From: an uncultured Pseudomonadales bacterium | GTDB taxonomy: Bacteria; Patescibacteriota; Microgenomatia; UBA1400; PJMF01 | DNA length: 64,000 nt | Direction of reading: 5' to 3' | Assembly: GCA_964491115.1 (NCBI GenBank) | Contig: CAZBEW010000001.1 | Span: 62,936-126,935, forward strand | Part shown: positions 1 through 64,000 of the stretch, piece by piece | How positions within the stretch are numbered: position 1 is the stretch's first letter | How the letters are laid out: every line of letters starts with the position of its first letter | The notes under the pieces: model-generated | Databases searched by the model: none | Seen by the model: the letters and a program-made list of their open reading frames with translations, nothing else | What the model was told of the DNA's origin: nothing | Position numbers and translations under genes: made by a program

Positions 1-194
1 GTTGGGCAAAGAGAATTTAACTTGAGTCGGATCTTGACCAGCCAACTTTAAGTTAACACTGGCAGCTCCAGCCGTGTTGTCCTTTAAGGTTTCAACATCT
101 GAAAACAATGCTTTTGATAGGCGCAATGCACCAAACACCATGGCTATTGTCAACAAAAGACCCAAGCCTAGTTTCTTAATTTTTTTATTTTTGC
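1..194 (-). CDS. Partial TasA/camelysin-like secreted protein with a SipW-cognate-class signal peptide. The start codon is in the window at 192-194 and the gene runs off the left edge.
   Basis: Minus-strand translation from ATG 194 gives MSKNKKIKKLGLGLLLTIAMVFGALRLSKALFSDVETLKDNTAGAASVNLKL. The FSD-x-E-T...NTxxAGxxxL pattern closely matches the TasA/camelysin N-terminal signal region. It directly abuts the upstream ORF, indicating an operon. Confidence 0.5.
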
Positions 195-854
195 TCATAG
201 ATTACCTTTCTTTGAGCTAATTAATACTTTTTCTTTTTTCTTTGATTTGGAAAATATTGATCGATAAATAAAAAATATTAATATTAAAAAAAAGATGAAG
301 ATCATCAAGCAAATAATTACAAATGTCTTGGGTTCTGACACCACTGGTGCAACAGTGGCTTGTGCTGGAAGAACTTGTGGATCTCCTTCTTCACTTTGAA
401 GACCTAGAACTTCCTGATTTTGAGGCTGACTAGTTTCTGTTTGTTGGCAATTAAGCTTAAAATTTAATAAAAAGTTTGTTTGAAATTCTTCTGCTACTTC
501 TGCTAAATAAAATTCAAGTCGATAGAGCTTAAAACTATCACCAGCAATAGTTAAAAGATTAATTTTTTCTTGAAAAAATACTTGTAAATTGTCATCAAAT
601 AGCAATTGGTTTTGCTGAAATATTTTGACAAATATTTTTGACCAGGGTTGTTCCCCAACTTCTTGCTTCGGGCTGGCTTCTAAACTCAGCTGACAGCTAT
701 CTTTTAAGTAATTATGAATTAATAAATAATAGTTGTATTGGGCAGGTATTTGCTGAGTTTTAATATTAATTCCAGGCAAAGACTCTTCAGCCAATTGGCA
801 CTGATCAGCAGCATTCAATCCGCAGTTGATAATTATTTGATGACCACTAGGCAT
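195..854 (-). CDS. Hypothetical protein with a C-terminal TM anchor and a Lys-rich tail
   Basis: 219-aa ORF. The C-terminus reads PKTFVIICLMIFIFFLILIFFIYRSIFSKSKKKEK (hydrophobic helix plus basic tail). TAATG overlap with the upstream ORF; no recognisable catalytic motifs. Confidence 0.45.
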   Translation of the reverse strand: MPSGHQIIINCGLNAADQCQLAEESLPGINIKTQQIPAQYNYYLLIHNYLKDSCQLSLEASPKQEVGEQPWSKIFVKIFQQNQLLFDDNLQVFFQEKINLLTIAGDSFKLYRLEFYLAEVAEEFQTNFLLNFKLNCQQTETSQPQNQEVLGLQSEEGDPQVLPAQATVAPVVSEPKTFVIICLMIFIFFLILIFFIYRSIFSKSKKKEKVLISSKKGNL

Positions 855-1849
855 TAAATCACCTCCAAATAAAAATTACTTGAATTGACACAACTTAAAT
901 CTTGAACATTAATGAGAATTTCTTCGCCAAAATTGGGCCAGAAATCTGTAATAGTCATTTGAGGAAAAAGGAAATGGTTTTTTTGTATTAATTGTTCACT
1001 CTTTTCTTGCCCACAAGTTAAAAACCAACGATGATTTTTAAACACTGTTTCAGTAATTGTTGAAAATATAAAAGTAAAACTCCCATCTACCTCCTCGATA
1101 AGACTGGGCTTAGTAATTTTTTGCGAAACAAATTGATAAATTGGCCAATCATTTTCTGCAATCCTGATCTTGCCTTGCTCAACATATGTTTCTGGATTTT
1201 GAACAAGTTGATTGTCTAGTAATAATTGATCACCAACCTGCCAGACAATGACTTGTGAACTAAGATTTCTTATATAAACAGAGCTTGGCTTATCCTGGTC
1301 TCCTAAATTTCCCGCATAAAAACGCAAATGTTTATTAGATAAATCATAGGCTCTTAAATCTAAAATAACTTTTTGCCACTGACCATCGCTTTGTTTTATA
1401 CTTTTGGCAAAAATTAATTCTTGCTTAGCTTCTCCCTCAATACTGATGTAAAAAACTGGCTCATCAAAAGCAGATAAGTCTTCGGCACTGTCAATAAAAT
1501 ATTCAAAGCTGATAGCAGGTGGAAAATCTTTGGCTAAATCTAGTGAATAAAAATCATCTATTTCAATGATTAAGTTAGGATCAAAATCTTCCTTGAGTAC
1601 ATAAGACTGATTTTCCCCTATTAAATAAAAATTGTCTTCTACTTTATTGCTTTGTCCATCAAGTCTGCTCTCCTCTTTTTTTTCGGAAAGTTGCAGCTGC
1701 TGCTTAATTTGATAATCCCCAGCTGACTTAAGTTGAATGATGTTGTTAGGAATTGTGAATTGTAATTCACGCGCATGAATAATATTGGGGAAAAGTAGAT
1801 AAAAAATAATTACTAGTAAGAGAAATATTAAACGACGCATTAAGTGCAT
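854..1849 (-). CDS. Hypothetical secreted protein; first gene of the TasA-like operon
   Basis: 331-aa ORF with an N-terminal signal/TM segment (MHLMRRLIFLLLVIIFYLLFPNIIHA). Translationally coupled (TAATG) to the next ORF. Confidence 0.5.
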   Translation of the reverse strand: MHLMRRLIFLLLVIIFYLLFPNIIHARELQFTIPNNIIQLKSAGDYQIKQQLQLSEKKEESRLDGQSNKVEDNFYLIGENQSYVLKEDFDPNLIIEIDDFYSLDLAKDFPPAISFEYFIDSAEDLSAFDEPVFYISIEGEAKQELIFAKSIKQSDGQWQKVILDLRAYDLSNKHLRFYAGNLGDQDKPSSVYIRNLSSQVIVWQVGDQLLLDNQLVQNPETYVEQGKIRIAENDWPIYQFVSQKITKPSLIEEVDGSFTFIFSTITETVFKNHRWFLTCGQEKSEQLIQKNHFLFPQMTITDFWPNFGEEILINVQDLSCVNSSNFYLEVI

Positions 1850-1881
1850 TATCTAAATAGAAAATGACAAACTTGCTCACA

Positions 1882-1910
1882 TTTACAAAGGCTTAAAAAA
1901 TTTGTATAAT
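1882..1910 (+). promoter_or_regulatory. Sigma70-type promoter for tRNA-Glu
   Basis: -35 box TTTACA (1882-1887), a 17-nt spacer, and -10 box TATAAT (1905-1910). The tRNA 5' end lies about 14 nt downstream. Confidence 0.6.
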
Positions 1911-1923
1911 CCAGAGGTAACTA

Positions 1924-1995
1924 GGCCCTATCGTCTAGCGGTTAGGACATCGGGTTCTCATCCCGGCAACTGGGGTTCGATTCCCCATAGGGTCA
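1924..1995 (+). tRNA. tRNA-Glu (anticodon CUC)
   Basis: Hand-folded cloverleaf. Acceptor GGCCCTA/TAGGGTC with one G-U pair; D-stem GTCT/GGAC; anticodon stem TCGGG/CCCGG; loop TTCTCAT with U33, CUC and A37; T-arm TGGGG-TTCGATT-CCCCA; discriminator A. CCA is not encoded. Confidence 0.8.
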
Positions 1996-2416
1996 CACTT
2001 TGTCCATTTGAGGCTTTAAAAACCTTAATTTGCTTGAATAAAACTGTCTTCTCACACGCTCTATATCGGTTTTTTTTGACATACTTTATCCCCTTGCCCC
2101 CTACTTGACTAGGGGTGTCCATGCACGCATCCACTGTTAGACTTACCACACTAGTGTTTATTTACAACAAAGCAAGCGTTGAGGGGGGAGCGTATCTTGA
2201 ATTGACAGGAAACCTTTGTGCATAGTGTTATTGTAGATAAAAAAATTTGAATAATTTATTTTACAATAACAAAAAGACTTAGATGTATATATTGTGTTAT
2301 AATAATATCGTTAATTAGGTTACTAAGGAAGAAAGCCTTCCTCAAAAGCGACTTAGTTATAAATTGCTTGCTTGACGGGATCGATCCAGAAGTTCTAAGA
2401 ACAAGGAGAAGATCAA

Positions 2417-2596
2417 ATGTCACGAGAAAGTGCTGAAAAACAGTGGAATAGGTTGGTGAGTGAGTTCAATCTCACCCGTGAAGAACAAACGCAAGTCCAT
2501 CGTCATCTGGCTAACAACTACAGCCTTGAAAAAGACTACATGTCCTATGAAGAGCTGAAGTCCGCTGCCAGCGAAGTAGTATTACGCATCCGTTAG
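2417..2596 (+). CDS. Small hypothetical protein of 59 aa (below the 60-aa ORF-track cutoff)
   Basis: ATG 2417 is preceded by a strong SD AAGGAGAA at a 6-nt spacing. The product is MSRESAEKQWNRLVSEFNLTREEQTQVHRHLANNYSLEKDYMSYEELKSAASEVVLRIR. GC is clearly above the local background. A hairpin with a T-run follows the stop. Confidence 0.4.
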   Translation: MSRESAEKQWNRLVSEFNLTREEQTQVHRHLANNYSLEKDYMSYEELKSAASEVVLRIR

Positions 2597-2626
2597 GGAG
2601 AAATTCCTGTCGGCAAGCAAAAAAGT

Positions 2627-2656
2627 AGAGGACTAAGAAATTAGTCCTCTTTTTCT
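2627..2656 (+). terminator. Rho-independent terminator hairpin, possibly bidirectional
   Basis: Stem AGAGGACTA (2627-2635), loop, stem TAGTCCTCT (2642-2650), then TTTTTCT. It follows the 59-aa ORF and overlaps the 3' end of the minus-strand ORF 2641-3063. Confidence 0.5.
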
Positions 2657-3063
2657 AAAATAAAACTTCCACCAGACGTGGTCAAAAAAGCTTCTTCAAT
2701 TTTGTTTAATGACCATCCATTATTTTCCATACTATTCAAAATAATTTTTAGTTCACAATTATCAAAAGTAAATAGTAGTTTATCGTCTACAACAGATACA
2801 TCTTGCAAAGACATACTCATCAATTTTTGAAGAAAATTATCAATCTCACTAAAACTGCTCCCAGCATCTAAGGATAAAGCACTACTTTTTAGCCACCAGT
2901 TATTTGAAACAGCTAGAGTGTAATCACCTGCTCCTTTATCATCAATTTTACCAAATTCAAAGAAGATAGAAGATCCATAACCTCTCCAAGCCCTACTTAT
3001 AGGTAGTTTTTTGAGAATACTAAAATGTTCAATAGCCTGATTTATTGAAATTTGTTTTTGCAT
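2641..3063 (-). CDS. Hypothetical 140-aa cytoplasmic protein; immunity-protein-sized, family not recognised
   Basis: Clean ORF with no TM or signal segment. It lies in the tRNA-adjacent islet next to an ABC exporter. Confidence 0.45.
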   Translation of the reverse strand: MQKQISINQAIEHFSILKKLPISRAWRGYGSSIFFEFGKIDDKGAGDYTLAVSNNWWLKSSALSLDAGSSFSEIDNFLQKLMSMSLQDVSVVDDKLLFTFDNCELKIILNSMENNGWSLNKIEEAFLTTSGGSFILEKED

Positions 3064-3303
3064 AATTATATTCTATCATTTCTTAATAATTTTTCACTTT
3101 GTTTGTTCATAACTTTCTCTTAAATTTTTAATTAAGTAAAAATTGATCAACTTTTTTATGATGTCTTTGGCCAATATTAGGTTTGGAGGAATTACTGAGC
3201 AATTTAATTCATCTGTAAATAATTGAGAAATTAATCATCCACTACTTCTTCCTCTACCAACTTTTCAGTTCACAAAATGTTTTAAGCATTGTATAAGTAA
3301 TTA

Positions 3304-3573
3304 ATGCGCCGCAAACCATTGCTTCTTGCAATTATTTCATCAGTTGGAATAGCTTTTCTGCTACCGCTATTAATAGTCAACCTACTGCATTTGATGAAAG
3401 TGCTTCCTCCGCAATCAACATCTGGAACAGCAATTCCTTTGCCCAATAATATTTTCTCGTTCATATTTGTTATGTACTTTCTCTTTCCCAGACCTTTTTT
3501 AATTCTAATTGTGATTTCAGCGTTGTTATATCAAAAATTAAAAGTGTATTTTAAAAAAGTTTTGGGTTCGTAA
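3304..3573 (+). CDS. Possible small hydrophobic protein of 89 aa
   Basis: Two hydrophobic stretches in a 600-nt AT-rich gap. No SD. It overlaps a 60-aa antisense ORF. Weak call. Confidence 0.2.
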   Translation: MRRKPLLLAIISSVGIAFLLPLLIVNLLHLMKVLPPQSTSGTAIPLPNNIFSFIFVMYFLFPRPFLILIVISALLYQKLKVYFKKVLGS

Positions 3574-3672
3574 AATTGATAAAGAAAATTAAAAAGTCAC
3601 TTTTTATTATTAAATTTCTCAACAAATTCTTTTAATTGGAAACAAAACTAGTAAATTTTTCTCAGTAAAATT

Positions 3673-4881
3673 CTATTCGTATCTCAAGGCTTCAATTGGC
3701 GAAAGATTGGCCGCTCTTTTAGCCGGCGCTACGCCAAAAATTAAGCCAACGGCTGTTGATACTCCAAGAGCTAAAAGGACCGCTGTTAAGGTAATTTTAG
3801 CTGGAAAAATTGATTGGATGGCCCAAGTGCCAAGCACGGCTAAAGCCAAACCCATCAAACCCCCAAAAATAGAAAGTATTGATGCTTCAATTAAAAATTG
3901 TACTAAAATTTGATTAGGCGTCGCTCCTAAAGCCTTGCGCAAACCAATTTCTCTAGTGCGTTCTGAAACTGACACCAACATAATATTCATGATGCCAATC
4001 CCACCCACTAATAAGGAAATGGCGGCAATACCACCCAATGCCACAGTTAACATGGACAAGATATTATTAATCGTGTCTAATAATTGAGATTGATCAAAAA
4101 CGCTAAAGTCGTCTTCGTCTAAATTTTTTTCTAATTCTTTTTCAATTGCTTCAATTGCTGGTGGAATCAAACTTGGATCTTTAATTTTTACTGAAAACTC
4201 AGTTAAGTCTTGACTTTCATAAATTCGACTAACTAATGAGTAAGGAGCATACACACGGTTGTCAAAACCAGCTCCAGAAAAACCTTGACCTTGTTCGGCT
4301 GCCACTCCTACCACAGTAAACATTTGATTACCAATGCGTAATTTTCGAGAAACTGGATCAACACGATCAAATAATTCTTCAGCCACTCCATGACCCAAAA
4401 CCACAACTCTATCTCCAGATCTTTCTTCACTTTCATTAAAATAACGCCCACTAGCCATATTGACGGTAATCACTTCTGGATAATTCGCTAAAGTACCTAA
4501 AATAGTGACTCTCATCGTATTATTTAAAAATTTAGCCTCATCAATTCCCGAAGAATTATAAGCAACATCGTCTACATATTCTCTAAGTCTTTTGACTCGC
4601 TCAATATCCCGTAGTGTAAATTTTTTTTCTGAGAGAAAGCGATCCATGCTTCCTTGACCCACGCCACCTTCACTGTCAATCATTTGGCCTATTGATACAA
4701 AAACTGTGTTGGCACCTAAACTCTCAAATTGTTCGGAAACATAAGCTTGCAAACCATTGCCCAAACCGGTCAACATCACTACTGAAAAAACTCCAATAAT
4801 AATGCCTAGGGTTGTTAAAAAAGTTCGGCCCTTATTCACTAACAGAGCCTTAGTGGCAACTTTAAAAGTATTTAATAGCAT
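3673..4881 (-). CDS. ABC transporter permease, MacB/FtsX-like
   Basis: 402 aa with an N-terminal TM, a large periplasmic loop and a C-terminal FtsX-like triple-TM region. It overlaps the upstream ATPase gene by 10 nt. Confidence 0.85.
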   Translation of the reverse strand: MLLNTFKVATKALLVNKGRTFLTTLGIIIGVFSVVMLTGLGNGLQAYVSEQFESLGANTVFVSIGQMIDSEGGVGQGSMDRFLSEKKFTLRDIERVKRLREYVDDVAYNSSGIDEAKFLNNTMRVTILGTLANYPEVITVNMASGRYFNESEERSGDRVVVLGHGVAEELFDRVDPVSRKLRIGNQMFTVVGVAAEQGQGFSGAGFDNRVYAPYSLVSRIYESQDLTEFSVKIKDPSLIPPAIEAIEKELEKNLDEDDFSVFDQSQLLDTINNILSMLTVALGGIAAISLLVGGIGIMNIMLVSVSERTREIGLRKALGATPNQILVQFLIEASILSIFGGLMGLALAVLGTWAIQSIFPAKITLTAVLLALGVSTAVGLIFGVAPAKRAANLSPIEALRYE

Positions 4882-5594
4882 TTTTTACCATCAGTTCGAC
4901 GATCTTTAACTATCTGACCGTCTTTAATAATAATTTCACGACTGGCAATTTTTGCTACACTTTGATCATGAGTAACCAAAATAATAGTTTTGCCTTCCTT
5001 ATTAAGTTGAATTAAGATTTTTTTTATTTCATCTCCAGCTTTTGAATCAAGATTACCGGTTGGTTCATCAGCAAAAATAATGCTCGGATTATTGACTAAA
5101 GCTCGAGCAATTGCCACTCGTTGTTGTTGTCCACCAGATAATTCTCCTGGCTTATTTGACAATCTATTACCTAAACCTAGTTTCTTAAGCATAATTGTCG
5201 CTCTTTCTTTTCTTTCTTCATCAGAAACTTTAGCATAAACCAGAGGTAATTCAACTTGTTCAAGAGCTGGAGTTTTGGCTAGTAAATTAAATTGCTGAAA
5301 AATAAAACCAATTTCTTTATTGCGCAAATGGGCTCGATCTACTTCATCATATTCGGTCACATTTTTTCCTCTTAGAAAAATTTCTCCATGTGTGGCTTGA
5401 GATAGCATGCTAGCTACTTGCAATAAAGTTGATTTGCCAGAGCCAGACGCCCCCATAATCACCACAAAATCTCCCTCACAAATGCTTAAGGATAATTTGT
5501 TTAAAGCTGGGATTTGTTGCTCACCTAAAGTATAAATTTTAGAAACTTCTTTCAACTCTAAGATGGCTGTGAGACTCTTTTTAGTTTTAGCCAT
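4872..5594 (-). CDS. ABC transporter ATP-binding protein (MacB/LolD-type)
   Basis: Walker [13 protein letters not shown] signature [15 protein letters not shown], Walker [13 protein letters not shown], and an H-loop. Confidence 0.9.
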
Positions 5595-5602
5595 AAGCAG
5601 GT

Positions 5603-6658
5603 CTAACTTTCAATAAGAATAATTTCGCCTTCTTCTAAACCCTCAATCACCTCGGCCATTTCATCATTTTCCAAACCTAGTTTAATTACTCTGTCTTCAG
5701 GAGTGACTTGATTTGGATTTTTAACCTTAACCATTGTTTGACCTTCTTGACTAAAGATGGCTTCTAAGGGAACTACTAAGACGTCACTTTTGCGGGCTAG
5801 CTCAATTTCGACATCTACATTCATGCCAATTCGATACTTATTCAAATCTTCAACTCCAGCCAGAGGTAACTCTAGTTGAAAAACTGTGCCAGTACTACCC
5901 GTCATGCTTTTAAAAGCAATGTAGTCTATTTGACTCATAATTTCTTCTTCTGCATAAGCATTAAAAATAATTTTAGCTGTTTGGCCTAGGGAAATTAATG
6001 GTAGATCAATTTCATCAATTTCGGCTTTAATTATTAAAGTTTTGGGATTAACTAATTCAAAAACGTCGCTGGGAGATAAAACCACTCCAGTCACAGGCGT
6101 CGGTGAGGATAGTAAAATGCCAGCAAAAGGGGCACTCATCACTCGACCATCAACAGCAACGCTTGTTAATTCTACATCTAGAACGCTATTATCCATGAGA
6201 TTTTGCTCTTTTTTTCGCGCTCGTTTTTCATCGTCATCTAAAACTTCGCCTTCGTCTTCCTTTAATTGAGCGTCCCAGTCTAATCGAGTATTTTCGTAGT
6301 AATTGAGGTTTTTCTCAAGATTTTTTTGTAAATCTCGAGTATCAATGGTGGCAATAGTTTGCCATTTATTTACCCAATCGCCTGTTTTTGCTCCCAAATA
6401 AACCAGCTTGCCACCACCCGCAAAATTTAAATTAACTCTTTCTTTAGCATCAAGATTTCCTGATAAAAGCATGGTTTGGCTGATATCTTGTCGAGTAAGC
6501 TGATGCTCGCTGAATTCAACTTCTTGCTTTTTAGCCCGATTCCAAAAAAATAATGCCACAATTATTAAAATTATTAATAGACCAAAGAATAATTTGCGTT
6601 TTTTACTTTTATCAGTGAAAAAGGTTTTAAACTTGTTTTTATTTTTGATATTTTTCAT
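5603..6658 (-). CDS. HlyD/MacA-family periplasmic adaptor (membrane fusion protein)
   Basis: N-terminal TM anchor, then a lipoyl/beta-barrel-like pattern (LSGNLDAKERVNLNFAGGGKL...). First gene of a three-gene exporter operon. Confidence 0.8.
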   Translation of the reverse strand: MKNIKNKNKFKTFFTDKSKKRKLFFGLLIILIIVALFFWNRAKKQEVEFSEHQLTRQDISQTMLLSGNLDAKERVNLNFAGGGKLVYLGAKTGDWVNKWQTIATIDTRDLQKNLEKNLNYYENTRLDWDAQLKEDEGEVLDDDEKRARKKEQNLMDNSVLDVELTSVAVDGRVMSAPFAGILLSSPTPVTGVVLSPSDVFELVNPKTLIIKAEIDEIDLPLISLGQTAKIIFNAYAEEEIMSQIDYIAFKSMTGSTGTVFQLELPLAGVEDLNKYRIGMNVDVEIELARKSDVLVVPLEAIFSQEGQTMVKVKNPNQVTPEDRVIKLGLENDEMAEVIEGLEEGEIILIES

Positions 6659-6799
6659 TTTGTTAGCTTCTGTCCAATGCTATTTTATTTAAATTTATTA
6701 TAAAGCTTGTTTATAAAGGTTGCCTAGTCTAACAATAAAAAGCAAATTTTTCAATGATTGACTATTAAAACAGTAAAAATTTTGTTAGAATGATTTATT

Positions 6800-7327
6800 A
6801 TGATGAAAAAACTTAATTCTGTGCTTTACAACAAACGAATTAAAGAAATCGCTAAAAAAGGAGAAACTCTTCTTAAAGACTTACCTCATCTTCCTCAAGA
6901 CTGGGTAAAAAATATTGTTAAAGTATTGCCCATTTTAGTTCTAATTTTTGGCGTAGCATCTGTATTTTCTGGAGTTGAAAATTTATTATCCTATAGTCGT
7001 CGTAGTTTTCTCACAGAATGGATGGGAATTGGTCGATCTTATTATTATGTCAACGCTGCTTTTGCTGTTTTAATTGGTGCTCTTTACTTGATGTCCCATA
7101 AACTTATTAAAAATAAAGAATATGAGGGTTGGCTTTTACTATTTTGGACCGCTATTTTATCTGTAGCGCACAGCCTTGTTTTATTAATTTTGGGTTGGGG
7201 AGGCATATGGGGTTCCTTAATTTCTGCTACAATTACTTTCTATTTACTTTATGAAATTCGAGCTGAATTTATTTCTGCAAAAAGCCCTAAAGTTTCTGAA
7301 CCTAAATCTAAAAAAACTAAAAAATAA
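6800..7327 (+). CDS. Hypothetical polytopic membrane protein
   Basis: 175 aa with about 4 predicted TM helices. Divergent from the exporter operon. Confidence 0.5.
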   Translation: MMKKLNSVLYNKRIKEIAKKGETLLKDLPHLPQDWVKNIVKVLPILVLIFGVASVFSGVENLLSYSRRSFLTEWMGIGRSYYYVNAAFAVLIGALYLMSHKLIKNKEYEGWLLLFWTAILSVAHSLVLLILGWGGIWGSLISATITFYLLYEIRAEFISAKSPKVSEPKSKKTKK

Positions 7328-7333
7328 GCACAC

Positions 7334-8404
7334 ATGACTTACGAAGATATTGTTAAGCTTTTAGATGGAGAGGCCAAGTATCTATTGGCTCACCGCTGCA
7401 ATAATTTAGCGAAAGACTTGATTTATCAAGTTAATCCCAACCAAGTTCAAGAAGTTTTTGCGCAATCAAACCGTAATCAAAAGGTGTTAGATAATTTGCA
7501 AAAATTATATGCTCATGGTCGTTTGGCCAACACCGGCTATCTATCAATTTTGCCAGTCGATCAAGATATAGAACACAGCGCTAACTTTTCTTTTTATAAA
7601 AATCCACTATATTTTGATCCTGAAAATATAGTTAGATTAGCCCTTGAAGCAGGTAGCAGTGGGCTCGCTTCTAGCCTTGGTGCTTTAGCATTACTAAGTA
7701 AAAAATACGCAGATAAAATTCCCTTAATTGTTAAAATCAATCACAACGAACTCTTAACATATCCAAATAAATGGGATCAAGTTATTTTTACCAAAGTTAA
7801 ACAGGTTTATGAATTAGGAGCAGTGGCTGTCGGAGCCACCATTTATTTTGGCTCAGCTGAAAGCAATCGACAAATTGTTGAAATAGCTCAAGCCTTTGAT
7901 GAAGCTCATCGCCTAGGTATGGCTACTATTCTCTGGTGTTATCCACGTAACAGCGCCTGGGAAAGCAAGGATAATGATTATAATTCGAGTGCTGATATTA
8001 CCGCTCAAGCCAATCGCTTGGGAGTTACCATTGGGGCTGATATTATTAAACAAAAAATGCCCACAACTGATGGCGCTTTTCGTCATTTTAAATTTGCTAA
8101 ATATAATGACGAGATGTACGAGTCTCTCAGTACGGAAAATCCAATAGATATGCTTCGTTTACAAGTAATCAATTGTTATGCTGGCAGAATTCCTTTACTT
8201 AATTCTGGCGGTGAAAGTGATAGCGATGGTGATTTTAATAAGGATTTAAAAGATGCGGTTCGAAGCGCTGTCATTAATAAGCGAGCAGGCGGATCAGGAT
8301 TGATACTAGGCAGAAAAGCTTTTAAACGACCAATGGCTGAGGGAGTGCGTTTACTGCAAGCCGTTCAGGACGTTTATTTAAACGAGCAAATTACTATCGC
8401 TTAA
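7334..8404 (+). CDS. fbaB: Class I fructose-bisphosphate aldolase, FbaB/DhnA type
   Basis: Closely collinear with E. coli FbaB. Shared blocks include LLxHRC, GRLAxTGYLSILPVDQ, NPLYFDP, GAVAVGATIYFGS, ADIxxQANxL, TIGADIIKQKMP, VINKRAGGxGLILGRKAFK and VQDVYL. Confidence 0.9.
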   Translation: MTYEDIVKLLDGEAKYLLAHRCNNLAKDLIYQVNPNQVQEVFAQSNRNQKVLDNLQKLYAHGRLANTGYLSILPVDQDIEHSANFSFYKNPLYFDPENIVRLALEAGSSGLASSLGALALLSKKYADKIPLIVKINHNELLTYPNKWDQVIFTKVKQVYELGAVAVGATIYFGSAESNRQIVEIAQAFDEAHRLGMATILWCYPRNSAWESKDNDYNSSADITAQANRLGVTIGADIIKQKMPTTDGAFRHFKFAKYNDEMYESLSTENPIDMLRLQVINCYAGRIPLLNSGGESDSDGDFNKDLKDAVRSAVINKRAGGSGLILGRKAFKRPMAEGVRLLQAVQDVYLNEQITIA

Positions 8405-8433
8405 TTGCTTACCTCAGCGCTCGCCCATTTTAG

Positions 8434-9042
8434 TTAATTTTTTTCCAGAAACTCAAATAAAGCTTGCCAAGCTTTGGCCCGATGAGAAATCTTATTTTTG
8501 ACTACCATGCCCAATTGGGCAAAACTTAAATTATAAGCATCAGGAATAAAAATCGGATCATAGCCAAAACCTCCCTTTCCCTGAATTTTTGGCGCAATCT
8601 GACCAGTCACTTCTCCCGAGAAAAACAAGGGTTTATGCTTTTTGTAAGCATAGAGACACAGTATGGTTTGAAATTTTGCACGACGATTGGCTTGCTTCTC
8701 TAATTTTTTGAGCAAAGCGAGATTGCGCTCAAAATCACTGCCCTCAATCCAACGATTTGAATTCACTCCTGGAAAATTAGGATAAGTATCCAACAATAAG
8801 CCACTGTCGTCAGCGATACAAGGCAAATGACTAAAGCGATTAAAAGCTTGAGCTTTAATTAAGGCATTAGCTTGAAAAGATTTAGCGGATTCTTGAATAT
8901 CCAAATCTTTAGGAACTATTATTCCTAAATGCTCAAGGATTTCTTGATCCTTAACGCTTAACAACTGGTGTTTGCTGCTAAGAAAAATGTCTTTGGCTTC
9001 TGCAATTTTGCCCTGATTTGAACTGGCAAACAATATCTGCAT
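8434..9042 (-). CDS. rdgB: Non-canonical purine NTP pyrophosphatase (RdgB/HAM1 family)
   Basis: Blocks N-term FASSNQGK, GYDPIF and C-term SHRAKA are typical of the HAM1 family. Confidence 0.85.
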   Translation of the reverse strand: MQILFASSNQGKIAEAKDIFLSSKHQLLSVKDQEILEHLGIIVPKDLDIQESAKSFQANALIKAQAFNRFSHLPCIADDSGLLLDTYPNFPGVNSNRWIEGSDFERNLALLKKLEKQANRRAKFQTILCLYAYKKHKPLFFSGEVTGQIAPKIQGKGGFGYDPIFIPDAYNLSFAQLGMVVKNKISHRAKAWQALFEFLEKN

Positions 9043-9048
9043 GAAAAT

Positions 9049-9336
9049 TTATCTGCCGAGCATCCCACCTAAACCACCAGTCATGCTTTGTAATTTTTTA
9101 GCTGCCACTTCTTGAGATTTTTTAATGGCTTTATTTAGAGCATTAACTAAATCAGCGCTGTGAATTCCTTGAACCGAAACATCTTTAATATTTTGATCGC
9201 CTGCAATTGTCACCACAATGTCCCCTTCTTCAACAACAATTTCTTCTGCTGCTAAATCTTGTTGCATTTGTTTGGCTTGCTTGCGCAATTTGTTAAGGTC
9301 TCCCAACTGGCCTAATAAACCTGCTTTGTCTGACAT
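9049..9336 (-). CDS. ybaB: YbaB/EbfC nucleoid-associated protein
   Basis: 95 aa with an LxKQAxQMQQ pattern, immediately downstream of dnaX. This is the conserved dnaX-ybaB arrangement. Confidence 0.8.
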   Translation of the reverse strand: MSDKAGLLGQLGDLNKLRKQAKQMQQDLAAEEIVVEEGDIVVTIAGDQNIKDVSVQGIHSADLVNALNKAIKKSQEVAAKKLQSMTGGLGGMLGR

Positions 9337-9388
9337 AAACTCCTTTTTTACTAATTTTTACTAATAATAATAAATAATATTAACTGAA

Positions 9389-11035
9389 TTATATCAAAAC
9401 ATCTTTTGCTGTTTCCAGCAAATCGTTTTTACTTGTTTCTCTAGCTTTGCTTAAAACAAAATTAAATTGAATTTTTTCTCCTAATAATTGTTGACAACTT
9501 TGATCGAGTACATTCTGATATTTTTGTTGTTCGAGTTGCTCTTTATGAAAGTCATAAAAAACTAATATTTTAGCGGTATTATCAATCACTTCTTCTAAAC
9601 GACAGGACTTTAATAAGGCCGACAAAGAAAAATTTTCTTTAGCAACAAGATTCAATAATTTTTGCCACCACTCTATGGGTAAAACATTAGACAATGAATT
9701 GTTTTCACTTCGTGTTGATTCTTGCTGGGTTTGTTCTTGCTGACTTGCTTGCTGCTGGGTTGATTGTTGCTGGGTTGATTGCTGCTGGGTTGATTGCTGC
9801 TCCGTGTTATCTTTAAAATCAGGTGCTGCTGGATTTTCTTTAAGATCAGCTACTACTGAGTTAATTGGGATTTTTTTTTTGCTTGCTGCTGGAGTTGGCG
9901 AGGAATTAAACTCTTTAATTTTTCCCTGATCTGTATTGCCTTGCTTTTTATTCTGAACATTAGACCGATCAATGATATCCAAAAAACTTAATTCCAAGGC
10001 TAAAAAGGCAATTGGTAATTCTTCATGCAAGTTGCACATGGAAAATTCTTTTAACAAAAACCTATCAATTTTTGCTTCAGCAAAAGCCTCGCCCTTTTTA
10101 ACACCCAAATTGATTAATAAATCATCGTGCAAAAATTCTAACAAATCTTTATAAAAATCTTTTTGTTGCAAGTTTTTGTTACGCAATTCTTCAAAAATTT
10201 GACTAATTTTTTTGGCCTCTTTAGCTAATAATAAGTTTAGTAATTCTTTAATATAAACAAGGTTGTCTTGGCCCAAATAATGAGCAATACTGCTCATCTT
10301 TAATTCTCCAGTCTGACAGGCTAATTCAAGAATTTTTACTGCATCACGAAAACTACCATCAGCTCGTTTGGCAATGGCTAATAAATCTTCTTCTTTATAT
10401 TTAATTTTTTCGCTAGCTAGAACTCTTTTTAGTGACTCGACAATTTCTTCTTGGCTGGCTTTTTGAAAATTTATAACGGTACATCGGGAAATTATGGTAG
10501 CTGGCAGTTTTTGCAGTTCAGTGGTGGCTAAAATAAAAACCACGTGTGGCGGTGGTTCTTCAAGCATCTTCAAAAAAGCATTGAAGGCCTCAGTGGTTAA
10601 CATGTGCACTTCGTCTAAAATGTAGACGGCCATTTTTGCCCCCTGCGGAGGAAGCACAATTCGTTCTTTAAGTAGGCGAATATCATCAATGCCACGATTG
10701 CTGGCAGCATCAAGCTCATTCACTAAAAATGATTGACCCTCATAAACTTTTTTAGCTAGTGCTGAATCTGGATCTGGTTCTTGAAAAGCTTTGGTTTTTT
10801 TATTTTTAGACTCTTGGCCAAAGTAAACTTGATCCACTAAAGCTTCATTTTTTTTATCGTTGAGTAAGAGCGCTAAAATTCTTGATGCAGAAGTTTTACC
10901 AGTGCCTTTCGGCCCAGCAAAGATTAATGATTGAGGAATTTTTCCAGCCTCCATCATTGCTTTGATACTATTTCTGACCTGTTTTATATCTAGTTCTTCA
11001 ATAGTTTTTGGACGATATTGACGATGCCAAGCCAT
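9389..11035 (-). CDS. dnaX: DNA polymerase III subunit gamma/tau
   Basis: N-term MAWHRQYRPKT, Walker A GPKGTGKTS, and a clamp-loader AAA+ core. The central low-complexity linker carries QQSTQ repeats. Confidence 0.9.
   Translation of the reverse strand: MAWHRQYRPKTIEELDIKQVRNSIKAMMEAGKIPQSLIFAGPKGTGKTSASRILALLLNDKKNEALVDQVYFGQESKNKKTKAFQEPDPDSALAKKVYEGQSFLVNELDAASNRGIDDIRLLKERIVLPPQGAKMAVYILDEVHMLTTEAFNAFLKMLEEPPPHVVFILATTELQKLPATIISRCTVINFQKASQEEIVESLKRVLASEKIKYKEEDLLAIAKRADGSFRDAVKILELACQTGELKMSSIAHYLGQDNLVYIKELLNLLLAKEAKKISQIFEELRNKNLQQKDFYKDLLEFLHDDLLINLGVKKGEAFAEAKIDRFLLKEFSMCNLHEELPIAFLALELSFLDIIDRSNVQNKKQGNTDQGKIKEFNSSPTPAASKKKIPINSVVADLKENPAAPDFKDNTEQQSTQQQSTQQQSTQQQASQQEQTQQESTRSENNSLSNVLPIEWWQKLLNLVAKENFSLSALLKSCRLEEVIDNTAKILVFYDFHKEQLEQQKYQNVLDQSCQQLLGEKIQFNFVLSKARETSKNDLLETAKDVLI
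9752..9796. repeat. 15-bp tandem repeat (three units) inside dnaX, encoding QQSTQ x3
   Basis: Three consecutive units of TGCTGGGTTGATTG(T/C) on the plus strand. Confidence 0.7.
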
Positions 11036-11062
11036 ATTTATTCAGTGTAACACATTAAAAAA

Positions 11063-11458
11063 TTAATGGTCATCGTGATGATAACCTAATAAATGAAATA
11101 AGCCGTGTTCTAAATAAAAATTTATTTGGTCGTCGACTAGCCGACCAAAACGTCGTGCAGTTTTGACTGCTTCTGGAAAACTAATAACAATATCACCTAA
11201 ATGAGGAGCTAATTCTTTGGGCAGAGGTAAGTCATTAATTTGACCCTTGTCGTGCTGTGGAAATGATAAAACATCAGTGACACCAAAGTGTCCAAGTTTT
11301 GATTCATTAAGTTCTTTTATTTTTCGACTACCAACTATGGAAATATCAACTTGAGCATGATCAATCCCTCGTTCGCTTAAAACGCGCTTGACGGTTGCCC
11401 GTAATTGTCTTCGCTTAACCGGATAACGAGAACCAATATATAAATTACAAATAATCAT
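11063..11458 (-). CDS. ybeY: rRNA maturation endoribonuclease YbeY
   Basis: Blocks TDVLSFP and LGDIVIS, and the metal-binding motif HGLFHLLGYHHDDH (H-x3-H-x5-H). Confidence 0.85.
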   Translation of the reverse strand: MIICNLYIGSRYPVKRRQLRATVKRVLSERGIDHAQVDISIVGSRKIKELNESKLGHFGVTDVLSFPQHDKGQINDLPLPKELAPHLGDIVISFPEAVKTARRFGRLVDDQINFYLEHGLFHLLGYHHDDH

Positions 11459-11467
11459 AATTATTCT

Positions 11468-12289
11468 TTAATGAGCCATTAAGGCTTCTAAACTGATATC
11501 AAGAGGTCCTAAAGGAATTTGATCTTCTGGATCGTCCACAAAAAGCAAAAATACTCGACCTCGAGTGTTATTAGACCAAACTTTTCCCTCTCTAATTACT
11601 TCTGGTGATCCACCAAATTGTTTTTGCACCCAGGCAGCTGGACCAGCATCAGCTATTACCCCAACCACAGCCATTTGTTCACTCGGGTTAATCATAATCA
11701 TTTTACGGTATTTATACCAGGGTTTTAGTTCCGGATAATCTTGATTCCAATTGGGTAAATACATTAATTGCACCGCAAAATAATATTTTTCTCTTAAAAT
11801 CGCTTCTTGAGTGAGTTCACCCGCTTCTGTGAACCAAGAAAAGGCTCCTCGATTACTTGCTAAACCAGCCTCTCGATAAGCATCATGCTGATCAAGACTG
11901 TCGCCAGGATAACGCATTAGATGTTGTTCGGCTCCCATAATGCCAATACTATGATTTAGTTTTTTTCCTTCAAGCTCATGACGCACATCAAAACCTAAAA
12001 TTAGGCTTAATTGTTGTTCTAAATATAGCTGGGTTTCCGTTTCCAAGTGTCCAGCTGGCCCATTAACAAAAGAAGTTAATTTAGCCATAATTTCTTGATA
12101 TTCGGTGGCTGATAAATCAAAAGCTAAATCTTTGTCTTTTTCTTGCCCAGTTTTAGCGTAAATGGCTTTATCAAGCACCAACTCATTGCGCATCTGAGGA
12201 TTCATCATGGCCATCTGTCCCGCAACAGCTAAACCTGCCACCAGTTGTTGAGAGCCATTTTTAAAGGCTGTTGTCTTCTGTTTTTTCAT
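11468..12289 (-). CDS. Hypothetical protein of 273 aa
   Basis: Clean ORF in the housekeeping gene string with no recognised motifs. Its 5' end overlaps gltX by 29 nt, so the true start may be an internal Met. Confidence 0.45.
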   Translation of the reverse strand: MKKQKTTAFKNGSQQLVAGLAVAGQMAMMNPQMRNELVLDKAIYAKTGQEKDKDLAFDLSATEYQEIMAKLTSFVNGPAGHLETETQLYLEQQLSLILGFDVRHELEGKKLNHSIGIMGAEQHLMRYPGDSLDQHDAYREAGLASNRGAFSWFTEAGELTQEAILREKYYFAVQLMYLPNWNQDYPELKPWYKYRKMIMINPSEQMAVVGVIADAGPAAWVQKQFGGSPEVIREGKVWSNNTRGRVFLLFVDDPEDQIPLGPLDISLEALMAH

Positions 12290-13745
12290 GATTTCTAATT
12301 TTTTTAGCCGCCAAATCCAATCTTTGGCTAGCTAACTCTCGACCCAGTGCGCTAATTGTTTCAAATAAGGGCGGAGTGGCTGTTTTTCCAGTCATGGCTA
12401 TGCGCAACATCATAAAATATTGAGCTTTTTGCCAAGCTTGTTTTTCTTGAAGAATTCTAATCTCTTTTTCGAGTTCCAATGTTGTGAAGTCAGTTAAAGA
12501 TTGAAAAATATTTTTAGTTAATTGAATTTGCTCTAAGACTAAATCTTCTTGATTTTCAGCTTTTTTGAGTAAGAGTGTTGGAGAATAATCAATCTCCTTG
12601 TAAAAGAAATCTGTTAATTCAGAAAAGTCAGCTAAAGTCACTAAGCGCTCATAAACTAAATCTAAAATTTGATCTAATTTATCTAGAGGAAATTCTGTTG
12701 GAATAAAGCTTTTTAAGCGCTTTTTTAATTCTTCTCGAGACAAGTTACGAATATAAATCCCGTTTAACCAGTCGAGTTTATGAGTGTCGAAAATAACTGA
12801 GTTCATGCTCAAGTCTGCAGGATCAAATTCTTGAATATATTCCTCTAAAGACATAATTTCTTTTTGATCTTTGGCTGCCCAACCCAAAATCATCAAAAAA
12901 TTAAGTACCGCCTCTGGTAAATAGCCTTTATCCAAAAATGATTGTGCTGAAACCGTGCCCTTTCTTTTACTCATCTTGCCTTTGCCATCGGGATTTAAGA
13001 AAAGCGGAAAATGAGCAAAAATTGGTTGAGACCAATTAAAAGCACGATACAATAAAATATGTTTAGGCGTGGAACTAATCCACTCTTCACCACGCATCAC
13101 ATGAGTAATTTTCATTAAATGATCATCTACAACTACAGCCAGGTGGTAGGTTGGATATCCGTCTGATTTCAATAAAACCTGATCATCAACTTGATTTGAA
13201 TTAAAAGTGATTTTGCCACGAAGCAAATCTATAAAACTAATTTCTTGATTTTCCGGCACTTTTAAACGAATCACGTAATTTTCTCCAGCTGCTAAACGTT
13301 TTTCTACCTCTGCTTGATCTAAATGGCGACAATGTCCATCATAGCGAGGAGGCTGATGTGAGGCTTGTTGTTGCTGACGAACTTCATCTAAACGCTCTTT
13401 TGAACAAAAACAATAATAAGCCTGACCATTTGCTACTAATTCTTTGGCTTTCTCTTGATAAATTTCAAGTCTTTGAGATTGAATATAAGGACCGCATGCT
13501 CCATCCTTACCAGGCCCCTCATCCCAATCCAAACCATATTGCTTAATTATTGATTGAATTTTATTAACTCCATCTGCAACCTCTCTAACTTTATCAGTGT
13601 CTTCAATCCTCAAAATAAATTGTCCCTGATGTCTTTTAGCAAAAGCATAATTTTTTAATAAAGTTGCCATGCTGGCCACATGCATATCACCGGTAGGACT
13701 AGGTGCCATTCTGGTTCGAATTGGCGTTTGATCACTTTGCATCAT
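12261..13745 (-). CDS. gltX: Glutamyl-tRNA synthetase
   Basis: Class I HIGH-region block RTRMAPSPTGDMHV and a KMSKRKG (KMSKS) motif. Confidence 0.9.
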   Translation of the reverse strand: MMQSDQTPIRTRMAPSPTGDMHVASMATLLKNYAFAKRHQGQFILRIEDTDKVREVADGVNKIQSIIKQYGLDWDEGPGKDGACGPYIQSQRLEIYQEKAKELVANGQAYYCFCSKERLDEVRQQQQASHQPPRYDGHCRHLDQAEVEKRLAAGENYVIRLKVPENQEISFIDLLRGKITFNSNQVDDQVLLKSDGYPTYHLAVVVDDHLMKITHVMRGEEWISSTPKHILLYRAFNWSQPIFAHFPLFLNPDGKGKMSKRKGTVSAQSFLDKGYLPEAVLNFLMILGWAAKDQKEIMSLEEYIQEFDPADLSMNSVIFDTHKLDWLNGIYIRNLSREELKKRLKSFIPTEFPLDKLDQILDLVYERLVTLADFSELTDFFYKEIDYSPTLLLKKAENQEDLVLEQIQLTKNIFQSLTDFTTLELEKEIRILQEKQAWQKAQYFMMLRIAMTGKTATPPLFETISALGRELASQRLDLAAKKIRNHEKTEDNSL

Positions 13746-14848
13746 TATTCTTTCTGAAGATAATTGGGATGAATGGCACTAACATAGGCCAAAAAGTTGT
13801 TGTCCCCTTTAAATACATAGATTGGTTGGAGATAAGCCTGATATTGAAAGTCATCATAGTAGGCTAATTCAACACTGCGCACTACCACCCGATCTAAATC
13901 CTGCCCGCCAACTACATAAGCTTCTCCAGCTTGGACCATATTCCAAGCTGACTTAATTCCTCTTAAAGGATATGTTTCAAAAGTTGAATAATCGACTTCG
14001 TGGTAAAAATAGTCCATTTCTACAACAGAAGTACTTCCAGAAACAGCCCCGCTGATGATGGCAGAAACAACACCCTTTTCTCCCTCAGGAGTGTATAGTG
14101 GATACAAATCGTCAACGGGAATCCGATTTAGATCAACTTGCACAAAATCTGCTTCAGATAAAGACAGAGCTGGATTAAGTTCTCCACCAAGGGATTTATG
14201 ATAATTAATTGTGCCTGCACTGGTTGCTACATCGACCGGCATTAAACCACCGCTCGTTAAAAACTGTTTAACGACGTTAACCGCCTCAAATTCCTCTGGT
14301 AAATTGCGCTTTTGCTCACTAATTAATAATTCTGGTTTTGCCAAATAATTACTGTTGATTGAAAAATTTAAGAAATTAGAGTCAATTTCCAAACTCATGT
14401 CTAAAGGTTGGGTTTTAGTAAAACGATAAAGATCTCCCGCAAGCATTTCTGGAGCAAAGATAAAACCATATTTAGCAGCTATTTCTTTAACTTTTTGATC
14501 GGTTAATAGGCTGACAGATGGTTTGGGCATAAAATAGACTTTTAGTTGATCAACTGAATCAGTTAAAGTGCCAGCTATTTCTAAAATATATTCGTCGGGT
14601 TTATCGTCCTCATCCTGGGTTGGAAAATCAAGTTTAGGTAAAATACCAAAGGCAACTGTTGGTGGTGGAGGGCCAGGAGGATGAGTTCTTGTCCAATAAG
14701 CAACAAAAGAATTCCACAGAACTCGGCCAACCATTAATACTACTATCCCTATCAATAGAAATTTCAGTCCCACCCGACTAAAATAATTAATATTAGTTAG
14801 GGTTGGTTCCATGCTCGTTTTATTTTTATTAGTGACTGAATTATTCAT
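13745..14848 (-). CDS. Hypothetical N-terminally anchored extracytoplasmic protein
   Basis: 367 aa with a single N-terminal TM (FLLIGIVVLMVGRVLW), then a Pro-rich stretch (PGPPPPT) and a globular domain. Confidence 0.5.
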   Translation of the reverse strand: MNNSVTNKNKTSMEPTLTNINYFSRVGLKFLLIGIVVLMVGRVLWNSFVAYWTRTHPPGPPPPTVAFGILPKLDFPTQDEDDKPDEYILEIAGTLTDSVDQLKVYFMPKPSVSLLTDQKVKEIAAKYGFIFAPEMLAGDLYRFTKTQPLDMSLEIDSNFLNFSINSNYLAKPELLISEQKRNLPEEFEAVNVVKQFLTSGGLMPVDVATSAGTINYHKSLGGELNPALSLSEADFVQVDLNRIPVDDLYPLYTPEGEKGVVSAIISGAVSGSTSVVEMDYFYHEVDYSTFETYPLRGIKSAWNMVQAGEAYVVGGQDLDRVVVRSVELAYYDDFQYQAYLQPIYVFKGDNNFLAYVSAIHPNYLQKE

Positions 14849-14896
14849 ATAAATCTATTTATTAGTATAATGGCTTGTTCCAGACTATTCAAGTTC

Positions 14897-15862
14897 TTAA
14901 AAATTAATGTTGATGATGCTTTCGTTCGGATTAATAAATTGATAAGTATTAAAAATCCAGGCTAATAATTTTTGTGTATCAGCATAACGATCTTGGCTAT
15001 TCATTAAACTAATCAAAATTTCTCGTCCATCACGCTCTATCAGCGTCACTAAGACTTGGCCAGCCCAATCAGTGGTGCCAGTTTTAACACCTTTAACGCC
15101 CATTAAACTGCCTAAGAGCTGATTGGTATTAAATAATTGATAAGCGCTAGTCACTTGCTTTAAATTTTCTTGATGTGAAGCGTTTATTTCTAAATATGGT
15201 GTAGCCACTAACTCTCTTAGCAAATCATTTTTTAACAACTCTCTAGCTAAAATATTTAAATCTCGAGCAGAACTTAACTGTTGGAGTTCGTCCAAGCCAG
15301 CTGGATTAGAAAAAACGCTATCCTGTAAATTTAACTCTTCTGCCTTGTCATTCATTGCTAGTACAAAAGCTTCTAAGCCACCAGGATAATTATTGGCCAA
15401 AACATAAGCAGAGTCGTTGGCCGAAGCCAATAATAAAGCAGCTAATAAATCTTTAACTGTCACTTGCTCACCATTGACTAGGTTAAGTTTATTGCCAATA
15501 ACTTGATTTTCTCCATTAACCACTAGTAGTTCTTCTAATTGATAATGCTCAATAGCAACAAGAGCTGTTAACATTTTTGTGGTAGATGCCGGATAAAGCT
15601 TGAGTTGTGAATCTTTTTCATAGAGTAAAGTCCCAGTTGTTAAATCAAAAGCATAGGCGCTTTGGGCGCTGAGATCTAAATTTTTCCAGAGAAATTCTTG
15701 ATTAATATCGGGATTTTTATAAACAGGCAATAAATTTAGCGGTCGTAAATAAACAGCTTGTTTGCTGATGACTTTTACCGGATAAAATATTAAGAATAAA
15801 GTCAACAATAGAGATAAAGCAATTAAACACAATAAAACACTTCGCCAAGATAAATTCTTCAC
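14897..15862 (-). CDS. Serine-type D-Ala-D-Ala carboxypeptidase (peptidase S11 / PBP5-like)
   Basis: N-terminal signal/TM, SxxK motif (ASTTKM), SxN motif (SANDS) and KTG motif (KTGTT). Confidence 0.8.
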   Translation of the reverse strand: MKNLSWRSVLLCLIALSLLLTLFLIFYPVKVISKQAVYLRPLNLLPVYKNPDINQEFLWKNLDLSAQSAYAFDLTTGTLLYEKDSQLKLYPASTTKMLTALVAIEHYQLEELLVVNGENQVIGNKLNLVNGEQVTVKDLLAALLLASANDSAYVLANNYPGGLEAFVLAMNDKAEELNLQDSVFSNPAGLDELQQLSSARDLNILARELLKNDLLRELVATPYLEINASHQENLKQVTSAYQLFNTNQLLGSLMGVKGVKTGTTDWAGQVLVTLIERDGREILISLMNSQDRYADTQKLLAWIFNTYQFINPNESIININF

Positions 15863-15871
15863 TGTTTAATT

Positions 15872-17302
15872 CTAACTCGATTTTTTGTTTGAAGCCACGC
15901 TTAATTTTAATTCTGCCAGCTGTTCATCGCTGACAGCGCTTGGAGCATCCATCACGCTAGTTCGACCACCGGCAGTCATGGGAAAAGCCATTGTTTCTCT
16001 TAAATTGTCTTCACCAGCCATCAACATGAGGAGGCGATCAATCCCAAAAGCAATGCCACCATGGGGAGGCGTCCCCAAAGAAAAAGCTTTTAACATGTGG
16101 CCCACATTTTCCTCAATTTGCTCGTCACTATAACCCATGGTGCGAAAAGTGGCACGCAACACTTCTGCCTGATGAGCCCGCAAGCTACCACCAGCCACTT
16201 CAAAGCCATTACACACTAAATCATATTGGCTAGCAATAATTTTTTCTGTTTGATTACCCTCTAAATGAGCAGCAATGTGTTCCGGAATTGGACTGGAAAA
16301 TGGATTGTGGGTAAAAGTCCAAGCACTTTTACTATCCGAGATTTCGGCACGATCATTTTTATCAACTTTTTTGAAAAAAGGAAAATTAATTACCCAGGCA
16401 AAAGCCAAAACCCCTTCTTTTTTATCTTCTGGACTGCGTAAGTCAAATTTATCTGCCCCAAATTTTGTTAAAGCTTCTTGATAATCAAAAATAGGAAAAT
16501 TTTCATCTTTAATTTTTACGCCTAATTCTTGACAAACCTTAATCACCAAATTTGTTAAAAAATTCATAATTGTTGGCTGATCAACAAAACTCATTTCCAG
16601 ATCTAGTTGGGTAAACTCAAAGCCTCGATCAGCTCGTAAATCTTCATCGCGAATACAGCGAGCTAGTTGAAAATATTTTTCAAATCCTGCAGCCATTAAT
16701 AATTGCTTATATTGTTGTGGACTCTGGGGTAAAGCATAAAATTTTCCAGTCTGAAGTCGAGAAGGAACAATAAAATCTCGTGCCCCTTCTTTGGTTGATT
16801 TAGTCAGCATTGGTGTCTCAATTTCGACAAAATCTTGATCGAGTAATTCTTTTCGAAAAGCATTAATCAATTTCGATTTTAGGCGCAAGTTTTTCTGTAA
16901 ACGACTACGTCTTAAATCTAAATAGCGATATTGCAAGCGTGATTCTTCATTGATGCTTAAGCCATCGTCTTCAATGCTAATCGGCAATTCGCTACTTTTA
17001 TTTAAAATCTGATAATCTTCAACAAATAGTTCAATTTCACCAGTTACTAGTTCGTGATTAATTAATGATTCTGGTCTTTTATTAATTCTGCCAAAAACTT
17101 CGACAACAGATTCAATCGTTAGATCTTTTAATTTATTGTTAATGCCAACACACTGAATTAAGCCGGTTTCATCGCGCAAATCAATAAAAGTTACTTTACC
17201 ATGATCACGTTTATTGGCTACCCAACCAGCTAATTTAACCAGATCGTTAATTTTATCTTTACTACTAATAATGGAGCTACGGCTTAAAGTTGATTTTGAC
17301 AT
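15872..17302 (-). CDS. aspS: Aspartyl-tRNA synthetase; short 476-aa form lacking the bacterial GAD insertion
   Basis: Anticodon-binding N-term WVxxKRDHGKVTFIDLRDETGLIQ. Motif 2 region QSPQQYKQLLMAAGFEKYFQLARCIRDEDLRADRGFEFTQLD. Motif 3 GIAFGIDRLLML. Confidence 0.85.
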   Translation of the reverse strand: MSKSTLSRSSIISSKDKINDLVKLAGWVANKRDHGKVTFIDLRDETGLIQCVGINNKLKDLTIESVVEVFGRINKRPESLINHELVTGEIELFVEDYQILNKSSELPISIEDDGLSINEESRLQYRYLDLRRSRLQKNLRLKSKLINAFRKELLDQDFVEIETPMLTKSTKEGARDFIVPSRLQTGKFYALPQSPQQYKQLLMAAGFEKYFQLARCIRDEDLRADRGFEFTQLDLEMSFVDQPTIMNFLTNLVIKVCQELGVKIKDENFPIFDYQEALTKFGADKFDLRSPEDKKEGVLAFAWVINFPFFKKVDKNDRAEISDSKSAWTFTHNPFSSPIPEHIAAHLEGNQTEKIIASQYDLVCNGFEVAGGSLRAHQAEVLRATFRTMGYSDEQIEENVGHMLKAFSLGTPPHGGIAFGIDRLLMLMAGEDNLRETMAFPMTAGGRTSVMDAPSAVSDEQLAELKLSVASNKKSS

Positions 17303-17354
17303 AACTTCTTTATTATAAGGCCAAATTGATACTTTCCTTAATATAATTAAATAA

Positions 17355-18509
17355 TCAGTCTACTTTGCCTAATAATTTTCCTGAACCAGAGCGGTATTCT
17401 TCAATCTGCCTAATTCTTTTTTCCATTTGTTTTTTACGCGTACCGCTGAGAGTATCAAAATTCTTTTGCAAACCCTCAATACTTCTACCAAATTTATGGA
17501 ACTCTTCGTCAAATTTTTTCCACTCTTCACCAAAAGCTTCCACTTGTTTAATCACTTCTTGCATTTTTTTGCCCACCATAAAATTTCGATAACTTTCCAT
17601 CACCGTTCTGGCCACTACTAAAAAACTAAAAGGCGAGCATAAAATAACTTTTTTAGCTAAAGCCTCATCAATAATTTCTGGTAATTTTTGATTAATAAAA
17701 GAGAAAATCATTTCATTAGGCACAAATAGAATCGCATAATCCAAAGTATCTCTTTCTGGCGAAATATACTCCGCGACTTTATCAATTTTTATTTTTAAAT
17801 CCCTGGCAAATTGTTGCAAATGACTCTTTTTTTCTTCTTTACTTTCAGCATTAGACATCTTTTGAATTTCTTGATAAGGAAATTTCACATCAACCGGCAC
17901 ATTGCGATTATCGGGCAAAAGTAAGGTAATGTCGGGTATTAAACTGGCATTTTCTTGTTTACTTTGGCGCAAATAATGAACTCCTTCTTGTAAGCCATTA
18001 GCTTGCAACAAATCTTCAATAATTTTTTCTCCCCAGGCGCCTCGCGTTTGATTATTGTCTAATACTTGAGCCAATTTTTCCGTAGACACTTTTAGATCTT
18101 TCGTCAGCAAGCGATGATCCTCAATCGCTGTGGTCATTCTGCCAATTTTATCAATTTGTTGTTTCTCGATTTCTCTAATTTCTATTTGTCTTTGGTTTAA
18201 ATCTTCTTGAATTTTTTTTACTAATTTTTCGATAGTTGCTTGTTTATTAGCCAAATCTGTTTTTAATAAGTCTTGCTCACTTTGCAAAATACTCTTACTT
18301 TGTAGGGCAATCTTATTGGCAGTCATACCAAAAACTTTATTCACAGCAGATTCTAATTTTTCATCAATAATTTTCTCTTCTTCAGCCGCAGTTTTTTGTT
18401 TTTTCAATAAGAAAAATAACAGAAAGGATACTAATAAAATTAGTAAAATTAAAGAAATTACAATAACAAGATTCATATTCTTTAAGTATACTAGAAGTAT
18501 GGAAAGCAC
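17355..18509 (-). CDS. rmuC: DNA recombination protein RmuC
   Basis: N-terminal TM, a long coiled-coil, and the RmuC core with RGAWGE. Confidence 0.8.
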   Translation of the reverse strand: MLSILLVYLKNMNLVIVISLILLILLVSFLLFFLLKKQKTAAEEEKIIDEKLESAVNKVFGMTANKIALQSKSILQSEQDLLKTDLANKQATIEKLVKKIQEDLNQRQIEIREIEKQQIDKIGRMTTAIEDHRLLTKDLKVSTEKLAQVLDNNQTRGAWGEKIIEDLLQANGLQEGVHYLRQSKQENASLIPDITLLLPDNRNVPVDVKFPYQEIQKMSNAESKEEKKSHLQQFARDLKIKIDKVAEYISPERDTLDYAILFVPNEMIFSFINQKLPEIIDEALAKKVILCSPFSFLVVARTVMESYRNFMVGKKMQEVIKQVEAFGEEWKKFDEEFHKFGRSIEGLQKNFDTLSGTRKKQMEKRIRQIEEYRSGSGKLLGKVD

Positions 18510-18930
18510 CCAAGCTGTAAATATTGTTCGAGGACGTTCGCGTTTACAAAAAAGACCTCCTCTTCAAATTCCAACTAATCAAACGCAAGCCAATCCCAAA
18601 AAAAGATTTTTACGTGATCTTTTCCTAGGGCTTTTTTTTCTTATCTTGTTGGCTTTATTAATGTTTTATGCTGCCCCCGCTGATATCGCTAATTTATTAC
18701 TTTTTAATTCATACTTAGTGTTTTTAACTTTGTTTTTTTTAACTGGCTTTTTTTTATTAAAGTTTATATTAATCAAGACAAAACTAGCCTTTTGCATCAC
18801 TCTTAATTTAACTTTGCTTATTTTTTTTAAATTGCAAAACTTAACCTTTAATTATTATATATTTATTATTTTAGGCCTAACGTCGCTAATCTGCTTGGTT
18901 TTACACCAAGTCGAGAAAAGACTGTTATAA
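18499..18930 (+). CDS. Hypothetical small membrane protein, from the internal Met of ORF 18316-18930
   Basis: Starting from MESTQ... avoids most of the antisense overlap with rmuC. The product is rich in hydrophobic helices. Weak call. Confidence 0.3.
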   Translation: MESTQAVNIVRGRSRLQKRPPLQIPTNQTQANPKKRFLRDLFLGLFFLILLALLMFYAAPADIANLLLFNSYLVFLTLFFLTGFFLLKFILIKTKLAFCITLNLTLLIFFKLQNLTFNYYIFIILGLTSLICLVLHQVEKRLL

Positions 18931-18941
18931 TAAGAAGCTTT

Positions 18942-20357
18942 ATGAGTCAAAATTTCTACATTAGTACCACTTTACCTTATGTTAATGCTCCACCTCATAT
19001 TGGTTTTGCTTTAGAAATCATAGAGGCCGATATCATAGCTCGCTACCATCGGGAAATTCTTCATCAGCAAGTTGTTTTTAATACTGGCACCGATGAGCAT
19101 GGGCAAAAAGTATCCGAGAAAGCCAGACTACTCAAGCTTGAACCCCAGGATTATTGTGATCAACAGGTGAAAAATTTCCAAAATTTAAAAAAAATCCTGA
19201 ATTTAACTAACACTAATTTTATTCGCACCACAGACCCAGCACATCAAAGGGCTGCCCAAGAATTTTGGCGTCGTTGTCAAGCTAATGACGATATTTACAA
19301 GGCTAAATACAAAATAAAATATTGCGTAGGTTGTGAATTGGCCAAAACTAATAGCGAACTAGTCGACAATCATTGCCCATTACATCCCCATTTAGAACTA
19401 GAAATTAGAGAAGAAGAAAATTATTTTTTTAGATTTAGTCGTTATCAAAAAGATTTATTAAAACTTTATGCTCAACAAAAAGATTTTGTGAAACCAGCCA
19501 GTAGATTTAAAGAAATTTTAACTTTTGTGAACGCTGGCTTAGAAGATTTTAGTATTTCACGATTAAAAAAGAATATGGACTGGGGTGTTCCAGTGCCCGA
19601 TGACGATGACCATGTCATGTATGTGTGGTTTGATGCTTTAGTCAATTATATTTCCACTCTTGATTGGCTAGAAAAAACAGAAAATTTTCAGCGCTTTTGG
19701 CCAGCGGTGCAAGTCGCAGGTAAAGATAATTTGCGCCAACAAGCAGCCATGTGGCAAGCAATGTTGCTATCAGCTGGTCTCACTAATTCTCGACAAATTT
19801 TAATTAATGGTTTTATCGGCGTTAATGGACAAAAAATGAGTAAGTCCTTGGGAAATGTCATTACACCAGAGGAAATGATTGAGCGTTATGGAACTGATGC
19901 CAGTCGCTATTTACTAATTAAATTAGGCACTTTTGCTGAGGATATGGACGTTAGTTGGCAAAAATTTGATACTAGCTACAATGCCTTTTTGGCTAACGGC
20001 TTGGGAAATCTTTGTTCACGTTTAGCAAAAATGGCAAATTTACAACAGTTAAGCATCGATTATCAAGCACAACTGCCTAAACAATTTATTGAATATATGA
20101 ATTGCTATGATCTCACCTCGGCACTTAATTTTCTTGATGAGGGTTTAAAGGAAATAGATCAATATTTGTCTCAGGAAAAACCTTGGTTAAAAAATGGCCA
20201 GGAAAATGAACAAATTTTAAGTCGTGCCATCCAAAATCTATTAGATATTAATCTTGGTTTATCAATTTTTATGCCAGAAACTGCTCAAACAATTGCTCAA
20301 AAATTTACCCAAAAAAGCATTGTGCCTTTTGCCGAAGGATTGTTTAAAAGAATATAA
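18942..20357 (+). CDS. metG: Methionyl-tRNA synthetase; short form without the C-terminal tRNA-binding domain
   Basis: HIGH region PYVNAPPHIGFA and a KMSKSLGN motif. Confidence 0.85.
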   Translation: MSQNFYISTTLPYVNAPPHIGFALEIIEADIIARYHREILHQQVVFNTGTDEHGQKVSEKARLLKLEPQDYCDQQVKNFQNLKKILNLTNTNFIRTTDPAHQRAAQEFWRRCQANDDIYKAKYKIKYCVGCELAKTNSELVDNHCPLHPHLELEIREEENYFFRFSRYQKDLLKLYAQQKDFVKPASRFKEILTFVNAGLEDFSISRLKKNMDWGVPVPDDDDHVMYVWFDALVNYISTLDWLEKTENFQRFWPAVQVAGKDNLRQQAAMWQAMLLSAGLTNSRQILINGFIGVNGQKMSKSLGNVITPEEMIERYGTDASRYLLIKLGTFAEDMDVSWQKFDTSYNAFLANGLGNLCSRLAKMANLQQLSIDYQAQLPKQFIEYMNCYDLTSALNFLDEGLKEIDQYLSQEKPWLKNGQENEQILSRAIQNLLDINLGLSIFMPETAQTIAQKFTQKSIVPFAEGLFKRI

Positions 20358-20370
20358 TTTTGAAGAGCTT

Positions 20371-21243
20371 ATGCCAATTTTTGATACACACTGTCACTAC
20401 AATCTCGAACCTTTATATAGCGGACAAGCTCTGAATTTCAAAATCGATGATCAGGATCCAATTTTACAAAAAACTTGGCAAGACCACTGGCTCGAAGCCC
20501 AGCGACAAGGCATTAAAAAATCCCTAATACCTGGAGCTGGTTTAAGAAGTAGTCAGTTAGCTGTTGAAATTGCTAAAACTGATGCCAGTTTATATGCCAG
20601 TGTCGCCATTCATCCACTCCGAGCTGCTAAAATCGACCTAAGCACTGCTCTCGAAAGCATCAAAGAATTAAGTCAGGATGATGCTGTCATTGCCATTGGT
20701 GAAGCTGGTTTAGATTTTTTTCATTTTGACAAAGCAGCTGATTCATCAAGCATTAAACAAGAGAAACAAAAGCAAGAAGCACTATTTATCGCGCAAATCC
20801 AACTAGCTGTAGAAAATGATCTAACTTTAATTATCCACAGTCGAGATCAGGGTGAAGAAGCTTATTGGCGAATTTTAGAAATTTTAGAGGAACATTGGCC
20901 AGCCAAACAAAATGTTATCTTTCATTGTCTCTCTGGTCCCCTCGCTTACATTAAAAAAGCAATGCAAATTGATCACAGTTATTTTGGTTTTGACGGCAAT
21001 TTAACTTTTAAAAATGCTCAATATTTGCAAGAAATATTTCAGCTCTTTCAAAAACAAGCTCCAGAAAAAATTTTGTTAGAAACCGATGCTCCTTACTTGG
21101 CACCTGTGCCATTTCGAGGGCAAATTTGTCAACCAGCGATGATTGCTGAGTTGGCTAATTTTGTTAAAAATAATTTTCAAGCAAATTTAGAATTAATTTT
21201 TCAAAATTCTTTAAGAGCTTTTAATTTAGAAAGTGATGAATAA
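20371..21243 (+). CDS. TatD-family metal-dependent hydrolase/DNase
   Basis: Real start at MPIFDTHCHYN (ATG 20371). The longer track ORF overlaps metG. TatD-like His/Asp/Glu blocks are present. Confidence 0.8.
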   Translation: MPIFDTHCHYNLEPLYSGQALNFKIDDQDPILQKTWQDHWLEAQRQGIKKSLIPGAGLRSSQLAVEIAKTDASLYASVAIHPLRAAKIDLSTALESIKELSQDDAVIAIGEAGLDFFHFDKAADSSSIKQEKQKQEALFIAQIQLAVENDLTLIIHSRDQGEEAYWRILEILEEHWPAKQNVIFHCLSGPLAYIKKAMQIDHSYFGFDGNLTFKNAQYLQEIFQLFQKQAPEKILLETDAPYLAPVPFRGQICQPAMIAELANFVKNNFQANLELIFQNSLRAFNLESDE

Positions 21244-21246
21244 TCC

Positions 21247-22767
21247 ATGATTAAAGAATATTTTCAACGCCATCCAATCCGCACTAAGAGAGCTTTAGAA
21301 ATTTTACCAGGATTAGTTTCTTGGTCTTTAATATTGTTCCCAATTTGGGGGTCGTTTCTTGTGCCCAAGTTTGTGGCTTATTACGTCATTGTTTTTGCCG
21401 TTTATTGGCTTTATCGTTCAGTTAATTTAGCAATATTTGCTGGTATCGCTCAAAAAAAAGTACAAAAAAACTCTAAAAATGATATTTTGCCCACATTAAA
21501 AAAACAATTTCCCAAGCGCTGGCAAGAAATTCATCATGTAGTTATTATTCCCACTTTCCAAGAGCCACTGGAAACACTGGAAAAGACCATCACCGGACTA
21601 AGCAAACAAACTTATCCAAGAAAGAACATCCATATTATGCTTTCTTTTGAAGAAAGAGAGGGTAAAGAAGCTGATCAAAAAGCAGCCTTGCTCCAAAAAA
21701 AGTTTGGCAAAACTTTTGGCCACCTCTGGTCTACCAAGCATCCTGATATTGATGGAGAAATTAAAGGCAAATCTTCGAACACTGCTTGGGGAGCTAAAAA
21801 AGCTAAGCAATTATTAGTTGATCAAGACGGTATCAAAATTGAAAATTGTACTATTACCAGTGAAGATGCTGATGCGGTTTTACATCCTTTTTATTTTTCT
21901 TACCTCACCTATAGCTTTTTAACAGATCCAAAACCGCACAATAAGAGCTGGCAAGCCGCCATTTCTTTTTATAATAATATTTGGCAAGTGCCCGCTCCGA
22001 TTCGCGTGTTAGCTGCCACTCAATCTGTTGCTCAAATTCATATCTTAGCTAGCCGCGATCGTTTAATAAATTTTTCTACCTATTCAGTTTCTCTTAAACA
22101 TGTTGATGAGATTGGCTATTGGGATACTGATGTGATCCCAGAAGACTATCGCTTATTTTTTAAATCTTATTTTGCCAAGCAGGGTGATTTTGACGTTGAA
22201 CCAATTTTCTTGCCAATTTATGCTGACGCAGCTCAATCAACTGGCTTTTGGGCAACCATGCTCAATCAATATGAACAAATGAAGCGTTGGGCTTGGGGAG
22301 TCAGTGACGACCAATATATTATTCGCCATTATGTTTTAGACAATAAAATACCCTTCATTGATAAAACTTTGCGAGTCATGAAAGTCATTGAAGATCATTT
22401 TTTATGGCCAGTTAATTGGTTTGCTATCACTGTATCGGCGATGATGCCTCCTTTGCTCAATGACCAATTCAGTCGAACAATTATTGGCAAAACTCTACCT
22501 CAGGTGTCTTCAACCCTACTCACTTTATCCATGGTTTCTATGTTATCTATGTTTTTTATTGATGCTAAAAATAGACCCCCCCGACCAAAGAAAAACTTTT
22601 GGTCCTATCTTGCGCAACCTCTAGAATTTCTATTGATTCCTGTAGTTGGTTTCTTTTTCGGCGCATTGCCTGGTATAGATGCTCACACCCGTTTAATGTT
22701 TGGTAAATATTTAGAATACCGAGTGACTGAAAAAGTCGCTAACCCAACTCAAGAGAATAAGCAGTAA
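21247..22767 (+). CDS. Membrane-embedded processive family-2 glycosyltransferase (cellulose/chitin-synthase-like)
   Basis: N-terminal TMs, a GT-A core with D,D motifs (SEDAD) and the Q-x-x-R-W signature (QMKRWAWG), followed by C-terminal TMs. Confidence 0.7.
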   Translation: MIKEYFQRHPIRTKRALEILPGLVSWSLILFPIWGSFLVPKFVAYYVIVFAVYWLYRSVNLAIFAGIAQKKVQKNSKNDILPTLKKQFPKRWQEIHHVVIIPTFQEPLETLEKTITGLSKQTYPRKNIHIMLSFEEREGKEADQKAALLQKKFGKTFGHLWSTKHPDIDGEIKGKSSNTAWGAKKAKQLLVDQDGIKIENCTITSEDADAVLHPFYFSYLTYSFLTDPKPHNKSWQAAISFYNNIWQVPAPIRVLAATQSVAQIHILASRDRLINFSTYSVSLKHVDEIGYWDTDVIPEDYRLFFKSYFAKQGDFDVEPIFLPIYADAAQSTGFWATMLNQYEQMKRWAWGVSDDQYIIRHYVLDNKIPFIDKTLRVMKVIEDHFLWPVNWFAITVSAMMPPLLNDQFSRTIIGKTLPQVSSTLLTLSMVSMLSMFFIDAKNRPPRPKKNFWSYLAQPLEFLLIPVVGFFFGALPGIDAHTRLMFGKYLEYRVTEKVANPTQENKQ

Positions 22768-22802
22768 ATGCCTCTTGCGCTCTTGATGTTTTTCCAGATA
22801 AA

Positions 22803-24398
22803 ATGAAGTATATGTCAATTCTTAAAGTTTTAAAAAAAATCGATGTTTTTCTAGACAAACATACCGCACTATTCCTCAATTTATTTTTACTAGTTGTGCT
22901 GAGAATTCCCAATTTTTTTGAACCCTATTGGTATGGCGATGAAGCCATTTATTTAAGTGTTGGTAACGCCCTCAATCAGGGTGGCAAGCTTTATACGACC
23001 ATTATTGATCATAAAACACCACTTATTTATCAATTTGCTAGAGTGCCTAATCAGTTTTATTTTCGACTTTTAAACTTAGGCTGGATGTTGGTGGCAACCA
23101 CTTTTTTCTACTTATTTGCCAAAAAATTATTTAAAAAAGAGCTGCCAAGCTTCTTTGCCACCCTAATTATGGTCTTACTCACCTCTTTACCTTGGTTGGA
23201 GGGAAATATTCCTAATGGAGAACTGTTTGTCTTGGGTTTTGTTATTGTTGGCGCTTTTTTGTTTAGTAAAACTCAGGTCTGGAAAAACTTTTTCACTAAG
23301 CAAATTGAATACCCCAAAAAAAGCATCAAAGAAAGCTTATTACTCTTTTTTGCTGGGTCTTTATTTTCCTTGGGTATCTTAACTAAAGTTCCAGCGCTCT
23401 TAGATTTAGTGCCTTTTTTAGCCATCTTTGGCTTATTACTTTTTGAAGAAATAATCAAAGTCAACAATAAATTTAAAGACTGGAAGAAAATTTTTCAACA
23501 CTTATTGTGGAGGGCTTTGATCTTTGCAGCAGGAGTAGCGCTACCAATCTTAATTTCAATAATTTACTATCAGCTAATTGGCTCTGGAAAAGATTATTTA
23601 GATTATGGCTTGCTTTACAATTTGCGCTACAGTCAATCTTGGCAACTAGATTTTAATTCAGCCTTCGTTAATTTTTCTTTTTCCTTAATTGGCAAAACAC
23701 TGTATTTCTTTTCATTTTTAATCTTGATAGCACTCAATACCAAAGAACTAAGTAAACGCTTTCAGTTTTTAAGTATTTGGTTTGTTGCCACCCTTTATGC
23801 CACTTTGTTGTCTAATCGCCCCTATCCACATTATTTTATTCAAATGATGGCCCCACTTTCCTTACTAATCGTGGAATTGGTTAGTCAATTAAGTAAAAAA
23901 GGCCAAGCGATTAAAAAGAATTATAAAAGCATCTCTACCGGTTTTGCTCTCATCGCCTTAAGCATTTTTGTGATGCTGAGCCTAGGTTTTAAACCTTATC
24001 CGGTCGCTCAATACTATAGGCAATTTTGGCAGATGCTCAGTGGTAAAATTACTAAACAAGAATATGACTTTTCATTTAATAATTTAATGGAAGATAACCA
24101 AAAAATCACCACTTTAATTGATGAATTGGGTTTAGAAAAAATCTTTATTTGGGGCAACAATGCGATGCTCTACGCTCAAAGTAAAACTGTGCCAACCTCA
24201 AGATTTACTGTCGCTTTTCATATTAAAGATTTTGATGATTACGAACGGACTTTGGATCAGGTTAAAGCTGAGGAGCCAAAATTAATCGTAGTGATGAAAC
24301 AAGATCAAGATTCTTTTCCTCAACTCAATTTGTATCTGAAAGAAAACTATTTGGTTAATTCTCAATTTGACCACATGAATCTTTATCTTAAAAAATAA
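22803..24398 (+). CDS. GT-C fold membrane glycosyltransferase (ArnT/PMT, GT39/83-like)
   Basis: 531 aa with more than 10 TM helices. The first extracytoplasmic loop carries YWYGDEAIY (DE motif). Confidence 0.6.
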   Translation: MKYMSILKVLKKIDVFLDKHTALFLNLFLLVVLRIPNFFEPYWYGDEAIYLSVGNALNQGGKLYTTIIDHKTPLIYQFARVPNQFYFRLLNLGWMLVATTFFYLFAKKLFKKELPSFFATLIMVLLTSLPWLEGNIPNGELFVLGFVIVGAFLFSKTQVWKNFFTKQIEYPKKSIKESLLLFFAGSLFSLGILTKVPALLDLVPFLAIFGLLLFEEIIKVNNKFKDWKKIFQHLLWRALIFAAGVALPILISIIYYQLIGSGKDYLDYGLLYNLRYSQSWQLDFNSAFVNFSFSLIGKTLYFFSFLILIALNTKELSKRFQFLSIWFVATLYATLLSNRPYPHYFIQMMAPLSLLIVELVSQLSKKGQAIKKNYKSISTGFALIALSIFVMLSLGFKPYPVAQYYRQFWQMLSGKITKQEYDFSFNNLMEDNQKITTLIDELGLEKIFIWGNNAMLYAQSKTVPTSRFTVAFHIKDFDDYERTLDQVKAEEPKLIVVMKQDQDSFPQLNLYLKENYLVNSQFDHMNLYLKK

Positions 24399-24431
24399 TA
24401 ATTTTTTTAATATTTAGTTTATAATGGGCTT

Positions 24432-24815
24432 ATGGATGCTAGTTTTATTGATTCATCTAGACGAAAAAAAGAGTTTAAATATCTAACTTTTTTACCAAAA
24501 AAATTACGTCAGATTGCGCTGGTAATGCTGGTGCTAAACGCTTTGAGCATCATCATCGTCTTAATCTTTTTTTCCTCTTTACAAAAGGAAATTCCCTTAT
24601 TTTATTCCCTGCCAGAGTTACAACAATTAAGCAAAAAAGAAACAATTTTTATCTTGCCAGGACTAGCTTCGATCATTACAGCCGCTCATTTTTTAATAGT
24701 CAAACATTTTAAAGATGCCCACCCAACAATTCTGCATGTTTTTTTGTTAAGCAGTCTGGCTCTCCAAATATTAATTTTAGCCATTATATTAAGATTGCTT
24801 ATTATTTTGCATTAA
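24432..24815 (+). CDS. Small membrane protein of 127 aa
   Basis: Three to four hydrophobic helices. It sits between the GT-C and WecA-like genes. Confidence 0.4.
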   Translation: MDASFIDSSRRKKEFKYLTFLPKKLRQIALVMLVLNALSIIIVLIFFSSLQKEIPLFYSLPELQQLSKKETIFILPGLASIITAAHFLIVKHFKDAHPTILHVFLLSSLALQILILAIILRLLIILH

Positions 24816-24818
24816 ACT

Positions 24819-25865
24819 ATGTGGTCATTAATTATTAGTTTTATTATCAGTCTTAGTATTACTCCACTCATTATTAAGTTATATAAAAAACACAACTGGC
24901 TTGATGATCCAGCAAAAAATCATCATGCCAAAGTTACTCATTCCAAAAGCGTCCCCAGAGGAGGTGGCTTAGTTATTTTTTTGGCTGTGCTAATTACTTC
25001 AATTTTTTTTCTCAAATTTGATCGCTATTTAATTGCTATTTTCTTGGGAAGCATTGTCCTCAGTGTTGTGGGGGTTCTTGATGATATTTATGATCTTAGT
25101 CCATATTGGCGCTTGCTAAGTGGCTTGTTGGCCTCCCTAATTGTGGTTGGAGCGGGTATTGGCATCGCCTATGTGAGTAATCCTCTAGGCCCAGGGGTAA
25201 TTCACCTAGATCAACCTCAATTACAATTTTATTTATTTGGTGAACAGAGAAGTATCTGGATCCTGTCTAGTCTCTTTGCAGTCTTTTTTATTATGTGGAA
25301 TATGAATATTATTAATTGGTCAAAAGGTGTTGATGGGCAATTGCCTGGATTTGTAACAGTCGCCTGTCTCTTTATCGCTGTTTTAGCTAATAGTTTTCAT
25401 GATGCGCCCAGTCAATTTAATGTTGCTCATTTAGCTTTAATTGTCGCTGGAGCTTATGCTGGCTTATTTTGTTGGAATTTTTATCCACAAAAAATTATGC
25501 CTGGATATGGCGGTGGCTCTTTAGCTGGATATTTTTTAAGTGTCTTGGCAATATTGTCAGGAGCCAAAGTTGCTACCACTCTCATGGTTTTAGCTATTCC
25601 CACTGCCGATGGGGTTTTCTCTATTTTAAGAAGAATTCTGGCTGGAAAATCACCCTTTTGGGGCGATCGTGGTCACTTACATCATAAATTAATTGATAAT
25701 TTTGGTTGGGGTAAAAGGCGAATTAGTATTTTTTATATTTTTACTAGTTTTGTCCTAGGTTTTCTATCATTATTTTTAGATACAAATGGTAAAATTATTT
25801 CAATTATTATTGTCAGCTTATTTGTTTTTGCTTTTTTGATTTATAATAAGTTAAAGAAATCATGA
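24819..25865 (+). CDS. Polyprenyl-phosphate sugar-1-phosphate transferase (WecA/TagO/MraY family, GT4)
   Basis: Motifs VPRGGGL and GxLDD. About 10 TM helices. Confidence 0.8.
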   Translation: MWSLIISFIISLSITPLIIKLYKKHNWLDDPAKNHHAKVTHSKSVPRGGGLVIFLAVLITSIFFLKFDRYLIAIFLGSIVLSVVGVLDDIYDLSPYWRLLSGLLASLIVVGAGIGIAYVSNPLGPGVIHLDQPQLQFYLFGEQRSIWILSSLFAVFFIMWNMNIINWSKGVDGQLPGFVTVACLFIAVLANSFHDAPSQFNVAHLALIVAGAYAGLFCWNFYPQKIMPGYGGGSLAGYFLSVLAILSGAKVATTLMVLAIPTADGVFSILRRILAGKSPFWGDRGHLHHKLIDNFGWGKRRISIFYIFTSFVLGFLSLFLDTNGKIISIIIVSLFVFAFLIYNKLKKS

Positions 25866-26824
25866 AAAACATTGCTAATCAGCTTTTTTTGTTGATTAAA
25901 ACTGCCCGCCCAAAACAATGGATAAAGAATTTAGCTATTTACGCCTCTTTAATTTTTTCTGGATTTTTCTTTTTCAAACCTGTTGACGGTTATCCCTATT
26001 TTTATTCGGTGACTTACGCTTTCATCATTTTTTGTTTATTAACCAGTAGTACTTACATCATGAACGACCTGATTGATATTAAAGCTGATCGCAAACATCC
26101 CTTCAAAAAATACCGACCACTTGCCTCTGGAAAACTGTCAATTCCTGTGGCTATTTTTACCATTATCCTGTGTTTAGCTCTGGTTGTTTGGCTAAGTTGG
26201 CCTTTGCCTCTCGTGTTTAAACTTTTAATTTTTACTTACCTAATTCTGCAAATATTTTATTCACTCTACCTCAAACAAATTGCGATTTTAGACATTATTT
26301 CTATTGCCGGTGGTTTCCTAATTCGAGTCTATGCTGGAGCGGTGGTGGTCAATCTGCACATGAGCGTCTGGTTTTTATTAACCGTCATTTCCATGTCCTT
26401 ATTTATGGCTGTTGGTAAGAGACAAAGCGAACGCACCTTGATGACTGAACACAAGTTATCTTTTGTCAGAAAAAGTTTAGACACTTATAGCACGCGCCTT
26501 TTAGACCAATACACCAGTATTTTTGCTACCTCAACTTGGATCACCTATGCTCTCTTTGCTTTTCAAAATTCTCCCGGAGATGGTTTAAATTTGCTTTACG
26601 AACACTTCCCCAACTTGGCCATTGATTTGCCTCGCACCTTACAATCACAAAAACTACTCATGCTCACTCTCCCTTTTGTCATTTTTGGCATCATGCGCTA
26701 TTTACAGTTAGTCTATGAAGAAAATCGCGGTGAAGCTCCGGTGGATGTCTTACTCAAGGATAAAACTTTGTTAAGCACAGTTTTCCTGTGGTTTCTTGGG
26801 GTGATGTTTGTAATATACGCTTAA
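25862..26824 (+). CDS. UbiA-family prenyltransferase; decaprenyl-phosphate phosphoribosyltransferase-like
   Basis: NDLIDIKADRKHPFKKYRPLASG matches the DPPR-synthase (Rv3806c-type) NDxxDxxxDRxH signature. Polytopic protein. Confidence 0.65.
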   Translation: MKNIANQLFLLIKTARPKQWIKNLAIYASLIFSGFFFFKPVDGYPYFYSVTYAFIIFCLLTSSTYIMNDLIDIKADRKHPFKKYRPLASGKLSIPVAIFTIILCLALVVWLSWPLPLVFKLLIFTYLILQIFYSLYLKQIAILDIISIAGGFLIRVYAGAVVVNLHMSVWFLLTVISMSLFMAVGKRQSERTLMTEHKLSFVRKSLDTYSTRLLDQYTSIFATSTWITYALFAFQNSPGDGLNLLYEHFPNLAIDLPRTLQSQKLLMLTLPFVIFGIMRYLQLVYEENRGEAPVDVLLKDKTLLSTVFLWFLGVMFVIYA

Positions 26825-27399
26825 GCAAGATTCTCATTAATAAAGTTGATCAACAGGTCTATTGGCAAACCATGAGTAAAGGCAGTCAAATTACCTCGTG
26901 ACCAAGCTAATAAGGCCATTCCAGCGTCATAGGCAGGGCAAAAAGCAGCAGACCAGCTTAAAACTGGCTGATGAGCTAAATAATGCTCAATTTCAGCTGA
27001 AGATAGTTGACGAAAACGTGCTCTTGTTAAAACACTAGCATTTTTCACAATCTGCCCCTGAGGACTTTGATAAATAAAAGCATAACCAGTAATTGCTTGA
27101 ATTTGCCGATTATTTTGCAATTCTAGCATTTCTCTAGCTTGAGCTTTAGTTTTTGGCTTTTCTAAAATTTTTCCTTGACAGACACAAAAGGTGTCTGCAG
27201 CCACAATAATTGCCTCACCCTTGATTGTCTTGGCTACTTCTAAAGCTTTGGCTAAAGCAATTTTTTGAGCCTTCTGGCGTTGATTTTTGAAACTTATGCT
27301 TGATTCATCAATATTAGCTGGGATAATTTTAAAGGAATAAGGCAAAGTTGCCAAAAGCTTGGCCCGCTGTGGCGATTGAGATGCTAAAATGAATTGCAT
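26821..27399 (-). CDS. maf: Maf-like nucleoside-triphosphate pyrophosphatase
   Basis: Real start MQFILASQSPQRAKLL (ATG 27399). The track ORF extends further and overlaps galU. Confidence 0.8.
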   Translation of the reverse strand: MQFILASQSPQRAKLLATLPYSFKIIPANIDESSISFKNQRQKAQKIALAKALEVAKTIKGEAIIVAADTFCVCQGKILEKPKTKAQAREMLELQNNRQIQAITGYAFIYQSPQGQIVKNASVLTRARFRQLSSAEIEHYLAHQPVLSWSAAFCPAYDAGMALLAWSRGNLTAFTHGLPIDLLINFINENLA

Positions 27400-27439
27400 A
27401 AACTTAACAAGTATACAAAAATATGTTACAAAGAAAAAT

Positions 27440-28315
27440 ATGAAAATTACTAAAGCACTTATTACATCGGCAGGCTTTGGCACCAGATTTTTGCCAATCA
27501 GTAAAACCATTCAAAAAGAAATGCTGCCAATCCTCGATCGACCGCTAATTGATTATGTCGTTGAAGATTGTGTCAAAGCTAACATTACCGACATTATTTT
27601 CGTCGTGAACGAACACAATTATCAGGTGCTTCATTATTATCGAGAAAATGAAAGATTACATCAATATTTAAAGAAAAATAATAAATTAGCACTTTATGAT
27701 CACATTAAAAATATCCATCAGCAAGCTAATTTTCATTTTGTAAAACAAAGTGATGAGGATGACTATGGCACCGCTGTTCCAGTTAGATTAGCTAAAGAAT
27801 ATCTAAAAGATGAAGAAGCTTTTTTAGTCCTCATGGGCGATGATTTTATTTATAACCACGGTCAAGGCAGTGAAGTTGGCGCAATGATCGATACTTTTAA
27901 CAAATCTGGAGCTAAGGGCTTGGTCACTTGCATAGAAAAACCAGATGAATTGCTCCAGCGCTATGGAGTTGCCGCTTTCAACAAAGAAAGCGACTTTCTT
28001 TATCTAAAAGCCTTGGTTGAAAAACCTCAGCCAGGCACAGCTCCATCAAACTTGGCAAATATTAGTAAATATATCTTTCCTCAAAGCGTTTTTGATCTCA
28101 TTGATGTGCAACAGCCCAATCCTCAATCTGGTGAACTTTATATTACCGATACCATCAGTCAATTAGCCTTGACCGATAAAGTGGTCATTCATCAGCCGAG
28201 TGGTGAATATTTAGATGGAGGTTATCCCCTGGGCTGGTTATTGGCCAATTTAACCCTGGCTAAAGATCGTCCTGAAATTTGGCAGGAAGTTCAAAAATTC
28301 GTCGAACAAAAATAA
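27440..28315 (+). CDS. galU: UTP-glucose-1-phosphate uridylyltransferase
   Basis: Start MKITKALITSAGFGTRFLPISKTIQKEMLPILDRPLIDYVVEDC (ATG 27440). Classic GalU N-terminus. Confidence 0.85.
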   Translation: MKITKALITSAGFGTRFLPISKTIQKEMLPILDRPLIDYVVEDCVKANITDIIFVVNEHNYQVLHYYRENERLHQYLKKNNKLALYDHIKNIHQQANFHFVKQSDEDDYGTAVPVRLAKEYLKDEEAFLVLMGDDFIYNHGQGSEVGAMIDTFNKSGAKGLVTCIEKPDELLQRYGVAAFNKESDFLYLKALVEKPQPGTAPSNLANISKYIFPQSVFDLIDVQQPNPQSGELYITDTISQLALTDKVVIHQPSGEYLDGGYPLGWLLANLTLAKDRPEIWQEVQKFVEQK

Positions 28316-28336
28316 GCAGTGCCAGTAATTCCTGGC

Positions 28337-28386
28337 AATTTCACACAATTTCACACAATTTCACACGGTTTCACGAAATTTCACGC
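28337..28386. repeat. Five-unit tandem array of a 10-bp repeat (AATTTCACAC)
   Basis: Units at 28337, 28347, 28357, 28367 (GGTTTCACGA) and 28377 (AATTTCACGC). It lies in the convergent galU/trxB intergenic region, after a small GCCAG/CTGGC hairpin. Confidence 0.65.
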
Positions 28387-28413
28387 AGTTTTAAGCATCT
28401 CTGAAACTAATTG

Positions 28414-29490
28414 TTAAGCCTGATCTGACATTTCCAACCAACGCTCAATATCAATAGCGGCCATCGCTCCAGAGCCAGCTGCCACCACTGCTTGACGATA
28501 AAGACTATCAGTCACATCACCAGCGGCAAAGACGCCAGGAACAGAAGTCATTGTTGGAAAATAATTTTCTGCGGCTGCATTTTCTTCTTGATTTAATTCC
28601 ATAAGTGCTTGAGCATTACCAAATTGTTTGGTGGTGATATAGCCTTGTTCCTTGGTTTTTACTTGATCGAGAAAGATAGTGCTGTTGGGTCGATAGCCAA
28701 CTGCCACAAATACCCCATCAGCGTTCAACTCAGTTTCTTTTCCTTCTTGGAGAAGTTTGAGTCCAGTCACCCGTTGGCCATCACCCAAGATTTCTTTAAG
28801 CTCGGTATTCCACAAAATTTTAATTTTTTTATCATTTAAGACACGCTCTTGCAAGGTTTTGCAGGCACGAAGTTTATCTCGACGATGGATAAGAAAAACC
28901 TGATCAGAAAATTTAGTGAGCGCCAGAGCATCTCCCAAAGCACTGTCGCCACCCCCAACCACAACAACTTTTTTATCTCGATAAAAAGCTCCATCACAAA
29001 CCGCACAAAAACCAACGCCTTTACCCATGTATTCTTTTTCTCCAGGAACAGCCAGTTTCAGATGTTCAGCACCCGTACTAATTAAGACGGCTTGGGCTGC
29101 ATAATCAGCCTCCTTGCTATTTCTTATCAACTCTATTGTCTGGGCTAATTCTTCTGGAGACATATTTTTGATGTCTTCATAATTCACATTTTCTGGCAAA
29201 GAAGTCCACAAACGAAAAGGACGCTGACTAAAATCAACTGCTGTAATTTGCTCATGGCGAAGATCCGCACCAAATTTAGCAACCTGTTTTTGCAAGTCTA
29301 AGATAAATTGAGGACCGGGCACGCCATCAGGAAAGCCTGGAAAATTATCAACACTTCTGGTGAACATTAATTGACCGCCCACACTTAAACCACTAAATAA
29401 GACCGGCTTTAATAAAGCTCGCCCTAAATAAATGCCCGCAGTATAACCCGCTGGACCAGAACCAATTACTGCCACTGATATGTTTTGCAT
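28414..29490 (-). CDS. trxB: Thioredoxin-disulfide reductase
   Basis: Start MQNISVAVIGSGPAG (ATG 29490, with AGAGGA upstream). Redox-active CAVCDG. FAD and NADPH GxGxxG/A motifs. A roughly 35-aa insertion relative to canonical TrxB. Confidence 0.85.
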   Translation of the reverse strand: MQNISVAVIGSGPAGYTAGIYLGRALLKPVLFSGLSVGGQLMFTRSVDNFPGFPDGVPGPQFILDLQKQVAKFGADLRHEQITAVDFSQRPFRLWTSLPENVNYEDIKNMSPEELAQTIELIRNSKEADYAAQAVLISTGAEHLKLAVPGEKEYMGKGVGFCAVCDGAFYRDKKVVVVGGGDSALGDALALTKFSDQVFLIHRRDKLRACKTLQERVLNDKKIKILWNTELKEILGDGQRVTGLKLLQEGKETELNADGVFVAVGYRPNSTIFLDQVKTKEQGYITTKQFGNAQALMELNQEENAAAENYFPTMTSVPGVFAAGDVTDSLYRQAVVAAGSGAMAAIDIERWLEMSDQA

Positions 29491-29562
29491 AAAATAATCC
29501 TCTATACCGATTTTAGCTAGCTTTATAGCCAAGCTAGATTTATATTTTAACTAGATTTGCAT

Positions 29563-29904
29563 TTAAGCTAGAGCTTGTTCAATCATTTCCTTGTAGGCAT
29601 TTTCTCCAGGAAAACCGATTTTACGATCAAATTCTACCATTTTATTGTCTTCGCGTTTAAAGATAATTACTGTGGGAATACTCATCACATTAAATTGCCC
29701 AGCAATATCTCTGGCCTCATCAATGTCGACTTTAACAATGAGCATTTTGTCTTTATATTCATCAGCTAATTTATCCATGATTGGAGCAGCCATTTGACAA
29801 GGACCACACCACTCAGCAAAAAAATCAACTAAAACTGGAGTTTGAGCATTATCTAATGTGCTTTGAAAATTACTACTGTCTAAATGTTGTGCTGGCATAA
29901 GCAC
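29563..29904 (-). CDS. trxA: Thioredoxin
   Basis: WCGPC active site. Confidence 0.9.
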   Translation of the reverse strand: MLMPAQHLDSSNFQSTLDNAQTPVLVDFFAEWCGPCQMAAPIMDKLADEYKDKMLIVKVDIDEARDIAGQFNVMSIPTVIIFKREDNKMVEFDRKIGFPGENAYKEMIEQALA

Positions 29905-29919
29905 CTTTCTTTATAATAA

Positions 29920-30180
29920 TTATTTTAATAATTCTTTTAAAATTGAATTTAACTGTTTTTGCTCCCGATCATTAACGCAGCGATTAGCAGCCCCAGTTAA
30001 AACATCTCTAGAAACTCTGGCTAAAGAGTTACGCACGGCCGTAATCTGTTGAGCTATCTCAACGCAAGACCGCTCGTCCTGATACATGCGGATTAAACCA
30101 TCAACCTGACCCCGAATACGTTTTAATTGAGCAATTGTTTTATCTTCTGCATTAATGGTGATTTTATTTTTGAAAGCCAT
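29920..30180 (-). CDS. CsoR/RcnR/FrmR-family metal-sensing repressor
   Basis: 86 aa with LKRIRGQVDGLIRM and conserved Cys/His positions (C38, C68-region). Confidence 0.75.
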   Translation of the reverse strand: MAFKNKITINAEDKTIAQLKRIRGQVDGLIRMYQDERSCVEIAQQITAVRNSLARVSRDVLTGAANRCVNDREQKQLNSILKELLK

Positions 30181-30235
30181 AATTTCATTATACCCTATGG
30201 GGGTATGTTAGCAAGAGGCAATTCTGTGGCAAAGT

Positions 30236-32044
30236 TTAGTCTTTTAGCTGTTTTTGTTTCTTAACAATTTCTTCTAATAAATCATTAACTCGCTTTTCTT
30301 CTTTCGCACTTCTTTCATTTTTATTATCTAGAGCTTGCAGTTCTAGATTAATTTTTGCAATTTCACTATGCACAATATTATGTTTGACTTGTAATAAAAT
30401 TTTATGCCATTCTTTTTTAAGATCGATATTTTCTGCATTTTTAATAAAAACAGGGTTTAATAAACATTCCATTAATATTTCTTTCAAGTCATCTGCCAGG
30501 CTTTTGCTGAATTTTTCTAAATCAAAATTATTAAGCTTGCTTGCTAGCGACTCAATAATATTACTGATTCCTGGAGTTTGGTAGTTGAGGCTTAAAACTT
30601 TTTTCACTTCTTGCTCAAACATTTCTGGCTCAAGTTTAAATAATAAAAACAATAAATATTCTTCTAAAACTTGTTGGTGTTCTTTGACTTGATCGCTTTT
30701 TGGTGCATCTTTTTTACTTGGCTTAACTGGGAAAGATTTTTTTTGCGCCACTCGTTCAATGTCTTCTTTAATCAAACTTAATTTCACATTTAGTTTTTCA
30801 GAAATTTTTTGCAAATAAAATTCTTTTTCAACTAAATGATCAATACTGGCAATAATTGGCGCCAATTCATTGATGATTTTGCGTTTGCCGTCTGGACTTT
30901 GCGCATCATGATTGGCAAAAACCACATTTAACAGAAAACTATAAACAGAGATGGATTGATTAGCTGCCTCCCGCCACAACTTGGGTTCGAAGCGAGCAAA
31001 ATCATCTGGATCTTTAAGATTCTCTGTTTTAGCCAACTTTTTTAAACTTGGAAAGTCGATCACTCTTAAATCAACATCTTTATCCTTAATTAAAGTAATA
31101 GCTCTTTTGCTAGCTTCAATACCAGCATTATCTTGATCAAAAGCTAGGATAATTGTTTGCGCTGCCCGCGATAGCAAATCAATTTGATCACTAGTCAAAG
31201 CACTGCCCTTGATTGCCACCACATAGTTAAGATGTGCCTGAGCAGAAGAAATAACATCGAATTCACCCTCAACCACCAACACCTTATTGCTTTTTCTAAT
31301 CTCTCGGAACAACTCACTGTAGCCAAAAAGTAATTTTGATTTATGGTATAGGATCGTTTCTGGACTGTTAATATATTTAGCTTCCTTGGCTTGCTGATCC
31401 AATAAGCGACCAGAAAAACCAACTACTTGGCCACGATGATTTTTCAAAGGAAACATTAAGCGTCCGCGAAAACGATCATAATAGCGACCATCATTACCCT
31501 TAATAATTAAGCCTGTTTTAGCAATTAAACCTAAAGGATATTTCTTTTTTTTGTGCAAATAATTGATGAGCCCATCCCAGCTGGCTAAAGAATAACCCAA
31601 GTTAAACAATTTAATTGACTGATTGTTAACTGCCCGATCTTTTAGATATTTTAAAGCTACTTGGCCGGCACGATGCTCAGTCAATAAAAAGTGATAATAT
31701 TCCTTGCTTAAATTTAAAATCGCTAATAATTGTTCCCGCTCTTCATCTTCACTAGTACGGTTAAAATCTTTGAGGGTAATGGCTGCTCGATCAGCTAAAA
31801 ATTTTAAAGCTTCATAAAAAGTCATCCCGTCATAATTTTGTAAGAAATTTAAGACATCTCCTGATTCTCCACAACCAAAACAGCGATAACGTTGCATTTC
31901 AGGATGAACAAAAAACGAGGGGGTTTTTTCATTATGGAAAGGACAGCGAGCCCTAAAACTGCTGCCAGAGGCTTTTAAATCAATTCTTTCCCCGATAATT
32001 TCAACAATATTATTCGCGTCTTTAACATCTTGAATTTGTGACAT
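30236..32044 (-). CDS. dnaG: DNA primase
   Basis: Start taken at MSQIQDV (ATG 32044). CHC2 zinc finger CPFHNEKTPSF...CFGCG and a Toprim domain. Confidence 0.9.
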   Translation of the reverse strand: MSQIQDVKDANNIVEIIGERIDLKASGSSFRARCPFHNEKTPSFFVHPEMQRYRCFGCGESGDVLNFLQNYDGMTFYEALKFLADRAAITLKDFNRTSEDEEREQLLAILNLSKEYYHFLLTEHRAGQVALKYLKDRAVNNQSIKLFNLGYSLASWDGLINYLHKKKKYPLGLIAKTGLIIKGNDGRYYDRFRGRLMFPLKNHRGQVVGFSGRLLDQQAKEAKYINSPETILYHKSKLLFGYSELFREIRKSNKVLVVEGEFDVISSAQAHLNYVVAIKGSALTSDQIDLLSRAAQTIILAFDQDNAGIEASKRAITLIKDKDVDLRVIDFPSLKKLAKTENLKDPDDFARFEPKLWREAANQSISVYSFLLNVVFANHDAQSPDGKRKIINELAPIIASIDHLVEKEFYLQKISEKLNVKLSLIKEDIERVAQKKSFPVKPSKKDAPKSDQVKEHQQVLEEYLLFLLFKLEPEMFEQEVKKVLSLNYQTPGISNIIESLASKLNNFDLEKFSKSLADDLKEILMECLLNPVFIKNAENIDLKKEWHKILLQVKHNIVHSEIAKINLELQALDNKNERSAKEEKRVNDLLEEIVKKQKQLKD

Positions 32045-32108
32045 CTCTAGGAGTAAAATATACTGTTTATAAATAAAAGTCAATTATAATACAGGTATAA
32101 TACAGAAA

Positions 32109-32759
32109 ATGTTAATTCATACTTGTTGCGCCGATTGTTTTCTCAAGCTCTATCAATCTTTGAGCGAGGAAACGCAAGCAACTGTGCAGATATTTTTTTA
32201 TAATCCCAATATTTACCCTAGAGAAGAACATCAAGCTCGATTATTAGCCATTAAAAAAGTTGTGAAAAGTCTAAATCAAGACATTAAAATTATTGTCGCC
32301 AATTATCAACCTCAAGACTATTTTCAAACTATCAAAAAATTAAAGGATAATCCTGAAAATCGTGATGCTTCTAAAAATCGTGAAAGTCTGAAAAATGGTG
32401 AAGGTTTGAAAAATCGTGAAAACTGTGAAAACAAAAGTGCCGACGATCGTTTCACGATCATTTCACGACAAAAACGCTGCCCACTATGTTGGGAGCTCAG
32501 GCTTAGAGCCCTCTTTGAAAGAGCTCAGGCAGAAAAAATTTCTCTAGTTAGTTCAACTTTATTCAGCAGCAACTATCAAGATTTAGACAAAGTGAAATTG
32601 ATTGCCCAAAAATTAAGTCGAGAATATCAAATTGATTTTTATGTCCCAAAAATTGATCAAGCGATGCGAGATCACTCCCATCGCGGTTTTTATAAACAAA
32701 ATTATTGTGGCTGTCTTTATTCCTTGCTGGAGAAAAGTCGTGAAAAATATGATGTTTAA
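32109..32759 (+). CDS. queH: Epoxyqueuosine reductase QueH (DUF208) carrying an in-frame repeat insertion
   Basis: N-term HTCCADC, CPLCW and C-term YKQNYCGC Cys clusters. The middle carries roughly 30 extra residues of (K/E)N(R/G)E-type hexapeptide repeats. Confidence 0.75.
   Translation: MLIHTCCADCFLKLYQSLSEETQATVQIFFYNPNIYPREEHQARLLAIKKVVKSLNQDIKIIVANYQPQDYFQTIKKLKDNPENRDASKNRESLKNGEGLKNRENCENKSADDRFTIISRQKRCPLCWELRLRALFERAQAEKISLVSSTLFSSNYQDLDKVKLIAQKLSREYQIDFYVPKIDQAMRDHSHRGFYKQNYCGCLYSLLEKSREKYDV
32355..32444. repeat. 18-bp tandem repeat (about 5 degenerate units) inside queH
   Basis: Units GAAAATCGTGATGCTTCT, AAAAATCGTGAAAGTCTG, AAAAATGGTGAAGGTTTG, AAAAATCGTGAAAACTGT, GAAAACAAAAGTGCCGAC. 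Inverted copies TTTCACGAT x2 follow at 32448-32468. Confidence 0.7.
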
Positions 32760-32818
32760 TCGAGCATTAATCTAATTTTTTGCGAATCAGACACAATATT
32801 ATTCAAGCTCAGCAGGTT

Positions 32819-33889
32819 TTAATCAAGCTCTGTTAAGCGCAAACTAGTAATTCCCTCTTGGCTCATTTCAATAATTTGCTCATCAATGTGGTAGCTCCAT
32901 AATAATTGCTTGGGATCATAAGTGAACTTAATTTTTAATACTAAGCCCTCTTGAGTTTCTTTGGAAAAATATTGATCAAAAACAAAATTGCCCAAAGAAT
33001 AATAAATAGTTTTATTTTGATAAACTTCTTTATTTTGTATGACATGAGGATGGCCACCAATAATTAAATCAACTCCTGCGTCAATAAATTCATGAGCCAA
33101 ATTAACAATAACCTGATTGGCTTCTGGAACATATTCATTACCCCAGTGAGTAAATAATATAATCAGGCTGGCTCCTTGATTTTTCGCTGTCAAGATAGCT
33201 GCTAAAGCCCGATTTTTACTGCCGCTAACAAATTGGTTATAACTAATCAGCGCAATTTTTTGCTCAAAAATATCTAAGTAGTAAAAATTTTCTTCACTGC
33301 TTTCTTCACCCACATCTCCAAAAGAAATCAGATTGGCATCAGCCAAATATTGACGCGTACTCATCAAGCCTTTTTGAGCAAAATTTAAGATGTGATTATT
33401 GCCTAAATTAAGCAGGGTTAAATTATTCTTTTTTAAAACGGGAATAATGGCTGGTGAAAAAGTAAAAGTGAAGTTGCCAGGACCACCGGGAATGGTATTT
33501 TGACTAATTGAATTCTCTAAGGTAATTGGCCCTTCTAAATTAGCCAAAGCGTAATCAGCACTATTCAAATAATTAGTCAGTTTTTGATCAAAAATGAAAT
33601 CATAGTTGCCTTGAGCTTCAGCCTTGCTGCGAATATGCCGATCAAACATTAGGTCTCCGCCGACTGCCAAAGTAAAACTTTGAGGCGTGGGAGTGGGAGA
33701 AGGTGCTTTTCTGAGCAGTTCTGGAGCGGACGGCGCCTGGCTAGGTTGGTTGTTTGTTGAATTGAATTGCTCTCTAAACTGGCTAAAGTTTAAAAAACTA
33801 AACAAATATGCCAAGGACAAGAGGGAAACGATAATTAGCAAAGATAAATATATTTTTTTATGCAGATAAAGATATTCTAACCGACACAA
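32819..33889 (-). CDS. CapA/PgsA-family metallophosphatase-like protein, membrane-anchored
   Basis: N-terminal TM. Blocks FTHWGNEY, GHPHVIQ and YSLGNFVFDQ. Confidence 0.75.
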   Translation of the reverse strand: MCRLEYLYLHKKIYLSLLIIVSLLSLAYLFSFLNFSQFREQFNSTNNQPSQAPSAPELLRKAPSPTPTPQSFTLAVGGDLMFDRHIRSKAEAQGNYDFIFDQKLTNYLNSADYALANLEGPITLENSISQNTIPGGPGNFTFTFSPAIIPVLKKNNLTLLNLGNNHILNFAQKGLMSTRQYLADANLISFGDVGEESSEENFYYLDIFEQKIALISYNQFVSGSKNRALAAILTAKNQGASLIILFTHWGNEYVPEANQVIVNLAHEFIDAGVDLIIGGHPHVIQNKEVYQNKTIYYSLGNFVFDQYFSKETQEGLVLKIKFTYDPKQLLWSYHIDEQIIEMSQEGITSLRLTELD

Positions 33890-33938
33890 GCCCGATTAGC
33901 TAATACTAAGGGACACAAATATATTTAAGTGCAGGCCA

Positions 33939-33999
33939 ATCTATTTAGTAGTGAATTAATCTGTCTGTTGGGGCGATCTATTTAGTAGTGAATTAATCT
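33939..33999. repeat. 24-bp direct repeat, two copies with a 37-bp period, spanning the stop codon of the ddl-like gene
   Basis: ATCTATTTAGTAGTGAATTAATCT at 33939-33962 and 33976-33999. The second copy encodes the last 6 codons (DRLIHY) plus the stop of the ddl-like gene. Confidence 0.7.
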
Positions 34000-34971
34000 A
34001 TCCAATAAAGTATAGAAAGACACGCCATGAAGCTCTAAAATGCTGCCAATGGCACAGCTGCCACTTGGACCAAGAGCGGGATTAACGTTGACATCAATCA
34101 GATAATGACGACCAGCCTCATCAAGCCGAAAGTCAAATTTGGCATAGTCCTCAATTTTTAGAATATTAAAAGCGGTTTTAGCCGCTTTTTTAACTGATTC
34201 TGGCAATTCATACTTTTCATAAGTAATGGTTTTTTCTTCAGTTATCCAGTTGTCATCAAAAGTGACAATTTTGCCAAAAGGATCCTCGTTTGCTCGATGG
34301 AAGATTTTTTCAGCCGCGTAAATTTTTTTATTACCACCATCGACAAGCACCACAGTAATTTCTCGACCAGCTATAAATTCCTCTAATAAAATTGGCTGCT
34401 GATAGGTGTTGTACAAATAATTAATTTGCTGATCAGCCATTTTTTCATCAAAACAGACTGAGGCCTGCGACACCTCCAAAGAGCCATGATTTTCATTAAG
34501 TTTAACAAATAAAGGGTAATCTAATTCTTCATCAACCTCATCTGTCGAATGTCTAACTAATTGGTATTTAGGCGTGGTCACGCCATATTGCTCTAAGAGA
34601 GATTTGGTTAAATACTTATTGGCATTAATAGAAGTGGCCAGCATACCGCTGCCGGTATAAGATATTTGTAATAGCTCGAGGGTGGCTGGAATAGTACCAG
34701 CTAAATATTCTTGACCATAAACACTGTCCACCAAATTGATAACTTTGTCTGGCTTATATTCAAGCAAAGTATTGTGTAATTGAGCGTTGCCTGGAAAAGT
34801 TTCTACCTGATAACCCTTGCTTCTTAAGATTTCGGCAATTAATTGAGCGCGGCCTTTGACTTCTACTTCGGTAATATAAATTTCTTCAGTTGGAAAATAT
34901 TCGCGCTTGGCGTCAGAATACAAAATAGCAATCTTGTTAATTTTTGGTTTAACTTTAATGTTTAATGACAT
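33982..34971 (-). CDS. ddl: D-alanine--D-alanine ligase family ATP-grasp enzyme
   Basis: C-terminal block AKFDFRLDEAGRHYLIDVNVNPALGPSGS (the Ddl-type RxDFR...E.N..PG...S pattern). Confidence 0.65.
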   Translation of the reverse strand: MSLNIKVKPKINKIAILYSDAKREYFPTEEIYITEVEVKGRAQLIAEILRSKGYQVETFPGNAQLHNTLLEYKPDKVINLVDSVYGQEYLAGTIPATLELLQISYTGSGMLATSINANKYLTKSLLEQYGVTTPKYQLVRHSTDEVDEELDYPLFVKLNENHGSLEVSQASVCFDEKMADQQINYLYNTYQQPILLEEFIAGREITVVLVDGGNKKIYAAEKIFHRANEDPFGKIVTFDDNWITEEKTITYEKYELPESVKKAAKTAFNILKIEDYAKFDFRLDEAGRHYLIDVNVNPALGPSGSCAIGSILELHGVSFYTLLDRLIHY

Positions 34972-35050
34972 TGTGCAAATGTTAATTATAAGCTAAAGAT
35001 TTTATTATAAAATAGGATTAATGCTAGAGTTAATGGTACAATAGGAGATT

Positions 35051-35401
35051 ATGAAAAAAAATAACACAAAAATAACTGCCGAAACATCACTTAAAGTACC
35101 AGTTTCAGGCTTTTTCGATTTTATTAGAGAACAAGGAGTGGTTGGTTTAGCCGTCGGTTTTATTTTAGGTGGCTCAATTCGCTCAGTGGTTGATTCAATC
35201 GTGGTCGATATAATTAATCCTCTTTTGGGACTGCTGCTAGGGAAAGTTGACTTTTCTCAAGCTGTCTGGCAAATTGGTTCAGCTAAAATTGTCTGGGGAA
35301 ACTTCGTCACTGCGTTGATTAACTTCACCATTGTCTCTGCCGTTGTTTACTTTGGAGTTAAAGGCTTGGGCTTGGAAAAACTAGATAAGAAAAAGAAATA
35401 A
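35051..35401 (+). CDS. mscL: Large-conductance mechanosensitive channel
   Basis: 116 aa. GVVGLAVGFILGGSI...IINPLLGLLLGKVDFSQ is collinear with MscL TM1/loop/TM2. Confidence 0.85.
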   Translation: MKKNNTKITAETSLKVPVSGFFDFIREQGVVGLAVGFILGGSIRSVVDSIVVDIINPLLGLLLGKVDFSQAVWQIGSAKIVWGNFVTALINFTIVSAVVYFGVKGLGLEKLDKKKK

Positions 35402-35412
35402 ACAGTGGGTAA

Positions 35413-37623
35413 TTACCCTGTTTTTTGTTTAGCGTAGCGTTCTCGACTACTGCGAATTACTTTGTCTCGGTTTTGGTTTTTGCTACTGGCTAATCTTAGC
35501 GTGTAAGCTGGAAATGGCCGACTCAAAACATTATCAATAGAAATCTTGTTAATAATTTGGTATTTGCCCAAATTAACTAAATCATCTTGAGTATAGAGTC
35601 CCCCATATTCAGCTTGAAAATAATTGGCATCACCAGCTCCCATCACAAAACTAATAATATTGCCACAGTTACCAAAAATAGCGTTACGCACTTCTTCAGG
35701 AATTTGATCAATATATTGGTTGGCCAAAATTAAATTGAGTCGATATTTTCTCGCTTCAGATAAAATTTTGACAAAAGCATCGGTGGCAAAATTTTGAAAT
35801 TCATCGACATATAAATAAAAATCACGACGCTCTTCTTCATCGGTGTTGACTCTAGCCATCGCTGCCAATTGAATTTTAGTAATCATCATCGCGCCCAACA
35901 AGGTGGCATTGTCCTCACCCAAGCGCCCCTGAGACAAATTAATTAACAAAATTTTGCCCTCGTTCATTAATTTTTCAATGCTAAAAGATGATTGAGTGGT
36001 ATTAACCACATTGCGCACCAGCGGTGAAGAAACAAATTGACCAACCTTATTCAGAATTGAGGCAATTTGCTCTTGGCGTTGGCGATCACTCATTTTGTTA
36101 TATTCATTGACCCAAAAATTCTTTAAAATTGGATCATCGAGTTGGCTGACGACTTGCTCACGAAATTTTTCATTGGTTAATAAATCTAAAACATCTGACA
36201 GCTTGGCCTGCTCACTTTTTAATAAAGTCAGTAAACAATTGCGTAAAATATATTCAAGTCTTGGTCCCCAAGAATAACCATATAATTTCTTAAAAACTGA
36301 AATAATTCCAGAAGCAATCAGCTCCCGATGAGCTACATTTTCTCCCTCAAATAAATTAATCTGCACCGTGCGCTCTTGATCAGCTGGATCAAAGTAAATA
36401 ACATCATTAATCCTGTGCTTAGGAATATAATCCAATAAAGTTTCCACCAAATCCCCGTGGGGATCAATCACGCATAAACCCTTATTGTGTTTTAAGTCAT
36501 TAATGGCCATATTAGCCAGTAAAGTTGATTTACCAGTGCCAGTCTTACCAATGACATAAACATGACGACGTCGATCAGCATCAGTTAAGCCGTATTTACT
36601 TGTTTGATTTTTATAATTGGTTTCAGCAATAATATTAATCTTATTTTTGCTTTCTTCAGAACTGTTAATGTTGATGATTGGCAAATTGTCTGGAGCCTCA
36701 CCAAGAATTTTTTTACCCCAAGAAATATTATTAATATTACTCAGTTTTTGATTGGGAAAATGATAGATAGTTGCTAATTCATCGACACTCAGGGTCAGTG
36801 CTGGCACCAAGTTAAAGCTGCGATTTTTCATGCTTTTGATAAAGCAGTTTTTGAGAAAGAGACGTTTTGAGAAAAGTAATTCATTGCTTTCACTTCTAGA
36901 AGTGGCTTGATAAGCGGCAGCAATATTGCTCAATAAGAGTTGGCTTTTTTGACGATTGTCAGTGGCTACCGCAATTTTAAAAGCGGCTCTTAATTGCCTT
37001 TGTTCCAGTTTTTGCTTGATTAGTTGTTGCTGAGGGTGCTCGGCCAATTCTTCAGTTGATGGAGTTTGATCTATAGAAAAGAAAGGAAAATCAGTGGCTA
37101 ATAGCAATTGAATTAAAATCGTGTCCTCTCCCTCGTTTTTTGATAAAGTCGACATTAAAGTCGCTAAAGGATCAATATCTACAAAATCATGATGGGTTTT
37201 GAGTGGTAAATAATGACGATTTTTTAATCTAAAACTGGAAATAGCTAGTTGGCGATTTTCGAGTAAAAAATAATCAACTGGGTCAGAATCCATTTCTTCA
37301 ATGACGGCTTTGGGATAGCTGGCATGAATTGCTCCCTTAAAATAGGCTAAAAGTCGGACAGGCACGTTGATTAAAAAATGAATACTTTGCTCGCGCACTA
37401 GGATTTCAAAACTCAATCTTTCGTTTTTTCCCAATAATTTCTCAAACAAGTTGTTTTTAAGTTTTGGCAAAGTAGATAATAACTGCACTGCTGCCTCTGC
37501 AGTTTCTTCACCATCCTTGCTGGTTTTGATTTTGAGTAAGATATGATTTTTTGGCACGTTTTCAGTATAACAAATTATAATGAGCTTTTTTTCTCCAAAC
37601 GAAGTGCTCGATTTTTTTGCCAT
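35413..37623 (-). CDS. P-loop ATPase of the FtsK/HerA/VirD4 (type IV coupling protein-like) superfamily with a novel 350-aa N-terminal domain
   Basis: Walker A VIGKTGTGKSTLL, then VIDPHGD, Walker B FYLYVDEFQNF, and LILANQ. No TM helices. The ORF start overlaps the upstream membrane-protein gene by 49 nt. Confidence 0.6.
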   Translation of the reverse strand: MAKKSSTSFGEKKLIIICYTENVPKNHILLKIKTSKDGEETAEAAVQLLSTLPKLKNNLFEKLLGKNERLSFEILVREQSIHFLINVPVRLLAYFKGAIHASYPKAVIEEMDSDPVDYFLLENRQLAISSFRLKNRHYLPLKTHHDFVDIDPLATLMSTLSKNEGEDTILIQLLLATDFPFFSIDQTPSTEELAEHPQQQLIKQKLEQRQLRAAFKIAVATDNRQKSQLLLSNIAAAYQATSRSESNELLFSKRLFLKNCFIKSMKNRSFNLVPALTLSVDELATIYHFPNQKLSNINNISWGKKILGEAPDNLPIININSSEESKNKINIIAETNYKNQTSKYGLTDADRRRHVYVIGKTGTGKSTLLANMAINDLKHNKGLCVIDPHGDLVETLLDYIPKHRINDVIYFDPADQERTVQINLFEGENVAHRELIASGIISVFKKLYGYSWGPRLEYILRNCLLTLLKSEQAKLSDVLDLLTNEKFREQVVSQLDDPILKNFWVNEYNKMSDRQRQEQIASILNKVGQFVSSPLVRNVVNTTQSSFSIEKLMNEGKILLINLSQGRLGEDNATLLGAMMITKIQLAAMARVNTDEEERRDFYLYVDEFQNFATDAFVKILSEARKYRLNLILANQYIDQIPEEVRNAIFGNCGNIISFVMGAGDANYFQAEYGGLYTQDDLVNLGKYQIINKISIDNVLSRPFPAYTLRLASSKNQNRDKVIRSSRERYAKQKTG

Positions 37624-40600
37624 TTAGCTAGCAAAATTATTAACAAAGGCATTAAGAGCACCAGTCCCCCCAATTCTAAAAGTTGAGGCCAATAAACAAT
37701 ATAAATCTGACTATTATCGGTTGGTTTATTGATCACCCAGGCATTAGCCCAATTACTTAATTTATGATGTTCTAATTTTTGCCCATCTTGATAAGCGACC
37801 CAAGCAGGATCAAAAGCTTGAGATAGACTTAAGTATTTTGTTTGACAATTAGACGATAAATTAACTTGATAGAGCCAGAAAGCTCTTTTTTGCACAGTAA
37901 AATCACAAGCGCTAGGCTGTTCTTGAAAAACTTGAGCAGTAGCATTTCGCCATGATAAATTTTTCAAGAAATTATATGGCCAAAAAAATACTTCAAGTGA
38001 TTCAATCAGATCTTCATTTAGCTCTCGTCCATAAGAGTCAATTGAGAAATACAAGGTGTAAGCTTGATTAAAATCTTCGGTTGGTGGTAAAACTTGATAG
38101 TTGATTCCTTCGCTTAAATAAGTTTCGATGGGACTGCGACCCGAGCTATCTGATTGCACAGCAAAAACAGCGGGTAGACTAGCTAAATTCTTTGCCTCAA
38201 GCCTGATTAAATAGCCTAAATCGTGCTTTAAATTGGCCAAGGGGAAATGATCGCAGATGCTGGTGCCAACTGCCTGATAAAAAGTACCTTCAGCCCACTG
38301 TTCCTTAGCCACAGAACCTCCTTGTAATGGTCGACAATCAACTGGTTCAAAAACATTTTTCTCGCTCGTCATCAGATTACTTTGCAAAATTACTCGGGGA
38401 ATTTTCACTAATAATTGCTCAGTTCCTTGATGGGATTCTTGCTCAACCCGCTTAGTTTGCTCAACCTGCTCAACTTGCACATTAAACAAATTTAAATCAA
38501 AAAAAGCATAGTCAAAATAAGCAGTACTTTGCTCGCTACTTAAGGCTATCGTGTTAGAAACGCTGGTGTTGAGCAATAAATCAATTTGGCCACTGTTTTC
38601 CAGCTGAGCAATTAAGTGATTGTTAATATTTAGATAACAGGCCTCGCTAGCTAAACATAAATGAGCATCAAAAACAAAATCTTTTTCTAAAGTAAAATTT
38701 GTTATTTGGTCTTGCTCAATAATTTCTGGAGCTAACAAACTAAAATTGAGTTGAGCCTCACCATTTTCCACCAACCAAGTTAAACGAAAAGGCAAGTCTT
38801 TTTCACTTTTAAGTAAGTCTGCAAAGTGCAATTGAAAGTCGGTGCTGGGGCTAGCTTTCAAGCTAGTAAGATAAAAATAATGCTCATCTTCACTTAAAGA
38901 AAATTCAAGGTTTTTTTGCAGATGATTGCTAAATAATGCTGGAAAAGGATAAATAAAATCAGGATTAATAGAAGCGGCTCGCTGCTCAGTAAGCAGCTGA
39001 TCATCAATACTTAAATAATGAGACAAATCAGCAAAAGCCTGATCAAGCCAACTAAAGCGATAATTATTTATCACTCTAGGTAAATCATCATACAAGCTAA
39101 TGAATTCTTGACGAGCCTGGTGCGGCTGTTTTTTGACTTGATAAATGCTTAAAAAGTCATATTGTTCAAGCAAGTGAATATTAGTCGAACTTTGTAAAAA
39201 ATCACTTATAGCCTGGTAATTAAAGGGTTTTTTGGTATTACGATTAATAATTGATTCATCCAAGATTAAATAGTCAACATCGTATTGGGCGAAGACATTT
39301 TCTAGGGCAACAATATCTTGTCGATCGAGGGCCAACTGCAATTGCCAGTAATATCGTTCACTGGCTTCGCTCCAAACATCGAAAGCTCGATCTAAAATAG
39401 GCTGTTTAATACCATACCAAATAAATCCAGAGCCACGATAACCCCAATCATTCCATTGCCAACCATAAAAAGTATGCTGAGGTAAATTAGCGATGCGGCT
39501 GCTCGCTGGAGCTTGATCTTTAAAATAATCAAAAAGTTGAAAATAGGCATCGGGAATATTTATTCGTAAACGCGAATAGAAAAAATTACCAGTAAAACTT
39601 GGCCATGAATAATACAACAAGGACAGGAAAAACAAGCCAGACAAAATAAATTGCCAAACCCTCTTCTTTAATAAAGAAAAAAGCCAAGCCAAGCCAAAAG
39701 TCAGCAACAAACTATAAAAAAGACTGTAGGGCACAATCCATTTGGTGAAAGCTGAGCGAAATATTTGGCCAAACAAAGGCAAATATTGGCGTAAAAAATC
39801 ATAAAGAAAAGCCAAGGGTGGATTAGAACCTGCCAAAATAAAAACTGTAAACAAAAAAACCAGCAGAATGGCTAAATGACTGTGAGCTAAAAATGATTTA
39901 TTTTTTTTGCTGAAAATTAATAATCCCAAACCCAAAAGCAATAATAAAAAATAGAGCCAGCTTACAATAATAACGCCTGGTTGATGAAAGTGAGTTTTCC
40001 ACACATCCATCAGGTAAACACTATTTCCCCATTGATTAAAGTCTGTGTAATCAAGCCAAAAACCCTTGAGAGTGGCTAAATTAGCAAAACTACCAAATTG
40101 ATTATTTTTTAAGAAAGTTACCTCAGTAGACATCAGGTTAATTTTGGCATCGACGGTGGTGTTACTGGCAAAAATTGTAAAATAAATGACAGGTAATAGC
40201 CAAAAAGCATTGCTTAAAAAGACTATTAATAAAACTAGGGCAAATTTTTTCCAAGTAATTTTTTTCTTGAGTAGAAAAAAAACCATAATAATCAATAAAA
40301 TTAACAAATAAACAATGAAGACCGTTTGGACGTAAGCAAAAATGCTCCCCAAAAGAGAAAACAAGATAAACAATAATAAGTTTTTTTTAGTCGATTGTTC
40401 TAGATAGCTTAAAAAGTAATAAATTAACCATGGGAAAAAAGCAAAAAAAGCGGCAAAAGGCTCAAAAGTGACATAAAAATTTTGCACTGTGCCCAAGTTT
40501 AATAAATAAAAACTAGCACCAAGAACAGCCAATAGTCGACATTGCTTATTGTTTCTTAATAAATGGGCAAATAAACGATAAGCTCCTAAAACACCCAGTA

Positions 40601-40910
40601 ATAAAGACAAATAATTCCAGAAATATCTTAGCCACTCTTGTTTTAAGATTAAAGATAAGGGCCATAACAACAGCTGGCGAATTAAGTCTGCTCCATGAGC
40701 CATCCCTCCCAATAAACCCAAACCCTGATATTCTTGCCAAACAGCATTAAAAGTTCTTTCTAAATTAATCCCCAAATCAAGCTCAACGGGTAAATTATCC
40801 CAACCAATTAAATAAGTATCTGGGGTAAAGTTCTGATAACACAAAACAGTGACTAAGAAAAACAAAAGCAGCTGAGGCCAGATCTTTTTAACTAGGGAAA
40901 TAAATTTCAT
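37575..40910 (-). CDS. Giant 1111-aa polytopic membrane protein; possibly a GT-C-type glycosyltransferase (AftD/DUF3367-like)
   Basis: About 14 hydrophobic helices in the first roughly 470 aa, then a roughly 600-aa soluble domain with a final C-terminal TM (LGGLVLLMPLLIILLA). Family assignment is tentative. Confidence 0.55.
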   Translation of the reverse strand: MKFISLVKKIWPQLLLFFLVTVLCYQNFTPDTYLIGWDNLPVELDLGINLERTFNAVWQEYQGLGLLGGMAHGADLIRQLLLWPLSLILKQEWLRYFWNYLSLLLGVLGAYRLFAHLLRNNKQCRLLAVLGASFYLLNLGTVQNFYVTFEPFAAFFAFFPWLIYYFLSYLEQSTKKNLLLFILFSLLGSIFAYVQTVFIVYLLILLIIMVFFLLKKKITWKKFALVLLIVFLSNAFWLLPVIYFTIFASNTTVDAKINLMSTEVTFLKNNQFGSFANLATLKGFWLDYTDFNQWGNSVYLMDVWKTHFHQPGVIIVSWLYFLLLLLGLGLLIFSKKNKSFLAHSHLAILLVFLFTVFILAGSNPPLAFLYDFLRQYLPLFGQIFRSAFTKWIVPYSLFYSLLLTFGLAWLFSLLKKRVWQFILSGLFFLSLLYYSWPSFTGNFFYSRLRINIPDAYFQLFDYFKDQAPASSRIANLPQHTFYGWQWNDWGYRGSGFIWYGIKQPILDRAFDVWSEASERYYWQLQLALDRQDIVALENVFAQYDVDYLILDESIINRNTKKPFNYQAISDFLQSSTNIHLLEQYDFLSIYQVKKQPHQARQEFISLYDDLPRVINNYRFSWLDQAFADLSHYLSIDDQLLTEQRAASINPDFIYPFPALFSNHLQKNLEFSLSEDEHYFYLTSLKASPSTDFQLHFADLLKSEKDLPFRLTWLVENGEAQLNFSLLAPEIIEQDQITNFTLEKDFVFDAHLCLASEACYLNINNHLIAQLENSGQIDLLLNTSVSNTIALSSEQSTAYFDYAFFDLNLFNVQVEQVEQTKRVEQESHQGTEQLLVKIPRVILQSNLMTSEKNVFEPVDCRPLQGGSVAKEQWAEGTFYQAVGTSICDHFPLANLKHDLGYLIRLEAKNLASLPAVFAVQSDSSGRSPIETYLSEGINYQVLPPTEDFNQAYTLYFSIDSYGRELNEDLIESLEVFFWPYNFLKNLSWRNATAQVFQEQPSACDFTVQKRAFWLYQVNLSSNCQTKYLSLSQAFDPAWVAYQDGQKLEHHKLSNWANAWVINKPTDNSQIYIVYWPQLLELGGLVLLMPLLIILLAKWQKNRALRLEKKSSL

Positions 40911-40936
40911 AACTCAATTGTATACAAAAACTAAGC

Positions 40937-42358
40937 TTAAGTGCCAGCTTGAGAATATATTGGCTTGTGCCAAAAATATCCTTTTTCTAGTCCGCTTGTT
41001 TTGACAATTTGTTCTTTAACAACTTGTTTTTTGACTGGCGTTATATGACTTAAATATTGTCCAGCAACCTCATTCCAGTCATGCGCTTTAGATAATTGAC
41101 GAGCAAAATTCCACATTTTTTGGCGTAAAACTGGATTTTGCCAGTTGTTTAAAAATACTTTGGCAAAAGAAGTGTAATTTAAGTCAAATAATAATTGATC
41201 AGTAGCGACACCATGCTTTTTAGCTAATTTTTGCACCTCATCTGTTCTTAAATTTTCGGCAAAAAAACTTGAGCAAATAAAAGACTTACGATATTGCAAA
41301 GCTAGAGCTAGAGCTCCAGAACTCGACATACGCGCACGATAAGGAAAAACTACTAAATCTGCCACTGCAAAAATCTTTGCCACCTCTTTTTCTGGCACGA
41401 AGCCAGTGTGAATAATATCTTGACTATTATTTTTGATTAAATTGTGCAGATTTTGATAAAAAGCACGCAAATGAGCCTGATTTTTTTGGGTAGGTGCCAC
41501 ATCTCCTGCTAATAATAATTTAGTATTCTTGCTTAACTTGCCAGATTTTTTTAAACGCAAAAAGTTCTTAATCAACCAATCAGTACCTTTGTACCAAGAA
41601 TGATAACCATAGGCTAAAACTAGTCGATCACTGGCTTGACAGCCCAAACTTTGCTTAAAATTAGCTTGTTGTTCTTGAGTTAAATTTTGATAACCATTAA
41701 TACCGTGAGGAATAATAGCTAATTTACGCTGAGGCACTAAGTTTTGTAATTTTTCAGCTAAAAATTGATCATGAACCAATATTTTTTGACTAGCCAAGCC
41801 CAAAATACTATAAAACAGACGCATCGCGCCATTAAAAAACAGAGTTTTTAGCGAACTAGCAGACAAGGCCACTTGACCAGACAAAGTAGCTAAATCTAAA
41901 ACTACTTGATGTAGCATGCTGTAGATTTTTTTGCCAAGCAAGCGTTGCCAAAGAAAGAAAAAAGGCAATAAAAAAGTAATAATTTCTTTGCCAAATAAAC
42001 TAAATTCAAATTGGAGGAGGATGTTTTTTGCCTGAGAAAAACGTTTAAATTGACTGTTTAGTTGAGTAAAAAGCTGAAGTGAGTTAACTGTATAGCTGGG
42101 AACAACTAAAATGTTCTTTTTGAGTAAATAAGCCTGGTTGTTTTCACCAACAATTTGCTCACACAGAACCACCACTCGTTGTTGATTGGGGAAATGTTGA
42201 AGTAATAATTGGCTATAACGAGCCACTGCGTTACGCTTGGCAATTTCCTCACCTTGCAGAGGAAAACTAGAAACTAGCAACAAAGTAGCTGAATCATTAA
42301 AGCGCTGGTAAGTCTTGTTACTTAATTTCATAATTTTTGGTAAAACAAAAACCACCAA
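40937..42358 (-). CDS. GT-B fold glycosyltransferase (GT4 / glycosyl-transferase group 1)
   Basis: The C-terminal half carries the GT1 signature pattern (LLLAGD...VPEKEVAKIFAVADLVVFPY...SSGALALALQYRKSFI). Confidence 0.7.
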   Translation of the reverse strand: MVVFVLPKIMKLSNKTYQRFNDSATLLLVSSFPLQGEEIAKRNAVARYSQLLLQHFPNQQRVVVLCEQIVGENNQAYLLKKNILVVPSYTVNSLQLFTQLNSQFKRFSQAKNILLQFEFSLFGKEIITFLLPFFFLWQRLLGKKIYSMLHQVVLDLATLSGQVALSASSLKTLFFNGAMRLFYSILGLASQKILVHDQFLAEKLQNLVPQRKLAIIPHGINGYQNLTQEQQANFKQSLGCQASDRLVLAYGYHSWYKGTDWLIKNFLRLKKSGKLSKNTKLLLAGDVAPTQKNQAHLRAFYQNLHNLIKNNSQDIIHTGFVPEKEVAKIFAVADLVVFPYRARMSSSGALALALQYRKSFICSSFFAENLRTDEVQKLAKKHGVATDQLLFDLNYTSFAKVFLNNWQNPVLRQKMWNFARQLSKAHDWNEVAGQYLSHITPVKKQVVKEQIVKTSGLEKGYFWHKPIYSQAGT

Positions 42359-42424
42359 TCCTAATTGATGAGCTTTGTTTTACCCGCGTCTCCTATGTTT
42401 CAAGGGGGACGCGGGTAAGGAGGA

Positions 42425-43342
42425 TTATGGGGCATAAGCCGTGAGGCTTTGCCCTGGAAAGGTGGCGGCCGCCCAGGCCTTTACCTGGGCTTCGGTCCAG
42501 CTGCTTGGCATTAGCCAAGCTTGGACCGTTTTATAAGCAATATTGTCCTGGGCATTCACCCAGAACACCAGCTGTTCATCCAACAGCGCGACAGTAGTCG
42601 CGCCTCGAGCGCCAATGCTGGCGCTGAAAGCTGAGCCATCCCAAACCCCGTGTACCGAAATAGACTGGGGTTGGTCAAAGTCGGCGTTGTCTGGCAAAAC
42701 CACCACTGGTGTGGCTTGTCCTAAGGGAAAAACAAAAATGTTTTTCCCGTAGTGGACAAAAATTGTCCAGTCGTAACCATTTGCTATCTGGTTCTGACGT
42801 TTTGCCGTCACGAACTCAGATGCGATCGGCGGCTTTGTAGTGGAAAAGTCCGCCATGTTCCAGTCTGCGGGATACACCCACAGGCTGGCCTCACGAACGG
42901 AGAGTTCCCACTCCACACCTGGGTCAAAGACCCAAATATGGTGCTCGGGATCGAGGGTCTGGCGACCCTCAATCAAAATGTTGCAACCAGCATAGTCTGC
43001 CAGCTGCTTCATTCCTGAAGACAACTTATAAAAGCCGTCTTCTTTCAGGTTGCTGAGGAATTCGATCCTCATTCCCTGATATCCGAGCGGACAATCCGCG
43101 ATTGCGACCACGGGTTCTTCCACCGGTACTTCAACCACTGGTTCTTCAACTACGGGTTCGACCACGGGTTCGACCACCGGGTCTTCGACCACGGGGTCGA
43201 CCAGCACCGGTTCCACGATAGGTACGGTTGTTTCCTTTACCTCTGTTGGAGGCAAAGGGGGTGCTTCTTGCTCAACCGGAGTCGAGCAAGAGGCGAGTAA
43301 ACTCGCCACTAACAACAAAACAAACAAAATTTTTGCGCGCAT
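42425..43342 (-). CDS. Lipoprotein with a (P-V-V-E)n linker and a C-terminal globular domain; the gene is strongly GC-rich relative to the genome
   Basis: Real start MRAKILFVLLLVASLLASCS (ATG 43342, SD AAGGAG 8 nt upstream). Lipobox L-A-S-C. Roughly 30 aa of PVVE-type repeats. The DNA is visibly GC-rich (GGCGGCCGCCCAGGCC...), unlike all neighbours. Confidence 0.7.
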   Translation of the reverse strand: MRAKILFVLLLVASLLASCSTPVEQEAPPLPPTEVKETTVPIVEPVLVDPVVEDPVVEPVVEPVVEEPVVEVPVEEPVVAIADCPLGYQGMRIEFLSNLKEDGFYKLSSGMKQLADYAGCNILIEGRQTLDPEHHIWVFDPGVEWELSVREASLWVYPADWNMADFSTTKPPIASEFVTAKRQNQIANGYDWTIFVHYGKNIFVFPLGQATPVVVLPDNADFDQPQSISVHGVWDGSAFSASIGARGATTVALLDEQLVFWVNAQDNIAYKTVQAWLMPSSWTEAQVKAWAAATFPGQSLTAYAP

Positions 43343-43708
43343 GATTTTTTCTCCTTTTTCTTGCGCAAATTCCACTAGACAGCAGTGGTCACCGACTCGT
43401 CCATTGCCCTGATGGCACGCTTGGACCAGCTTCTCTAACAACCACCTCAATCATGATTGCTAAAAAAGCTGGACCAAAATGCCTCGGGCATTATTTCCTC
43501 CTTGTTAAGGTGCGTCTCTTTTCGTAAGTGACTCAAAACTCCAGAAGCAATTTCTAGGTTTTAAGCTTTACTTAAGAGCTCCTTCTTCTACTCTTTCGAG
43601 TAGAGAATAATTTTTGACACAAGGGTTGGGGAAAAAAGATGGAGCTGTCAAAAACTATTCTCTAATCAAAAGATTCATTACTTATTTATTAATTTATTAA
43701 TATATATA

Positions 43709-43737
43709 AGTATATCAAATAAAGTCATTTTTGTCAA
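43709..43737 (-). promoter_or_regulatory. Sigma70 promoter (TTGACA-17-TATACT) reading toward the GC-rich lipoprotein gene
   Basis: Minus-strand sequence: ATGTCCCATAATA TTGACA aaaatgactttatttga TATACT. About 25 nt are shared with the promoter at 44658-44686. Confidence 0.55.
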
Positions 43738-43830
43738 TATTATGGGACATTACAATTATCTTTTTGCCAAATTTCTTAACTCAAGATCAAATAATCATTT
43801 AAGTTGAAAAGTCACCTTAGCTATTTTAAA

Positions 43831-43856
43831 AAGCCCTTCTGTCAAAGAAGGGCTTT
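43831..43856 (-). terminator. Rho-independent terminator downstream of the sortase-substrate gene (palindromic, potentially bidirectional)
   Basis: AAGCCCTTC-tgtcaaa-GAAGGGCTT, with a T-run on the minus strand (ttttaaaa follows). Confidence 0.55.
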
Positions 43857-43878
43857 CAATTTCATATTTCTGTAAATT

Positions 43879-44556
43879 TTATTTACTAAATTTCTTTGAT
43901 TTGCCTAAAGCAAAAGCACCTACGCCAGCTAAAGCCACCGCTTCTAAAATTAAAACTGTGCTTAAATCAAAACCAGTGTCTGGAGTGCTCTCAGTAATAA
44001 TGGCAGCACCATCGCTTTTTACACAAAAGCTAGCATAATCACTATCACTCACATCATCTGGGCGAGAATAAACTTTGGCCTTATTGGTAATACAAGTAGT
44101 ACCAGCTGGTAATTCGTTTTTACCCTTAAATCGAGCAGTAAAATAGACAGTAATTTCTTCATCAGGATCAACGGTATCAATAATAAATTTTAATTCATTG
44201 TCCTTAAATTCAACTGGGTATTCTTTGCCGTCTGCTCCTAAATAGAACATGTAATCAACTAAACGAGCGAAATCATCAATTAGACGAACCTTGTTGGTTT
44301 TAACATCGCTCACATTTTTAATGCGTAATCTAAATTTAACTTCTTGCTCAGGAGCAAAAGTGTAAGAGCTAGCAGCAATATTGTCCCAATATTCATTGGC
44401 TTTGGGATTAAAAATCTTTTTATCTAGGCTTAGATCGCCGTTTTCACAGACTTCACCACCGCCATAAACGGTGTGACAATCGCGAGCACTGGCAACATTA
44501 AAAGTCACTAAAAGAAAAGCTGTTGCTAATAAAAGGGAAGAAATTATTTTTTTCAT
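43879..44556 (-). CDS. Secreted surface protein with a C-terminal sortase-type sorting signal (TPDTG motif, TM, basic tail)
   Basis: Signal peptide MKKIISSLLLATAFLLVTFNVASA. The C-terminus reads ...ESTPDTGFDLSTVLILEAVALAGVGAFALGKSKKFSK (motif, hydrophobic helix, K-rich tail). It lies next to the sortase gene. Confidence 0.6.
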   Translation of the reverse strand: MKKIISSLLLATAFLLVTFNVASARDCHTVYGGGEVCENGDLSLDKKIFNPKANEYWDNIAASSYTFAPEQEVKFRLRIKNVSDVKTNKVRLIDDFARLVDYMFYLGADGKEYPVEFKDNELKFIIDTVDPDEEITVYFTARFKGKNELPAGTTCITNKAKVYSRPDDVSDSDYASFCVKSDGAAIITESTPDTGFDLSTVLILEAVALAGVGAFALGKSKKFSK

Positions 44557-44657
44557 AAATACTTTGTTATTTTTTTTATTTTTTTATTAATTTAATTTAT
44601 TTATTTTTAATTTAATTATATTTAATTTAATAAATGTAATAATGTGTCTGATACTCT

Positions 44658-44686
44658 ATTATATACTTATAATTAATTATTGTCAA
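44658..44686 (-). promoter_or_regulatory. Consensus sigma70 promoter (TTGACA-17-TATAAT) for the sortase-substrate gene
   Basis: Minus-strand sequence: AATATCCCATAATA TTGACA ataattaattataagta TATAAT. A perfect match to consensus in both hexamers and spacing. Confidence 0.65.
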
Positions 44687-44698
44687 TATTATGGGATA

Positions 44699-45520
44699 TT
44701 ATTCCTTAACAACAGGCACAGCGGTAATAAATAAACGCTGCCAACTGGTGCCCGGTGGCCAACAAGTTTGCAGTAATAAGATATTTTCCTCTTGAAGATT
44801 GTTAACAAAATCAATTTCTGTACTAGCGACTACATTTTGGGCAGTGACTTCGTAGACAAATTGTTCATCTCCCAAATGAAGAATGATTTGCTCGCCAATA
44901 GCTAAATCTTTGATTTGATAAAAAACCGCATTGTAAGCTTCGACATTCCATAAACCATTAGTAGAATGCCCAAAAATATAAATTAATTTTTCTTGACCAG
45001 GAAAAGCTGAGTTTTTGGCATGTGCCACACCAGATTCTAGTGCTGATTGATATTCTTCAGCATTATTAGGATCGATATTGGGATGAACCTGCTCGTAGAG
45101 TTCTAGGCTAGGTATTTCAATATAAAAAGGTAAGGTCGCGTAGTCGGGAGTTTCTATGAGCTTGGCTAAAGCGCTTTGACCGGCTTCTTGGCTGGAGGCC
45201 TCTTCTCTGGCAAAAATTGGCCAAGTCTTGTCGAGTTGCATTTTTGTCCAATCAAAAAAGGCAAAAGTATTCTCCTCTACTTCTTGTGGTAAATTTTTGA
45301 AAAATTCAGGAACAGCACTGATGAGCTGTTTTGATTGATTAAGTGTATTTGGTAATTTTTTAATTGCTTGAAAACTAAAAAATGGATTGCTTAAGATAAG
45401 CAGTAAAAAACTCAAAACAAAAGAAAAGATCGCCAACTTCTTGAGGCTTTTTGCTTTTTGTAAAATAAATTTAGCCGGGGATTTTTGATATAATCTCACC
45501 CTCGTCTTTTTATTTATCAT
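44699..45520 (-). CDS. Sortase (cysteine transpeptidase), N-terminally membrane-anchored
   Basis: TM at residues about 30-50. Catalytic His in LIYIFGHS, Cys in LLLQTCWPP (TLxTC-type), and Arg in SWQRLFI. Confidence 0.8.
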   Translation of the reverse strand: MINKKTRVRLYQKSPAKFILQKAKSLKKLAIFSFVLSFLLLILSNPFFSFQAIKKLPNTLNQSKQLISAVPEFFKNLPQEVEENTFAFFDWTKMQLDKTWPIFAREEASSQEAGQSALAKLIETPDYATLPFYIEIPSLELYEQVHPNIDPNNAEEYQSALESGVAHAKNSAFPGQEKLIYIFGHSTNGLWNVEAYNAVFYQIKDLAIGEQIILHLGDEQFVYEVTAQNVVASTEIDFVNNLQEENILLLQTCWPPGTSWQRLFITAVPVVKE

Positions 45521-45528
45521 TATGGGAC

Positions 45529-45556
45529 ATTATACTGAAAAATGTGAAAAAATCAA
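45529..45556 (-). promoter_or_regulatory. Putative promoter for the sortase gene, predicted to give a leaderless or near-leaderless mRNA
   Basis: Minus-strand sequence: TTGATT-16-TATAAT gtcccata ATG. It contains the shared GTCCCATAAT motif directly abutting the start codon. Confidence 0.4.
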
Positions 45557-45602
45557 GCTTTTGTCCAATGTCTTAAAAAAAGTTTAATGATAAAATTAAG
45601 AC

Positions 45603-46280
45603 ATGTTAAGTGCGAGATACGAGCGGAAATTTTTTTTAACTGAGCTAAATGATAAGCAATTAGAAACCATTATTAAATTGCACCCGGCAATTTTCTCAGA
45701 AATATATCACGAGCGCCAGGTTAACAGCCTTTATTTTGACAATCATAGTCTAGATTTTTATCAACATAATGTTCAAGGCAGTCAGGAACGTTTGAAAATT
45801 AGGCTGCGCTGGTATGATGACTTAGAAAATGCCCTCGACCCCAATTTGGAATTTAAAATTAAAGTTGGCTTGCTAGGCACTAAAGAGACAATTGCCTGCC
45901 AAAGTTTTTCCTCAGCTGGTGATTTGCCAATGATTAATGACTTGCTTATTACTGAAAATAATTTTGCATCGCTAAGTAAATATAAGCTAAAAAATCTCAA
46001 ACCAGTGATTTTAATTTCATATTTTCGGCGCTATTTTCAATCGGCTGATAAAAAATATCGCTTAACCATTGATCGTGATTTACGTTTTTATCAAGTTAAT
46101 AAAAATCAAATAACTTGGAACACTAAACTACAAATCAACGCAAATATCTTAGAATTAAAGTATGATCAGCAAAACGATACCGAGGCCGATAAAATTAGCT
46201 CATTTTTTCCTTTTCGCATGACTAAATCGTCTAAATATGTATTGGGAATGTTAAAAGTTTATCCGCAAGTTAAGATTTAA
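45603..46280 (+). CDS. VTC-domain (CYTH-like polyphosphate-polymerase-domain) protein
   Basis: N-term MLSARYERKFFL is typical of bacterial VTC-domain proteins. 225 aa. First gene of a tight three-gene plus-strand cluster. Confidence 0.55.
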   Translation: MLSARYERKFFLTELNDKQLETIIKLHPAIFSEIYHERQVNSLYFDNHSLDFYQHNVQGSQERLKIRLRWYDDLENALDPNLEFKIKVGLLGTKETIACQSFSSAGDLPMINDLLITENNFASLSKYKLKNLKPVILISYFRRYFQSADKKYRLTIDRDLRFYQVNKNQITWNTKLQINANILELKYDQQNDTEADKISSFFPFRMTKSSKYVLGMLKVYPQVKI

Positions 46281-46281
46281 C

Positions 46282-48180
46282 ATGATTTTAAAAAAAAATA
46301 AAAAATTTCACTTAGCTTGGAAAAAAATTTTTAAATATTTAGCTGCTTTTTTAATTTTATTTTTTTTCATTTTAATTTTATTTAATTTTGATTTTATAAA
46401 AATTAATTTATTAAAACAAAAAATAAGCTTTGATCCAGATATTAATTTTTCCAAGGAAGCGATTAATTTAACTTTAAGTTCACCAATTAAAAAGGCCACA
46501 ATTTATTACACTAAAGATGGCACTACTCCAGATGAAAGTAGCGAGCAATACCAAAATCCCATTGAAATTAAGGAAACTACCACTTTAAAATTTGTTCTTT
46601 ATAAAAAAGGCAAACAACTGGGGACCGTGCAAACCCATGATCTGTTTATTAATACCCATCACGATCTCGCAGTAATTTCTTTATCTACGGATCCAGTTAA
46701 TTTATGGGATGAAGAAACTGGCATTTATACAGAAGAAAATTATGCAAAGAAGGGCAAGGAGTGGGAAAGAAATGGGGTAATAAATTTTTATGAAGAAGAT
46801 GGCACACGCGGATTTTCTCGAGAAGTGGGGATTAGGATTCATGGCGGTGGAACACGAGGGTTACCGCAAAAATCTTTTCGGATTTTAATTACTAACAAGG
46901 AAAATAATCAAACTCTAAAATATCCCTTATTCCCTGATGGCAAAGTGCAGAATTTTAATTCTTTTATTTTAAGAAATGCTGGTGGTGATTGGAGCCATAC
47001 CCATTTGAGAGATGCGTTAATGCAAGAAATCGTTGAAGACGCCAATTTAACAGTTGATTTACAAGATTATCGTCCAGCAGTCCTCTATTTAAATGGTCAA
47101 TATTGGGGCTTATATGACATTCGTGAAAGATATGACCAAGATTATTTTAGCAATCACTATGGTGCCGATGCAAAACGCGTCAATATTTATTACGTGCCTC
47201 ACGATGTTGGCGTTGATCGCGGTCGAATACAACTGGACGAGGGAAAAGACACCGGGGGCGTTGAACTTTATAACAAGCTTTTTAATGAAACAAAAAGTTG
47301 CCAAAGTTGTACCGACTTAAATAATTTAAAACAATATCTGGACCCAATTAACTACCGCGATTATTTAATTACCGAATTACATTTTAATAATTATGATTGG
47401 CCTTATGGTAACGCTAAACTCTGGCGCTATGAAACCAATGCTTTTGAACCGAATGCTCCCAATGGTTTAGATGGGCGCTTCCGCTGGTTACTTTTTGATT
47501 TAGATGTGGGATTTGGAGCTGGTAAACAAAGTGAGGAAGAAATGCAAAGATCTGCCAAAGCCAATCCCTATCAAGATCGCTTGGTTGATGATCACTTCCC
47601 CTTTAGAAATTTATTTTATAACTACAGCTTTGCTAATGAGTTTGTCAATCAATATGCTGATTTATTGAATACATCCTTTAAATATGAAAACGTCGTAGCA
47701 AAAATTGATGAGCTAGCAGGCGCAATTGACTCTGAAATGCCTAGACAAATTGAGCGCTGGCATAATAAAGAAACTTGGCCAGGAATAATAAATAATCAAG
47801 AAACTATTGATAAAATTAAAAACATCGGCTCTTATGAAGAATGGAAAAACAATGTTGAATTATTAAAAGTCTATGCTTACTGGCGACCAATCTATATGAA
47901 AGAACATACGATCAACTTTTTTAATCTTTCAGGAATGAGCAATATCAGCATCAATACTAATAACCCTGCTTGTGGCTCAATTAAGGTCAACAGCATTATT
48001 ATTGATAAAGAACAAATGCCTTGGGTTGGAGAATATTTTAATGATGTTAGAATTAATATAGAAGCAATTTCAAGCGCCGGCTGCAAATTTGTTTCTTGGA
48101 CTGGCGATATTGAATCCAAAAATAAGAAAATTAATTTTTTACTTGATGCAAATATTAATTTAATTGCTAATTATAAATAA
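46282..48180 (+). CDS. CotH-family (atypical kinase-like) protein
   Basis: N-terminal TM. CotH core blocks GIRIHGGGTRGLPQKSFRILI, RNAGGDWSHTHLRDAL and YWGLYDIRERYD. Confidence 0.75.
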   Translation: MILKKNKKFHLAWKKIFKYLAAFLILFFFILILFNFDFIKINLLKQKISFDPDINFSKEAINLTLSSPIKKATIYYTKDGTTPDESSEQYQNPIEIKETTTLKFVLYKKGKQLGTVQTHDLFINTHHDLAVISLSTDPVNLWDEETGIYTEENYAKKGKEWERNGVINFYEEDGTRGFSREVGIRIHGGGTRGLPQKSFRILITNKENNQTLKYPLFPDGKVQNFNSFILRNAGGDWSHTHLRDALMQEIVEDANLTVDLQDYRPAVLYLNGQYWGLYDIRERYDQDYFSNHYGADAKRVNIYYVPHDVGVDRGRIQLDEGKDTGGVELYNKLFNETKSCQSCTDLNNLKQYLDPINYRDYLITELHFNNYDWPYGNAKLWRYETNAFEPNAPNGLDGRFRWLLFDLDVGFGAGKQSEEEMQRSAKANPYQDRLVDDHFPFRNLFYNYSFANEFVNQYADLLNTSFKYENVVAKIDELAGAIDSEMPRQIERWHNKETWPGIINNQETIDKIKNIGSYEEWKNNVELLKVYAYWRPIYMKEHTINFFNLSGMSNISINTNNPACGSIKVNSIIIDKEQMPWVGEYFNDVRINIEAISSAGCKFVSWTGDIESKNKKINFLLDANINLIANYK

Positions 48181-48242
48181 TAATCCTTTAATTATCTTAA
48201 AAATATTTTACAATTATAAACACTTAGCAAAGAAAGAAACTT

Positions 48243-48950
48243 ATGGCAAAAATTAATCAACTGGAATTTTTAAGTTCCTATTTTGACGACAGTAAAATTA
48301 CTGGCTCCTTAAATGAATTTATTTTAGATGTCGGTATTTTGGTCTTAATTTCATTTTTATTGTCAATAATCTATCAAAAATTTGGCAATTCTCTATCTAA
48401 TCGCAAAAAATTTGCGGCAAATTTTGTTTTATTGTCATTAATTACTATGATGATCATTTCTGTGATTAGATCATCTTTAGCCCTATCTTTAGGTTTGGTT
48501 GGAGCTTTGTCAATTATTAGGTTTCGCTCAGCTATCAAAGAGCCAGAAGAATTAGCATATATTTTTCTAGCGGTATCCTTAGGTTTGGCCTTTGGTGCCG
48601 GTCAGAGAGAAGTAGCAATTGTCTTTTTTGTTTTAATTAGCCTTGTGATTATATTAAGAAGCCTGATCGCGAAAAAGTTTAACTTTTTCAACCTTAAAAC
48701 TGATGAGGTTTTATATTTGAACATTAAGGCTGATGCTAAAATGGATTTAAAAAAGATCAATAATGTTTTGGATCAATACTGTAGCTTTATTGATTTAAAG
48801 CGAGTGGATGAAAAAGATAATCAAGCTGAGTTTTTATTTTTAATTAAGTTGAACTCTTTAGACAAGCTAGTGAGCATGAAAGATGCCCTGCTTTCTCTCG
48901 ATAAAAAAATAGATCTAACTTTGCTCAATGATGAAGGTTTGTTTAATTAA
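48243..48950 (+). CDS. DUF4956-like membrane protein
   Basis: 235 aa with about 4 TM helices, then a soluble tail. This is the canonical partner of VTC and CotH genes. Confidence 0.6.
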   Translation: MAKINQLEFLSSYFDDSKITGSLNEFILDVGILVLISFLLSIIYQKFGNSLSNRKKFAANFVLLSLITMMIISVIRSSLALSLGLVGALSIIRFRSAIKEPEELAYIFLAVSLGLAFGAGQREVAIVFFVLISLVIILRSLIAKKFNFFNLKTDEVLYLNIKADAKMDLKKINNVLDQYCSFIDLKRVDEKDNQAEFLFLIKLNSLDKLVSMKDALLSLDKKIDLTLLNDEGLFN

Positions 48951-49073
48951 AGAATAAATTTAATTGGCTTGTGATGGCTTTAAATGGCGCTTGTTTCAAA
49001 CTGGCTGTAGCAAAAGGCTTACCCATAGTTCAAATTTTTTGGCGGAGCATGTGAGCCTGGAAACCCAGTGTCC

Positions 49074-49592
49074 CTATAATTTCTTTAAAATTTCTTCAAC
49101 TATTTGTTTTGCTTGTCCATTAATTAGAGATTGTGTCTCTATGGCTAAAAAAGGAATGTTGTTGTCTTTAAGAGATTTCTTAACGAACTGATCTCTAGCT
49201 TTTCTGTTATTCCACAGATGAGTTGAATCGTTCAGTTCAATTACTAATAAAGGTTGTAAATTTTGTTTATCAAATATAACAAAATCAACAAATAATTTAT
49301 TAAGCCATTCAAATTTTCCAGCAAGATCGTTTGATTCTTCTTTAACTTGTAAAAGCGTTGAAAGGTGAAGTTGCGGAAAAACTAAATAATTGCTATTTGA
49401 AGTTAAGTCTTGAAGTATTAAAAAAAGTTCTTTTTCATTAAGAGTTAAAAAATATTTCTTTTTCTTATACGGATTCAGTTCTCCATGGAGATAAAGATTT
49501 TTATTTCTTTCATCTTGTAACTTTAAATACAACAATATTGATGTGAAAGATAAGAAAGCAAATAAGAAAAGGAAATTAATGGTCACACTCAT
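49074..49592 (-). CDS. DUF2726 (PD-(D/E)xK nuclease-like) domain protein with an N-terminal TM
   Basis: VDFVIFDKQNLQPLLVIELNDSTHLWNNRKARDQFVKKSLKDNNIPFLAI matches the DUF2726 core (D...E.K-type). Confidence 0.65.
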   Translation of the reverse strand: MSVTINFLFLFAFLSFTSILLYLKLQDERNKNLYLHGELNPYKKKKYFLTLNEKELFLILQDLTSNSNYLVFPQLHLSTLLQVKEESNDLAGKFEWLNKLFVDFVIFDKQNLQPLLVIELNDSTHLWNNRKARDQFVKKSLKDNNIPFLAIETQSLINGQAKQIVEEILKKL

Positions 49593-49779
49593 ATAAATAA
49601 GTATAGCTTATTTAGATCAAATCTTCATCAAACCAACGTTCCACTGATCACAATAACGACTCTTTTTGATAATCACAGGCTTCAAAACTCACATCTGGCA
49701 AATTTTAAGCAAAAAAAAGCGAGATACATCCATACAATACGGAAAATAGACTGATCTATACAGAAAAAACCAATTCTTG

Positions 49780-49862
49780 CGGAGGTGAAGGGATTCGAAC
49801 CCTTGGAGCCGTGAGGCTCACGCTTTCCAAGCGTGTGCAATTGACCGCTATGCGACACCTCC
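49780..49862 (-). tRNA. tRNA-Ser (anticodon GGA), type II with a long variable arm
   Basis: Acceptor GGAGGTG/CACCTCC. Anticodon stem CACGC/GCGTG with loop TTGGAAA. Long variable arm. T-arm AAGGG-TTCGAAT-CCCTT. Discriminator G. Confidence 0.85.
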
Positions 49863-49933
49863 TTAAAACTGTCTTATTATAACGTTTTTTATCGAAGCTA
49901 GAAGTATCAAGCGAGAGCATCGAGCAAATAATT

Positions 49934-51496
49934 CTAGTTAAAAGCCAATCTCTCTTCGACAATCATTGAGCTAAATAGTTTTTCACTTTGTTTAATTGAA
50001 AAACTATTTTGTTTGTCAACAAAGAGTTGTATTATGTGTTCTGGAATGCCATCTGGGGGTTCGTATAGAGTAAAATGGACGCCCGTAGGCTGATTATCTT
50101 CCTCTAACAAACCTCCTCCAAAAATTCCAGTTTGAGACGGACCGATAAATTTTGGGATATAAGCATAGCTTTTGTTACCATACCAACTATATAAATAAGC
50201 CCAAGTTGTATTGTAATCGTAGGGAGAAGTGAGTGAAGAAAAGCTAAATGGTTCAAACGAAGCCGCTTGATATGTGTAATCAATTAGCTCCAGCTGATCT
50301 TTAAGCGTGGTTCCTGTTTTAATTGCTACAGGATGATAACCAGTTTTGTTTGAATATCTTAATTCTTTTATATTTGTTATAAAAAATAGCATTAAAATAG
50401 CAAAAACAATAAATTTACCCATATATAGCTTGTCCTTGATAAACAGTAAAAATAAAGCGGCAAAGATATATAATAAAGGAGCTACACCTATAAAGGTATA
50501 ATAAGAATTTCGATATTGCAAAGTCAATAAAATAACTGGTCCAAGAAAAAACAGTAAAAAGAAAAATCCGTTTTTTTTGCTGAGTTTTTTCCCCACAAAC
50601 CATATTATTCCAAGAAAGAGAAATATCGATAAAAGTGGCATTGTTGGAAAAAATGATTGAGCGATAATTTTTAAATAATTATTAATTGTTCCAATAAATA
50701 TTTCAGACGGAGCTAAACCAACGGAGTTGAATTTAGTAAAAAATGACAGGGGATTAAAAATGCCTCTTACAATTAATTGTAATTGAGTCAAAAGCATAGT
50801 ACTGGTGCTTGCTAAATAAATCAATCCCGAGCTAATTAGTTCTTTTCTGGAAAATTTTAATTTATGACCCTGACGATTGCGAAACCACCAAGCTATTATT
50901 AAGACTCCAAAAAGATAAAGTGCAAAAATAATAGCCTGATGAGACAGACCCAAAAACAATGCTAATAGCCAAGTCTCCTTGGTTTTATTTTGCCAAAAAA
51001 CCCGATACAAATAATAATAAAAGGCGGGAATAGTAATAAGTGCAATCATTGGGTTAGATAGCCACGTGCCTAGTTGTGCACTATCAGTGGAGAAAGTAAA
51101 TAAAAATAAAGTTAAGACAAACACATACTTTGACTTCGACAATTGCCAAGCTAATTCGCCTATTGGTATTAAAGCCAACATGCTAATTACACCCAATAAG
51201 CCAGAAACAATCTGGGGGTTTCCTTCAGCAAACGCATACAGAGGGGCAATTAGATAATAATACAAAACCCCATGATAAACAGCATCATCTGTGCCACTCG
51301 CAGATGGACCCTGAATTTTAATATCTTTCTCATCTATCATTTGTTTAACAATAATTGCATCTCGACCCTGATCAAACCAAAACAACACATTATTATTACT
51401 AATCAGCCAAAAGCGATACAAACTGCCTACTATAAAAAAAATTAAATAAATGGCTATTCGCTGTTTAAATTTATTTGAAAAATTAATTAAAGACAT
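49934..51496 (-). CDS. Polytopic membrane protein, GT-C (PMT/ArnT-like) glycosyltransferase candidate
   Basis: 520 aa with more than 10 TM helices. The first loop carries WFDQGRD. Confidence 0.45.
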   Translation of the reverse strand: MSLINFSNKFKQRIAIYLIFFIVGSLYRFWLISNNNVLFWFDQGRDAIIVKQMIDEKDIKIQGPSASGTDDAVYHGVLYYYLIAPLYAFAEGNPQIVSGLLGVISMLALIPIGELAWQLSKSKYVFVLTLFLFTFSTDSAQLGTWLSNPMIALITIPAFYYYLYRVFWQNKTKETWLLALFLGLSHQAIIFALYLFGVLIIAWWFRNRQGHKLKFSRKELISSGLIYLASTSTMLLTQLQLIVRGIFNPLSFFTKFNSVGLAPSEIFIGTINNYLKIIAQSFFPTMPLLSIFLFLGIIWFVGKKLSKKNGFFFLLFFLGPVILLTLQYRNSYYTFIGVAPLLYIFAALFLLFIKDKLYMGKFIVFAILMLFFITNIKELRYSNKTGYHPVAIKTGTTLKDQLELIDYTYQAASFEPFSFSSLTSPYDYNTTWAYLYSWYGNKSYAYIPKFIGPSQTGIFGGGLLEEDNQPTGVHFTLYEPPDGIPEHIIQLFVDKQNSFSIKQSEKLFSSMIVEERLAFN

Positions 51497-51520
51497 AATG
51501 TTACTTTAGCACAATATTAC

Positions 51521-52258
51521 TTAATATTTTTTATTTAAATAAAACTGTCTTTTGTTCTCTGGTAATTTTTCAATGGCATAGCGCAACATGGTCCGAGGCA
51601 TCTGCAAAGTATATTGATTTAAGAAATTAATTAAAACTTTTTCATCACGCTTGCCCACTTCTCTAAGCAACCAACCCACTGCTTTATGAATTAAATCTTC
51701 TTGATCATTAAGTAATATCTTGGCTAATTCTATGGTGGGCAGAAATTCCCCCGCCCTGATAAAAGCAAAAGTCGACAAAACTGCAATGCGCCTTTCCCAA
51801 AGAATTTTAGATTTAGCTAAGTTAATTAATAAACTGGGAACCTTCTGCACAAGTTCATTATTTTTCTCCAATAAATATTGACCAAGAATTTTGTCGGCAG
51901 ATAAATCAACCAAGTCCCAACTATTAACATAAACGCTATGCGCTAAATAAAAATCAACAATTTGTTTTTTGGTCGCTTGAGTTTTTGCGCCTTTAAATAG
52001 CTCCACCAATAATAGCAAAGCGCTTAGGCGAACTTCATGATAGGGATTCACCACTAGCTCTGCCGAGTCTTCAATTTTAACTTGATTTTTATACTGTTTA
52101 ACAATGCTTCGTACTTGTGGAACTGTTATACCTAAAAATAAATCACCTTCGCCATATTCACCCTTTGCAGTTTTAAAAAATCTTTGAGAGTGTTGGGCTT
52201 TTTGCGGATTAGCTGCTTTTTTAAGAGCTGAAATAATTTTATCAGCAATTTTTGCCAT
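51521..52258 (-). CDS. DNA alkylation repair protein (AlkD-like HEAT-repeat glycosylase family)
   Basis: Start taken at MAKIADKIISALKK (ATG 52258). The family's typical all-helical HEAT-like repeats are present. Confidence 0.65.
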   Translation of the reverse strand: MAKIADKIISALKKAANPQKAQHSQRFFKTAKGEYGEGDLFLGITVPQVRSIVKQYKNQVKIEDSAELVVNPYHEVRLSALLLLVELFKGAKTQATKKQIVDFYLAHSVYVNSWDLVDLSADKILGQYLLEKNNELVQKVPSLLINLAKSKILWERRIAVLSTFAFIRAGEFLPTIELAKILLNDQEDLIHKAVGWLLREVGKRDEKVLINFLNQYTLQMPRTMLRYAIEKLPENKRQFYLNKKY

Positions 52259-52274
52259 TTTTTTGCTTTTAAAA

Positions 52275-53081
52275 TTAATATAATAATTCTTTAATTTTTT
52301 TAATATTTTCTTTGACAACCACTTGACCGTTACTTAAAACGTCACCTCGTGTCACAAATCCTGAAAAAGGATTACTGTATTCACCGCTTTCTTTGATATC
52401 GGGGAATAAAACTAGGTCGGCATCTTTTTGTGTATGTTTGGCCAAATGATGCAACATCACCTGAGAAGTTTTTAGAACTGTTTGTAGGGCAGAAATCTTG
52501 TCATTGCTCATGGGAAATTGATTTTTTTGCAAGTTGACTGCTATTACCACTTCTGCACCCATTTGTTTCACCGTTTTAACCGGCACTGGTACAGCTGAAG
52601 CACCATCAATTAAGCGCATCTTGCCCCGCTTGACTGGTTCTAATACAAAAGGCACCGTTATGCTGGCATGAATTGCTTCGCTCAGACTACCTTTTTTCAA
52701 TTCAACAACTTGACCAGTAATCAGATCGCAAGCCATCGCACAAAAAGGAATTTTTAAATCTTCAATGCGACGCCCAGCTAGATAATGAGCAAAAATCTCT
52801 TCCATTTTTTCGCCCTTAAAAATTCCTCTAGCTGGTCGGGGATCAGAAAAAGCGTAAAGTAAACTGCGGTAATTCATGTTTTGGCGAAAAATTTCTTCGA
52901 CCTGATTAATATCAAGTAAAGCACTATACATGCCACCAACTAATGCTCCAGCACTACTGCCAGCTATATAGCTGATTTCAATGTCATTATTAAGCAATTC
53001 TTTAATCACCCCTAAATGAGCTAAAGCGCGCCAGCCGCCACTACCCAGAGCCAAACCCAATTTTTTTTGTTTTTGCTTCAT
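52275..53081 (-). CDS. Patatin-like phospholipase
   Basis: Oxyanion GSGGWRALAHLG, nucleophile GSSAG (GxSxG), and a catalytic Asp in DGA. Confidence 0.8.
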   Translation of the reverse strand: MKQKQKKLGLALGSGGWRALAHLGVIKELLNNDIEISYIAGSSAGALVGGMYSALLDINQVEEIFRQNMNYRSLLYAFSDPRPARGIFKGEKMEEIFAHYLAGRRIEDLKIPFCAMACDLITGQVVELKKGSLSEAIHASITVPFVLEPVKRGKMRLIDGASAVPVPVKTVKQMGAEVVIAVNLQKNQFPMSNDKISALQTVLKTSQVMLHHLAKHTQKDADLVLFPDIKESGEYSNPFSGFVTRGDVLSNGQVVVKENIKKIKELLY

Positions 53082-53149
53082 GAAGGAAATTATAACTGAA
53101 AAATAAAATTTATCAGCACTTAGGAATTTAACTAGCTTTCATCTACAGC

Positions 53150-53476
53150 TTATTTCATCTCCCCAATAAGCCAATCGTAATATTTTTTGGCGACATGTTG
53201 AACAGGGATTGCCAAAATACAAGGAACATCGTAAGTGTGGATTTTATAAACTTCGTCTTCTAATTTCTGATAATTCTTCTCGATCGTCTTGGCAATTAAG
53301 ACGACTTCTTTACTCTCATCTATTTTCCCTGATTTTGGGGGCCAAAAAAACATCGGCTGCATTTCGGGAAAAATATTCACACAAGCGCAGAGTTTTTTAT
53401 CCATTAAATGCTTGCCAATTTGCTTGGCTTGCTCAACACTCTCGCAGGTGATGTAGACCAATAATATGTCTGTCAT
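53150..53476 (-). CDS. cutA: Divalent-cation tolerance protein CutA
   Basis: 108 aa, collinear with CutA1 (CACVNI...YDVPCILAIPV). Confidence 0.8.
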   Translation of the reverse strand: MTDILLVYITCESVEQAKQIGKHLMDKKLCACVNIFPEMQPMFFWPPKSGKIDESKEVVLIAKTIEKNYQKLEDEVYKIHTYDVPCILAIPVQHVAKKYYDWLIGEMK

Positions 53477-53483
53477 AGTATCC

Positions 53484-53978
53484 TTAATTCAAGAATTTTC
53501 CTTTTGAGTCAATTACCCTAATTAAACTTTTTACACTCTTTTCTTCTATCTTTCTTTTAATTCTCTTTTCACCTTCATCAGAATAAAAAGAAAGTGTTAC
53601 AGATTCAGCATTTTTTTCTAAAAAACTAAAAAGCTCATCTATTAATTTATGTGAATATCCCTTTCCTTGATATTTTGGATCAATGGATATAAACATTAGC
53701 CAAAAATTTTTATCACTCTTTGGATCTTTTTTAAGTTCGGAGAGTCCAACTATTTTTTTATTTAATTCTAATATAGAAAAGTAACTTGAGTTTGGGTCAT
53801 TAACTAATTCTCCTAAATCCAAATACTTGAATACATCATCTTTGTCTGTACTTAAAAATTGTTCATCTTGAGGTAATGAATTCCCTTGATATATACGTTC
53901 AATCAAATCAACACCAGATATCGTAGTTGTTCTTACATTATTAATCTCTAGCTCATTTGCTAAAAATTTTTCTAACAT
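53484..53978 (-). CDS. GNAT-family N-acetyltransferase
   Basis: Acetyl-CoA binding block YQGKGYSHKLIDELFSF. Confidence 0.7.
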   Translation of the reverse strand: MLEKFLANELEINNVRTTTISGVDLIERIYQGNSLPQDEQFLSTDKDDVFKYLDLGELVNDPNSSYFSILELNKKIVGLSELKKDPKSDKNFWLMFISIDPKYQGKGYSHKLIDELFSFLEKNAESVTLSFYSDEGEKRIKRKIEEKSVKSLIRVIDSKGKFLN

Positions 53979-54029
53979 ATCTAATCATATAACATTAAAA
54001 ATAGACTTATCTTAAGGTTAAAAATCTTG

Positions 54030-54113
54030 CGGAAGGGGCGGGACTCGAACCCGCGATGCCCAAAAGGGCGTCAGTTTTCGAAACTGATGCAATAGCCACT
54101 ATGCGACCCTTCC
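54030..54113 (-). tRNA. tRNA-Ser (anticodon CGA), type II
   Basis: Acceptor GGAAGGG/CCCTTCC. Anticodon stem TCAGT/ACTGA with loop TTCGAAA. Long variable arm. T-arm GCGGG-TTCGAGT-CCCGC. Confidence 0.85.
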
Positions 54114-54194
54114 TATTGTAATTCTAACGCGAAAAGCCCAGAAAAACAAAAAAACAAAACAATCTTCTTCGCTCCAGGAAATTTTAGAAAAGGG

Positions 54195-54268
54195 TGCGCC
54201 CAAGGGGATTCGAACCTCTGACCTTTTGTTCCGCAAACAAACGCTCTATCCAACTGAGCTATGGGCGC
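54195..54268 (-). tRNA. tRNA-Arg (anticodon GCG) candidate
   Basis: Acceptor GCGCCCA/TGGGCGC. Anticodon stem TTTGT/ACAAA with loop TTGCGGA. T-loop TTCGAAT with one A.C mismatch in the T-stem. Discriminator A. Confidence 0.7.
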
Positions 54269-54336
54269 TGTTCTCAAGTCCCTATTATCTCAAAAATCAG
54301 CCCCTAGTTCAATAGGGGCTGATTTTTCAATTAAAA

Positions 54337-55158
54337 TTATTTTTTTAGCTCTTTTACTTCGGTATGACAAAACCACCAATCAAAACAATCTTTTTGACCG
54401 CGTCTTTTCTCAGCCTCTACCTCATCTTTCGCAGGTGGAATGATAACGTGATCGCCAACTAAATCATTGTTCGGCCAATTAGCTGGCATGGCCACTTTAT
54501 TAGCAGTCGAAAATTGCAAGGCTTTAACGACTCGTAAAATTTCTTCCATGTTACGACCTACTTCTTGAGGGTAATATAGAATTAAACGAATAATTGCCTT
54601 ATCATCAATCACAAAAACAGCTCTCACGGTGTCACTCCCTTTTTTCTCATGAATCATACCTAGTGATTTACCAACTCTACCCATGCTGTCGGCAATAATT
54701 GGGAAAGGAATTTTCACGCCTAATTTTTCATTAATCCATTCTGTCCACTTAATGTGAGAAAAAACTTGATCAACGGATAAACCAATTAACTGTGTATTAA
54801 TTTTTTTGAAATCTGGAGCCATTTTAGCAAAAGCGACAAACTCGGTAGTACAAACTGGAGTGAAATCTCCAGGATGACTAAATAAAACTGTCCACTTACC
54901 CATTAAATCTTGAGGAAAGGATAAGCGACCGTGGGTGCTGTGTACCTCAATTTGAGGAAATTTATCACCAATTAGGGGGAAAGAAGAAGTGCTTTGACTG
55001 CAATGCTTGTCGGGACATTGATTAGAACACTTATTTGAGCAGTTGTCGGAGCACTTTTTGGAGCACTGGCTGGGACACTGTTCTGGGCAATTTTCAGAAC
55101 ACTGACAATCTTGGCAAGGACAATCTGGGCAACAATTATTTAATTTTTTTTCTGACAT
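54337..55158 (-). CDS. Peroxiredoxin (Prx6/1-Cys-like, thioredoxin fold) fused to a roughly 56-aa N-terminal Cys-rich CX3C ladder
   Basis: Prx core FTPVCTTE. The N-terminus [53 protein letters not shown] has 15 Cys. The C-terminus has an extra CxxxxxxC. Confidence 0.8.
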
Positions 55159-55392
55159 GTAAACCTTTCCGTTTTAAATACTTAGTCTTTTGAGTTTAAC
55201 AAAAAAAATAAAATAATCAATAAACAAAAAACATTTATTTATCAATCTATAATAAGTTTTAAGAGTAAAAATTTGTTTCTTAATTCAAGTAACCCAGTTG
55301 AGTACATTGTTGAGTATATTACTAAGTATCTTGCTGATTACGCTGCTGATTTCTTGCTAAATTTGCCCCCAACTTATTTATCAAAATTTTGA

Positions 55393-56583
55393 TCAATAAT
55401 ACTTTTTGCCTCGCAGTTTTTCTGGTAAATAACTTTCTAATTTTTTATCTTTTCCCGGTTTATACATTTGATAATCTTTACCATAATTTAAATCTTTCAT
55501 CAATTGAGTTGGCGCATTACGCAGTTTAAGAGGAATTGCTAAACTACCATATTTTTCAACATCATCTAAAGCTGCAAAATAAGCGTCATAGGCTCGCCGA
55601 TCTTTTTTGGCTAAAGCAAGATAAGCCACACCATGGGCTAAACTAATTTGCGCCTCTGGATAACCGATTTTCATTACGGCATCAAAAACTTCGTTGGCTA
55701 CTACCAAAGCAGTTGGTTGAGCCATGCCCACATCTTCACTGGCAAAAATAACCATTCTCCTGGCAATAAATTTTGGATCTTCTCCAGCTTTGACCATTCT
55801 GGCTAAATAATAGAGCGCAGCATCAACATCACTGGCTCTTAAACTTTTAATAAAGGCGCTAATGATGTTGTAGTGCTCTTCTCCTTTTTTATCATAGAGT
55901 ATTTGTTTCGATTGCAGAGCGTTTTTGAGTGAGGATAGTTTTAAATTACCATAGAGGGCATAGGCATTATCAATGATGGTTAAGAGTCGACGCGCATCGC
56001 CATCGGCATAATTCAGTAAAAATTCTTGACTAGCTTGGGCAATTTTTTTAATTTTTAATACTTTTAAAGCTCTGTTGGTAATGGCGATCAGGTCTTCAGC
56101 TGTTAATGGCTGTAAAACAAAAACCCGCATCCTGGATAACAAAGGAGCGATCACTTCAAAAGAAGGATTTTCCGTAGTTGCCCCAATCAAAATTATTTGG
56201 CCACTTTCAACACTGGGTAATAGGAAATCTTGCTGGGCTTTATTAAAGCGATGAATTTCATCTAAAAAGAGGACTGGAGCCTGATAAGACTCTAGTAAAC
56301 TTTTTTGTTCTTTACTTTGATCAAGCACTTTTTTAACATCAGCTTTGCTTGCTGACACTGCCGACAATTCAATAAATGAGCGACCAGTTTCTCGGGCAAT
56401 AATTTTGGCTAAAGTCGTTTTTCCCACTCCTGGAGGTCCCCAAAAAATTAAGGAAAAGGGCGAGCCCATGGCAATCATCGTACTTAAGGGCTTGCCTTCA
56501 CCAACTAGTTGGCTTTGACCAACAAATTCTGCTAAATTTTTGGGACGCAGTAGGGAAGCTAAAGGTTCATTAAAATCAGACAC
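55393..56583 (-). CDS. rarA: Replication-associated recombination protein A (AAA+ ATPase)
   Basis: Walker A GPPGVGKTT, with typical MgsA C-terminal domains. Confidence 0.9.
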   Translation of the reverse strand: MSDFNEPLASLLRPKNLAEFVGQSQLVGEGKPLSTMIAMGSPFSLIFWGPPGVGKTTLAKIIARETGRSFIELSAVSASKADVKKVLDQSKEQKSLLESYQAPVLFLDEIHRFNKAQQDFLLPSVESGQIILIGATTENPSFEVIAPLLSRMRVFVLQPLTAEDLIAITNRALKVLKIKKIAQASQEFLLNYADGDARRLLTIIDNAYALYGNLKLSSLKNALQSKQILYDKKGEEHYNIISAFIKSLRASDVDAALYYLARMVKAGEDPKFIARRMVIFASEDVGMAQPTALVVANEVFDAVMKIGYPEAQISLAHGVAYLALAKKDRRAYDAYFAALDDVEKYGSLAIPLKLRNAPTQLMKDLNYGKDYQMYKPGKDKKLESYLPEKLRGKKYY

Positions 56584-56647
56584 AAGCCTATTCTAACACT
56601 CATTTTCAACAATTGGCTGAAACAAGCAAATTTTTGCTTGACTATTA

Positions 56648-58498
56648 TTAAGCCCGAGCTTGAGCTTTTTTATTTCGCTCTAACTTGCTTAAATAACGTT
56701 TGCGAAGACGAAGATTTTTTGGTGTGACTTCAAGCAATTCATCATTTTCAATAAAATCTAAACATTGCTCTAAACTTAAATCAACTTTTGCATTAAGCAC
56801 TGTCAGAACATCTGCATTTGATCGAAAATTAGTTAATTTTTTACTTTTACAAACATTCACTTCTAAATCGCCTTTTTGTTTGCACAAACCGACAATTTGC
56901 CCCTCATAAACTTCCTCGCCAGGGATAACAAAAGTTTTACCGCGCTGTTGGACGCTTTCCAAAGCATAAGCAGTAACCATCCCGCCTTCAGTAGCAATTA
57001 AAGCCCCATTTCTTAATTTTAATCTGCTGGCCTGCAAAGGAGCATAATGTAAAAAAGAACTGGTAAATAAGCCATTACCCTTGGTTTTTGTTAATATTTC
57101 ACTGCGAAAACCCAAGAGATTGCGACTGCTAATATGATAAAGCATGTGACTTACGCCTCGGCTATTGCTTGAACTACTTTGTAGCTGAGCATAACGTTTA
57201 CCTAATTCTTCAGTAATGACTCCCACATAAGCTTGTTCAATTTCGATAATTAATTCTTCGATTGGTTCTTGTTGTACACCATCAATTTCTTTAAAAATAA
57301 CCTGAGGTCGAGCAATTTCCATTTCGTAGCCTTCGCGGCGCATCGTTTCAATTAAGACAGCCAAATGTAATTCCCCTCGTCCCGCAACTATGAAAACTCC
57401 GCCTTCTTTTTGTTGAATATCTAAACCTAAATTGGTTTTTTGCTCACGTTTGAGGCGCTCTGCCAATTGACGAACAGTACAAAATTCGCTTTCTCTACCA
57501 ACAAATGGTGAGGTACTGGCAGTAATCGCAATTTTTAAAGTCGGCTCAGTAATTTTGATCATAGGAAAACCCTCTGTTTCCCCCAATGCAGCCAAAGTTT
57601 GACCAATAGCAATTTTTTCCACTCCTGTAATAGCGATGATGTCTCCCGCTGGTGACTCTTGAATTTCTTTTTTTTCTAAACCAATACTTTCGAATAACTG
57701 ACTGACAGATATTTCTCCCACCTTTTCTTGTTCTTGCAAAATGACCAAGCGCTGACCTTTTTTAACTACTCCTTGAGTGACTTTACCAATAGCATAAATA
57801 CCTTTATATGGGTCAAAATCTAAAGTCGACACCTGCATTTTAAAAGCTGCTTGAGTGTCGCACTGAGGAGCAGGGACAGTGCGAATAATTTCTTCAAATA
57901 AGACTTGTAAATTACCTGCTGCTTGAGGCAAAGTTTCTAATTGGCTTTTTTCTGGCAACGCTGACCAAATTTTTCCTAATCGACCCACCGCATATAAGAC
58001 TGGAAAATCTAATTGGCTGCTGTCGCTGGCTAAGTTCAAAAATAATTCTTCAACTTGCTGTAAGACTCTTTCTGGCTCAGCATCATGGCGATCAATTTTG
58101 TTAATTAAAACAATAATCGGCAACTGTTGTTTAATGGCTTGTTGCAGCACAAACTTAGTTTGGGGCAAAGGGCCTTCGGCAGCATCCACTAATAAAATGG
58201 CACCATCTGCCATGCTGATTACTCGCTCAACTTCTCCAGCAAAATCGGCATGTCCTGGAGTATCAATAATATTAATTTTATATTCTTCTCCAGCTAAACT
58301 TTGATAAAATACTGAGGTATTTTTCGCTAAAATGGTGATGCCCTTTTCTCGTTCTAAATCATTGCTATCTAAAATGGTTTCTTGTCCCATTTCAGCCTGA
58401 TTAGCTCGAAAAGCATGAGTTTGCTTCAACATCCCATCAATCAGGGTGGTTTTACCATGATCAACATGAGCGATAATAGCTATATTACGAATTTGCAT
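56648..58498 (-). CDS. typA: Translational GTPase TypA/BipA
   Basis: N-terminus IRNIAIIAHVDHGKTTL. G-domain motifs and EF-G-like domains. Confidence 0.9.
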   Translation of the reverse strand: MQIRNIAIIAHVDHGKTTLIDGMLKQTHAFRANQAEMGQETILDSNDLEREKGITILAKNTSVFYQSLAGEEYKINIIDTPGHADFAGEVERVISMADGAILLVDAAEGPLPQTKFVLQQAIKQQLPIIVLINKIDRHDAEPERVLQQVEELFLNLASDSSQLDFPVLYAVGRLGKIWSALPEKSQLETLPQAAGNLQVLFEEIIRTVPAPQCDTQAAFKMQVSTLDFDPYKGIYAIGKVTQGVVKKGQRLVILQEQEKVGEISVSQLFESIGLEKKEIQESPAGDIIAITGVEKIAIGQTLAALGETEGFPMIKITEPTLKIAITASTSPFVGRESEFCTVRQLAERLKREQKTNLGLDIQQKEGGVFIVAGRGELHLAVLIETMRREGYEMEIARPQVIFKEIDGVQQEPIEELIIEIEQAYVGVITEELGKRYAQLQSSSSNSRGVSHMLYHISSRNLLGFRSEILTKTKGNGLFTSSFLHYAPLQASRLKLRNGALIATEGGMVTAYALESVQQRGKTFVIPGEEVYEGQIVGLCKQKGDLEVNVCKSKKLTNFRSNADVLTVLNAKVDLSLEQCLDFIENDELLEVTPKNLRLRKRYLSKLERNKKAQARA

Positions 58499-58554
58499 AA
58501 TTTCTTAAAAACAAAAGCTAGATTATACTCTTTTCAACAAAAAAAAACAGACAA

Positions 58555-59193
58555 TTAAGATAATAGATCTAAAATTTCACCTGGCTGATTAAGCAAAAAA
58601 TTAGGCTGAGCACCAGCTAATAATTCTTCATTAGCAAAACCCCAAGTAACCGCTGCCACTGCTACACCAGCTCTTTGACAAGCTTCAACATCTCTAACTT
58701 GATCACCAAAATATAAAACTTCTTGGCGTGGAATTTTATGTTTTTTCATCAAGGCTGTCAGCGCTCGATCTTTAGCAAATATTTCTTTTTCACAGCGCCA
58801 AAAAGTAAAAAGACTATCTATGGGTAAATTTTGCTGATTAAAAAAATTTTCAATAGTGCTCAATTGATTCGAACTTAAAATGCCTAAAACATGATCTTTT
58901 TTTAATTCTAATAAAATCTTTTTAATCTTGGGATAAAAATTCGCCTGACTAATTAGAGAAGCTGTTTCTTGATTTAGAGCTTGAGCAATTTTTAATAATT
59001 TAACAGGACCAATCTTATATTCTGTAATCAGATCTTTAATCTTGCTTGATTTAATTTTTACTAATTCTGCTTGAGTAAATTTTGGCAAATCAAAGCGACG
59101 GTAAATTCGCTTGTAAGCCTCAAGATGAATAAACTCCGTATCGGCTAAAGTACCATCAAAATCAAAAATTAAATATTTAAAATTATTAGACAT
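58555..59193 (-). CDS. HAD-superfamily hydrolase (phosphatase)
   Basis: Motif I LIFDFDGTLADTE. Confidence 0.7.
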   Translation of the reverse strand: MSNNFKYLIFDFDGTLADTEFIHLEAYKRIYRRFDLPKFTQAELVKIKSSKIKDLITEYKIGPVKLLKIAQALNQETASLISQANFYPKIKKILLELKKDHVLGILSSNQLSTIENFFNQQNLPIDSLFTFWRCEKEIFAKDRALTALMKKHKIPRQEVLYFGDQVRDVEACQRAGVAVAAVTWGFANEELLAGAQPNFLLNQPGEILDLLS

Positions 59194-59195
59194 AG

Positions 59196-59948
59196 TTAGC
59201 TAGTTAATTGGACGGTCTTTTTTAAGGCCGAAATTTCATCATCACTTAATTTTCTCACCGTGCCCACTTGTAAATTACCTAGTTCTAAATTGGCTAAGCG
59301 CGTTCTGGTTAAACGGGTCACTTCCCAGCCCACTTTGGCAGATAAACGACGCACCTCATGTTTTCGCCCCTCATGAAGAATAAATTTTAGGAGCAAGTCG
59401 CGGCCTTTTTTCTCAACTAATTCAATGTGTTCAGCCCGAGCGCGCTTGCCAGCAAGCAAGACGCCTCTTTCTAAACGACTAATTTTATCTTGACTAAAAA
59501 TTCCCTGAGCCTCAACAAGATATTCTTTTTCCACCTGATATTTGGGGTGCGTGAGACGATAAGCCAAGTCACCATCATTAGTCATTAACAATAAACCCTC
59601 TGAATCATAATCAAGACGGCCAACTGGATATAAACGAGCCTGACTTTTATTTTTTAAAAAAAACATAACCGTTTTACGATTAAGCTCATCACTAACTGTT
59701 GACACTACCGCTCGCGGTTTATTTAACAACCAATATTCAAATTTTTCACCACTGGCCACAGTTTGAATTAAAGCATCGTCAATGATTTTACCTTTAACTT
59801 TTAGTTGGTCATGACTTAAATCAATTTTTTCGCCTAATTTAGCTTGACGACCATTGACTTTTACCTGACCAGCTTGAATTAAAGTATCAGCCTCTCTCCG
59901 AGAAGCTAAGCCCAAATCAGCCAAGATTTTATTAATACGACCTTTCAT
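59196..59948 (-). CDS. Pseudouridine synthase, RsuA/RluB family (S4 domain plus catalytic domain)
   Basis: S4 N-terminus (INKILADLGLASRREA). Catalytic block GRLDYDSEGLLL. Confidence 0.8.
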   Translation of the reverse strand: MKGRINKILADLGLASRREADTLIQAGQVKVNGRQAKLGEKIDLSHDQLKVKGKIIDDALIQTVASGEKFEYWLLNKPRAVVSTVSDELNRKTVMFFLKNKSQARLYPVGRLDYDSEGLLLMTNDGDLAYRLTHPKYQVEKEYLVEAQGIFSQDKISRLERGVLLAGKRARAEHIELVEKKGRDLLLKFILHEGRKHEVRRLSAKVGWEVTRLTRTRLANLELGNLQVGTVRKLSDDEISALKKTVQLTS

Positions 59949-60077
59949 AGAATATGCTTAATTATATACGCTAATCTTGAAAGATTGAAATTAATTTTGT
60001 CGCTTGTAAGAACTTAAATTAAGTGCGAGAGAGAGCGAATTAAACGTACGAGAGAGGAAATTAAGCGCAAACATTTA

Positions 60078-61271
60078 TTAATTACCGATAATAATTAATT
60101 CCTCTTCGGCGCGGGTCACGGCCGTATATAGCCACCGGCGCCAATCTTCATCGCTCATTTGTTTAAAGCGTTCTTCAAAAACGATGACCCGCGCCGCCTG
60201 ACTTCCTTGAGCTTTATGGACGGTGAGGGCATAAGCAAAATCAAATAAATCAGCTTTTTTTAAGAGTTGTCGATCGGGACTGTTATAACTTATGGTGCTG
60301 GCACTATTAAATTGTTTGGCTAAGGCTAAGCCTTCATAAACTCGATCTTGGTCGTCAAAATTTACTACAATATCATAAAAATGTTGATCAATCCGCCTAA
60401 TTCTCTCAATTGTGCCCAACATGCCATTATAAATTTGTTTTTGATGATTATTGCGTAAACAAATGACGCGGTCAGCAACTTGTGGTTCTGCTGTTTCAAA
60501 GCCTTTGAGAGTGCGTAAATATTGATTGAGTCGTAAGCGAGTGTTGTTATATCCGCAAACTATGAGGGTGTCCTCGTCAGCCATTTGCAAATAATTTTCA
60601 ATTTGATCAGCGGTATCTGGATCACTTTTTAGGAGTTTCTTAACTTTTTTGCCATAACTGGCTACGGGGATTTGGCCCTGCGTCCGTGCCAAAATTGAAA
60701 TATCAATAATAGGATTGCTTATTTCTTGACGATGAATGCTTTCTAAGCGCAACATCGGTTTTTTCATTAAATTGAAGTAACCATGAATTGGTGGTAATTG
60801 CCCGTGATCACCAACTGCCAAAATCGGGATATGGTAAGAAAGCAGATCAAGCCAAATGTCTTGATCGAGCATCGAGGCTTCATCAATAATGATTAAATCA
60901 GTTTTTAAACGCTCTTTCTTGCGCCAGGCAACAATTTGTTGTTGTTCGTTCTCTACTACACTATAAATGAGTGAGTGAATGGTACTCACTGAATCTTGTG
61001 AATAAAGCATGTTAAATTCAGCCAAATAATTTTGTAAAACTTGAGTGGCTTTCCCAGTAAAAGCGGCAAAGGCCACTTTTAATTTAGGGTTCTTTTTGTG
61101 CAACAATTGGCGTAAGACTGCTAATAAAGTGGTTTTGCCAGTTCCAGCATAACCGCCAATGGTTAAATATGGCTGTTTTTGGCTTTGAAATTCTAACCAG
61201 TGTAAAATTTGTTTTAAAACAATTTTTTTATCAGCTGATAAAAGCAGTGTTCTTTCTTCTTTTTTTGTCAT
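60078..61271 (-). CDS. RecD/Dda-like SF1B DNA helicase
   Basis: Walker A GYAGTGKTT, Walker B IIIDEASM, and the C-terminal helicase block LTVHKAQGSQ. Confidence 0.75.
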   Translation of the reverse strand: MTKKEERTLLLSADKKIVLKQILHWLEFQSQKQPYLTIGGYAGTGKTTLLAVLRQLLHKKNPKLKVAFAAFTGKATQVLQNYLAEFNMLYSQDSVSTIHSLIYSVVENEQQQIVAWRKKERLKTDLIIIDEASMLDQDIWLDLLSYHIPILAVGDHGQLPPIHGYFNLMKKPMLRLESIHRQEISNPIIDISILARTQGQIPVASYGKKVKKLLKSDPDTADQIENYLQMADEDTLIVCGYNNTRLRLNQYLRTLKGFETAEPQVADRVICLRNNHQKQIYNGMLGTIERIRRIDQHFYDIVVNFDDQDRVYEGLALAKQFNSASTISYNSPDRQLLKKADLFDFAYALTVHKAQGSQAARVIVFEERFKQMSDEDWRRWLYTAVTRAEEELIIIGN

Positions 61272-61300
61272 TATATTTAGCTCAGCCTAGCAAGAAATAA

Positions 61301-62485
61301 TCAAAGAATCAACATCGCATCACCAAAACTAAAAAAGCGGTAGTCATTATTGATGGCGTGTTGATAGGCTTGGCCGATAGGCGAGCTTAAAAAGTTTTTA
61401 AAAACAAAGGGGGAATTGGGCTGAGTGCTAAAAGCCGTCACCAGCATGAGCAAGCTTGATTCTGGTAAATGAAAGTTAGTAATTAAAGCATCAACTGCTT
61501 GAAATTGATAAGGAGGCTTAATAAAAATGCTCGTGCTTTGCTGGCCAGTTTTAAACAAGAAATCATTTTTTTTATTTTTTTGAGAATTTTTTGGCAGTTC
61601 TGATTTATTTTTTTCAATTATTTTTGAATTAATAAAAGCACTTTCTAAAGCTCGCAAGCTAGTGGTGCCAACCGCAATTAAGCGTTTACCGACCGCTTTG
61701 GCTTGGCTTAATCTATCAGCCACATCTTCTTGAATCTGATAATGTTCTTCATGAAGCCTTTGGTTCTGCCAATTCTCTTGAGTTAATTTGGCAAAAGTAC
61801 CTAAACCGACTGCTAAATCAATTTTTTCAATTTGCACTCCTTGATCGGATATTTTTTTCAATAATTCATCGGTAAAATGTAAGCCAGCAGTGGGAGCCGC
61901 TGCTGAACCAATGTTTTTGGCATAGGTAGTTTGATATTCACTGCGACGCAAATCTTCACTTTGCTGATTTTTAATGTATGGCGGAAGAGGAGTATAACCA
62001 GTTTTTTCAATGGCTTGCCACAATTTATCATCTGAATAGTTAAATTCAACTTCAACTAATGCACTAGCCTCTTGATTTTTTAAGACTCGAGCTTGTAAAA
62101 AATCCGCTAAATCATAATCTTCATCTAAAAGTAAATTTCTGGGTGGAAAATACAAGCGCTGATTAATTTTTAATGCTGGTTTGCTAATAGCTTGCCAAGC
62201 ATTAGCCGCTGTTTTTTTTAAAAGCAACAACTCCACTTTGCCACCGGTATCTTTTTTGCCTAAAAGTCGAGCGGGAAAAACTTTAGTTTCATTTAATACT
62301 AAAACGTCGTTGGCATTTAATAATTCACTTAATTCAAAAAAATGGCGATCACTAAATTTTCCCGTTTGGCGATTAAAAACTAATAGTCGTGATTGCTCAC
62401 GTTTGGCTAGCGGTTGATGAGCAATTTTTTCTTTAGTCAGGGGATAGTGAAAATTACTCAACACTTGATTAAAATCAGCAGTCAT
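61301..62485 (-). CDS. queA: S-adenosylmethionine:tRNA ribosyltransferase-isomerase
   Basis: N-terminal block FDYxLP-like (FHYPLTKEKIAHQP), with QueA-wide collinearity. Confidence 0.85.
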   Translation of the reverse strand: MTADFNQVLSNFHYPLTKEKIAHQPLAKREQSRLLVFNRQTGKFSDRHFFELSELLNANDVLVLNETKVFPARLLGKKDTGGKVELLLLKKTAANAWQAISKPALKINQRLYFPPRNLLLDEDYDLADFLQARVLKNQEASALVEVEFNYSDDKLWQAIEKTGYTPLPPYIKNQQSEDLRRSEYQTTYAKNIGSAAAPTAGLHFTDELLKKISDQGVQIEKIDLAVGLGTFAKLTQENWQNQRLHEEHYQIQEDVADRLSQAKAVGKRLIAVGTTSLRALESAFINSKIIEKNKSELPKNSQKNKKNDFLFKTGQQSTSIFIKPPYQFQAVDALITNFHLPESSLLMLVTAFSTQPNSPFVFKNFLSSPIGQAYQHAINNDYRFFSFGDAMLIL

Positions 62486-62523
62486 AAGGGTAGTTTAACA
62501 GATTCGAGCAGTATCTTGCTGGT

Positions 62524-63234
62524 CTATTTTTTTGCGTATTGAGGATAGTTGTTTCTCAAAAATTCTTCTCTCTCCTCCCCTTTTAAATTGGGTAAAAATG
62601 GACGCAAATCATTTAAAGCTGCTGAATCTTTGTGTAAAGCATTAATAAGCTTGTTTAAATATTGTTGTAAATCTTCGGCATATTGAATATTTTCTAAATA
62701 AAAATATTTTTTGTTAACTCGCGTAACATCGTCTGTTGCCACTCCAGAACTGCTGGCACTAGATCGGGCAGTAATGGTGCCAATATTTAAATATGAACTA
62801 AGAAAACCTTTGTTGTGATAGCTAGTATCAACAATCATTTCTAGGGGCAAGCTCATGTTGTAACGATTAACTGGGCTTGTGTAAATAAATTTAATTAAAC
62901 GCTTATTAGTGACAATAGCCACTGATTTTTTCCACAAGGTAAACACCCACCACATGCCCAACAAAATAAATACAAAAAACAGCAATAATCCAAGCGCTAA
63001 GATGCTGGATAAAAGTTGACTATCAAAAATTTGACCAAAGCTTTTATTTAACATAACACTAGCAACAATAATCGTTACAGCAATTAACAAGATAAAGAGG
63101 AGTTTATAGACTAAAAATATCACATGCTCTCTTGTGACATAGAGGATTTTTTCATCACTGCCTTGACCAGGAAATCTTAATTTATTATAAGGAAATTGAT
63201 TATTTTGCAAAGTAAAAAAAGAATTTTTTGACAT
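62524..63234 (-). CDS. Membrane protein with a bacterial PH (bPH_2/DUF304-like) domain
   Basis: Two TM helices, then an AIVTNKRLIKF motif. Confidence 0.5.
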   Translation of the reverse strand: MSKNSFFTLQNNQFPYNKLRFPGQGSDEKILYVTREHVIFLVYKLLFILLIAVTIIVASVMLNKSFGQIFDSQLLSSILALGLLLFFVFILLGMWWVFTLWKKSVAIVTNKRLIKFIYTSPVNRYNMSLPLEMIVDTSYHNKGFLSSYLNIGTITARSSASSSGVATDDVTRVNKKYFYLENIQYAEDLQQYLNKLINALHKDSAALNDLRPFLPNLKGEEREEFLRNNYPQYAKK

Positions 63235-63274
63235 GTGTTTATTATATCATTTAAGATATACTAAGCTCACTCAA

Positions 63275-64000
63275 ATGTTGCAAAAACTAAAACAAAAATT
63301 ATTAAATGCATATCGGGGATTAAGTAAAAAACAAAAGAGATTATTTTTCGCTTTTTTGTTTTTATTAGTCATTAGCATCGGGGTGACAGCAACTATTACT
63401 TTTCATCGATTACAAAAAGAGGAAAAAGCTGATGCTGCTCAGGAAAATCAACAAATACCTCAATTGAATGATGATCTCAGTCAGATTGCTAGTGACGATC
63501 AAAAAGAGCTAAATGTTTTATTAATTGGCTATGGAGGTGCTGGTCATCAAGGAGGCATGTTGGCCGACCTCATTCAAATTGCTCATATAGATTTTGAAAA
63601 TAAAATCATTGCCTTTATCTCCATACCCAGAGATTTAGAATTAAAATTAAACGATGGTAGTTATCGTAAAATTAATACGGTGTTTAGCTCACACATGAGC
63701 GGCCCAGAACCGATAGTCAATGCCGGCCAAGTCAGCAAAAACTTATTGTCTTCGGTCACCAATTTAAATATCAAGTATTTTATTGCCATAGATTTTGTAG
63801 GTTTTCAACGCCTGGTTGGTCAGGAACTAGGCAGTATAGAAGTTGAGGTTAAAGAAGACTTTGCTGATCAATGGTATCCGGTTGAAGGTAGACAGCTCGA
63901 TCCCTGTGGGCATAGTAATGAAGAAATCGCCCATTTAACAGAAACTTTAAGTGGTTTTGAATTGGAAAAACAATTTGCTTGCAGATATGAAAAAATTTAT
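63275..64000 (+). CDS. LytR-CpsA-Psr (LCP) family protein, 3' end beyond the window
   Basis: N-terminal TM, then LLIGYGGAGHQGGMLADLIQIAHID...ISIPRDL, the LCP core. No stop codon before the window end. Confidence 0.7.
   Translation, partial: MLQKLKQKLLNAYRGLSKKQKRLFFAFLFLLVISIGVTATITFHRLQKEEKADAAQENQQIPQLNDDLSQIASDDQKELNVLLIGYGGAGHQGGMLADLIQIAHIDFENKIIAFISIPRDLELKLNDGSYRKINTVFSSHMSGPEPIVNAGQVSKNLLSSVTNLNIKYFIAIDFVGFQRLVGQELGSIEVEVKEDFADQWYPVEGRQLDPCGHSNEEIAHLTETLSGFELEKQFACRYEKIY

Follow-up and report, generated by a model that had tools for sequence, protein, structure and literature searches.

The three adjacent genes described here form a conserved cell-envelope module, which is predicted to combine a cytoplasmic Vtc4-like enzyme, a polytopic DUF4956 protein and an outward-facing CotH protein. 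They were found in a window of 64,000 nucleotides (the whole stretch of DNA analysed) from a Paceibacterota (CPR) bacterium with a genome of less than 1 Mb, and they are one more instance of a module that has already been described but is uncharacterized. Phosphorylation beyond the cytoplasmic membrane would have to proceed where ATP is scarce, and the trio is laid out as one would expect of a solution to this problem, with a predicted polymerase inside, a membrane partner, a kinase-fold enzyme outside and sometimes a phosphoesterase. In the loci that we surveyed, the trio lay mostly in or beside polysaccharide-biosynthesis clusters, and the module proved to extend far beyond the Pel-linked examples published so far; this broad host range makes the hypothesis developed below testable in tractable hosts.

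The trio occupies positions 45603-48950 in the order VTC-CotH-DUF4956, all on the plus strand and all with intact open reading frames, exactly where the first-pass annotation had placed three closely spaced genes. The VTC gene (45603-46280, plus strand) encodes a stand-alone protein of 225 aa, starting MLSARYERKFFL, which is predicted to be a cytoplasmic Vtc4-type triphosphate-tunnel polyphosphate polymerase. Its stop codon is separated by 1 nt from the start of the CotH gene (46282-48180, plus strand), the 632-aa product of which is a membrane-anchored, putatively extracytoplasmic CotH kinase-fold protein, and a spacer of 62 bp (48181-48242, no strand) leads to the DUF4956 gene (48243-48950, plus strand), which encodes a membrane protein of 235 aa. 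The family assignments made for these genes in the first-pass annotation held up in Pfam, with the E values given below for each protein, and no NCBIfam model matched any of the three. The neighbours were likewise present as described. Divergent from the trio, and 82 bp from the VTC start in both the window and the sister genome L006, lie a sortase gene (44699-45520, minus strand; PF04203, E 2.9e-19) and the gene of its DUF11-like substrate (43879-44556, minus strand), a 225-aa protein with a signal peptide and a sorting-signal-like C-terminal tail ('...TPDTG + hydrophobic stretch + KSKKFSK'); on the other side are a DUF2726 gene (49074-49592, minus strand; E 1.5e-17) and a tRNA-Ser(gga) (49779-49862, minus strand). 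A Pfam scan of 18 neighbouring products between 21 and 52 kb returned GT1, GT2, GT4 (MraY-type), PGA_cap, sortase, DUF2726 and other families, and three large membrane proteins among them had no Pfam match.

The VTC protein matched Pfam VTC (PF09359) with an E value of 9.5e-31 and 107.6 bits (cutoff 23) over profile positions 2-234 of 235, and it matched the catalytic domains of yeast Vtc2 and Vtc4 in the PDB at the sequence level. HMMER alignments to 8i6v_E, 5iiq and 3g3q placed its K9, R67, R69, K85, Y140, R142, S210 and K211 at Vtc4 K200, R264, R266, K281, Y359, R361, S457 and K458, respectively, residues whose roles in triphosphate binding have been described (10.1101/2023.01.27.525886). 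These eight equivalents were invariant across 26 diverse VTC homologues, and so was E184, which sits in an invariant 'ELKY' strand and is probably the equivalent of the Mn2+-binding E426 of Vtc4, as judged from an E-x-K pattern like that of E426/K428 outside the HMMER-aligned stretch. K458, conserved here as K211, is the one residue that separates active Vtc4 from inactive Vtc2/Vtc3 (10.1101/2023.01.27.525886), and the invariance of the Vtc4-type catalytic set across phyla, including K458, argues for real polymerase chemistry. No SPX domain, DUF202 membrane helices or other domain was detected by Pfam in the 225-aa protein, and a hydrophobic segment was absent from 85 of 86 VTC homologues. Compared with the yeast VTC complex (Vtc4/Vtc3 or Vtc2/Vtc1), the window enzyme thus shares the triphosphate-binding residues including K458, probably the Mn2+ glutamate, and the pairing with a membrane partner (DUF4956, in 41 of 42 loci); the coupling of synthesis to delivery across a membrane would be shared by inference only. 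It differs from the yeast complex in being a separate soluble protein, without SPX and without fused or separate DUF202 channel helices, and in its membrane partner, DUF4956 being unrelated to Vtc1. With the VTC protein as the tblastn query, none of 72,556 plasmids gave a match, and there was therefore no sign of plasmid carriage.

The CotH protein matched Pfam CotH (PF08757, E 1.5e-41) at residues 184-536 and CHB_HEX_C_1/Fn3_assoc at residues 58-120 (E 6.6e-17 for CHB_HEX_C_1). Its layout comprises an N-terminal anchor helix (~13-34), which agrees with the membrane anchoring assigned to it earlier, a CHB_HEX_C/Fn3_assoc-type beta-sandwich (~49-123), the CotH region (~130-546) and a C-terminal beta-sandwich (~552-631). 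The best Foldseek matches of its AlphaFold model (mean pLDDT 87.8) were the B. cereus CotH kinase structures 5jd9/5jda (E 2e-13 / 4e-13, probability 1.00; TM = 0.73 on target); when the PDB was searched at the sequence level, neither the protein itself nor a profile of 21 sequences matched anything but the N-terminal beta-sandwich, and 5jd9 was not reached. K197, R200, D372, N377, D406 and D408 were invariant among 21 homologues and fall in the motifs KSFR and D-x4-N...FDxDxxFG, the set K…D-x4-N…FDxD. In B. subtilis CotH, D228 is the catalytic and D251 the metal-binding Asp (PMC7821199), to which D372 and D406/D408 of the window protein would correspond by motif pattern only. The window protein shares with the Bacillus spore-coat kinase its fold, its Pfam family and the kinase-type K, D-x4-N and FDxD motifs, at ~15% identity, and differs in its membrane anchor, extracytoplasmic display and flanking beta-sandwiches and in a host not known to form spores; no Ser-rich repeat substrates like CotB or CotG were found near the trio.

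Two CotH subtypes accompany the trio, the window type and a large type of ~900 aa. An HMM built from window-type proteins misses most trio-linked CotH, and an iterated second HMM recovers the large type; the two were compared by motif counts rather than by global MAFFT alignment, in which the catalytic region was misaligned. A single N-terminal hydrophobic segment was present in 54 of 59 large-type proteins, and exactly one in all of the window-type proteins (8/8). Dockerin, T9SS sorting and lamin-tail domains occur on CotH homologues and point to an extracellular location, and the accessory domains are carbohydrate-associated (CHB_HEX_C, beta-helix).

The DUF4956 protein (PF16316, E 1.6e-20, 74 bits, cutoff 30.6) has five predicted transmembrane helices and a cytoplasmic C-terminal ACT-like beta-alpha-beta-beta-alpha-beta domain resembling the C-domains of MgtC. 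It shares this build of membrane helices and ACT-like domain with the MgtC/SapB/YhiD family, and its Pfam MgtC (PF02308) score of 19.7 bits lies under the curated cutoff of 31.4; in contrast, the invariant 'RFRxAIKEPEEL' loop is its own, as is the almost constant VTC neighbour (41/42 and 18/18 loci). ACT domains are typical ligand sensors, and the one in DUF4956 suggests ligand sensing. Where CotH is missing from the locus, DUF4956 carries a secreted lectin-like domain as a fusion partner.

The conservation of the module was apparent in two surveys, one anchored on VTC (80 genome loci, 42 of them flanked by 4 kb or more on both sides) and the other on DUF4956 (80 metagenome loci, 18 with at least 4.5 kb on each side). 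DUF4956 was present in 41, CotH in 36, the full trio in 35 and a metallophosphoesterase in 11 of the 42 genome loci, and the 18 metagenome loci all contained VTC and in 15 cases also CotH, completing the trio. The claim that the triad recurs in bacteria was thereby substantiated and extended, the hosts including CPR, Bacteroidota, Chloroflexota, Planctomycetota, Gemmatimonadota and other bacterial phyla as well as archaea such as Methanosarcina. The trio-linked metallophosphoesterases often carry an N-terminal signal and a C-terminal anchor. In a Pfam census covering 139 flanking genes, the leading families were glycosyltransferases, sugar epimerases, flippases and Wzy (10 GT2, 10 GT1 and 6 epimerases, with Polysacc_synt, Wzy_C and MBOAT recurrent).

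The trio has been observed contiguous with Gram-positive pel operons (10.1101/768473), and our literature searches returned no mechanistic study of it, in line with the earlier statement that its function is unresolved. In S. intermedius, SIR_1594/SIR_1593/SIR_1592 (cotH / polyphosphate polymerase / DUF4956) represent the same three contiguous families with the same predicted locations, namely a secreted CotH, a cytoplasmic polymerase domain and an MgtC-like membrane domain joined to an ACT domain inside the cell. The authors of that study did not find the three-gene synteny outside Pel loci (PMC12345266), whereas it is widespread outside them among the loci collected here. The two systems also differ in that the S. 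intermedius set is Gram-positive and the window host belongs to the Paceibacterota, in that the S. intermedius CotH carries a C-terminal FN3 and the window CotH a CHB_HEX_C beta-sandwich, and in gene order, the Pel accessory set (cotH, polyP polymerase, DUF4956 and DUF4832 by pelDEADAFG) departing from the order in the window. No Pel family was detected by Pfam among the 18 scanned neighbouring products, and DUF4832 was found neither there nor flanking the trio. Deletion of the S. intermedius DUF4956 and CotH homologues reduced Pel-dependent aggregation by >50% and changed Pel levels, which shifted in opposite directions in the two mutants, and no aggregation phenotype was reported for deletion of the VTC gene SIR_1593 (PMC12345266); this combination is a poor fit to a simple linear pathway.

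Comparison with relatives bears on the history of the module. The whole region is collinear with the sister Paceibacterota genome L006 (trio-region genes about 92-98% identical), and in a relative with 69% identity the trio likewise lies close to the same tRNA-Ser and DNA-alkylation-repair gene and to a weakly similar GT-C-like membrane gene (26% identity). GC content is flat across the region, with no island, and the only variable position is the DUF2726 slot, where the gene has 29% identity to its L006 counterpart. A genomic island at the tRNA-Ser was thus rejected, on collinearity with L006 and flat composition, and the first-pass view of an accessory stretch did not stand. The dN/dS values against L006 were 0.095, 0.07 and 0.02 for the three trio genes, indicating purifying selection on all of them; selection of this strength in a genome below 1 Mb suggests that the module matters for the cell surface of this episymbiont. 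In L006 and in L001 and L002, the relatives with 69% identity, a fourth gene lies between CotH and DUF4956 and encodes a polytopic membrane protein of 331-357 aa, the copies of the relatives being 60% identical to each other. The left part of the 62-bp spacer in the window matches the end of the L006 CotH gene and the right part matches the leader of the L006 DUF4956 gene, and the spacer is what a clean deletion of ~1 kb left behind when the fourth gene was lost. The ancestral module in this lineage had four genes; the fourth was not detected at the trio outside this lineage among the loci surveyed and is thus not a core part.

We tentatively propose a model whereby polyphosphate is made inside the cell and passes through or with DUF4956 to an outside CotH kinase that modifies surface glycans; it is short of probable, and the polyphosphate-linked surface modification raised in the first-pass annotation is in this sense a reasonable reading. 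The VTC protein would polymerise polyphosphate from ATP at the inner membrane face, and DUF4956 would dock it via invariant basic cytoplasmic loops and the ACT domain and deliver the chain, or else its phosphoryl groups, to the far side of the membrane, in parallel with the coupling of synthesis and translocation in yeast VTC. CotH, outside and without an ATP pool, would use the exported polyphosphate as a donor or transfer polyphosphate itself, its target being a surface polymer and most likely a glycan. The extracytoplasmic metallophosphoesterase encoded in roughly one locus in four would serve to shorten the polymer. The position of this phosphoesterase has a parallel in yeast vacuolar Ppn2, a metallophosphatase-family endopolyphosphatase that acts on the membrane side opposite VTC. 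A more general version, which we regard as doubtful, is that VTC and DUF4956 correspond in prokaryotes to the VTC machine of eukaryotes, making polyphosphate and exporting phosphoanhydride energy with it, and that extracytoplasmic CotH-fold enzymes modify surface glycans as polyphosphate-dependent kinases or (poly)phosphotransferases; if true, it would explain how kinase-fold enzymes work where ATP is absent, in bacteria and in archaea.

Several observations count against the export model. Of 3847 VTC cluster representatives retrieved from a set of 1.84 billion, the 150 best were all stand-alone proteins of ~195-285 aa with no VTC-DUF4956 fusion among them, and thus offered no Rosetta-stone link between the two. 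No solved structural relative was found for the DUF4956 membrane domain, and that domain is not related to the DUF202 helices that form the channel in yeast VTC. MgtC, the nearest known relative of DUF4956, is known as a regulator of the F1Fo ATPase and of phosphate metabolism rather than as a channel, and characterised CotH kinases use ATP. The ligand-sensing habit of ACT domains would rather suit a regulatory module, in which VTC and DUF4956 monitor or tune the phosphate or energy state of the cytoplasm, export nothing and signal to CotH, which would control exopolysaccharide production or assembly via another donor or by binding alone. The MgtC build of DUF4956, with its weak Pfam match and ACT-like C-domain, recalls a protein cited as a regulator (PMC12345266), and the opposite Pel shifts and the VTC mutant without phenotype in S. 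intermedius also look regulatory. We nevertheless consider regulation somewhat unlikely, because the full Vtc4-type catalytic set is invariant across phyla down to K458, because the catalytic-type residues of CotH are invariant and because a recurrent outside metallophosphoesterase is hard to explain without an external phosphate-ester or phosphoanhydride substrate. Alternatively, polyphosphate may be the end product, with VTC and DUF4956 building a surface or matrix layer, for instance to cross-link a cationic polysaccharide such as Pel, and CotH anchoring, priming or capping the chains instead of serving as a general kinase. The topology and synteny evidence for this is the same as for the export model, the trio is associated with Pel (10.1101/768473, PMC12345266) and the phosphoesterase partner could set chain length. 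CotH is missing beside VTC and DUF4956 in several loci (7 of 42) and so is not always needed, which fits this reading as much as it counts against it; CotH retains the motifs of an active phosphotransferase, which weighs against polyphosphate as a mere product, and we judge this reading unlikely.

The immediate neighbourhood in the window had prompted the proposal in the first-pass annotation that the trio modifies the adjacent sortase-anchored surface proteins. The divergent sortase and DUF11-like substrate 82 bp from the VTC start, and the fact that classical CotH phosphorylates proteins (PMC7821199), speak for this proposal, but the adjacency is limited to two genomes. A sortase or its substrate was found near the trio in 1 of 80 VTC-anchored genome loci, the sister L006, and in 0 of 80 DUF4956-anchored metagenome loci, as detected with one query sequence and the Pfam census, which could miss very divergent sortases. 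No sortase was present within 10 kb of the trio in L001 and L002, sortase was not among the recurrent flanking families in the census of 139 genes, and the DUF11-like substrate is without the Ser-rich repeats of the CotB and CotG targets. Since sortase accompanies the trio only in the sister genome, the link is not supported; modification of sortase substrates is quite improbable, and the adjacency of the sortase cassette in the window is a local coincidence. That the three genes are chance neighbours, or decaying remnants left after loss of the fourth gene, has almost nothing to recommend it beyond the fact that the window lacks the polytopic gene present between CotH and DUF4956 in its relatives. 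This gene is not core, being undetected at the trio outside the lineage, the open reading frames are undamaged, their catalytic residues are conserved and dN/dS is 0.02-0.095, and the full trio recurs in 35/42 and 15/18 loci across phyla; chance or decay is effectively refuted by these synteny and selection data.

Three plus-strand genes of the window encode a 225-aa VTC protein (45603-46280; Pfam VTC, E 9.5e-31), a 632-aa CotH protein (46282-48180; Pfam CotH over residues 184-536, E 1.5e-41) and a 235-aa DUF4956 protein (48243-48950; Pfam DUF4956, E 1.6e-20), exactly at the positions and in the families that a first-pass annotation had given; the neighbours that it named, a sortase, a DUF2726 gene and tRNA-Ser(gga), are also present, as is a nearby DUF11-like protein whose tail resembles a sorting signal. 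The VTC and CotH genes are 1 nt apart and the CotH and DUF4956 genes 62 bp, and promoter and terminator consensus scans scored no better than shuffled sequence. From 80 genome loci gathered by VTC profile and scored with HMMs built in this analysis, we counted the 42 whose flanks each reached 4 kb or more: within 6 kb of VTC, DUF4956 was found in 41 and CotH in 36; 35 loci had both, and 11 had a metallophosphoesterase. In the reciprocal test, 80 metagenome loci were gathered by DUF4956 profile; in 18 of them each flank reached 4.5 kb or more, and of these, all 18 had VTC and 15 had CotH. The recurrence claimed at first pass is thus substantiated by complete trios from both anchors, and the VTC-CotH-DUF4956 trio is a conserved module. 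Its bacterial hosts include Bacteroidota, Chloroflexota, Planctomycetota, Gemmatimonadota, Actinomycetota, Omnitrophota, Proteobacteria and Parcubacteria, and complete DUF4956-CotH-VTC trios also occur in the archaeal loci L064 (the Methanosarcina sp. Mfa9 chromosome), L023 (a Nanoarchaeota SAG), L046 and L082; L023 carries two trio copies in opposite orientation.

In PDB searches, both single-sequence and profile, matches of the VTC protein were confined to the catalytic tunnel domains of yeast Vtc2, Vtc3 and Vtc4. By the native Vtc4 numbering of 8i6v_E, its residues K9, R67 and R69 align with K200, R264 and R266, K85, Y140 and R142 with K281, Y359 and R361, and S210 and K211 with S457 and K458; E184, in an invariant 'ELKY' within a stretch that fell outside the alignment, is likely the equivalent of E426. 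All of these VTC protein residues, E184 included, are invariant in 26/26 homologues from many phyla. In Vtc4, the aligned residues coordinate triphosphate and E426 binds Mn2+, polyphosphate drops when the triphosphate-coordinating residues are mutated, and K458 is the sole residue replaced in the inactive paralogues Vtc2 and Vtc3 (cryo-EM preprint 10.1101/2023.01.27.525886). Judged by these residues, the VTC protein resembles an active polyphosphate polymerase of the Vtc4 type, although it differs from Vtc4 in having neither an SPX domain nor membrane helices; the best 150 of 3847 cluster representatives among its relatives are all stand-alone proteins of ~195-285 aa.

The predicted CotH model (pLDDT 87.8) runs from a Lys-rich stretch and an N-terminal helix (13-34) through a beta-sandwich and the CotH domain to a second beta-sandwich; Pfam places a CHB_HEX_C_1/Fn3_assoc beta-sandwich at residues 58-120, and the C-terminus gives a weak InlB-B-repeat-like match. 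The top Foldseek matches of this model were the B. cereus CotH kinase structures 5jd9 and 5jda (E 2e-13, TM 0.73 on target). Across 21 homologues, K197, R200, D372, N377, D406 and D408 do not vary; they make up the motifs KSFR and D-x4-N...FDxDxxFG, which would correspond to the pattern expected of a kinase lysine, a catalytic loop and a metal-binding Asp; the published catalytic residues of B. subtilis CotH are D228 and D251 (PMC7821199). A single N-terminal hydrophobic segment is present in 54/59 large-type CotH proteins and exactly one hydrophobic segment in 8/8 of the window type, and dockerin, T9SS sorting, lamin-tail and LRR domains occur in CotH homologues, accessory domains typical of secreted proteins that argue for an outward-facing CotH. 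The CotH protein is an enzyme of kinase fold that faces outward. Two CotH subtypes accompany VTC and DUF4956 (L003, L018, L025, L034 and most of L007-L085), one of ~630 aa with the D-x4-N...FDxDxxFG motif of the window protein and one of ~870-1000 aa with a beta-helix domain, in which another residue takes the place of the Asp and the conserved pattern is 'H-x5-N...EPIxFD'; both are found together in some Bacteroidota loci.

By its predicted model (pLDDT 80.6), the DUF4956 protein is of MgtC-like build: five membrane helices are followed by a beta-alpha-beta-beta-alpha-beta domain at the C-terminus. Its Pfam MgtC match is below threshold. The motif 'SSLALSLGLVGALSI(I/V)RFR(S/A)AIKEPEEL' is nearly invariant in the family across phyla, and basic residues concentrate in loops 1 (SNRKK) and 3 (RFRxAIK) and in the tail that follows TM5, which puts both loops and the ACT domain on the cytoplasmic side and the N-terminus outside. 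This topology is supported by three fusions (L014, 8646-9983; L068, 8485-9972; L078, 8556-9971), in which a signal peptide and a lectin-like 3keto-disac_hyd (DUF1080) domain stand ahead of the membrane region. The fusion loci come from Anaerolineae and Actinomycetota and have no CotH; the fused domain may stand in for the outside partner where CotH is absent.

Among 139 module-flanking genes, a Pfam census counted Glycos_transf_2 (10), group-1 glycosyltransferases (10) and sugar epimerases/dehydratases (6), and Polysacc_synt flippases, Wzy_C (3) and MBOAT (2) recur. Glycosyltransferases make up at least 20/139 of the flanking genes, several-fold more than their typical genome share of 1-2%, the comparison being with a general figure rather than with a matched background. 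The recurrent phosphoesterases often carry an N-terminal signal and a C-terminal anchor and therefore face outward as well; a calcineurin-like metallophosphoesterase recurs as a fourth module member in L003-L005 and in about a quarter of loci (for example L004 6907-8004), adjoined in L005 by an inorganic pyrophosphatase. In streptococci, clostridia and bifidobacteria, pelDEADAFG is contiguous with accessory genes that Whitfield et al. listed as cotH, DUF4956, DUF4832 and a gene for a polyphosphate polymerase (10.1101/768473), and VTC genes, CotH and a chitin-synthase-like glycosyltransferase lie together in C. perfringens NELoc-2. In a 2025 study of S. intermedius, SIR_1592 has an MgtC membrane domain and ACT, SIR_1593 a polyphosphate polymerase domain, and SIR_1594 is a secreted CotH with FN3; deletion of SIR_1592 or SIR_1594 lowered aggregation in sputum medium by >50%, with Pel levels up in the former and down in the latter, and no change was reported on deletion of SIR_1593 (PMC12345266). 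Its authors left the mechanism undetermined and did not find trio synteny outside Pel loci (PMC12345266), and the searchable literature holds no mechanistic account of the trio, in agreement with the earlier description of its function as unresolved.

The nearest public genome is the Candidatus Paceibacterota MAG JAAYYE010000011.1 (L006), which assigns the window to a Patescibacteria/CPR bacterium; the two are collinear over 37.5-56.6 kb of the window, with two exceptions. A polytopic membrane gene between CotH and DUF4956 (331 aa; L006 11323-12318) is absent from the window; it is also present in the 69%-identical relatives L001 (12589-13662; 60% identity to the L006 copy) and L002, its products ranging from 331 to 357 aa without a Pfam match, and L001 encodes, downstream, an 846-aa membrane protein to which part of this gene product is also similar. 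The 62-bp spacer of the window (48181-48242) joins both flanks of this lost fourth gene cleanly, so the loss is a ~1-kb deletion in the window lineage. The DUF2726 gene (49074-49592, minus strand), beside tRNA-Ser(gga) (49779-49862, minus strand), encodes a protein that matches NCBIfam 'DNA distortion polypeptide 3' weakly and below threshold, and has only 29% identity to the L006 gene in the same slot, the sister being otherwise ~90-98% identical, so this slot is variable. The trio was maintained despite the loss of the fourth gene, with dN/dS against L006 of 0.095 for VTC, 0.07 for CotH and 0.02 for DUF4956; the form in the window is a lineage-specific member, its fourth gene lost, of a known, uncharacterised module. 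The trio of L001 has the same tRNA-Ser(gga) nearby, together with a DNA-alkylation-repair gene and a GT-C-like membrane gene of weak similarity (26% identity), and these shared surroundings indicate a long residence in this chromosomal neighbourhood rather than an island; together with the collinearity with L006, they contradict the first-pass placement of the trio in an accessory stretch.

Our data demonstrate conserved active sites, a division of the proteins among inside, membrane and outside, and tight synteny with glycan genes, and we tentatively propose, at somewhat less than an even chance, that polyphosphate synthesis feeds export by DUF4956 and (poly)phosphorylation of a surface polymer by CotH. 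The VTC enzyme would make polyphosphate at the membrane, DUF4956 would receive it on its basic cytoplasmic face and pass it outward, and the outside CotH enzyme would use it to phosphorylate or polyphosphorylate a surface polymer, probably a glycan, which an outside phosphoesterase would trim in some species. The yeast VTC complex, whose channel subunits bear no relation to DUF4956, offers a precedent for coupling synthesis to translocation (10.1101/2023.01.27.525886). Three points count most against the proposal: characterised CotH kinases depend on ATP, the S. intermedius mutant in the VTC gene has no reported phenotype, and MgtC and ACT domains are known for regulation; the last would suit a trio acting as a regulatory module, a rather doubtful reading when set beside the invariant residues of the two enzymes. 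That polyphosphate itself is the surface product would draw on the same topology and synteny, and it is unlikely.

An action of the trio on the adjacent sortase-anchored proteins, as first suggested, is very improbable: among the loci surveyed, a sortase or the window's sortase substrate lies near the trio in L006 only, none was found within 10 kb of the trio in L001 and L002, and a sortase is not part of the module. Chance or decay is scarcely credible for genes with such recurrence and such low dN/dS, the loss of the fourth gene notwithstanding. The initial interpretation therefore stands as to families, recurrence and unresolved function and fails as to the sortase link and the accessory island.

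Further minus-strand genes of the window lie around the trio. The gene at 42425-43450, where GC rises locally to 0.44, encodes a lipoprotein-like secreted protein that has PVVEEP repeats and matches no Pfam family; it is only 64% identical to its counterpart in L006, from which it differs in repeat length. A TrwB/VirD4-like coupling-protein ATPase (35413-37623) adjoins, with a 49-bp ORF overlap, a 1111-aa polytopic membrane protein without a Pfam match (37575-40910), and a GT1 glycosyltransferase also stands beside this pair. At 54337-55158, a peroxiredoxin-like protein carries an unusual Cys-rich N-terminal extension, as judged from its translation alone.

Follow-up and report, generated by a model that had tools for sequence, protein, structure and literature searches.

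The 64-kb stretch of DNA analysed here, hereafter the window, carries a peroxiredoxin (Prx) gene whose product joins a long Cys-rich N-terminal tail to an otherwise ordinary enzyme core, and comparison of the related loci indicates that this tail is specific to one syntenic Prx clade in Microgenomates-group Patescibacteria. The tail consists of a conserved head of the CxCxxCxC type and, behind it, a repeat section that grows and shrinks in frame; it is kept across the Patescibacteria clade, and its natural alleles range from 0 to 16 Cys. Few antioxidant enzymes are as well studied as peroxiredoxins, and metallothioneins are rare in bacteria, where they have been catalogued poorly. A metallothionein-like, repeat-variable Cys tail is not previously described for bacterial peroxiredoxins: full-text literature searches returned no account of a bacterial Prx, from Patescibacteria or otherwise, with a Cys-rich extension.

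Gene structure and translation start

The gene and its flanking signals comprise the following features:

54337..55158, minus strand: complete coding sequence, a Cys-rich N-terminal tail fused to a Prx core (273 aa plus TAA stop)
55164..55170, minus strand: Shine-Dalgarno sequence GGAAAGG, 5 nt 5' of the ATG, with a GAAAGG core that is invariant in seven orthologous upstream regions
55233..55271, minus strand: upstream conserved elements, a TTTTTACTCTTAAAAC block and the imperfect palindrome ATTGAT-N2-ATAAAT, from a seven-ortholog alignment
54292..54327, minus strand: intrinsic terminator hairpin with U-run, directly 3' of the stop codon, from direct folding

With its conserved upstream region and its strong terminator hairpin, the Prx gene is a separate unit. 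The hairpin folds at -24.8 kcal/mol (z = -6.9, with as good a fold in 0/200 shuffles) and was recovered by direct folding, not by a consensus terminator scan. On the upstream side, the palindrome takes the form ATTGAT-N2-ATCAAT in the relatives among the seven aligned orthologs, and we regard it, together with the TTTTTACTCTTAAAAC block, as a candidate promoter or operator. The identical 273-aa protein is on record in NCBI (P0245) and is also encoded on a Logan contig from a separate assembly (L002, SRR8925789).

The initial annotation had attributed the tail to the Prx, naming as the refuting case an enzyme that starts at an internal Met after the ladder. No in-frame ATG, GTG or TTG follows codon 1 until codon 86, which itself lies inside the Prx fold, leaving codon 1 as the sole usable start. 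The Shine-Dalgarno GAAAGG stands 5-7 nt 5' of this start in all seven orthologs, one of them tail-less. On present evidence the tail is thus translated as part of the peroxiredoxin, because there is no alternative start before codon 86, the Shine-Dalgarno is invariant, every indel between orthologs is in frame and the Cys codons show synonymous wobble changes. These same observations count against an untranslated extension with the enzyme beginning downstream of the ladder, a possibility in whose favour nothing was found and to which we give almost no credence. Two further candidates were rejected, namely an RNA-level role of the repeat (the 5' mRNA fold is unremarkable, z = -0.49) and a signal peptide or lipoprotein (residues 1-59 contain no hydrophobic stretch).

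The peroxiredoxin core

The enzymatic part of the protein is defined by three features:

54340..54981, minus strand: Prx core, codons 60-273, archaeal-type Prx6 subfamily, with AhpC-TSA and 1-cysPrx_C domains
54850..54852, minus strand: codon of the peroxidatic Cys103, invariant in a 38-sequence alignment
54367..54387, minus strand: CFDWWFC (C258, C264), the C-terminal resolving-Cys motif, aligning with 3w6g and 3a2w

A standard Prx core had been recognised earlier by its FTPVCTTE motif, and this assignment is borne out by family matches: PF00578 AhpC-TSA at 103 bits (residues 63-192) and PF10417 1-cysPrx_C at 41 bits (residues 213-253) in Pfam, and PRK13189 (NF009668) at 340.4 bits against a cut-off of 211 (residues 55-269) in NCBIfam. 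Both the NCBIfam AhpC equivalog (90 bits, cut-off 272) and PRK15000 (86 bits, cut-off 301) remained far below threshold. Across the same 38 sequences P96, T100 and C103, which form the PxxxTxxC active site, and the conserved R179 are invariant. Judged by its sequence, the enzyme is a genuine archaeal-type Prx6-subfamily (ApTPx/PhPrx-like) peroxiredoxin and an ordinary member of that group.

The C-terminal Cys pair, which the initial annotation described as an extra feature, is not extra: CFDWWFC is the canonical CxDWWFC and aligns with ECYDWWFC in 3w6g and RCLDWWFC in 3a2w, so that C258 and C264 are the normal resolving-Cys motif of the archaeal-type Prx6 group. The closest solved structures are ring enzymes of this archaeal-type Prx6 subfamily, namely 6q5v, Aeropyrum pernix 2cv4/1x0r and Pyrococcus horikoshii 3w6g (E = 4e-85 to 1e-77); they align to window residues 58-269 from their own residue 3-4 onward, and the closest PDB entries hold 10 or more chains each. 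By analogy with these homologues, we infer an (alpha2)5 decamer with thioredoxin-dependent peroxidase activity. Genes for thioredoxin and thioredoxin reductase (trx and trxR) are present in the same window, at 28414-29904.

Composition and repeat structure of the tail

The tail can be divided as follows:

54982..55158, minus strand: N-terminal extension, codons 1-59, with 14 Cys and no aromatic residues, predicted disordered
55099..55134, minus strand: conserved head motif with CxCxxCxC, codons 9-20, its spacing common to most clade tails
55000..55101, minus strand: Cx3C ladder, codons 20-53, seven 12-nt (S/P)-x-x-C units followed by PDKHC, a degenerate in-frame tandem repeat

The initial description of the tail, with 15 Cys in the first 56 residues, nine of them in a C-x3-C ladder encoded by a 12-bp tandem DNA repeat, is right in outline and needs correction in detail. 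The segment is Cys-rich as stated, but the count by position is 14 (residues 9, 10, 13, 15, 18, 20, 24, 28, 32, 36, 40, 44, 48 and 53), the only Cys outside the tail being residues 103, 258 and 264. Eight of the ladder Cys, C20 to C48, are strictly spaced over seven intervals, and the ninth, C53, stands at Cx4C. The DNA repeat does exist but is degenerate, with a TRF match of period 12 at 55028-55067 (3.3 copies, 75% match), and the seven 12-nt ladder units have a mean pairwise identity of 61%, which marks the repeat as old, not fresh.

With 24% Cys, F, W and Y absent from residues 1-59, and CC, CxC, CxxC and CxCxxCxC motifs, the tail stands apart within the window, in which G+C is 35.6% and most ORFs have 0-1% Cys. 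At 1% Cys, the probability of at least 14 Cys in 56 residues is ~4e-16. No second Cys-dense segment in a plausible gene was found within the 64-kb window; apart from the Prx gene, a density of 5 Cys in 30 aa is reached only by an 88-aa ORF at 42752-43018 (plus strand) that sits within a longer ORF on the opposite strand.

AlphaFold2 assigns pLDDT values <50 to residues 1-57 and >90 to most of the core, and the only structure in the modelled tail is a weak helix at residues 36-46; the ladder has a Pro every 4-8 residues. The tail is accordingly predicted to be intrinsically disordered. This disorder prediction resembles apo-metallothioneins, an observation on the side of a metal-binding reading.

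Distribution of the tail and variation in repeat number

The best full-length matches to the protein are annotated as Candidatus Woesebacteria, Pacebacteria or Paceibacterota (Patescibacteria group, Microgenomates group), and database entries of tail-bearing proteins bear the plain annotation 'peroxiredoxin'. Around the Prx gene the order helicase, pseudouridine synthase, HAD hydrolase, BipA, RarA, Prx, variable segment, patatin and DNA_alkylation is conserved, which identifies the Prx genes as orthologs that occupy a single chromosomal position. When the cores of 14 clade members and 24 outgroup Prx are placed in a neighbour-joining tree, built without support values, a Cys-rich N-extension (2-14 Cys) is found in 12 of the 14 clade members, and all 24 outgroup proteins have short Cys-free N-termini. 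Cys-richness is kept in the clade over cores that have diverged to about 72% identity. Scans of GTDB genomes and JGI metagenomes added only L003, L042 and L043, which represent one variant, and a profile of the tail plus the first 45 core residues retrieved only Prx fragments and no further tail-bearing members. Apparent long matches at L064, L066 and L071 were rejected as upstream read-through on high-GC contigs, lacking a Cys-rich segment.

We collected 27 distinct Cys-bearing tails, two of which are the same tails behind mis-called upstream starts. In the pool of these 27 tails, Cys makes up 22.6% of the residues, followed by Ser, Asn and Gln; aromatic residues account for ~1%, and CxCxxCxC occurs in 22 of the tails. 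The tail evolves much faster than the core, as illustrated by P0250, whose core is 96% identical to that of the window protein and whose tail has 35 residues and 8 Cys. The suggested check on orthologs thus gave a positive answer on both counts: the extension is present in them, and repeat number varies between species and between close strains. One (S/P)xxC unit is present in L003 and L093, two in L001, seven in the window and nine in L092/P0248 (16 Cys), and the window differs from L001 by a 60-bp in-frame indel. At five loci Cys closes each ladder unit, its codon wobbling between TGT and TGC, and the spacers drift among S/P, D/E/K/N and K/N/Q. The longest allele, L092, belongs to a gene interrupted by an in-frame stop, and the window tail is the second-longest found and the longest in an intact gene.

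A Woesebacteria cluster offers a second example, with a different unit. Here, a 15-bp unit, TGTCAGTGCCAAGGT (94% match), encodes CQCQG and is present once, twice, three or four times in near-identical proteins of 243, 248, 253 and 258 aa. Repeat alleles of this kind come from metagenome assemblies, in which repeats can mis-assemble; several alleles recur on many contigs, and most of the Woesebacteria CQCQG alleles were found on 10-40 contigs. Expansion and contraction of the repeat section in frame accounts for the range of 2 to 16 tail Cys among close relatives.

Short Cys-free variants also occur. In the core tree the tail-less P0002 and P0005 are nested inside the tail-bearing clade, a position that indicates loss. 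P0270, likewise tail-less, goes with P0002 and clusters at >=90% identity with the tail-bearing P0003, and the Cys-free P0286 shares a >=90% identity cluster with the tail-bearing P0012. We read these three variants (P0002 with P0270, P0005, and P0286) as probable losses, and their occurrence among tail-bearing relatives implies that the tail is dispensable.

Searches for tail homologues

Describing the tail as metallothionein-like, as the initial annotation did, holds for composition and motifs but not for homology to any metallothionein family. Searched alone, the tail matched nothing in Pfam at E <= 10, nothing in NCBIfam and nothing among PDB sequences; it shared no words with the entries of a word-indexed search of 5.8e9 proteins, and a full HMMER scan of 1.84e9 representative proteins returned no match. 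These negatives are weak, because the query is of low complexity and clustering at 50% probably leaves tail-less Prx as representatives. The Cys-rich segment is, moreover, the N-terminal part of a 273-aa enzyme and not a small free-standing protein. A RiPP/SCIFF-like precursor was rejected, the Cys segment being fused to an enzyme and the syntenic loci containing no radical-SAM or maturase neighbour.

CsoR-family and CutA genes in the window

CsoR-family and CutA genes, taken earlier as a hint of a copper theme, are both encoded in the window, but the theme itself does not hold. The CsoR-family gene (PF02583) lies at 29920-30180, 24 kb from the Prx gene, and heads the trx-trxR cluster, directly upstream of the thioredoxin gene and a thioredoxin-reductase-like gene. 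Its product has Cys39, Ala64 and Cys68 at the Cu(I)-ligand positions of the CsoR/CstR family, Ala standing in place of His. CutA is located 0.9 kb downstream of Prx, past two tRNA genes and a GNAT gene; it adjoins Prx only in the window and in the close relative L092 and is absent at L036, L040 and L041. Genes for metal transport, metal chaperones or any conserved metal-related function do not adjoin Prx in the syntenic loci. Ligand residues, distance and the non-conserved CutA led us to reject a connection to a copper regulon by way of CsoR or CutA.

Possible functions of the tail

By analogy with metallothioneins, the tail could be a Zn and/or Cu(I) thiolate and redox buffer that is coupled to peroxide turnover and recharged by thioredoxin and thioredoxin reductase, the reading that we favour over the others but put forward tentatively. 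CxCxxCxC is the spacing of classical metallothionein segments, and modular repeat expansion or Cys-module duplication is common in metallothionein evolution. Soft metal ions, whether Zn(II), Cu(I) or both, would be bound by the reduced tail thiolates; taking the usual ratios of ~3 Cys per divalent ion and ~2 per Cu(I), each subunit with its 14 Cys could carry some 4-5 Zn or ~7 Cu. If the enzyme forms a ring like that of its closest solved homologues, N-termini pointing into it would concentrate ten tails (~140 thiols) in the lumen beside the active sites, where peroxide turnover may protect the thiolates as well as being redox-coupled to them. Oxidation would then release metal or consume thiols, the Trx/TrxR pair encoded in the same window would re-reduce the tail, and repeat number would tune its capacity. 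In Prx decamers the N-termini do face inward, with N-extensions at the ring centre (PMC3234919, PMC6368585, PMC13532219), a geometry that is extrapolated here from Prx1-type structures, another subfamily than this archaeal-type enzyme. In Csp3, Cu(I) favours CXXXC motifs (PMC5519932). Against a metal-binding tail, Cys spacing varies between tails, and since it is not conserved no defined metal site can be proposed.

On the same side, the tail has no metallothionein homology and no metal gene neighbour, and it is dispensable.

A further step along this line would treat the decamer as a cage whose lumen is filled by ten repeat-tunable poly-Cys tails, which seems to us distinctly unlikely. In such a cage 140-160 thiolates would hold a large metal-thiolate store or serve as the main protein-bound thiol buffer of the cell, the latter if these CPR bacteria, with their reduced genomes, have no low-molecular-weight thiol; peroxide flux through the active sites around it would charge and discharge the store, and VNTR-like gain and loss of Cys units would set its capacity at the population level.

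The tail may instead work without metal, as a thiol/disulfide module, and we rate this as possible though rather unlikely. As a reservoir or 'redox capacitor', it would reduce the Cp-Cr disulfide again in several rounds before the enzyme has to draw on thioredoxin; in another version, oxidation would give rise to inter-subunit disulfides that staple the decamer together or convert it to a holdase, in the manner in which a Prx4 Cys links dimers. The number of Cys, rather than their exact spacing, is what the tails retain, and this would suit a bulk thiol pool. A reduced poly-Cys tail in the cytosol is nevertheless expected to bind Zn or Cu anyway, and CxC and CC spacings, which are typical of metal-thiolate clusters, lend themselves poorly to intramolecular disulfides. 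From other systems, it is known that N-extensions in Prx rings contact one another and chaperone clients (PMC3234919, PMC6368585) and that the Cys-rich N-extension of an Entamoeba Prx is tied to catalytic efficiency, metal being unreported (PMC13532219, PMC4009108), both of which fit a metal-free module. An iron-sulfur or rubredoxin-like domain through which electrons would enter the peroxidase is, by comparison, very improbable: the organism is an anaerobe, the head contains two CxxC pairs (C10-C13 and C15-C18) and CP dipeptides are present, but residues 1-59 contain neither CxxCxxCxxxCP nor two CxxCG knuckles at the rubredoxin spacing of ~30 residues, Pfam and NCBIfam give no match, and a Cys number that ranges from 2 to 16 between tails is incompatible with a fixed cluster site.

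The repeat variation described above also bears on a reading in which the tail does little at all. A TGY-containing 5' repeat would grow and shrink by replication slippage, and the resulting low-complexity insertion would be largely neutral, tolerated since the N-terminus faces empty ring space. The copy-number alleles among near-identical proteins (243 to 258 aa), the presence or absence of the tail inside single >=90% identity clusters (P0003 and P0270; P0012 and P0286), the predicted disorder and the location of the longest allele (L092) in a gene with an in-frame stop all agree with such an insertion. Yet Cys-richness persists over cores of ~72% identity in a proteome that is otherwise Cys-poor, repeat units as different as Cx3C, CQCQG and CC/CxC runs all enrich Cys, and the window units, old as they are, all keep their Cys and their 4-codon register; we regard a neutral tail as unlikely.

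Such a tail would represent a new coupling of peroxide chemistry to metal or thiol buffering, in organisms whose redox machinery is minimal. The natural alleles form a series in which cores that hardly differ bear 0, 2, 4, 6, 8, 10, 14 or 16 tail Cys (P0254, for example, has 4 and P0241 has 8); this series is a ready recombinant test set, and it is usable although the source organisms are uncultivated. Should the tail prove inert, the locus would illustrate tolerated in-frame repeat variation at the N-terminus of a ring-forming enzyme.

Comparison with known systems

Among metal-binding proteins, the tail resembles the metallothioneins SmtA/BmtA and the mammalian metallothionein beta-domain in its high Cys content, near-absence of aromatic residues, CC/CxC/CxxC motifs, predicted metal-free disorder and evolution through duplicated Cys modules, and differs from them in being part of an enzyme and in having no detectable homology. 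The motifs used for this comparison are those of SmtA and mammalian metallothioneins, including CxCxxCxC. With the copper storage proteins Csp1 and Csp3 the tail shares many Cys in CXXXC motifs; the Csps, however, are folded four-helix bundles with a Cys-lined core, whereas the ladder is interrupted by Pro and predicted to be disordered. A published thioredoxin-metallothionein chimera (PMC13578184), one part of which shares 96% identity with enterobacterial TrxA and the other 98% with Synechococcus SmtA, was given little weight as a bacterial precedent, since identities this high suggest that it may be a cloning-vector fusion.

Among peroxiredoxins, the window protein shares the PxxxTxxC active site and the C-terminal CxDWWFC pair with ApTPx (2cv4/1x0r), PhPrx (3w6g) and 6q5v, but the aligned archaeal-type chains start within 2-3 residues of the core and have no Cys-rich N-extension. 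Human Prx4 and Leishmania mTXNPx both have N-extensions that project into the decamer centre, where a Cys of the Prx4 extension links dimers (PMC3234919) and the mTXNPx extension binds chaperone clients (PMC6368585); unlike the window tail, these extensions are neither Cys-rich (that of Prx4 has one Cys) nor repeat-variable.

The closest precedent is the 29-kDa cysteine-rich peroxiredoxin of Entamoeba histolytica (EhPrx / Eh29). Like the window Prx, whose tail is predicted to be flexible, EhPrx carries a flexible Cys-rich N-terminal extension, of which residues 1-23 are unresolved (PMC13532219; PMC4009108). Its decameric ring, as resolved by cryo-EM, contains central density for which these flexible residues may account, and among Entamoeba species the length of the Prx extension differs and correlates with catalytic efficiency (PMC13532219). 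EhPrx is, in contrast, a eukaryotic typical 2-Cys enzyme of the Prx1/AhpC subfamily, whereas the window core is Prx6-type, and it is the bacterial tails that have Cx3C, CxCxxC and CQCQG repeats and copy-number alleles. Overall, the Cys-rich extensions of EhPrx and of the bacterial enzymes are of independent origin.

Transcriptional context of the peroxiredoxin gene

We compared the 5' flank of the peroxiredoxin (Prx) gene with those of six related loci carrying Prx orthologs (L092, L003, L040, L036, L041 and L004) and folded its 3' flank directly. The following features lie around the gene:

55233-55271 (-), conserved blocks 5' of the Prx gene, from the alignment with the six loci
54292-54327, strong, nearly symmetric terminator hairpin, preceded by an A-run and followed by a U-run
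54193-54268, tRNA-Arg(GCG)
54029-54113, tRNA-Ser(CGA)

The upstream blocks, located ~75-90 nt 5' of the ATG, consist of TTTTTACTCTTAAAA plus the imperfectly palindromic ATTGAT-N2-(A/T)TCAAT, and are kept in orthologs that share only ~72-93% identity in their coding cores. The same blocks were also found in a tail-less ortholog. Judged from this alignment, they are a candidate operator for a regulator. At the 3' side, the hairpin forms the boundary between the Prx gene and the two tRNA genes, with hairpin and tRNA genes together spanning 54029-54327. The consensus terminator scan gave no call for this hairpin.

Tail-bearing orthologs

The longest ladder allele found belongs to the close relative L092:

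L092 4001-4846, Prx gene with the longest ladder, containing an in-frame TGA

Its tail comprises 67 residues with 16 Cys and nine (S/P)xxC units; the reading frame is broken by a TGA in place of a conserved Arg codon, CGA (EEIL*VVKAL), which could mark a pseudogene, reflect recoding or stem from a sequencing error. Another tail-bearing ortholog (L043, 248 aa) lies on metagenome contig Ga0209510_1000001 (804,852 bp), which could be a near-complete Patescibacteria genome and, if so, would be suited to surveying Cys-rich tails and thiol/metal genes genome-wide.

Other genes of the window and a reported chimera

The initial annotation had seen in the CsoR and CutA genes of the window a hint of copper or redox stress themes. 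Two loci were considered here:

28414-30180 (-), CsoR-family regulator, thioredoxin and thioredoxin-reductase-like flavoprotein, apparent operon
32109-32759 (+), QueH (epoxyqueuosine reductase) homolog

The regulator (86 aa, PF02583) carries Cys39/Ala64/Cys68 at the C-H-C positions that hold Cu(I) in CsoR, and thus lacks the His. By these residues, it looks less like a copper sensor than like a two-Cys CstR-type thiol/persulfide sensor acting on the adjacent thioredoxin system, composed of a thioredoxin with a WCGPC motif and the 372-aa flavoprotein. Among window ORFs of >100 aa, the QueH homolog (8 Cys, 3.7% Cys) and CutA, with an equal Cys share, rank next in Cys-richness behind Prx; the QueH homolog is unrelated to the Prx tail finding.

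In the 'TrxA thioredoxin-metallothionein chimera' reported from Runella aurantiaca (PMC13578184), the Trx part shares 96% identity with enterobacterial TrxA, the MT part shares 98% identity with Synechococcus SmtA, and a 56-residue linker connects the two. These identities, together with the linker, suggest that the gene is not native but an expression-vector fusion that entered an assembly as contamination.
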